The notes: generated by a model not told the origin, from the letters alone. A DNA stretch of 26,895 bases from Promethearchaeota archaeon (GCA_008080735.1 SHMW01000063.1:1-26895), one strand, 5' to 3'. Counted from the first letter of the stretch, positions 1 to 26,895 are shown. Program-made: numbers and translations.

Positions 1-244
1 TTCATGAATAATAGTACCTATAAATTAAGTTGAATGTTGGATCTCTTACTTCTAATTTTTCTTTATCTTCAATACTGCGTGGGTCCTAAATGGAAAAATT
101 ATAGATCTTATACTAAAAAAGTTTTCTAAACCTGAAGCTGATATCAAATAGATATTCTGATAATTTAATCAAAAAAGAGTCTATACAAGTTTTATATAGG
201 TGAGTTTATTTGTGTTTAATAGATAGAAAAAGTGGTAAAATTCT

Positions 245-1021
245 ATGAATGTCTCACAATTGAATAAAGCACTCACGAGCTTAATCAATAAAGCAAAATT
301 AGCGGAAAATCATAATAATATTGATGGTGCCATAGAAGGTTGGGTAAAAGTTTCTGAATTAGCATTGAGAGCTTCTAAAAACCCCAATTTTTCTACTTCA
401 TATCGAAGGATGTTGATGAATAGAACAGAGGGCATCTTGCAGCATATAAAAGAATTAAAAGATATAAAAAACCAACCAAAGCAAAGGAAAGTGAGGACAG
501 AGAAACCAGAAATAGATGCCGAAACAAGGGAAAAAATGGATCAAGCCCTATCAGAGTCATTGCCAAAAACACCTAAGAAAATACCTCAAGAATCATCTGA
601 ACAAGGCTCTCAAGAGTCTCATAATACAAAGAGAGAAAAGCAAGAACAACACGATCAGATGACTATGAAAAAACCAAAAAAACCCAAAAAACAAGATAAT
701 TCAAATAAAAATAATTCTTGGGATTCACAATTTAAAGATATGCCAGAAGGATTCCGAGAGTTAAAAACTTCTGAAAATTTTGATGTGCTTACTCCCTTTG
801 ATGAGGAATCAGTGAAGAAACGGCTGAGCGATAATGTTGATATGAGTACATTCAAACCAGAAATGAGCGGAGAGAAAAATAAAGGGAATTCATCGCAAAA
901 TAATGAAGATATTAAGCTTGAAAAGAAAGATCAAGATGGAAATGTAATTTGTTTTGCATGTGGACAAGCAAACCCTCCAGATGCAAAGAAATGTCGCAGT
1001 TGTGGCACAGAATTACAATAA
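245..1021 (+). CDS. MIT-like domain protein with disordered linker and C-terminal zinc ribbon
   Basis: The N-terminal ~75 aa have an MIT-like three-helix pattern (LINKAKLAE...IDGAIEGW...RRMLMNRTEGILQHIKELK). A low-complexity K/Q/E/S linker follows, then C-terminal CFACG-x9-CRSCG. Confidence 0.6.
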   Translation: MNVSQLNKALTSLINKAKLAENHNNIDGAIEGWVKVSELALRASKNPNFSTSYRRMLMNRTEGILQHIKELKDIKNQPKQRKVRTEKPEIDAETREKMDQALSESLPKTPKKIPQESSEQGSQESHNTKREKQEQHDQMTMKKPKKPKKQDNSNKNNSWDSQFKDMPEGFRELKTSENFDVLTPFDEESVKKRLSDNVDMSTFKPEMSGEKNKGNSSQNNEDIKLEKKDQDGNVICFACGQANPPDAKKCRSCGTELQ

Positions 1022-1034
1022 GGTTAATATCCTT

Positions 1035-1718
1035 TTAAAAATTCTCATATTTATCCATATCATCAAAATTAAACACCCCAAAGCGCTCTGATCTCCTCCT
1101 TTTAAAGGTTTTCCACCCCATCCTCGTATCTTTTAAACATAATTGAGTTTTATACCCTTTCATTAATTCATAAATTCTGTCTTGATATTCAGCTACTTTA
1201 ATTTTTATTTGTTTTTCTTTTGGTGCTTTCAATACATTATAAAGGGCATAAACATAAAATTCAGCGTTATTTAGAGATACAGCCTTCGCAGCTTCCTTGG
1301 CCATTGTATGCGTAGCTTGGTGGTCGTTATGGTTATTATGATCGCTCGGTATTACAATCCGTTCTGTATTTGCGATTATATCGGATGCTAATTCTATACC
1401 CAATTCTATATTATTTTCCGCGTCTTGATCATGTATTTTAAAATAGTAAACATTATCCTTTTCAAACCCAAACGCCTTTGAGACCTTCTCCGCTTCTTTG
1501 AGAGCGATTTCAGCAATTTCATCCTTGCTTAGGTCCATATATTTTTGGGCACATTCTTCAAGGAGTTGGTTTTCTTTAATCCCCCATTCAATCAAGGCCC
1601 TATTATCAGTCACATAGATTAGGTGGACATCGTGTCCTTCTTCAAGCCATTTCAATATGCTCCCTCCACATCCGAAAATCTCATCGTCTGGATGAGGGGC
1701 AAAAACAACAATCTTCAT
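1035..1718 (-). CDS. PIG-L/LmbE family N-acetyl-sugar deacetylase
   Basis: VFAPHPDDE motif and downstream HNDH (HxDH) metal-binding motif; GAGGAG RBS just upstream of the ATG. Confidence 0.88.
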   Translation of the reverse strand: MKIVVFAPHPDDEIFGCGGSILKWLEEGHDVHLIYVTDNRALIEWGIKENQLLEECAQKYMDLSKDEIAEIALKEAEKVSKAFGFEKDNVYYFKIHDQDAENNIELGIELASDIIANTERIVIPSDHNNHNDHQATHTMAKEAAKAVSLNNAEFYVYALYNVLKAPKEKQIKIKVAEYQDRIYELMKGYKTQLCLKDTRMGWKTFKRRRSERFGVFNFDDMDKYENF

Positions 1719-1730
1719 AGATATCTCCTC

Positions 1731-2279
1731 TTATTTTAAAGGGTTTGTTTTATTCTCCTTATATAGCAATTCAATAATCATATTAAATGCCTCATAAACA
1801 TATTCACCAGTCTTCGCGGACGTTAAAAAATAATTTATAAACTCGTGGTTACTGATAATTTCTTCAATTGCTCCAAAGTCTATGTCATTTTCATCAACAA
1901 GATCAACTTTATTAGCAAACAATACAACCGGGATATCTCCGCAGTATTTTTTCAATTCTTTATTCCAATCTTTAATATGATTAAAGCTCTCTTTCCCCAA
2001 ATCATTTTCTTCAAGACTAAAAACGATAATGCATGCTTTAGATTCTTTATAGAAAAGAGGATGCAAAAATAGAAAATCTTGTCCAGCTATATCCCAAAAA
2101 ATTAAATGAACTTCATCGCCATCTATTTTTTTATTAAATCTAGAAAACTGGGCTCCAATAGTTTTAACATAATCTTTCTGAAAGGTGTCTTTCGTATAAC
2201 GTTTAATGAGAGACGTTTTGCCTACCCCACCATCTCCAATAATAGTTATCTTATAAACAAATTCATCAGAATGGGACAT
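1731..2279 (-). CDS. Rab-like small GTPase (Ras superfamily)
   Basis: G1 GDGGVGKT, G2 TIG, G3 WDIAGQ, G4 NKVD, G5 TSAK; no C-terminal prenylation Cys motif. Confidence 0.93.
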   Translation of the reverse strand: MSHSDEFVYKITIIGDGGVGKTSLIKRYTKDTFQKDYVKTIGAQFSRFNKKIDGDEVHLIFWDIAGQDFLFLHPLFYKESKACIIVFSLEENDLGKESFNHIKDWNKELKKYCGDIPVVLFANKVDLVDENDIDFGAIEEIISNHEFINYFLTSAKTGEYVYEAFNMIIELLYKENKTNPLK

Positions 2280-2399
2280 AAAATTATATGAGAAAAATTA
2301 AAGGATATTTAGGTATGATTTAATAATATGTCAGCTAATATAAGTCTTATATTATTCTGTCGAAAAAAAAACCCGCAAAATAAATAACTTTACTAAATT

Positions 2400-4349
2400 C
2401 TATGGAAAAGTCTCATCTAAAAATACACTTTTAATTGCATTCATAAGTAAAGAATTATCTTCAATGTGAATTATTTTATTCATAGCATAGTTTTGCATCA
2501 GATATGCCCAAAGATTGTTTTCCTTTTTCAAGTATTCAGAAAATGAATTTATCTTTTGTAGAGCATTATAGGATTTTCCTTTAAAAATATATCCAATAAA
2601 GAAGGGGTTTACGGAATTCATTAAGAGTGTATAATCCCCAAAGATAGCTCTGTCAAGATCTTCAGAAAACACTTCTTTAATAAAATAATCAATTGAGGTT
2701 AAAAAACCTCCTAATATATGTGAATTTAATGCTTTTTCTTCTACAAATTGATGACAAAATAAAGTATTTCCCCCGTTTGAGATTATCAGAATCAGAACAG
2801 GTTCTTCTTTCACAGTCTTAGGTAATTGATATCTTTGCTTTTTTATCATTGCTGAAAGATGATTGTTTAAATCAGTCAATTCGAAGCGTTCTATTAAAGT
2901 CGATTTGGATTTTTTCAATTTTTTCCATATATCTAATTTTTGAAGTAATTCATCATGTTCATTAGAGATTTTGATTGCTAATCGTTGCATATGATATTTA
3001 TTAGCAATCCTTTGAGCTCGTGTTAATAATGTTCTTGCTTCTATTAAATCTAAAGTAAGTAAAGATAATTTAGCTTGTAGCACTAAAGCTTCAGCTAATG
3101 TCCAATATGATTTTAGTTTCTTGGTCACTTCTAATAATTTATTAATGAGTGACTTAACCTCATCGATAATTTCTCCTCTATTTGTTATTTTTAACTCTTC
3201 CAATAACAAATCACATTGATTTAGTATAGCAATGATAGTATATTCATTTTTAATATTATCGTCTTTAATTATTTGGGTAAATATTTCTTGGGCTTTGGCT
3301 TGAGTTTGAAATCTAGGACTTGATTTTAAAATTAGAGCCTTAGAGATCAAATAAGATTGTTCTATGCGTTTATTATTGGGTAGTCCGTTATAAATTTCTT
3401 TTAATTTTCTTAGATAATCCTTTGCTTTATTTATATCGCCTCTAATGACTAAAACATCTATTAAATTAGCAAGTACCTCACTTTTCACCCATTTATTTTT
3501 TATATTTTTTGTAATATCATAACTATATTTCAAATAGTCACAACACTGATTGATATCGCCCATCTCTCTATAAATATTTCCTATTTCACTAATAGTTATA
3601 ATAGCTGGAAATAAATGATTCAGATCCTCAAAAAAGCACACGCCTTTTTTATAATACTCTAAAGCTTTCTCTAAATCACCTTTCATGTAGTAAATATCTC
3701 CATAACTCTTTGAATTGTACGTATCTATCCAAGGATGATTTATTTCAATAGCCAATGATTGTGAGTCATCTAATAATTGAAGGGCATAATCTAAGTCATC
3801 TTTAAAGTGCGTATAATAAGCGCAAAGTAAACTATTTGCCTCTACGATTTCATGGGTTATACCAAGTTTCTTCCGTATTTCCAAACTTCTTGATATATAA
3901 CTTAACCCATCAATACTAGCTTGAAACCAAGAACAACTTGCTTTCATAAAAAATATGAAGGCTTTTCTTCTTTCAATTTCAAATGTTTCACATTCTTTCA
4001 GATTTTCTAAAACTTTTTCTGCTTCTAAAGTCAATTCATTGGCTAAAGAAAAGTTCCCTAACCAAAGAACAGCCCAAGCTTTATTCAGAAGGGCATCTAT
4101 TGAATAAAGCTTATATTCTAATTTCTGACTCAATTGAAAGGCAATTTCGGCATGTTCTATACACTTACTATCTTGTCTGTAGCGAAAGTGAACAGAACTT
4201 TTAAGGAGATGATACTCGAGTTTTTCTAAATCATTAAAGCGTTCTAAATCTTTAATTTGTTGAAGTAAAATATACAATCTCTCAAAATTCCCTTCCTCAA
4301 ATAATTTCTTAGCTTGTCTAATTTCTTGTGATTTTAAAAAATATTTCAT
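2400..4349 (-). CDS. TPR-repeat protein with C-terminal longin-like domain (paralog 1)
   Basis: TPR-like units (YGDIYYMKGDLEKALEYYKKG; IGNIYREMGDINQCCDYL). The C-terminal ~130 aa have a longin-like pattern (PVLILIISNGGNTLF...ILGGFLTSIDYFIKEVFSEDLDRAIFGDYTLLM). Confidence 0.75.
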   Translation of the reverse strand: MKYFLKSQEIRQAKKLFEEGNFERLYILLQQIKDLERFNDLEKLEYHLLKSSVHFRYRQDSKCIEHAEIAFQLSQKLEYKLYSIDALLNKAWAVLWLGNFSLANELTLEAEKVLENLKECETFEIERRKAFIFFMKASCSWFQASIDGLSYISRSLEIRKKLGITHEIVEANSLLCAYYTHFKDDLDYALQLLDDSQSLAIEINHPWIDTYNSKSYGDIYYMKGDLEKALEYYKKGVCFFEDLNHLFPAIITISEIGNIYREMGDINQCCDYLKYSYDITKNIKNKWVKSEVLANLIDVLVIRGDINKAKDYLRKLKEIYNGLPNNKRIEQSYLISKALILKSSPRFQTQAKAQEIFTQIIKDDNIKNEYTIIAILNQCDLLLEELKITNRGEIIDEVKSLINKLLEVTKKLKSYWTLAEALVLQAKLSLLTLDLIEARTLLTRAQRIANKYHMQRLAIKISNEHDELLQKLDIWKKLKKSKSTLIERFELTDLNNHLSAMIKKQRYQLPKTVKEEPVLILIISNGGNTLFCHQFVEEKALNSHILGGFLTSIDYFIKEVFSEDLDRAIFGDYTLLMNSVNPFFIGYIFKGKSYNALQKINSFSEYLKKENNLWAYLMQNYAMNKIIHIEDNSLLMNAIKSVFLDETFP

Positions 4350-4413
4350 TTTCTGCTTATTTCACCTGCGATTTTAAAATTCTTACTTATTCGTTTAGAG
4401 ATTTATTAAAGCT

Positions 4414-6357
4414 TCATTTTAAGTTATTTATATAAGCTGAATTGCTCGAAAATATATTTTTCAATATTGAATCTAAATGAGCTATATCTCCCAATTTGAC
4501 AGTTTTATTCTTTTGATGATGTTTTAACAAGCTTTTCCAAATATTATTATTTTTATCTAATTCTTTAGTAAACTTTCTCATTCTTTGAACAGCAAAATAT
4601 GACTCCCCTTTAAAGAGATAGGCTATATAGAAAGGAGAGATAAAATTCATAATGAGAGTATAATCTCCAAAAATAGCTCTATCAAGTCCTTCAGAAAACA
4701 ATTCTTTAGTGAAATAATCAAATGTAGCTAAAAAACTTCCTAAAATATGGGATTCTAATGCAGTTTTATTAACAAATAGATGAGTAAAAATTGGATTTCC
4801 ACCCTCTGAAATTATTAGAATCATAATTGGGTTCTCATTTTTTATTTCGGGGAGTTTGATTCTGGTTTTTTGAATCATATATGAGAGTTGTTCACTTAAA
4901 TTACTATAATTTATACGTTCGGCGATACTAGACTCTGAAACCTCTAAATCTTTCCATAAGCCCAATTTCTGTAGTAATGAATCATGCTCATGAGAGATTT
5001 TAGCTGCTAGCCAATACATCTGGTACTTTTCAGCCATTTTTTGAGCTTTTGTTAATAATCTCCTAGCATTAGTTAATTTAAATTTCAATAATGCCAGTCT
5101 TGCTTGTAGAACCAAAGTTTCGGATAAAATCCAATATGATTTAAAACTATCTGCCCACTTTAAAAGTTCTTCAACTAATAGATCAATTTCATCGATTATA
5201 TCAGCTTTTTTTGTCAAATTAAGTTCATCTAATAAAAGCTCACATTGATTTAATAAAGCTGTGATGAGTATCTCATTTTCTGAGGTTTTATCTCGAATGA
5301 TGGAATGAAAGATTTTTTGCGCTTTCGCGTGTGATTGGAATCGTTTATAAGATTTTAAAATTAGGGCTTTAGAAATTAGATATGAATTTTTGATACGCGT
5401 GTTATCACCTTCTCGATTATTAATATCCTCTAATTTTTCTAGATATTTTTCTGCCTTTTGAATATTTCCTCTGAGAACTAGGATTTCTATTAGATCAGTA
5501 ATAATTCTGCTTTTTAACCAATCATTATTAGTTATTTTTGATATATCGTAGCTACGAAGGAGATAATTACAACATTGATCAATGTCACCCATTTCTCTAT
5601 AAACTTTTCCCACTAGTCCCATTGTGCTTACAGCAGGAAGTGGATTATCTTTTTCTATAAAATCTTTGACTCCTTTTTTATAATAATTTAAAGCTTTTTT
5701 TAAATCGCCTTTAAAGTGATAAATATCTCCATAATTCTTTTGATTAAATGTTTTTGCCCATGGATGATTTATTTCAAGAGCGAGATTATGGCATTCGTCT
5801 AAAATCGCCAATGAAGCATCTAAATCTTCTTTGAAATAGGTACTTAATCCTCCGAGAATGCTAAGAGACTCAACTATTTCATGCTTTATTCCAAGCTTCC
5901 TACGGATAGATACGCTTTTTTTCGCATATTTAAATCCTTCTGGTTCAGCTTGAAACCAACTCCCAACTGCCTTAATGAAGAATAAAAATCCCTTTCTTCT
6001 TTCAAATTTTAATTCTTGAATAGTTTCCATATTTTCAATTTTTTCTTCGACCTCAAAGATTAATTCAAATGCTTTTTCAAGTTTACCTAACCAAAAAAAT
6101 GACCAAGCAATATTAAGAAGGGCGTCAATAGATAAGAAAGTATTTTTTGATTTCTGAGCTTGATGATAGGCTAATTTGGCAAATCTTAAACACTTTTCAT
6201 CTAATCTCAACCTTAAATAGACGGAACTTTTTAGTAAATTATATTCAAGAGCCTCTAAATCAGACAAATCTTCAATATTTCTAATCTTTTCTAATGAATT
6301 AAGAACACCTTCGAACTGCCCTATCTCAAAAAGTTGTTTAGCTCCTTCTATTTCCAT
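4414..6357 (-). CDS. TPR-repeat protein with C-terminal longin-like domain (paralog 2)
   Basis: Collinear with the 2400..4349 protein and nearly the same length (647 vs 649 aa). Shared blocks include SIDALLN, EINHPW, YREMGDI, SYLISKALILKS and LDRAIFGDYTL. Confidence 0.75.
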   Translation of the reverse strand: MEIEGAKQLFEIGQFEGVLNSLEKIRNIEDLSDLEALEYNLLKSSVYLRLRLDEKCLRFAKLAYHQAQKSKNTFLSIDALLNIAWSFFWLGKLEKAFELIFEVEEKIENMETIQELKFERRKGFLFFIKAVGSWFQAEPEGFKYAKKSVSIRRKLGIKHEIVESLSILGGLSTYFKEDLDASLAILDECHNLALEINHPWAKTFNQKNYGDIYHFKGDLKKALNYYKKGVKDFIEKDNPLPAVSTMGLVGKVYREMGDIDQCCNYLLRSYDISKITNNDWLKSRIITDLIEILVLRGNIQKAEKYLEKLEDINNREGDNTRIKNSYLISKALILKSYKRFQSHAKAQKIFHSIIRDKTSENEILITALLNQCELLLDELNLTKKADIIDEIDLLVEELLKWADSFKSYWILSETLVLQARLALLKFKLTNARRLLTKAQKMAEKYQMYWLAAKISHEHDSLLQKLGLWKDLEVSESSIAERINYSNLSEQLSYMIQKTRIKLPEIKNENPIMILIISEGGNPIFTHLFVNKTALESHILGSFLATFDYFTKELFSEGLDRAIFGDYTLIMNFISPFYIAYLFKGESYFAVQRMRKFTKELDKNNNIWKSLLKHHQKNKTVKLGDIAHLDSILKNIFSSNSAYINNLK

Positions 6358-6807
6358 TTTATCACGTATTTAAATAAATTTATGCTGAATTTTAGAACAA
6401 GTTAGAGGAAATCTTTTCAATACCCGTTTTTGCATTTTTCTTGGAAATTTTTCAATTTTGAAATCTATTTAGAAATACAACATTAATAGATCGGAGATCC
6501 TAGTTCTTCTAAATACTCAATTCAAAATACCTTCATATAGCTTTTTAAATGTAAAATTATCTTGCTTTGTTGAAAACTGAATGGTATTATAATAATCACA
6601 ATATATTTACAAGAATGTCAACTAATCTAAAATTAAGCGTATCGTAAATTTAAGTATTATTATTCAATTAGAAATTTTTACTTTAGAAAAAAGAACTAAG
6701 CTGTTTTTCTATTTCAATAAATTAATGATATCTATATTTTCTAATTGATGAAATATATCTAAACAAAAGATATTTTGTCGGAATAAAATCAAATAAAAAT
6801 AAAAAAA

Positions 6808-9771
6808 TTAGATTTTTAATTTTTTCTTTGAAGATACTATTAAGGCTGCTAGAGCTAAAGCAAAAACGGGGAATAAGAGGCTATATCCAGGAATTCCAGG
6901 AATATCTGGGTTATTTGCTGTATCGCTTACAGTTATTAATATGTAATGAGTTCCAGAGATACCCAAATCATCTGTAATACTTATAGTGACATTATATATC
7001 CCTTCTTCAGAGAATGAATGAATTGGATTTTCTTCATAACTTTCATTACCATCATCAAACCACCAATGAAAAGAGCATGGGGGATAATGATCTAATATCG
7101 AACATGAAAAGTTAATAAATTCATACAATTCAACATGTGTAGCATTAGTGTCAATGGTTACACTTAAAAAGGAAACATGTACAAGAATACGCATATCAGC
7201 AGATATTTGATTGTTAAAATTATCAACAACTGTAATTTTTATCCAATAAATTCCTTTCATTAAACTTGTTTTATTTTCGAGCAATCCATTAGAATCAATG
7301 ATAAAGTTGATTGTATCATTGACTAGATATTCCTTTATGCCACAAGTATCAGTAGCATTAACCTTATAGGTAAAGTCTGCTCCTACAACAATTTCTTGAT
7401 TTGTTATAGGATCAAGCCAAATTGGGGGGGTTGAATCGAGTTGTGCAGTCCATTTTAGATTATATTGATTTGATAAATTTGCTCCGAAAACCTTTATGTA
7501 ATAAAATCCCGCAATTTTAATACACCACGCAATAAATTCATTATCATTGGAGGATGTACTAGACAATATTTCAGTTCCATTGAAATAATATAGGCCAATA
7601 TCGATATCTCCTTGATCATGTGAAAATGTACATTCAATTTCTAAATAAGGTGCCTCTGACGGGACATATATTTCATACCAATCATCATCACCCTGTCTTC
7701 CATGTCCATCAATTCCATCTATTTGTGTTGAATTATAGAGACTCAAATTATAAGCGGTCGCTAGATTATCATTTTCTTCATAATTATCATCATTAGCAGC
7801 TAGAGCCCATCTCAGATTGTATTCATTCCCACTATGATACGTTTTTCCAAAAATTTTAATGTAATAATAGGCAGCTCCAGTAAGAATTCTGTCAATAAAC
7901 TCATTATCTGATGATGATGTACTTTGCGTAATTAGCGTTTCACTCGCATCATAAAGAGCCATATCTATGTCACCTAGACTATGAGTAAATGTGCATTCAG
8001 CTTGTAAAAGTTTTGCTCCTAAGGGAACAAAAATTTTATACCAGTCCTCATCTACATTTCGACCAGTTCCATTTATTTCATCCAACCAAACGGATTCGTT
8101 TAGAGAAAGATCATAGGATGAGGCTAAATCATCATTTTCTTCATAATTGTCTTCAATTGGAATATTAGTTTCCCATTTAAGATCATAATAATTTGGATCG
8201 TACCAACTGGGATGGGAAAAATGTTCTTGAAACAATTTTATATAATAAGATCCCCCAGCGGGAACAACATAATTTATTATTTCATTATCGTTGGTTGAAC
8301 TGCTTTCAGTGATTAAACTTTCACTATCATCATATAATTCCATATTGATATCTCCATAATTATGAATAAATGTACAATTAATCGCTAAGTTTCTCTCATC
8401 ATTTTCAACATGTATTCGATACCAATCTTGATCTAAACTAATTGCATCTCCATCGATATTGGATAACCATATATCTTCATGAGAGGAAAAGTCATAAATA
8501 TCATTAAAACTATCATTGGGCTCATAATTATCATCAGAGGGAGGTATAGCATTCCAGCGTAAATTATATTCACTTGGGTAATTCTGTCCATATACTTTAA
8601 TGTAATACCAATTTTCCCAGTAATCTTTGTGTACTCCCACAATTTCATAATTAATATTCTCATTATTCGTAGTTGTGGTGCTTTCGGTTAATAATGTTCC
8701 ATAATAATCATATAAAGCGATATCGATGTTATTATCAGCATGAGTAAAAGTACATTCTATATTGAAAATTTTATCAGGACGATCGATAGTAATTTTATAA
8801 TAATCATCATCCGATTGGATTCCAAGTCCATCAACTGAACTTAACCATGTGTTCTCATACAAATTCTCAAATGCCTCACCACGATGATCGTTATCTTCAT
8901 AGTTATCATCCCACAAAAATTCCATTTCATTCCATTTTAAATCATAAAAATCCAAAGCATGGTTATTTATTGTACAATCAACCCTAACATAATACACTCC
9001 TGGAGCGTCTACTGTAAAATCTATGCTTAAATCGTCGGGCGAAGTTGTTGAACTATCAGAAGCTAATAACGTAGTCCCATCAGTATCATACAGTTCTAAA
9101 TCAAAGAGACCCCACCAATGTTTAAGATTAATCTGTGCTCGCAAATTATATGGGTTAATAGTATATTTGAACCAATCATCACCTCCAGTAGACGGTGAGT
9201 TTGTCCCAAGTCCGTTGATTCTGGATAACCATAAATCCTCATTAGATGTAATGTCATATGCGGTAGAATAATCATCATTTTGTTCGTAATTATCTTGAGG
9301 ATTACTCACAACATTATCCCAATAGATGTCATAACTATTTCCCCCATTAGTCCCTGTAATCCTGATATACCATACACCTAGATTTGTAGGTTCAACGTCT
9401 AACAACTCGTCCCTAAAATCATCATTATCATAAGTGTAATCATAATGATGACCCTCCCGACTCAACTGAATAGTAATATCTCCAATAAAATATATAACTA
9501 ATCTATCTAGTGCAAGGTCGATTTCATACCAATCCTCATCATTTTGATACCCTAGGCCATTAATCTCACTTAACCAATTCCCTGCATTTGAATCAATATC
9601 ATAGGCACTGGTCCAACCATCATTTTCTTCATAATTGTCTTCAGCAGCCTTAACAAAAGTAGGAGCAGAAGCGATGAAAATAACGAAAAGCCCAATTAGC
9701 AGCGTTGATATAATCGTTATGGTTTTTAATTTTTTTCCTTCATTTACCTTAAGAGTTTTAATTTCTATCAA
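6808..9771 (-). CDS. Cell-surface protein: six PPC-like acidic repeats, cadherin/Ig-like and PKD domains, C-terminal sorting/anchor signal
   Basis: N-terminal basic-hydrophobic signal (KKLK...LLIGLFVIFIASA) and six DNYExND repeats. PKD motif WWFDDG...NPIHSFSEEGIYNVTISITD. C-terminal IPGY + hydrophobic helix + KKKLK (Loki-CTERM/PEF-CTERM-like). The TTG start is uncertain. Confidence 0.82.
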   Translation of the reverse strand: MIEIKTLKVNEGKKLKTITIISTLLIGLFVIFIASAPTFVKAAEDNYEENDGWTSAYDIDSNAGNWLSEINGLGYQNDEDWYEIDLALDRLVIYFIGDITIQLSREGHHYDYTYDNDDFRDELLDVEPTNLGVWYIRITGTNGGNSYDIYWDNVVSNPQDNYEQNDDYSTAYDITSNEDLWLSRINGLGTNSPSTGGDDWFKYTINPYNLRAQINLKHWWGLFDLELYDTDGTTLLASDSSTTSPDDLSIDFTVDAPGVYYVRVDCTINNHALDFYDLKWNEMEFLWDDNYEDNDHRGEAFENLYENTWLSSVDGLGIQSDDDYYKITIDRPDKIFNIECTFTHADNNIDIALYDYYGTLLTESTTTTNNENINYEIVGVHKDYWENWYYIKVYGQNYPSEYNLRWNAIPPSDDNYEPNDSFNDIYDFSSHEDIWLSNIDGDAISLDQDWYRIHVENDERNLAINCTFIHNYGDINMELYDDSESLITESSSTNDNEIINYVVPAGGSYYIKLFQEHFSHPSWYDPNYYDLKWETNIPIEDNYEENDDLASSYDLSLNESVWLDEINGTGRNVDEDWYKIFVPLGAKLLQAECTFTHSLGDIDMALYDASETLITQSTSSSDNEFIDRILTGAAYYYIKIFGKTYHSGNEYNLRWALAANDDNYEENDNLATAYNLSLYNSTQIDGIDGHGRQGDDDWYEIYVPSEAPYLEIECTFSHDQGDIDIGLYYFNGTEILSSTSSNDNEFIAWCIKIAGFYYIKVFGANLSNQYNLKWTAQLDSTPPIWLDPITNQEIVVGADFTYKVNATDTCGIKEYLVNDTINFIIDSNGLLENKTSLMKGIYWIKITVVDNFNNQISADMRILVHVSFLSVTIDTNATHVELYEFINFSCSILDHYPPCSFHWWFDDGNESYEENPIHSFSEEGIYNVTISITDDLGISGTHYILITVSDTANNPDIPGIPGYSLLFPVFALALAALIVSSKKKLKI
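7445..9642 (-). repeat. Six tandem ~115-130 aa protein-domain repeats inside the surface protein
   Basis: Repeat heads (D/E/Q)DNYE.ND begin at about 9642, 9297, 8910, 8535, 8154 and 7791. Each is followed by G.G/A...D.DW/YY.I and ends in Y.(L/I).W. Confidence 0.85.
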
Positions 9772-9855
9772 CTCAATTTTTTGTTTTTATTTAGAGTTTT
9801 AAAAATATTGATATTAGAGAATCAGATACTCTTCTTTTTATGGATAATGTATAGA

Positions 9856-9890
9856 AACTTTCATGAAAGTTCCATAGTATTGTGGAAGTT
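9856..9890. promoter_or_regulatory. Palindromic putative operator between the divergent surface-protein and wHTH-TPR genes
   Basis: Perfect 16-bp palindrome AACTTTCATGAAAGTT (9856-9871), overlapped by a second inverted repeat TTCCA-N8-TGGAA. Confidence 0.5.
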
Positions 9891-9960
9891 TTAGAAAATA
9901 GATATATATAAAAAAGAGATAGATCTATATGTTAGTTATAAAAAATTATCATCCTATCTT

Positions 9961-11865
9961 ATGGGTCTTATTAATTATCCTCCAAGAGAAATTTATAATT
10001 TTTTAAGTCAGAATAAACCAGATTATGATCATATTATACTATGGATGTTAAATAACAATGACATTTGTCAGTGGTCGCAATTTACAGAAGAACCAATTAA
10101 TATACCTGTTGGAACATTATCAAGACATTTAAAGAAGTTGAAAGAGGATGGTTTTATAGATAAGGTTTCAAGAGGGAATTATAAAATCACTCTTATGGGG
10201 AGAAATAGATTTTATGAACTTTCTAAAATCGCAAAAAACTACAGAAGATTAAGTTATCCACCTAGGATAATAAAAGATGGGAGGAATTATTCTCATTGGG
10301 TTTTATGGATGGTTTATAATAATACCTACTGTCTAAGAAAGGATTTTCGTAATGAACCATTATCGATAAATAATTCTTCTTTATCAAAGAATCTAAGTTT
10401 ACTTATTGAGAAAGGATATGTAGATGAAGAGGATGGTAAAATAAAAATCACATCAGATGGAAAATCTGAATATGCTCGGATATTACAAAATTATAATTTG
10501 AATAGGCAGGCAATCTTAGAGGAAGAACGTAAGAAAATCGGGTATATAAACAAGGAAGTTTTAGCTTTCTTCAAGAAGTTTAAAATTGAAGATGAGGAGG
10601 TTCAATTTCGTTTTATTACTTATATGCTAAAATTGTCTTTTGAAAAAGTCAACCAGTTATTAAAAAATAAAGAAAAATTCTATAAGATTTTACTTTTTCT
10701 CTCATTAAATCATCCCGATAGGTACCCTGATTTTATATCGTCGAAAGATTACTCAGAAATTTATAAAATTAAAAAAACAGTATTAGACTATTACATAGAG
10801 GAGATTTCAGCAGGAAAAATTTATTCGACTAAATTTTTTAAATTGAGCGCTCCTTCGGGAGGAATATATTATTTTCAAAGTGGAGGAAAATTAGAAAAAA
10901 TGCTTCAAATAATCACTATAGAACAAATTACCAAGATGGCTTATATTAATACACTTTTTTCTAAAACTCTACATACGCTCCCTATATCCATCAGAAATTC
11001 TATTATAAATCAAATATTCGGGCAACTAAAGGAAACTTTATTTCACAATGATTTAAGAGAATCATTAAAAGATTTTTTACCAGAATATATCAAATATCTG
11101 TCATATAAAATAAAGACAAAACCAGAAATTAAAACATCATTTGATAAATTGGAGGGAATAATTTGGCAAGATATGTCAGAAATATTCGATTCTCAATTTT
11201 CAGAGGATTTAAAAGATCAATATATAGAAAAAATAAGAGATATTGAAAATAAAATTAAGATTGATCCCGAAAATATCCAGCTATATGAATCTAAAATCAA
11301 AATCTTAATTTATTATAATCAGTATAATAAAGTAATAGAATTCTTAGATCAAATGAGGGAGAGGTTTCCTTCAAAAGAAATAGATATTCAGATGAAAAAA
11401 GCTTTTATCTTTAAGAAAAAGAAAGATATTCAAACAGGATTGGAGATCATTCAAAACCTACTTCAAAAATATCCGCAGAATGCAGAAATATTAAACTATA
11501 AAGCATATTGGCTTCAATATTTAAATAAAAAAGAAGAGTCTCTGGAAATATTACAAGAACTAATCAAGTTTAACCCAGATAAAGGAATTTATTATGATAA
11601 TTATGGGGAAATATTGATGTATTTTGAGGAATATGATGAGGCGGCGAAAAAGTTTTTAAAAACGTTAGTTATGTGTAATGATGAGTGGTTTATCTATCAA
11701 ACATATATAAAATTAGGGATATGCTATAAAGCGCTGAATAAAATTGATTTAGCAATAAAAAATCTTAAAAAAGGAAAAGATTTAATTGAAAAAAGTTCGA
11801 AAATTGAAGATATTAAAAGTAAATGGCTGGTTATTGTTGATCTATTCTTATCCGAAATAGAATGA
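9961..11865 (+). CDS. Tandem winged-helix DNA-binding protein with C-terminal TPR repeats
   Basis: Two internally similar wHTH units (YPP...H..LWM..NN..C....F..EP..I....LS..L..L.E.G..D.....KIT..G). TPRs at the C-terminus (YYDNYGEILMYFEEYDEAAKKF; TYIKLGICYKALNKIDLAIKNLKKG). Confidence 0.78.
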   Translation: MGLINYPPREIYNFLSQNKPDYDHIILWMLNNNDICQWSQFTEEPINIPVGTLSRHLKKLKEDGFIDKVSRGNYKITLMGRNRFYELSKIAKNYRRLSYPPRIIKDGRNYSHWVLWMVYNNTYCLRKDFRNEPLSINNSSLSKNLSLLIEKGYVDEEDGKIKITSDGKSEYARILQNYNLNRQAILEEERKKIGYINKEVLAFFKKFKIEDEEVQFRFITYMLKLSFEKVNQLLKNKEKFYKILLFLSLNHPDRYPDFISSKDYSEIYKIKKTVLDYYIEEISAGKIYSTKFFKLSAPSGGIYYFQSGGKLEKMLQIITIEQITKMAYINTLFSKTLHTLPISIRNSIINQIFGQLKETLFHNDLRESLKDFLPEYIKYLSYKIKTKPEIKTSFDKLEGIIWQDMSEIFDSQFSEDLKDQYIEKIRDIENKIKIDPENIQLYESKIKILIYYNQYNKVIEFLDQMRERFPSKEIDIQMKKAFIFKKKKDIQTGLEIIQNLLQKYPQNAEILNYKAYWLQYLNKKEESLEILQELIKFNPDKGIYYDNYGEILMYFEEYDEAAKKFLKTLVMCNDEWFIYQTYIKLGICYKALNKIDLAIKNLKKGKDLIEKSSKIEDIKSKWLVIVDLFLSEIE

Positions 11866-11926
11866 ATATTCCTTGAGGGCTGATTGCTGTAATATCTCTT
11901 GAAATTTTTTTAATTTATTGTCTTAT

Positions 11927-13369
11927 TTAAGTCAAATAAGTATTATGGTACCAATCTTTAAAGTTATCGAAACGCGTGGACTCAAATGCAGTCAGCAGGT
12001 CATTATTAGCATCTTTTTGGATCTTTGAAAATAGTTCTTCGTAGATATCTGGATTATCTTCGGCGATATTATCATCCCAATTAGGATCTTGGTTAAGATC
12101 GAACAATTTTCTGTCCGTTTTATCATTCTTGGTAATTAATGCATAATCATCCGTTTTACAGAGTGTCCAAAGTGCCATTCCGCAGGTGATATAATCTCGA
12201 GTGTTAATGAGATGGTCATCATCATCTACAAAAATGGAGAGATCTTTTCCATCAAATATATCGGGAATCTGTTTATCTAAAAACCCATAGAGCGTTGGGA
12301 GTATATCATGATGATATACATAGGATTTTTTAATTCGCTTGGGACCGTTAACATTCCCGGGAGGTTTAATCATTAAAGGGATATCCACTAATTCAGGATA
12401 CATATAAAGGGGGATTTTTCCAATTGCGCCGTGTTCGCCTAAACTATGGCCATGATCACTTGTTAAAATTATCAAGGATTCATCATATATTTCCATAGTT
12501 TTTAGTTGTTGCATAAAATAGCCAAACCAATTGTCGCAAAGTGAGACCTCCCCCGCATAGCAGGCTCTCATACATTTCAGCTCATCATCAGAAAGATAAT
12601 CCACTTGTTCACCATATATCGGCTGAATTATCATATTCCCATCATAATCGTCATCAAGATATTGTTCTAGGTATTGCTTCGGAGGATCCCAAGGCTCGTG
12701 AGGGTCAAACTCATCAATAAAATACAAAACATTATTAAATCGTTCTGTGTCCAATACAGAATCCATTGTTGTTCGGAATGTCTGAGCGGGGAAATATTCA
12801 TCTTCGCATATTCTTCTCTGAACATTCGGTAGATATTTTTTCAATAATAATTTCTGTGTATGAACGGCACCTCTATTCTTATTTGTTTTATTAATTGAAT
12901 GATCTCTTACAGCTTGATTAATATCACTGCGTTTTCCTCGATATCGACATCGATAATTATCATATTCGTGTCCTCGAATGTAATGCCATTCATCAAAACC
13001 AAGATGAAAATTCATGTGGGGTTTAAAATAATGATACGTGCTGCTAATAAAGGAGGTGATGTATCCATTCGATCTCATATATTCCGCGAGATGGGTATGT
13101 TGAGGAGGGATAGGTGCCCATCCAGGCGATTCAACCAAGTCATCGGTCCTATAGTCCAATTTTTTATGATTAAATGGAAAGGTCCGTATACCAGTATGAA
13201 TAGCACGGCGCGCAGGGATGGTAGGCAATGATTCCGGGTATGCTTTCTCAAAAATTATTGAATCCCCAGCAAACTCATCAAAATTAGGAGTGTGTATCCA
13301 ATTATTTCCATATGTTTTCCCCGTATGATCTTTTCTTAAAGTATCAAAAATAATAATGAAGATCTTCAT
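11927..13369 (-). CDS. Sulfatase/alkaline-phosphatase superfamily hydrolase (Thr at the nucleophile position)
   Basis: IIFDTLRKDH, TPNFD, SLPTIPARRAIHTG, DPHEPW, TSDHG and LFDLNQDP motifs. Confidence 0.85.
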   Translation of the reverse strand: MKIFIIIFDTLRKDHTGKTYGNNWIHTPNFDEFAGDSIIFEKAYPESLPTIPARRAIHTGIRTFPFNHKKLDYRTDDLVESPGWAPIPPQHTHLAEYMRSNGYITSFISSTYHYFKPHMNFHLGFDEWHYIRGHEYDNYRCRYRGKRSDINQAVRDHSINKTNKNRGAVHTQKLLLKKYLPNVQRRICEDEYFPAQTFRTTMDSVLDTERFNNVLYFIDEFDPHEPWDPPKQYLEQYLDDDYDGNMIIQPIYGEQVDYLSDDELKCMRACYAGEVSLCDNWFGYFMQQLKTMEIYDESLIILTSDHGHSLGEHGAIGKIPLYMYPELVDIPLMIKPPGNVNGPKRIKKSYVYHHDILPTLYGFLDKQIPDIFDGKDLSIFVDDDDHLINTRDYITCGMALWTLCKTDDYALITKNDKTDRKLFDLNQDPNWDDNIAEDNPDIYEELFSKIQKDANNDLLTAFESTRFDNFKDWYHNTYLT

Positions 13370-13430
13370 ATTTTTACAATAAAATTGTGATTAATTAATT
13401 TTTTTCTGAATTCAGTTAAGTAGGGTGTTA

Positions 13431-13988
13431 TTATCTACGCTTTTTTTGATATTTTTCATATTTTTCGATAGCCTTTTTTTTCCATTTCTTCTGCCAACCA
13501 TTAAAACCACTCTTTACATATTTCTCTCTTTGGGGAAACTTACGAGCAACCCAATCAAACAAAACAAAATATCGTTTTGCTCCGCTTTCAATAGTTAAGC
13601 TCCTTGATCTTATTCCGAGATTTCTTAAATGCTGTATTAACCTTCCCTCTACTGCTAATTGTAATACTCCTTCAATAGCCGCATCTTCATATCTAATACC
13701 TTGCTCTTTAAAGTAGTCTCGTACTAAATCAAAACAGTCCCCCCGACATAATTTTATTAAATCAATACCTTTTTTATAATTCAGTTCATTTAGACCTTTT
13801 TTGACTATTTCAAGAATTTTTTTTTTAGGAGCATTATTTTTTATATTGTTTTTTCTATAGAGTTGGACGGGAACTCGTTTAAAAAGCAGTTCACCGCTCT
13901 CAATAACATGAAAACCAATAAAAGCATCACCTACCAAATCACCTGTACCGCTATCATCAATCTCAATCGTTTTTTTATTCGATGACAT
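13431..13988 (-). CDS. Conserved hypothetical protein, possible RNase H-like fold
   Basis: N-terminal IEIDDSGTGDLVG resembles the RNase HII first motif (GxDEAGRG..aG); basic C-terminus. Confidence 0.5.
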   Translation of the reverse strand: MSSNKKTIEIDDSGTGDLVGDAFIGFHVIESGELLFKRVPVQLYRKNNIKNNAPKKKILEIVKKGLNELNYKKGIDLIKLCRGDCFDLVRDYFKEQGIRYEDAAIEGVLQLAVEGRLIQHLRNLGIRSRSLTIESGAKRYFVLFDWVARKFPQREKYVKSGFNGWQKKWKKKAIEKYEKYQKKRR

Positions 13989-14141
13989 TTGAAATCAGAA
14001 TAAAAGTAGTTTAATTTAATAAAAATAGCATTAAATTTCAAACTAATCAAATATAATTAAAAGTTAAACAATAAAAAGAAGTTTGGATGAAGATAATTAT
14101 TAGAGATATATTTTATTTAATTTTGAGAGAATGATGCTGAT

Positions 14142-14939
14142 ATGATTATTGAAATACTTGTAATAGGGAATGAAATCTTAATAGGAAAAACTCAAGATAC
14201 CAATTCCAATTGGATGGCAAAAAGAATTACTAAATATGGTCATCGAATACATAGGATTACCACAATCGGAGATTCCCTGGATGAGATCGCAAGAACAGTT
14301 CAAGAAATATTAGAGAGAGCCCCAGCTATGATTATAACAACTGGAGGGCTTGGCCCCACTTTCGATGATATGACCAACGAGGGAGTCGCAAAGGGATTGG
14401 GAAGAGAGTTAGTGTTGGATAAGCACGCATATAATATGATAGAAAAAGCCTATAAACAAGCTTATGAACAAGGTATTTTGAAGTTAGAGGGAATGACGAA
14501 GGAGCGAGAAAAAATGGCCTATTTACCAGAAGGATCTATCCCTTTACCTAACCAGAGAGGTACTGCACCAGGTGTAAAAATAGAAGAAAAAGGAACCTCG
14601 ATATTTATTTTACCCGGTGTCCCCGCAGAAATGAAAAAAATGTTTAATAATGTTATCAAACCAATTCTAAAAGAAGAAGAAGGTAAATTTTACCAAAAGG
14701 GATTTATCCTCTCAGGCATAGGAGAAAGCCAAATCGCACCGTATGTCACTGAACTAGAAGAAAAAAATCCAGAACTATGGATCAAAACACATCCAAGAGT
14801 GGGTTTAGCGGTGGAAGTCGAAATATCCGTCACTTGTTTTGACAGACCTAATTGTGAAAATTTGATAGATAAAGTGTTGAAAAAGCTGAAACAGACAGTT
14901 AAAAATTTAGGAGGAATAATAAAAAAAGAATATGACTAA
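14142..14939 (+). CDS. CinA-N/MoCF-biosynthesis-like (COG1058-type) pyrophosphatase, without the NMN deamidase domain
   Basis: IGNEILIGKTQDTN, TTGGLGPTFDDMT, N..GTAPG, LPGVPAEM and GIGES motifs; 265 aa. Confidence 0.88.
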   Translation: MIIEILVIGNEILIGKTQDTNSNWMAKRITKYGHRIHRITTIGDSLDEIARTVQEILERAPAMIITTGGLGPTFDDMTNEGVAKGLGRELVLDKHAYNMIEKAYKQAYEQGILKLEGMTKEREKMAYLPEGSIPLPNQRGTAPGVKIEEKGTSIFILPGVPAEMKKMFNNVIKPILKEEEGKFYQKGFILSGIGESQIAPYVTELEEKNPELWIKTHPRVGLAVEVEISVTCFDRPNCENLIDKVLKKLKQTVKNLGGIIKKEYD

Positions 14940-14986
14940 ATAAATCAAAACCTTTAAATACTTTTGAGAATAAAAACGCTTTCTTA

Positions 14987-15059
14987 TGATGACACCTTGC
15001 GGGTGTTAATACTCAATAAGCTCTCGCATAGTGCGTTTCGGCTTATATCATCGTCATCA
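14987..15059 (-). promoter_or_regulatory. SECIS element (eukaryote-like) in the selD 3' UTR
   Basis: Minus strand reads UGAUGAC-G-AUGA-U-AUAAGC-CG-AAA-CGCA-CUA-UGCG-AGA-GCUUAU-U-GA-...-GUCAUCA. It has an AUGA/GA core (15051-15048 / 15014-15013), helix AUAAGC/GCUUAU, unpaired AAA, an apical mini-helix and a basal helix UGAUGAC/GUCAUCA. Confidence 0.85.
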
Positions 15060-15060
15060 A

Positions 15061-16092
15061 TTAATAATCAGTTATTTCTAAAAACTCCACATTCTCAGAC
15101 ACTCGTACAACACCAGGTTGTTTTTTATCTATTTGACCGATAATCCAATTTGGCACATGGTTACTACCAAGCGCATTGGTAAAGTCTTGAACTTTAGATT
15201 CATCGATTGCCAATAACATTCCACCAGCAGTTTCATGAGCTCTGCACTCCTCGAATGCATAACCGAGATCAGCAGATAATTCTTTGGAAAGCTTAATTGA
15301 AGGGACTTTCTCAATGATCGCTGAGAGATTTATATGTTGGAGCATCTCTCGTGTATGCCCCGCCAATCCAAAACCAGTCACATCAGACATCGCATGTACA
15401 AAGGAAAAATCGGAAAAGGAATGAATAGTTTTAACTACCTCTTGGTTTGGTGTGGTCATTACCTTGATTGCGATATCAATTGATTTTTGGAGTTCTGCCT
15501 TTGAATAGGTCTCCAGAATTTCCGGCATATCTTTAAGGACTCGATATGCTGCCATAATCCCTTGTAGACCGATCGGTTTAGTTAGTACTAATTTATCACC
15601 ATTTTTCACTCCGCTTTTACGGATAATGCTATCGTTATCGACAATCCCAGATGCTTCCCCGCCCATTAATGGCCACTCACAATATATCGTATGTCCTCCA
15701 ACTACATTCGAATCGATTTTTTGTTCCATAAAATTCTTAATACCTTTTAAAATACCTTCTGCAATGTAATCAGGTGTATTCGTATTTATTGCTAGAAAGA
15801 TAAGCATTCCTCCATTAATTTCCGGAACGTTCATCGCGAATATATCATTCGTGACGTTACAGGCAGTGATTTCTCCTTGTATTTCGGGTTCATCAATGAT
15901 CGGAGTGAATATGTCTAAATTTTTCACCAAAACCATTCTAGTTCCTTGAATCGGGATAACTGCTGCATCCTCTATATCACCCCCCAATCCCGCTCTCTGA
16001 AGTAGATCTTCCAAACTTTTTGGTCCAAGCTTACATGATCATCCGTGAATTTTAACCTGTGAAGTTAGTCTGAATTCTTTTTCTTGAGACAT
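15061..16092 (-). CDS. selD: Selenide, water dikinase (selenophosphate synthetase), selenocysteine-containing, 343 aa
   Basis: The in-frame extension above the ORF-track TTG reads MSQEKEFRLTSQVKIHG(TGA)SCKLGPKSLEDLL, with GAGGGTG RBS before ATG 16092. Body motifs: EDAAV, DIFTPI, NDIFAM, GGHT, LTKPIG, DVTGFGLAGH, ETAGGML. Confidence 0.95.
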
Positions 16093-16175
16093 CACCCTCA
16101 GTCCTTTATATTTATATTATCAAATTTTCTTTTTGAGTGTTCTTCTAAATTTATTATCTTATTATTACAAGAGCA

Positions 16176-16520
16176 TTAGAAAAGCTTTATAGATTTTTTC
16201 TGCTCCATAACTTTTTGTTTCAAATCTTTCAATAATGTATTTGCTTCTTCTACGGTTATATTATTTTGAACGATGTCGCCCTTATCTAATGAGACTGCAC
16301 CTAGTATTTGAGATCCTAAATGGCATTCCAAACATTTAATTGATGGATTGGTTAAACACTTAGATATTACTAAAGATAAATTCTCACCATACAATAAAGA
16401 TCGATTTTGATTTTTAGGATTAAAGAAATATAGATAATTATAACTGGAATCTACTCTATTAAACAAAATATAATACTTGTCGTTATGTGTAAACATAGAT
16501 TCAATTTCTTTAATGCTCAT
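16176..16520 (-). CDS. Hypothetical protein with CxxC(H) motif
   Basis: 114-aa ORF co-oriented in the selD cluster; contains KCLTNPSIKCLECH. Confidence 0.7.
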   Translation of the reverse strand: MSIKEIESMFTHNDKYYILFNRVDSSYNYLYFFNPKNQNRSLLYGENLSLVISKCLTNPSIKCLECHLGSQILGAVSLDKGDIVQNNITVEEANTLLKDLKQKVMEQKKSIKLF

Positions 16521-16537
16521 ATCTTTTTTTCTGATTT

Positions 16538-16771
16538 TTATTTTTTTCCTATTCTTATATGATATTTGTTATCATCTACTTGATTTGCTTCAATTTGATA
16601 CCCATTCTTAGAAAATGGCTTTTTGATATTATCAAATTGTTCTCTGTTAGAATAAAATTCTAACACTTTTCCCTCACCCAATTTTTTCAAATTAATTTTT
16701 AATTTTAACATTAGATTAGTACAAGTAAGATCAACATAATTCGGTATTTCATTCATTTCTTCAAGTCGCAT
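16538..16771 (-). CDS. Divergent TusA/SirA-like small protein
   Basis: 77 aa. It follows the TusA pattern (DLTC..LMLKLK..LKKLGEGKVLEF.....DNI......GY.I......Y.IRI.K) but lacks the CPxP prolines. Confidence 0.65.
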   Translation of the reverse strand: MRLEEMNEIPNYVDLTCTNLMLKLKINLKKLGEGKVLEFYSNREQFDNIKKPFSKNGYQIEANQVDDNKYHIRIGKK

Positions 16772-16822
16772 TTTTTATTATAACCTTGAATTCCTATATT
16801 TTCACTTTAATAAAATCTAAAC

Positions 16823-18073
16823 TTAAAAGAAAATAATTCGTTTATGGGTAATTGAGTTATCTTGTTTAGATATAATTAATCGTGTCAATTCAATATTATT
16901 AATCTTTTCGATATAATTATTTAATTTATTCACTAAATCAAAATTCCGAATTTTTAAAGACTCATCAAGTACATAATATTCTAAAAACTCCATATCTGAA
17001 GTCGCTAAGATGATATCTTGTATATTAAACATTTTATCCTCACTGCTTAATTTATGCTCAGTTGGTAAATTATAGGTCCCATCTTCAATAAAAACAACTT
17101 TCGTGGGGATTTCATGATTCGCACAAGCCATCGCAAAGGAAAGCCCTCCAAAAGTCCATTCTGATCCATAGGGATTATGTGTAATAAATATAATTATAGG
17201 AGGCTTAATTTTAGATGCTTTCTTTTTATTTAGTTTATCTTTATCGAAATCATTGCAATATTGAACTATTCCGCAAGAAGCTGAGAGAATTAGATTATTT
17301 TCCTCAAATCTCTCGACAATTTTATTTAAATTACAAAATAAATAATGTGGGATTACATCATCCGATTGAAAATATTCCTTTTCTTTTTTTTCTCGGATAT
17401 AGCCTCGAGCGGTTCCGCAACGAGAGCATGATAACATGATAAAGCGCAAATCATTCATCCTTGCCTTTTTTTCTAAATACCTCAATTTTTTCCCTATATT
17501 TTCATATTCAGACGGTTTTTGCCCTATATGTCCCATATGAATTCCATCCAGGTAAGTATAAAGTTCTGGATCTAATTTATAATCAATTGCTTTTTCTAAT
17601 AATCTCAAAGCATTCACGGTTGTTCTGCTCATATAGGGTCCTTGAAATTCTAATAATCCTATTCTGTTTCCATTAAATTGATTATGAATAGAATTAAGCA
17701 GTCCATTCCAAAAATCTGAATCTCGTTGTAGGATTGTATTGGAATGAATCTCGGTGTTATTTAATTCTGTTTCTATATCAAGTTTTTTTCTTTCTTTGCA
17801 TTCCAATCCTAATAATTTTATTTCTTCAGAATCCAAATTACAAAAAAAATTATCTACTGAAATTAGTTTTTTCCAATAGGGACGGTATCTTTTGTCTATT
17901 AAACTGAAAAGCGCATCACCTGTCAAAAATAATCCAAATTGACTAATGTCAATAGCAGCCTCAGAGGTTTTAGCATTTAGGTTTATGCTGTTTCCTCCTT
18001 TATCAAAGCTTTTACTCAACCATCCTAATCTTTCCAATGGGATATGTTCCGTAAAAAGAAAGTGTATTTCCAT
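16823..18073 (-). CDS. DsrE/DsrF(/DsrH)-family multidomain sulfur/selenium relay protein
   Basis: N-terminal unit FGLFLTGDALF (DsrH-like). Middle unit GPYMS...YTYLDGIH...SCSRCGTARG (DsrE/TusD-like). C-terminal unit ITHNPYGSE...VFIEDGTY...ESLKIRN (DsrF/TusC-like). Confidence 0.78.
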   Translation of the reverse strand: MEIHFLFTEHIPLERLGWLSKSFDKGGNSINLNAKTSEAAIDISQFGLFLTGDALFSLIDKRYRPYWKKLISVDNFFCNLDSEEIKLLGLECKERKKLDIETELNNTEIHSNTILQRDSDFWNGLLNSIHNQFNGNRIGLLEFQGPYMSRTTVNALRLLEKAIDYKLDPELYTYLDGIHMGHIGQKPSEYENIGKKLRYLEKKARMNDLRFIMLSCSRCGTARGYIREKKEKEYFQSDDVIPHYLFCNLNKIVERFEENNLILSASCGIVQYCNDFDKDKLNKKKASKIKPPIIIFITHNPYGSEWTFGGLSFAMACANHEIPTKVVFIEDGTYNLPTEHKLSSEDKMFNIQDIILATSDMEFLEYYVLDESLKIRNFDLVNKLNNYIEKINNIELTRLIISKQDNSITHKRIIFF

Positions 18074-18135
18074 TTGATTTTTTATGTTAAATAAAAAAAT
18101 TTATGAAATTTTTATTAGAGGTTTTTTCTATATAT

Positions 18136-18363
18136 TTATGGGACATTTATTTTTAATTCCCACACACCAGGTTCAAGCAAAGTTGATTTAACGCCGTATC
18201 CAAGCTTTTTCATGTCAGTCGGTATTGTATCATTAGCGGCAGGTGGGTGGTCAGTTTTGACGATTAAAACATCTCCAGAACTTAATTCCTTTACCTTTTT
18301 CCTAACTGCTAATAGACAGTAAGGACATACTTTTCCTATAATATCTAATTTATATTCTGTCAT
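18136..18363 (-). CDS. TusA/SirA/YedF-family sulfur (selenium) carrier protein
   Basis: LDIIGKVCPYC...LSSGDVLIVKTDHPPA...IP; 75 aa; AGGTGA RBS upstream. Confidence 0.9.
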   Translation of the reverse strand: MTEYKLDIIGKVCPYCLLAVRKKVKELSSGDVLIVKTDHPPAANDTIPTDMKKLGYGVKSTLLEPGVWELKINVP

Positions 18364-18376
18364 TTCTCAAATTCAC

Positions 18377-18877
18377 CTAAGGCATTATCAATTGGACTAA
18401 TTGCATTATCAATGTGTGGAAAACTATGGCACCAGCAATCGTTCCCGCAACAAAGAACAGCGATTTTAAATTTCCTTCAGAAGTCATTACAATCTGTCGT
18501 AATGGACATCCTCCTAATAGGACACCTATAAATCCCATTCCAAATCCGCCGATTATCGCTAAAATAACATATGAGAGAGTGCTAAGTCCTCCAGGTGCTC
18601 CGGGGATCGGAGTTAGAGGGTCAGTTTGATTTGCAATCCAATAGAAATTAGGAAACGCAGTCGGCACAATAGCCCAAAATATAAAATATCCTATAAAAGC
18701 TCCGCCAATTAATGCTAAATATCCAAAGAATAATCGAGTATGTTTGAACATAAAGAGATCTCTTAGACCTCCAATTGAGCAAAATCCAGACCTTTGCGCT
18801 AAATATCCGATAATAAAACCCAATATAAGCGTGATTATCGGTAGTACTAACGCAGTATTGGTAAGAAGACTAGTCAT
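18377..18877 (-). CDS. YeeE/YedE-family membrane transporter, C-terminal half
   Basis: Hydrophobic; motifs LAQRSGFCSIGGLRD and LLGGCPLRQ....EGN. Confidence 0.88.
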   Translation of the reverse strand: MTSLLTNTALVLPIITLILGFIIGYLAQRSGFCSIGGLRDLFMFKHTRLFFGYLALIGGAFIGYFIFWAIVPTAFPNFYWIANQTDPLTPIPGAPGGLSTLSYVILAIIGGFGMGFIGVLLGGCPLRQIVMTSEGNLKSLFFVAGTIAGAIVFHTLIMQLVQLIMP

Positions 18878-18878
18878 T

Positions 18879-19394
18879 TCAGAATTCCCTCCGTTTCATA
18901 TAGAATAAAAGGAGAACTACTCCGACTGCTACTCCTCCCGCTATTGATAAAATGCCTATTAATGCGATAAGATCTCCATAGGCAAATCTTAACGCTAATC
19001 TATATGGACATGCTCCTACTAATAGGGCAAAATTAATCACTGCAATTCCTCCAAGAAAGTACAAGATATAGTTCAGAATTGAACCCTTTTTTAAACGGAA
19101 CTCTTTTTTTCTTTTCGCAGCAATATAACCACCAATCAGAACTCCAACAATAGTCAAGACTGGAGTGATTGCTGAAAAAGGAGCTATTCCTAAAGTTGTC
19201 CCTATAAAAGCATTAGTAATTGCATTAGTTAGGTCTCGTGTGTGACATGCAACACAAAATCCATAGGCTTCGGGACCCCCTGCGCTAAACAGTAATGCTT
19301 GAACAAAAGCGGCTAGAATGCCGATAATAATGCCTAAAAACGCGGGGAATCTAATAATACGTAAAAGACTTTTTTTTTGAGGTGCTTTTTCCAT
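18879..19394 (-). CDS. YeeE/YedE-family membrane transporter, N-terminal half
   Basis: Hydrophobic; motifs GFCVACHTRD and GACPYRLALRFAYGDL; its stop lies 1 nt before the next ATG. Confidence 0.85.
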   Translation of the reverse strand: MEKAPQKKSLLRIIRFPAFLGIIIGILAAFVQALLFSAGGPEAYGFCVACHTRDLTNAITNAFIGTTLGIAPFSAITPVLTIVGVLIGGYIAAKRKKEFRLKKGSILNYILYFLGGIAVINFALLVGACPYRLALRFAYGDLIALIGILSIAGGVAVGVVLLLFYMKRREF

Positions 19395-19448
19395 TTTTTT
19401 ACTCTTTTTTTTTAATCATTTAAAATATAACACAGATAAGTTTAAATG

Positions 19449-19491
19449 GTTTATAAGTTTTTTCGATAGTGTTTATCGATTGATTTCGATA
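19449..19491 (-). promoter_or_regulatory. Putative BRE/TATA promoter of the yedE-selD cluster with adjacent TCGATA repeats
   Basis: Minus strand CGAAAAAA-CTTATAAA about 55-70 nt upstream of the ATG at 19394. Half-sites are TCGATA (19463-68), TATCGA (19474-79) and TCGATA (19486-91). Confidence 0.5.
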
Positions 19492-19600
19492 GATTAAAGT
19501 GCAGAGTGATTTTTCAATTAACTAATGTCAGATCAGAAATAGAACTCATAAAACTAATTTAAATGATAGGTTAAGCCAAACCAAGAGAGGTGTAAATATT

Positions 19601-22552
19601 TTATGAGAGAAGTATATCAATTTTTTTTGATAATCGTTTTTGGAGTTCGAATGGCCCTTTATAATGTATCATTAGCCCAATCTCATCATGAGTATTGCTC
19701 GCGAGATGAGATTTAATTTCTTTGTCGATACGTAAAAAATATCTAAATTTGAAATTTGTACCAGTTTTTAGTTCATCAATTTGAAAGTATTTCGGAAAAC
19801 CACTTTCTTTCAATATTTCCATATATTCTGGAATTCTTAAAGTGATTTGTAAATCTTTAAAATCATAATTGGAGGGATTATTCAATCGTAAACCGATTTC
19901 TATCTGGTTTCCCATCGTCTTAATTCGTTTAAACAAATTAAGCTCTTTAAAATCCGTAATTTCTGACTGGATTTTTGGGGAATAGAGAGAATTATTGACT
20001 ATCTTCGCGTCAAGTCGATTTTTACTAATAAATTTCAACACATATTCCTTAATTTGCTCTTTATTTAGTCCTAAATAGTTTGAGAGGAGATCAAATTCAA
20101 TAGGATTCATAATTTTAAGATAATGCTTTAATTGATGGAAATATAGTTTTTCTTTACTCTTTTCCATGAATTTTTTAGATTTATGTATCAATAATTCTTT
20201 GCTATTATTCCATTTTTCCATAAAAGGTTGAATATAGAGCTCAAAACCATTCTTCTCCCTTTTAAAGATCTCCTCTTTTTCAATGATATTTTCAACTTGA
20301 TTTTCTGTATCCTCGATAAATGATTTGATCTGAGAGTTATTCATATCAATCAACTTTTTAGCTTCTTCAAATCCTCCTTTATTAATTAACAAATCGAGTT
20401 TTGACTCTAATTTATTAAAATTTTGATTAAATTTCTTGATTCCTTCAATTCCGTATGATATGATTGAATGAATATGTCCTTGAACGATTTGGTATGTTAA
20501 TTCCTCACTTAATCCATCTAGCTCGCTTATATTAGAAATTTCAGCAGGTATTTCAACAGAAGATAAATCGTCTATGATTTTTTGTTTCATATCTTTTATT
20601 TTACGGTCCAGATTATTTAGAAATATCTGAATTTCAATCTTTACCGCAACCCATCTGCTCAACAAATCTTTAAAGATGTCGTCAAATTCAACATTGTTAA
20701 TAAGCATTTCCCGAATATCCACATCTAATTTAAAAAGATTTCTTCTTAATAAGGAAATGTAATTGAATTTTTCGTGAATCGTCGGTTCGGAATACCACAC
20801 GATCTCTTCATTCTCGATGCTTGTATTTTCTAAGGACTTATTTTTAATGTAATCAAATTGTGCTTTAAGTATATCAATTCGGTCAATTAATATATTGATT
20901 TTAGCTTGTAAATCTGATTTATATTCTTGTTTCTTTTCTTCACATATATCCGTGATGAAGCCTTTAATAATACTTAATTCATCGATGATTTGGATTTTAG
21001 TCTCTTCCCATTCCTCTAAAAGATCATATGCCAGTCTTTTATATTCGAAACGATTAATCTCATTATGAAATTCCTGGATATCCTTTATAATCCTGTCATA
21101 CATTTGATTTAGTTGGATTTCAGTGGTATTAAACTTAAAATTTTTTATATAACTATTTAATTTCTTTCGAAAATCCACAGGGACCTTTTGAAATTCAATA
21201 ATTCGCTCTTGAAATGTAGAAAGCTTATCATTTATTTTCTTGATATATTCATCAATATGAGGATATTGGTCATTGATTTTATCCAAAGTATAGATTATTT
21301 CTTTTCTTACATCTAAATCATTTTCATCCTCTAATTTGTTACTCAATTCAATGGTTATCCACAAAGCAATTTTTCGGCTTTCTAAGATAAGGCATATATT
21401 TTGGAGAAGTTGTATGGTTTTTCTCCGCTCCCTCCAATATTTTGATTCCAATTTGTAGATTATTCGGCTAATTTCATTTTCAATCTCAATTTGATACTCA
21501 TCAAATAAGCGGCGGAATACTAAGGCAATTATTTTTCTAACATTTTCCGAGGGATTTTCCAATTCTTCAAAAAGATTAGGAAAAATGTAATCAATATTAT
21601 TCTGCGCTACTTGATAAAGAGCATTTCCTAAAGCATTTTTGAAGGAATTGTCGCTTGATTCGGTGATTGAATTGATTAAGTTGGCCCATGTCTGATCAAA
21701 ATTGTTTTCTGCGATATTAATAAGGGCATCAATTATTTTAACTTGAATACGGAAACTCTTATTTCTTAAAAAATTGATGATTTTTGGGATGAACGGTATT
21801 ATTTCCGAAGATTTTTCTTTCCCAATTTCTCCAAACAACCAAAACACAAGTTCTTGAACACGAGGTTTTTCGTTATATAACAGATTAAGTAAAATGTAGA
21901 AGATCTTTTCTTTTGAAAGGAAATAATTACCTAATATTCTTAATAATTCTGCTGATGCTCTTGCGACATCATCATCTTTATCTCGCAGATTAATTATAAC
22001 CATTGAAAGTAAAGGTTCGATTTCTTTAATTCGTGTATAATCTTGGTTGATGATATCTTGCGTAGTATTTATAACAGATAATTTCACCTTCCAATCATTA
22101 TCCATTAATTTCTCGGTATACTCATTTATGATTGATTGTAAGATTTCCCAATCTATGTGTAATGAAAGAATAAGAGTACCAATGATTTTAACAGCAAGTC
22201 GTCGAACAGGAGGATCATTATCGTATAATCGTGACCTAATATCATTTAATGGCTCTATTAACAGATTTGGTCGATATTTGGCGATTTGATACAAAATTTC
22301 AAGCGATATCAACCGGATCCAAGAATCTTGATCATTTATTAGACTGGATGTGTGTTTTACTGCTTGAAGAGAAATTCTGGGAGATTTGTCGCAAATTAGA
22401 TTTAAAAGATTGAGGCAATTAAGAAGGATTTCCTTATCATCAGTGGATGAATAAATCTCTACGGCTTCAAAAATCTCATCTGCCGCTTTATTATATTTTC
22501 CTTGTATAATAAAAGTTTCTATGTCTTTTAAATCCAAATTTACAATCCGCAC
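19601..22552 (-). CDS. Large HEAT-repeat protein with coiled-coil region, PCI-like winged helix and C-terminal Ig-like domain
   Basis: HEAT units (LINDQDSWIRL, LYDNDPPVRRL, LMDNDWKVK, LRDKDDDVAR, LENPSENVRK). PCI-like IEFDLLSNYLGL.KEQIKEYVLKFI....LDAKIVNNSLY. Beta-rich tail (IEIGLRLNNPS..DFKDLQITLRIP). GTG start. Confidence 0.75.
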   Translation of the reverse strand: MRIVNLDLKDIETFIIQGKYNKAADEIFEAVEIYSSTDDKEILLNCLNLLNLICDKSPRISLQAVKHTSSLINDQDSWIRLISLEILYQIAKYRPNLLIEPLNDIRSRLYDNDPPVRRLAVKIIGTLILSLHIDWEILQSIINEYTEKLMDNDWKVKLSVINTTQDIINQDYTRIKEIEPLLSMVIINLRDKDDDVARASAELLRILGNYFLSKEKIFYILLNLLYNEKPRVQELVFWLFGEIGKEKSSEIIPFIPKIINFLRNKSFRIQVKIIDALINIAENNFDQTWANLINSITESSDNSFKNALGNALYQVAQNNIDYIFPNLFEELENPSENVRKIIALVFRRLFDEYQIEIENEISRIIYKLESKYWRERRKTIQLLQNICLILESRKIALWITIELSNKLEDENDLDVRKEIIYTLDKINDQYPHIDEYIKKINDKLSTFQERIIEFQKVPVDFRKKLNSYIKNFKFNTTEIQLNQMYDRIIKDIQEFHNEINRFEYKRLAYDLLEEWEETKIQIIDELSIIKGFITDICEEKKQEYKSDLQAKINILIDRIDILKAQFDYIKNKSLENTSIENEEIVWYSEPTIHEKFNYISLLRRNLFKLDVDIREMLINNVEFDDIFKDLLSRWVAVKIEIQIFLNNLDRKIKDMKQKIIDDLSSVEIPAEISNISELDGLSEELTYQIVQGHIHSIISYGIEGIKKFNQNFNKLESKLDLLINKGGFEEAKKLIDMNNSQIKSFIEDTENQVENIIEKEEIFKREKNGFELYIQPFMEKWNNSKELLIHKSKKFMEKSKEKLYFHQLKHYLKIMNPIEFDLLSNYLGLNKEQIKEYVLKFISKNRLDAKIVNNSLYSPKIQSEITDFKELNLFKRIKTMGNQIEIGLRLNNPSNYDFKDLQITLRIPEYMEILKESGFPKYFQIDELKTGTNFKFRYFLRIDKEIKSHLASNTHDEIGLMIHYKGPFELQKRLSKKIDILLS

Positions 22553-22708
22553 GATTTGAGAGTGTTACTTCTAGAGATTTACTTTGTCTTAATAATATAA
22601 AAATCTTCTAATAATTGTTTCTACCAAAAAATGAAAATCTCTCTATAGTTGTCTTATAAGGTTAAATAAAAAAGAAAAATAATATAATCTGATAAAATTT
22701 GATATAAT

Positions 22709-23257
22709 TTATTTATTGAGTTCGAAAATTGCTGAACCTTCTGTCGCCACTCGTTCTCGATAAGTTAATACTCCTCCATCCACATCCTTCGTAGAGACAA
22801 GTCCTTTTTCACGATCCTTTTCTGTGACATATCCTCGTTCACCTGCTTCGAATTGTTCAATCAGATTACCCTCACTGTCACGTATCTCAACTGGAGTGAT
22901 AGTCCTTTGGACCACATCCAAAAATACACGATTTCCCTCTATTTTTTTCACGATCGCTTCGGTGACCAAATTATCTCCACAGCGTACCATACCTCGCATA
23001 TCTACATCAACCTCAATCAGGTTACCTTCTCGCTCTCCGTTTAGAAAATCTTCAAACAATTTTGTTATGAATCCAAAACTAAACAGTCCGTGAGCTATTA
23101 CCCCTTTTAAGCCCTGCTTTTTTGCAATATCATCACGGGTATGGATGGGATTTGTATCTCCGCTTGCGTCAGCATATTTTATGAGTAATTCCCGCGTAAT
23201 TTGATCAAATTCATCCTTAATAACTTGTCCAACCTCTATATCCGAAATTTTCGCCAT
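22709..23257 (-). CDS. MaoC-family (R)-hydratase/dehydratase, catalytic subunit (HadB-like)
   Basis: Hydratase-2 motif YADASGDTNPIH...GVIAHG. Confidence 0.88.
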   Translation of the reverse strand: MAKISDIEVGQVIKDEFDQITRELLIKYADASGDTNPIHTRDDIAKKQGLKGVIAHGLFSFGFITKLFEDFLNGEREGNLIEVDVDMRGMVRCGDNLVTEAIVKKIEGNRVFLDVVQRTITPVEIRDSEGNLIEQFEAGERGYVTEKDREKGLVSTKDVDGGVLTYRERVATEGSAIFELNK

Positions 23258-23258
23258 T

Positions 23259-23759
23259 TTAATACCCTCCTGGTCTGACAGCCGCTCTCACCGTTGGCTT
23301 ACAGACTAATTCATCATTTTCATTCTTAACATCAACCAATAATTCAGCAAAAAGAATCATATTTTTTTCTACTAACCAGACTTTACCCCATTTGGCGGTT
23401 ACGGTCAATTTATCTCCGTCTTTAACATCTAAACAATCTTCCCAATTATATTTCTGACCCGCGTGAAGAAGCTTTCCCGGGTCCAATACAAATGTTCGTA
23501 CTTTCCCATTCTGTTCGAGTTTCATCCCTAAAAGTAATTTATACAATGCTTTAATTGTAAAATGATTAGCAAACGCTTTGCATGCGACAATCCCCTCTTC
23601 TTCGGGACCAACGTATTTAGAGTCTTCAAATCCAAATACTTCGGCAAATTTCACGAGATCATTGTATCGACATCTGACTCGTACTTTCCCGGGTACCTTT
23701 TTTCCAGGAAGCTCTTTTATTAAAAATTCTGCATTTTCTTTCATTTGTTCTTCGTCCAT
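23259..23759 (-). CDS. MaoC-like hotdog-fold partner subunit (HadA-like)
   Basis: LVKFAEVFG...LLHAGQKYNW...VKDGDKLTV...NENDELV pattern; lacks the DxxxxH catalytic motif; ends 1 nt before the MaoC gene. Confidence 0.72.
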   Translation of the reverse strand: MDEEQMKENAEFLIKELPGKKVPGKVRVRCRYNDLVKFAEVFGFEDSKYVGPEEEGIVACKAFANHFTIKALYKLLLGMKLEQNGKVRTFVLDPGKLLHAGQKYNWEDCLDVKDGDKLTVTAKWGKVWLVEKNMILFAELLVDVKNENDELVCKPTVRAAVRPGGY

Positions 23760-23954
23760 AGACCTCTCGACACCTTTAACATTAAATTTTTGTTGTTTAT
23801 ATATAACTATTTTCGCGTTTGGTGTTTTTTAATGTTATCATTTTTTACTTTGGTGAATAATAAGCTTTAAAATAAAAATCTAGCCTTGAAAGTACTTAAT
23901 TTGATGCTAAAATGAAAAATTGACATAAGGAATTTAGAATTGAAGACTAAATGA

Positions 23955-24704
23955 CTAATCTGTAATTCTTGTATATCTTTTTTCTTTTTCAGAAGAGGAA
24001 GGATGAAAATACTCAAGTATTCTCTCATAGGGGGGTGTCCCATTTAGTAAAATACAGATCAGATGATATTTCTTTATTAGTTCTAAGGTAAATGGATCGA
24101 TAGGTTTAGATATTTCCTTTAATGGTTGATATTTTTGTAGGTTAGCTAAAAGATTACCTTCTTTCATTGCTTTGTAATCTTTTATGGAAAGGTTTTTGAT
24201 AAGCTGATAATTTTTATCCAATATTCCGTCAACATCCTTAACCAAAACACAATGGCTCAATTTCAGCGCATTGGTCATAAATAATGCTATGGAATCAGAG
24301 GTAACGTTCCAACTATGAGGTAAATCATCTTTCTCTCTAAGAAAATTATAGGGTTGAAAAAGAAGGAGTTTTCCAGAACTTTCTTTATTCTCCAATTCAT
24401 TTTTAAGCAGTTCAAACTTAGAGATTAATCGAATTTCTGGAAATTGGTAATGAATTTTCTTAGCATTTATATCCATAGCTATTATTGATGCCCAATGTGA
24501 TATATCATCTCCTAGAGAGATTTCTTGGTCAAGTATTCGTATAAAATTGGCGTATTCTCCTCCTCCACAGATAATTATGACTTTACGGAATAATGCTTGA
24601 ACATTAACCAACTTTCTTAGTTGAGAGATACTTGAAATCAGATTATTTTGATTACCTATAATGTTTCCTCCTAATTTGACTAAAATAAAATCTTCAAACT
24701 TCAT
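23955..24704 (-). CDS. mfnE: Amino-acid-kinase family protein; probable [5-(aminomethyl)furan-3-yl]methyl phosphate kinase
   Basis: VKLGG, GGGEYANFIR, SHWASIIAMD, LPHSWNVTSDSIA and KDVDGI motifs; overlaps the mfnF-like gene. Confidence 0.78.
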   Translation of the reverse strand: MKFEDFILVKLGGNIIGNQNNLISSISQLRKLVNVQALFRKVIIICGGGEYANFIRILDQEISLGDDISHWASIIAMDINAKKIHYQFPEIRLISKFELLKNELENKESSGKLLLFQPYNFLREKDDLPHSWNVTSDSIALFMTNALKLSHCVLVKDVDGILDKNYQLIKNLSIKDYKAMKEGNLLANLQKYQPLKEISKPIDPFTLELIKKYHLICILLNGTPPYERILEYFHPSSSEKEKRYTRITD

Positions 24705-25788
24705 TTTTTTTCAGAATATGTCGATAGTAGAATGCCCCCGCAACCGCAAAAGCTGAGGAGCTGATAGTATCAGGAATATTTGTGATATGTTCAAGATCTT
24801 TTATTTTTTTACACCCTAATTCTTCTAATACGGGTCTAATCAGAAATTCAGAGGATAATCCCGTAAGAACGAAGAAATTTCGTACAATATTTTTTCCAGG
24901 ATCGTCTACATCAATATTCTCGAAAAATTCTAAAATCTCTTCCTTGATAATATCCCTTTGTTTTTGATAGATATAGCTCGCTATTTTGTCTAATTCTTTG
25001 TTAGAGATCATGGTTAGATCAGCACAGATGATTCTGGCCAGCCGTGCGTAGCAATCTTTAAGTGATTTCGAACGGTTATCTGCCGTATCATTTATATATT
25101 GTTCCTTTGTAATATTATTAAGGATTCGATGCACATCAGAAACAAGAGCAAATTTTTCGAAAGATACACGAAGTGTATATCCTTGATATGGAATATAATG
25201 CGTGATGGATGGAATGGTGGCTCTTAGGCCCCCAGTATAGATTAATTCATGATGCATAAGCCGTTCGATATCCGTTTTACCTTTAGATGTGGGAAGAGAG
25301 TCGGATATGGGAATAATATCGATAGTTGTCGAGCCAGCATCAATTAAAACACAATTTGGTTCAAATAAACCAAGATATAATGCGGTGGAAACCCAATTTG
25401 CAGCAGCTAGTAATTTGGGTGATTTTTCTGCAATTTTATAGGGGACGTATTTATTATGTATAGTTATGAATGAAAGGGTTTCCTTTTCAAAATTTTCAGA
25501 GAGCGCATTTAAAATAGTTATGATTCCTTCTTCTTTTGTTTGAAAGGCGTCCGATAATTCAGCGGTCATTGTAACCGCAACATAGTTGATATCTTCTATT
25601 TTAAATCCATTGGCATTTATAAGATTAGAGATTATTCTTTGAAATAGAGTAGTAATATGTTCTTTAGTTTTCTCCCAGAATGGAAAATATTCAATATAGG
25701 GATAAGAGGCAGTTATCTGACGGTTAGAAAACTTGAGTAATGCAGCTTTTGTATTCGCACCTCCGATATCTAATCCTAAAATAAGCAT
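24694..25788 (-). CDS. mfnF: Hydantoinase A-like protein; probable methanofuran biosynthesis coupling enzyme
   Basis: GLDIGGANTK, VTMTAELSDAF, AAANW, DAGSTTIDIIP, ELIYTG and RLARIICAD motifs. The start was moved to ATG 25788 (MLILGLD), which avoids overlap with the NOG1 gene. Confidence 0.82.
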   Translation of the reverse strand: MLILGLDIGGANTKAALLKFSNRQITASYPYIEYFPFWEKTKEHITTLFQRIISNLINANGFKIEDINYVAVTMTAELSDAFQTKEEGIITILNALSENFEKETLSFITIHNKYVPYKIAEKSPKLLAAANWVSTALYLGLFEPNCVLIDAGSTTIDIIPISDSLPTSKGKTDIERLMHHELIYTGGLRATIPSITHYIPYQGYTLRVSFEKFALVSDVHRILNNITKEQYINDTADNRSKSLKDCYARLARIICADLTMISNKELDKIASYIYQKQRDIIKEEILEFFENIDVDDPGKNIVRNFFVLTGLSSEFLIRPVLEELGCKKIKDLEHITNIPDTISSSAFAVAGAFYYRHILKKNEV

Positions 25789-25801
25789 GTTAATCTTTAT
25801 C

Positions 25802-26851
25802 TTATAATTCTTTATAGTCTTCAGCAAATTGTTTTTTTAATTGGGCATATATCTCATCAAGATTATCTCCGTTCAAAGCATTTGTAAGGATATAATTATC
25901 ACTTCCAATTCCAAGACGCTCTTGAAGATGAGATATTTCAGATTCGCTAGCTAAATCTTTTTTATTAAAGACGATAATAATATCTATATTTTCTCTTTGT
26001 ATAAATTTTTCTTGTACCTCATTAAAGAGGTTAATTTGAGAATCCAAATTATATCCACATGCGGGGGTTGGATCAAAAACAAATATTATTAAATCTGAAA
26101 TTAATCGTAAAGCCAAGATCGCTTGTTTTTCGATATTATTTCTATCAGAGATCGGACGATCTAAAATCCCGGGACTGTCCATTATCTGTATTTGTATAGT
26201 ATCAAATCGGCGTTTAATGTTAATATGACCGAGGATGAGCTTCTTCGTGGTAAAGGGATATTCTTGAACTTCAATATTTTTTTTCGTGGAAATTTGCTTA
26301 ACGATACTACTTTTTCCTACGTTTGGAGCACCAGCGCATACGACACAGGGTTTAGAATAATCGATAGAAGGGATCCCTCTTAATCTTCCTCGTATAGAGT
26401 TTAAGTATTCTAAATTTTCTGATTGCTTTCTAATTATTGATGATACACGCCCAAAAACCTCCCTTCTTAATCTATCCCCTTCCTTCGGTTCTTCAATCCT
26501 CCTCAATCTTCCTATATAGTCTCGTTCAAGTTTACTTAACACTGGCAAAATCCCATTCAATTTGCCAAGCGTCAATCGTAATTTATCGGTATCAATTATA
26601 AGCGAAGCGAGTTCCCTATAAAATTCGGGTAGATCCTCAATAATAGGAACCATTTTTATAATTTTCAAAATCCTATCAATAAGTTCTTCAATTGCTACCT
26701 TTATTCTTTTGGATTCCTTTTTTTTTGCTTTAATGATAATAGGTGCATTAGACGATACACTTGCCGAACTTTTCATAGCTCTCCTAAATGCAATATCTAA
26801 TAACTCTTGTGCATCCAGAACTCTATAGAAATTAAGAAAGGGATTTCTCAT
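25802..26851 (-). CDS. NOG1-family (Obg-like) ribosome biogenesis GTPase
   Basis: Helical N-domain (ELLDIAFRRA...LPEFYREL), GAPNVGKSS, YPFTTK, DSPGILDRP...RN.IEKQA, NKKD. Confidence 0.92.
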   Translation of the reverse strand: MRNPFLNFYRVLDAQELLDIAFRRAMKSSASVSSNAPIIIKAKKKESKRIKVAIEELIDRILKIIKMVPIIEDLPEFYRELASLIIDTDKLRLTLGKLNGILPVLSKLERDYIGRLRRIEEPKEGDRLRREVFGRVSSIIRKQSENLEYLNSIRGRLRGIPSIDYSKPCVVCAGAPNVGKSSIVKQISTKKNIEVQEYPFTTKKLILGHINIKRRFDTIQIQIMDSPGILDRPISDRNNIEKQAILALRLISDLIIFVFDPTPACGYNLDSQINLFNEVQEKFIQRENIDIIIVFNKKDLASESEISHLQERLGIGSDNYILTNALNGDNLDEIYAQLKKQFAEDYKEL

Positions 26852-26895
26852 ACTCTTATGAAAATAATTTAAATATCAAAATGAACCAAAAAATT

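Follow-up and report, generated by a model that had tools for sequence, protein, structure and literature searches.

In the window, by which we mean the whole 26,895-nt stretch of DNA analysed, seven genes of one orientation lie on the minus strand with intergenic gaps of 1, 13, 62, 51, 17 and 83 nt. The earlier note had reported seven such co-oriented genes separated by 1–83 nt, and all were found where it had placed them. In their 5′ to 3′ order, and with the element that follows the last of them, they are:

18879–19394, minus strand: yedE-N (171 aa), N-terminal half of a split YedE/YeeE-type membrane channel
18377–18877, minus strand: yedE-C (166 aa), C-terminal half of the split YedE, starting 1 nt past the yedE-N stop
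18136–18363, minus strand: tusA1 (75 aa), TusA/YedF/YeeD-like carrier with a C13-P-Y-C16 motif
16823–18073, minus strand: triple DsrE-fold protein (416 aa), a single chain
16538–16771, minus strand: tusA2 (77 aa), divergent TusA-like carrier with Cys16 in TCTNLM
16176–16520, minus strand: p114 (114 aa), a family-less protein with a C63-x-E-C66 motif
15061–16092, minus strand: selD (343 aa), selenophosphate synthetase with a selenocysteine codon at position 18
14987–15059, minus strand: SECIS-type element in the selD 3′ UTR, with an AUGA...GA core, unpaired AAA, an apical mini-stem and a side hairpin

There is no regulator or efflux gene within the operon of the window, and the 83-nt AT-rich stretch upstream of selD could contain a promoter of its own for that gene. 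Both the parts list proposed earlier and the gene order from membrane proteins through carriers to SelD were borne out.

For both YedE halves, TIGR04112 (seleno_YedE) was the top family by a wide margin. Each half corresponds to only part of this model and scores below its curated cut-off of 200 bits, yedE-N with 68.4 bits (model positions 3–133; 29.8 bits for Pfam Sulf_transp and 16.5 bits for TsuA) and yedE-C with 76.3 bits (26.7 bits for the thiosulfate transporter TsuA). All 57 homologues of yedE-N share its Cys47, Cys50 and Cys129, and all 58 of yedE-C share Cys33 and Cys124; the two genes are adjacent in every related locus. Among the small proteins, tusA1 matched Pfam TusA (PF01206) with 53.1 bits and, in NCBIfam, YedF (PRK11018) best with 40.9 bits, followed by TsuB/YeeD with 30 bits, Cys13 of its CPYC motif being at the TusA catalytic position. 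The more divergent tusA2, located after the gene for the fusion in most cassettes, scored 33.9 bits with Pfam TusA against a gathering cut-off of 28.6, and all 59 homologues share its Cys16; both proteins thus belong to TusA as judged by the PF01206 threshold and a Cys at the catalytic position. Neither Pfam nor NCBIfam gave a significant match (best E-values 0.065 and 0.068), and Atlas gave none, for p114, whose C63-x-E-C66 motif is invariant among homologues; these lie downstream of tusA2 in 16 further loci, including Methanoregula loci without an adjoining SelD. A search for long-form YedF gave only 13.8 bits with TIGR03527 (cut-off 110), the TusA and DsrE parts being here in separate genes.

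The 416-aa protein was modelled by AF2 with a pLDDT of 83.6 and a pTM of 0.87, and divides as follows:

residues ~1–128 (nt 17690–18073, minus strand): N domain, a degenerate DsrE fold
residues ~130–272 (nt 17258–17686, minus strand): middle DsrE/TusD-like domain, with C216 and C219 in CSRCGTARGY
residues ~288–416 (minus strand): C-terminal DsrF/TusC-like domain, matching Pfam DsrE at residues 293–384 and TIGR03010 TusC

The middle domain matched YchN, DsrE and TusD (Z 14.5–15.1), with C216 aligned to DsrE Cys78 of 2hy5_A; across 31 sequences C216 is invariant and C219 nearly so. The nine top fold matches of the N domain all belong to the DsrE superfamily (Z 6.0–8.3). The protein contains the three DsrE-fold units of which the DsrEFH/TusBCD heterotrimers are built, here in one chain. 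The name DsrHEF given to it earlier suits the three DsrE-fold domains, the middle one DsrE/TusD-like and the C-terminal one DsrF/TusC-like, but not the N domain, for which a specific DsrH/TusB identity was rejected: it has no Pfam DsrH match and no conserved Cys, and its best fold matches within DsrEFH/TusBCD entries are DsrF and TusC chains.

Read from the ATG at 16092, selD encodes ...KIHG-U-SCKLGP, with the TGA at 16039–16041, so that the active-site loop G-(U/C)-x-C-K is present as HG-U-SCK. The product has AIRS and AIRS_C domains and scores 187.4 bits with TIGR00476 (cut-off 125) and 272 bits with NF010705. A TGA occupies the same codon in all six orthologues examined beside cassettes, and the SECIS structure is kept in six orthologous loci with compensatory changes at six of 20 pairs; its fold from a single sequence falls short of significance (z −0.85) and the element has no Rfam match. 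The genome, which is 93% complete, further contains a SepSecS gene (491 bits) and a PSTK-like gene (179 bits, under the cut-off of 290), and no tRNA-Sec was detected in it. SepSecS, the PSTK-like gene and the conserved SECIS point to a probably genuine Sec system in this archaeon. Neither DsrC/TusE (TIGR03342) nor dsrA was found in the same genome.

The cassette order recurred in 87 loci. SelD lies immediately 3′ of the cassette in seven Asgard genomes (G000, G140, G191, G109, L013, L015 and L062) and divergently upstream of it in L047; the full order including SelD occurs in six Asgard genomes besides the present one, with fusion proteins 42–65% identical to the one described here. The linkage to selD in relatives that the earlier note anticipated is kept in one Asgard clade and arose a second time in divergent orientation. 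Outside that clade of the fusion tree SelD adjoins the cassette in only one further case, so that few independent events support the linkage. A remnant locus in a relative (G035) still has tusA2 followed by selD, together with a 44-aa leftover of the fusion, behind the same 983-aa flanking gene, and Methanolacinia petrolearia has, as an independent occurrence, a DsrE-like/TusA/SelD operon. In L009 (Lokiarchaeum ossiferum), L016 and L101, LysR_Sec_metab-like regulators (156–162 bits; next-best model 81–101) adjoin a cassette that has no adjacent SelD, and each of these genomes encodes a Sec-SelD elsewhere.

The selenium-linked distribution that had been expected was, by and large, contradicted. 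Among 201 sampled Asgard genomes, SelD occurs in 94 and the cassette in only six, most SelD-positive genomes thus lacking it; its presence is patchy even inside the genus, and Sec use does not depend on it. In a sample of 151 Methanomicrobiales genomes, 31 have the fusion and 23 an equally good split YedE (TIGR04112 60–87 bits per half); SelD was found in none of these 23 and in one genome overall, which has neither the fusion nor the split YedE. seleno_YedE is accordingly not restricted to SelD organisms, and all conserved cysteines are kept in the cassette proteins of methanogens where SelD was not found. Downstream of the Methanoregula cassette lie, in place of selD, genes for a BcrAD/BadFG ATPase, an HGD-D homologue, a C_GCAxxG_C_C protein and OsmC. 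The cassette by itself is not selenium-specific. Since no SelD was found in Methanoregulaceae, the cassette must there serve another client, most simply sulfur.

The statement in the earlier note that no description of this arrangement was known is half right, as YedE-TusA-DsrE with two further units is known from the bacterial YTD or DsrEFH type II sulfur-relay cluster (PMC13293266), and a study of 2015 had already described the co-occurrence of a split YedE and SelD in archaea (PMC5322559). With the YTD cluster the Asgard cassette shares a YedE/YeeE-like membrane protein, TusA, a DsrE with one active Cys and two more DsrE-fold units, as well as the inferred flow from transporter through TusA and the DsrE Cys to a client; its gene order is the same with the three units fused, a likeness of synteny. 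It differs in that its transporter is split in two, its DsrE-fold units form one 416-aa chain with the Cys-bearing unit central, a second TusA-like protein and the CxEC protein are added, and the neighbouring client is SelD instead of DsrC. In bacteria, YedE and YedF (FdhT/FdhU) are found together with SelD; YedF, which joins TusA to a DsrE-like CGxC domain, has been reported absent from archaea (PMC5322559). The Asgard proteins share with this pair their best models (TIGR04112 and YedF) and the SelD linkage, and the succession of TusA and a DsrE-like CxxC domain mirrors the SirA and DsrE-like CGxC domains of long-form YedF. Here, however, TusA and DsrE are in separate genes, the DsrE part is triple-domain, and the family is present too in methanogens where SelD was not found.

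Similarly, YeeE-YeeD (TsuA-TsuB) and YedE1E2, a zero-valent sulfur importer encoded by two genes (PMC10812762), share the transporter superfamily, the conserved pathway cysteines and an adjoining TusA-like partner, YedE1E2 also the two-gene encoding, whereas TsuA/TsuB models score far below YedE/YedF and the Asgard operon has a downstream DsrE/TusA/SelD extension. With TusA-TusBCD-TusE and DsrEFH-DsrC the cassette has in common the DsrE folds, the TusA partner and C216, equivalent to Cys78 and the TusD Cys, in a single chain rather than an alpha2-beta2-gamma2 assembly; the fusion lacks the conserved Cys of DsrH type, its extra Cys219 creates a CxxC motif, and TusE/DsrC was not found in the genome. 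In Methanococcus maripaludis, selenium depletion raised split yedE by 5.3–5.4 log2 and tusD/tusA by ~4.6 log2, a ~25–40-fold induction that ranks among the strongest of that regulon; deletion of yedE produced no clear selenium phenotype (PMC11097638). This regulon shares three component types with the Asgard cassette, in its split yedE and adjacent tusA/tusD pair, although the two lie there at separate loci and selD does not adjoin.

We lean towards viewing the cassette as an archaeal fused and extended YTD-type sulfur/selenium import-and-relay system whose clients can be exchanged. In this Asgard (Lokiarchaeia-type) lineage it forms an apparent operon with Sec-containing SelD, for which it most likely provides an accessory, probably scavenging, selenium supply. 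YedE-N and YedE-C would together form a single YeeE-like channel, with the invariant cysteines along its lining, and import selenium or sulfur in reduced or zero-valent form. At the cytoplasmic face, TusA1 (CPxC) could accept a Cys-bound persulfide or perselenide, much as YeeD does from YeeE, and pass it to Cys216 of the middle DsrE domain on what would be a covalent pseudo-heterotrimer of three DsrE folds. Cys219, close by, could resolve this adduct, freeing HSe−, with TusA2 and p114 (CxEC) as possible downstream carriers, adaptors or thiol reductants, and the Sec18/Cys20 loop of SelD would take the selenium to form selenophosphate. The cassette is thus a plausible supply line for a Sec-containing selenium-activating enzyme. 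Of the complete membrane-to-SelD perselenide relay proposed in the earlier note, the gene order and conserved SelD linkage stand; selenium specificity does not, given the cassettes of methanogens where SelD was not found.

A possible, less probable reading is that sulfur alone, as zero-valent sulfur, polysulfide or thiosulfate, enters through YedE-N/C and that TusA and DsrE relay it as persulfide for assimilation or for cofactor or tRNA thiolation, as in bacterial YTD/DsrEFH type II, YeeE-YeeD and YedE1E2, SelD being in some Asgard genomes a mere neighbour, or co-regulated and receiving nothing. It would fit the abundance of the cassette in Methanoregulaceae without detected SelD and the different genes that follow it in Methanoregula, the proof from cable bacteria that a YedE-TusA-DsrE(FH) layout relays sulfur (PMC13293266), zero-valent sulfur import by YedE1E2, and the correspondence of C216 to the persulfide-carrying Cys78 of DsrE. 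It accounts less well for a cassette–SelD order held across such divergent fusions and juxtaposed a second time, for the selenium-type LysR regulators beside other Asgard cassettes, for seleno_YedE scoring far above TsuA with both YedE halves, and for induction of the M. maripaludis genes on selenium starvation, and the 93%-complete genome yielded neither the usual acceptors DsrC/TusE nor DsrA.

We consider it unlikely that the cassette is a module for homeostasis, detoxification or sensing, in which the two membrane proteins act as an exporter or sensor for selenium, sulfur or metalloid species, as SoxT1B does in signalling to SoxR, and the carriers buffer reactive selenide or persulfide instead of feeding SelD. 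YedE has been proposed by Lin et al. as a possible exporter, a YeeE-like protein of Hyphomicrobium acts as a signalling unit (PMC11582611), and the nearest unfused DsrE relatives adjoin ArsR, ArsP and thioredoxin genes; one methanogen cassette moreover adjoins what looks like an arsenic-resistance island, which encodes ArsP, a transporter of the SBF family (PF01758; the kind to which Acr3 belongs), an LMW phosphatase and a P-type ATPase. Nonetheless, these metalloid-island contexts are single cases, the window's operon has no regulator or efflux gene of its own, and genes that M. maripaludis induces when starved of selenium are more likely to serve uptake than export. Chance adjacency of seven genes without functional unity, to which the 83-nt gap ahead of selD might be taken to point, is very unlikely because the synteny is conserved, the cassette order recurring in 87 loci and extending to SelD in seven genomes.

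In the window, contig C63 of a 4.1-Mb MAG that is 93% complete, whose closest proteins in the databases have the labels Lokiarchaeota or Promethearchaeota, the selenophosphate synthetase gene selD closes an apparent compact operon, in which it follows the six genes that we refer to as the cassette (yedE-N, yedE-C, tusA1, a gene for a 416-aa fusion protein, tusA2 and p114):

19394 to 15061, minus strand: seven ORFs, with gaps of 1, 13, 62, 51, 17 and 83 nt

The first two ORFs encode halves of a YedE-type membrane protein, matching TIGR04112 at positions 3–133 (68 bits) and in its C-terminal part (76 bits), with the model of the thiosulfate transporter TsuA scoring just 17 and 27 bits. The third gene, tusA1, encodes a 75-aa TusA with a CPYC motif and YedF as top named model, the fifth, tusA2, a weak 77-aa TusA (33.9 bits), and the sixth, p114, a 114-aa protein to which no family could be assigned and for which a protein atlas search was also empty. 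Ahead of yedE-N, ~55 nt from its start, segments 19449–19491 and 19395–19470 contain repeats of the TCGATA type and a box resembling TATA (cttataaa), a possible operator and promoter. The operon is flanked upstream by a 983-aa ORF (19601–22552, minus strand), with an ORF of equal length at the equivalent position in genome G035, and downstream by a convergent MoCF_biosynth (CinA/MoaB-like) gene (14142–14939, plus strand), neither flank having any relation to selenium.

In the 416-aa product of the fourth gene, Pfam detects only a C-terminal DsrE domain, which by sequence is DsrF/TusC-like. In a confident AlphaFold2 model built on 31 homologues (pLDDT 83.6, pTM 0.87), residues 134–265 superposed on YchN, DsrE and TusD (Z 14.5–15.1), and a profile alignment matched the invariant Cys216, together with the RG motif after it, to the persulfide-carrying Cys78 of Allochromatium DsrE. 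The nearly invariant Cys219 completes a CxxC motif with Cys216. The N-terminal 128 residues were folded separately for a fold search, and their nine best PDB matches all belonged to the DsrE superfamily (Z 6.0–8.3), the top chains within the DsrEFH and TusBCD entries being DsrF and TusC rather than DsrH and TusB. It was this search that settled the fold. With ten N-terminal domains as queries, Pfam matched neither DsrH nor DsrE even at E-values as high as 10; hhalign among the three domains was not significant. Thus, from the fold matches and the Cys216 alignment, the protein joins three DsrE folds covalently, one of them being its single active-site domain. The earlier note had named it a DsrHEF fusion: the three DsrE-fold domains are borne out, but a DsrH identity of the first is not, given the Pfam result and the lack of a conserved Cys in that domain. 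A search for shorter, split forms returned only five half-length or fragmentary proteins, and the DsrE/DsrF-like gene pairs of Asgard families f8 and f19 were rejected as orthologues, being 26–34% identical and without yedE or tusA neighbours.

Translated from the ATG at 16092, selD gives KIHG-U-SCKLGP, the U being encoded by the TGA at 16039–16041, and its product scores above the TIGR00476 cut-off. SepSecS (491 bits) and a PSTK-like gene (179 bits) are present in the genome; tRNA-Sec was not detected in the 93%-complete MAG, where the top RF01852 match reached 37.9 bits, short of the threshold of 47, and aragorn found none. The selD 3′ UTR contains the following element:

14987–15059, minus strand: SECIS-type element, an AUGA/GA-type hairpin

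This hairpin is kept in six orthologous loci, with compensatory changes in 6 of 20 pairs in the comparative alignment, invariant ATGA and GA, and an unpaired AAAC, an apical mini-stem and a side hairpin (ACACC...GGTGT) retained in all six. Rfam matched no SECIS family within 14800–16200 and the single-sequence fold energy was not significant, the comparative alignment being informative instead. A SECIS resembling that of eukaryotes has been described for Asgard selD (PMC11227280), and the hairpin is consistent with it.

Relatives were sought at one genome per species, the best 80 of the 136 found were kept, and 87 loci were analysed, including those reached by other routes. The order yedE-N, yedE-C, (tusA1), fusion, tusA2, (p114) is kept in Asgard archaea and in Methanoregulaceae (Methanolinea and Methanoregula). 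The tusA2 cysteine is invariant (59/59 homologues), the CxEC motif of p114 is found in 16 of 17, and the YedE halves have five invariant cysteines. SelD directly follows p114 in genomes G000, G140, G191 and G109 and at loci L013, L015 and L062, and at L047 it is divergent and upstream of yedE-N. Because the downstream-SelD loci form one well-supported clade in the fusion-protein tree and L047 is placed elsewhere, about two independent cassette–SelD juxtapositions can be deduced. In genome G035, of the same family as the window, the corresponding locus (C26; L107:4127–8708) begins with an ORF of 983 aa, the length of the window's upstream flank. After it come a 44-aa remnant of the fusion, 75% identical and from the C-terminal domain, then tusA2, which is intact, and a Sec-selD; the yedE genes, tusA1, p114 and the greater part of the fusion gene have been deleted. 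It follows that the cassette–SelD block is the ancestral state here, and that part of it was lost later. TusA2 as a general SelD neighbour in Lokiarchaeia was rejected, with only 6 of 46 genomes having this arrangement, every one a carrier of the cassette or its remnant. Directly upstream of three Asgard cassettes without adjacent SelD are LysR genes:

L009:5640–6581: LysR gene, at the Lokiarchaeum ossiferum cassette
L016:4625–5560: LysR gene
L101:4971–5888: LysR gene

All three have NF040786 ('selenium metabolism-associated LysR') as top model, at 156–162 bits, below its curated cut-off of 250, with the next model at 81–101, and all three genomes carry a Sec-SelD at another site.

Co-occurrence was checked in even samples of 201 Asgard and 151 Methanomicrobiales genomes. 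Among the former, 94 have SelD and only six the full-length fusion, the identical six having a strong split YedE; five of these six have SelD, the sixth ends at a contig edge 390 nt after p114, and the cassette is patchy even inside the genus of the window. Among the Methanomicrobiales, the fusion is found in 31, a split YedE fitting TIGR04112 as well as that of the window in 23, and SelD in a single genome, which lacks the cassette. Five genomes of Methanoregulaceae, including two that are single chromosome records, were examined for SelD-like proteins, and their best matches were rejected as HypE or as an unassigned PurM-family protein without the G-C/U-x-C-K loop. The earlier note had asked for such a co-occurrence test: with SelD not found in the cassette-bearing Methanomicrobiales sampled and the cassette absent from most sampled SelD-positive Asgard genomes, the cassette is neither required for Sec use nor limited to selenium users. 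A role in sulfur only, with the adjacency of SelD incidental, is a serious though rather unlikely rival to the reading favoured below. A role in homeostasis or sensing is a minor, improbable one.

In Methanoregula cassettes, where no SelD was found, the gene after p114 encodes a BcrAD/BadFG-type ATPase (L025:8501–11889; L034:8499–9692; L049:8370–9567), which overlaps p114 by start and stop in L025 and forms one 397-aa ORF with it in L034, and close by are an HGD-D homologue in convergent orientation, a redox protein of the C_GCAxxG_C_C type and OsmC. This neighbourhood suggests that the relay has another client there, which may be a reductive one driven by ATP. Loci L096:1–6566 and L105:2249–7326 show two further contexts. 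One Methanomicrobiales cassette adjoins an arsenic-resistance-like island with genes for ArsP, thioredoxin_3, DGC, an SBF family (PF01758) transporter (the type to which Acr3 belongs), LMW phosphatase and a P-type ATPase. The middle domain of the fusion has its closest unfused relatives in a gene row ArsR, DsrE, DsrE/F, FeS protein, DsrH, with ArsP and three thioredoxin_3 genes in divergent orientation next to it.

The sole SelD-positive genome among the Methanomicrobiales is that of Methanolacinia petrolearia DSM 11571 (G255), which Lin et al. had listed as an archaeon with an 'orphan SelD' and which has the following genes:

L095:884–3395: apparent operon of DsrE-like, TusA, SelD and methanogenesis marker 8 (DUF2099) genes

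The first product, DsrE-like and 118 aa long, contains the motif CGPCCKARG, the second is a 75-aa TusA with the YedF N-terminal domain as top model and the third a Cys-type SelD. This is in effect a split YedF adjoining SelD in an archaeon; YedF (TusA plus a DsrE-like domain with CGxC) was called absent from archaea in 2015, when split archaeal YedE co-occurring with SelD was reported (PMC5322559). Selenium depletion of Methanococcus maripaludis raises the split yedE by 5.3 to 5.4 log2 and a pair of neighbouring genes, tusD/tusA, by ~4.6 log2, which ranks all of them with the most strongly induced genes; the authors had no explanation for the Tus induction, and yedE deletion gave no clear phenotype (PMC11097638). 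A hypothetical link to M. maripaludis TusD was looked for from the M. petrolearia DsrE-like protein, in a homologue search that did not extend to Methanococcus. The two species provide independent hints of TusA/DsrE working with SelD.

The cassette shares the layout of the bacterial YTD cluster (a YedE-like gene, tusA, dsrE and two more genes; PMC13293266), and a two-gene importer of zero-valent sulfur, YedE1E2, has been described (PMC10812762). Neither DsrC/TusE nor DsrA was found in the 93%-complete MAG, so the canonical YTD client is missing and SelD is the sole candidate client in the operon. We somewhat favour the cassette being a YTD-type sulfur/selenium import-and-relay system with interchangeable clients, one of which, in the Asgard clade of the window, is SelD, coupled to the cassette and provided by it with an accessory source of selenium; all transfer steps are inferred. 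It is possible, if doubtful, that some Asgard archaea recruited a YTD-type sulfur-relay cassette as a dedicated membrane-to-SelD pathway for selenium under selenium-type LysR control. Selenium would then pass from YedE-N/C to TusA1, the single-chain DsrE trimer, TusA2 and/or p114, and finally Sec-SelD, with the LysR as controller. Such a pathway would be the first complete selenium delivery route to selenophosphate synthetase and the archaeal counterpart of bacterial YedE/YedF, and in p114 a new family of proteins that handle selenium would have come to light.

How selenophosphate synthetase is supplied with selenium while free selenide, which is toxic, is avoided is a long-standing question, for which YedE and YedF have to our knowledge been comparative-genomic candidates only, since 2008–2015. 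The operon, from the archaeal group nearest eukaryotes, brings importer, three cysteine carriers, CxEC protein and SelD together in one transcription-unit-like block, thereby supplying a defined protein set for transfer assays, and offers an explanation for the joint rise of tusA/tusD and yedE under selenium starvation in Methanococcus. YedE, DsrE and TusA go unmentioned in the Asgard selenoproteome paper (PMC11227280), and among papers published since 2010 'selenophosphate synthetase', DsrE and TusA came together only in the M. maripaludis paper (PMC11097638). Apparently undescribed are the triple DsrE in a single chain, the membership of tusA2 and p114 in the cassette, the operonic joining of the cassette to Sec-SelD in Asgard archaea, its alternative link to a selenium-type LysR regulator and its spread in Methanoregulaceae without detectable SelD. 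The Methanoregulaceae cassettes matter equally, connecting the candidates for selenium handling with the recently characterised sulfur relay of the YTD (DsrEFH type II) kind, and their occurrence without detectable SelD makes TIGR04112-type split YedE unreliable as a marker of archaeal selenium use. In several Methanomicrobiales genomes without detectable SelD (e.g. G281:C6:9959–10888 and G336:C232:635–1576), the YedE halves are apparently in frame, with a single stop (TGA, TAA or TAG) between them.
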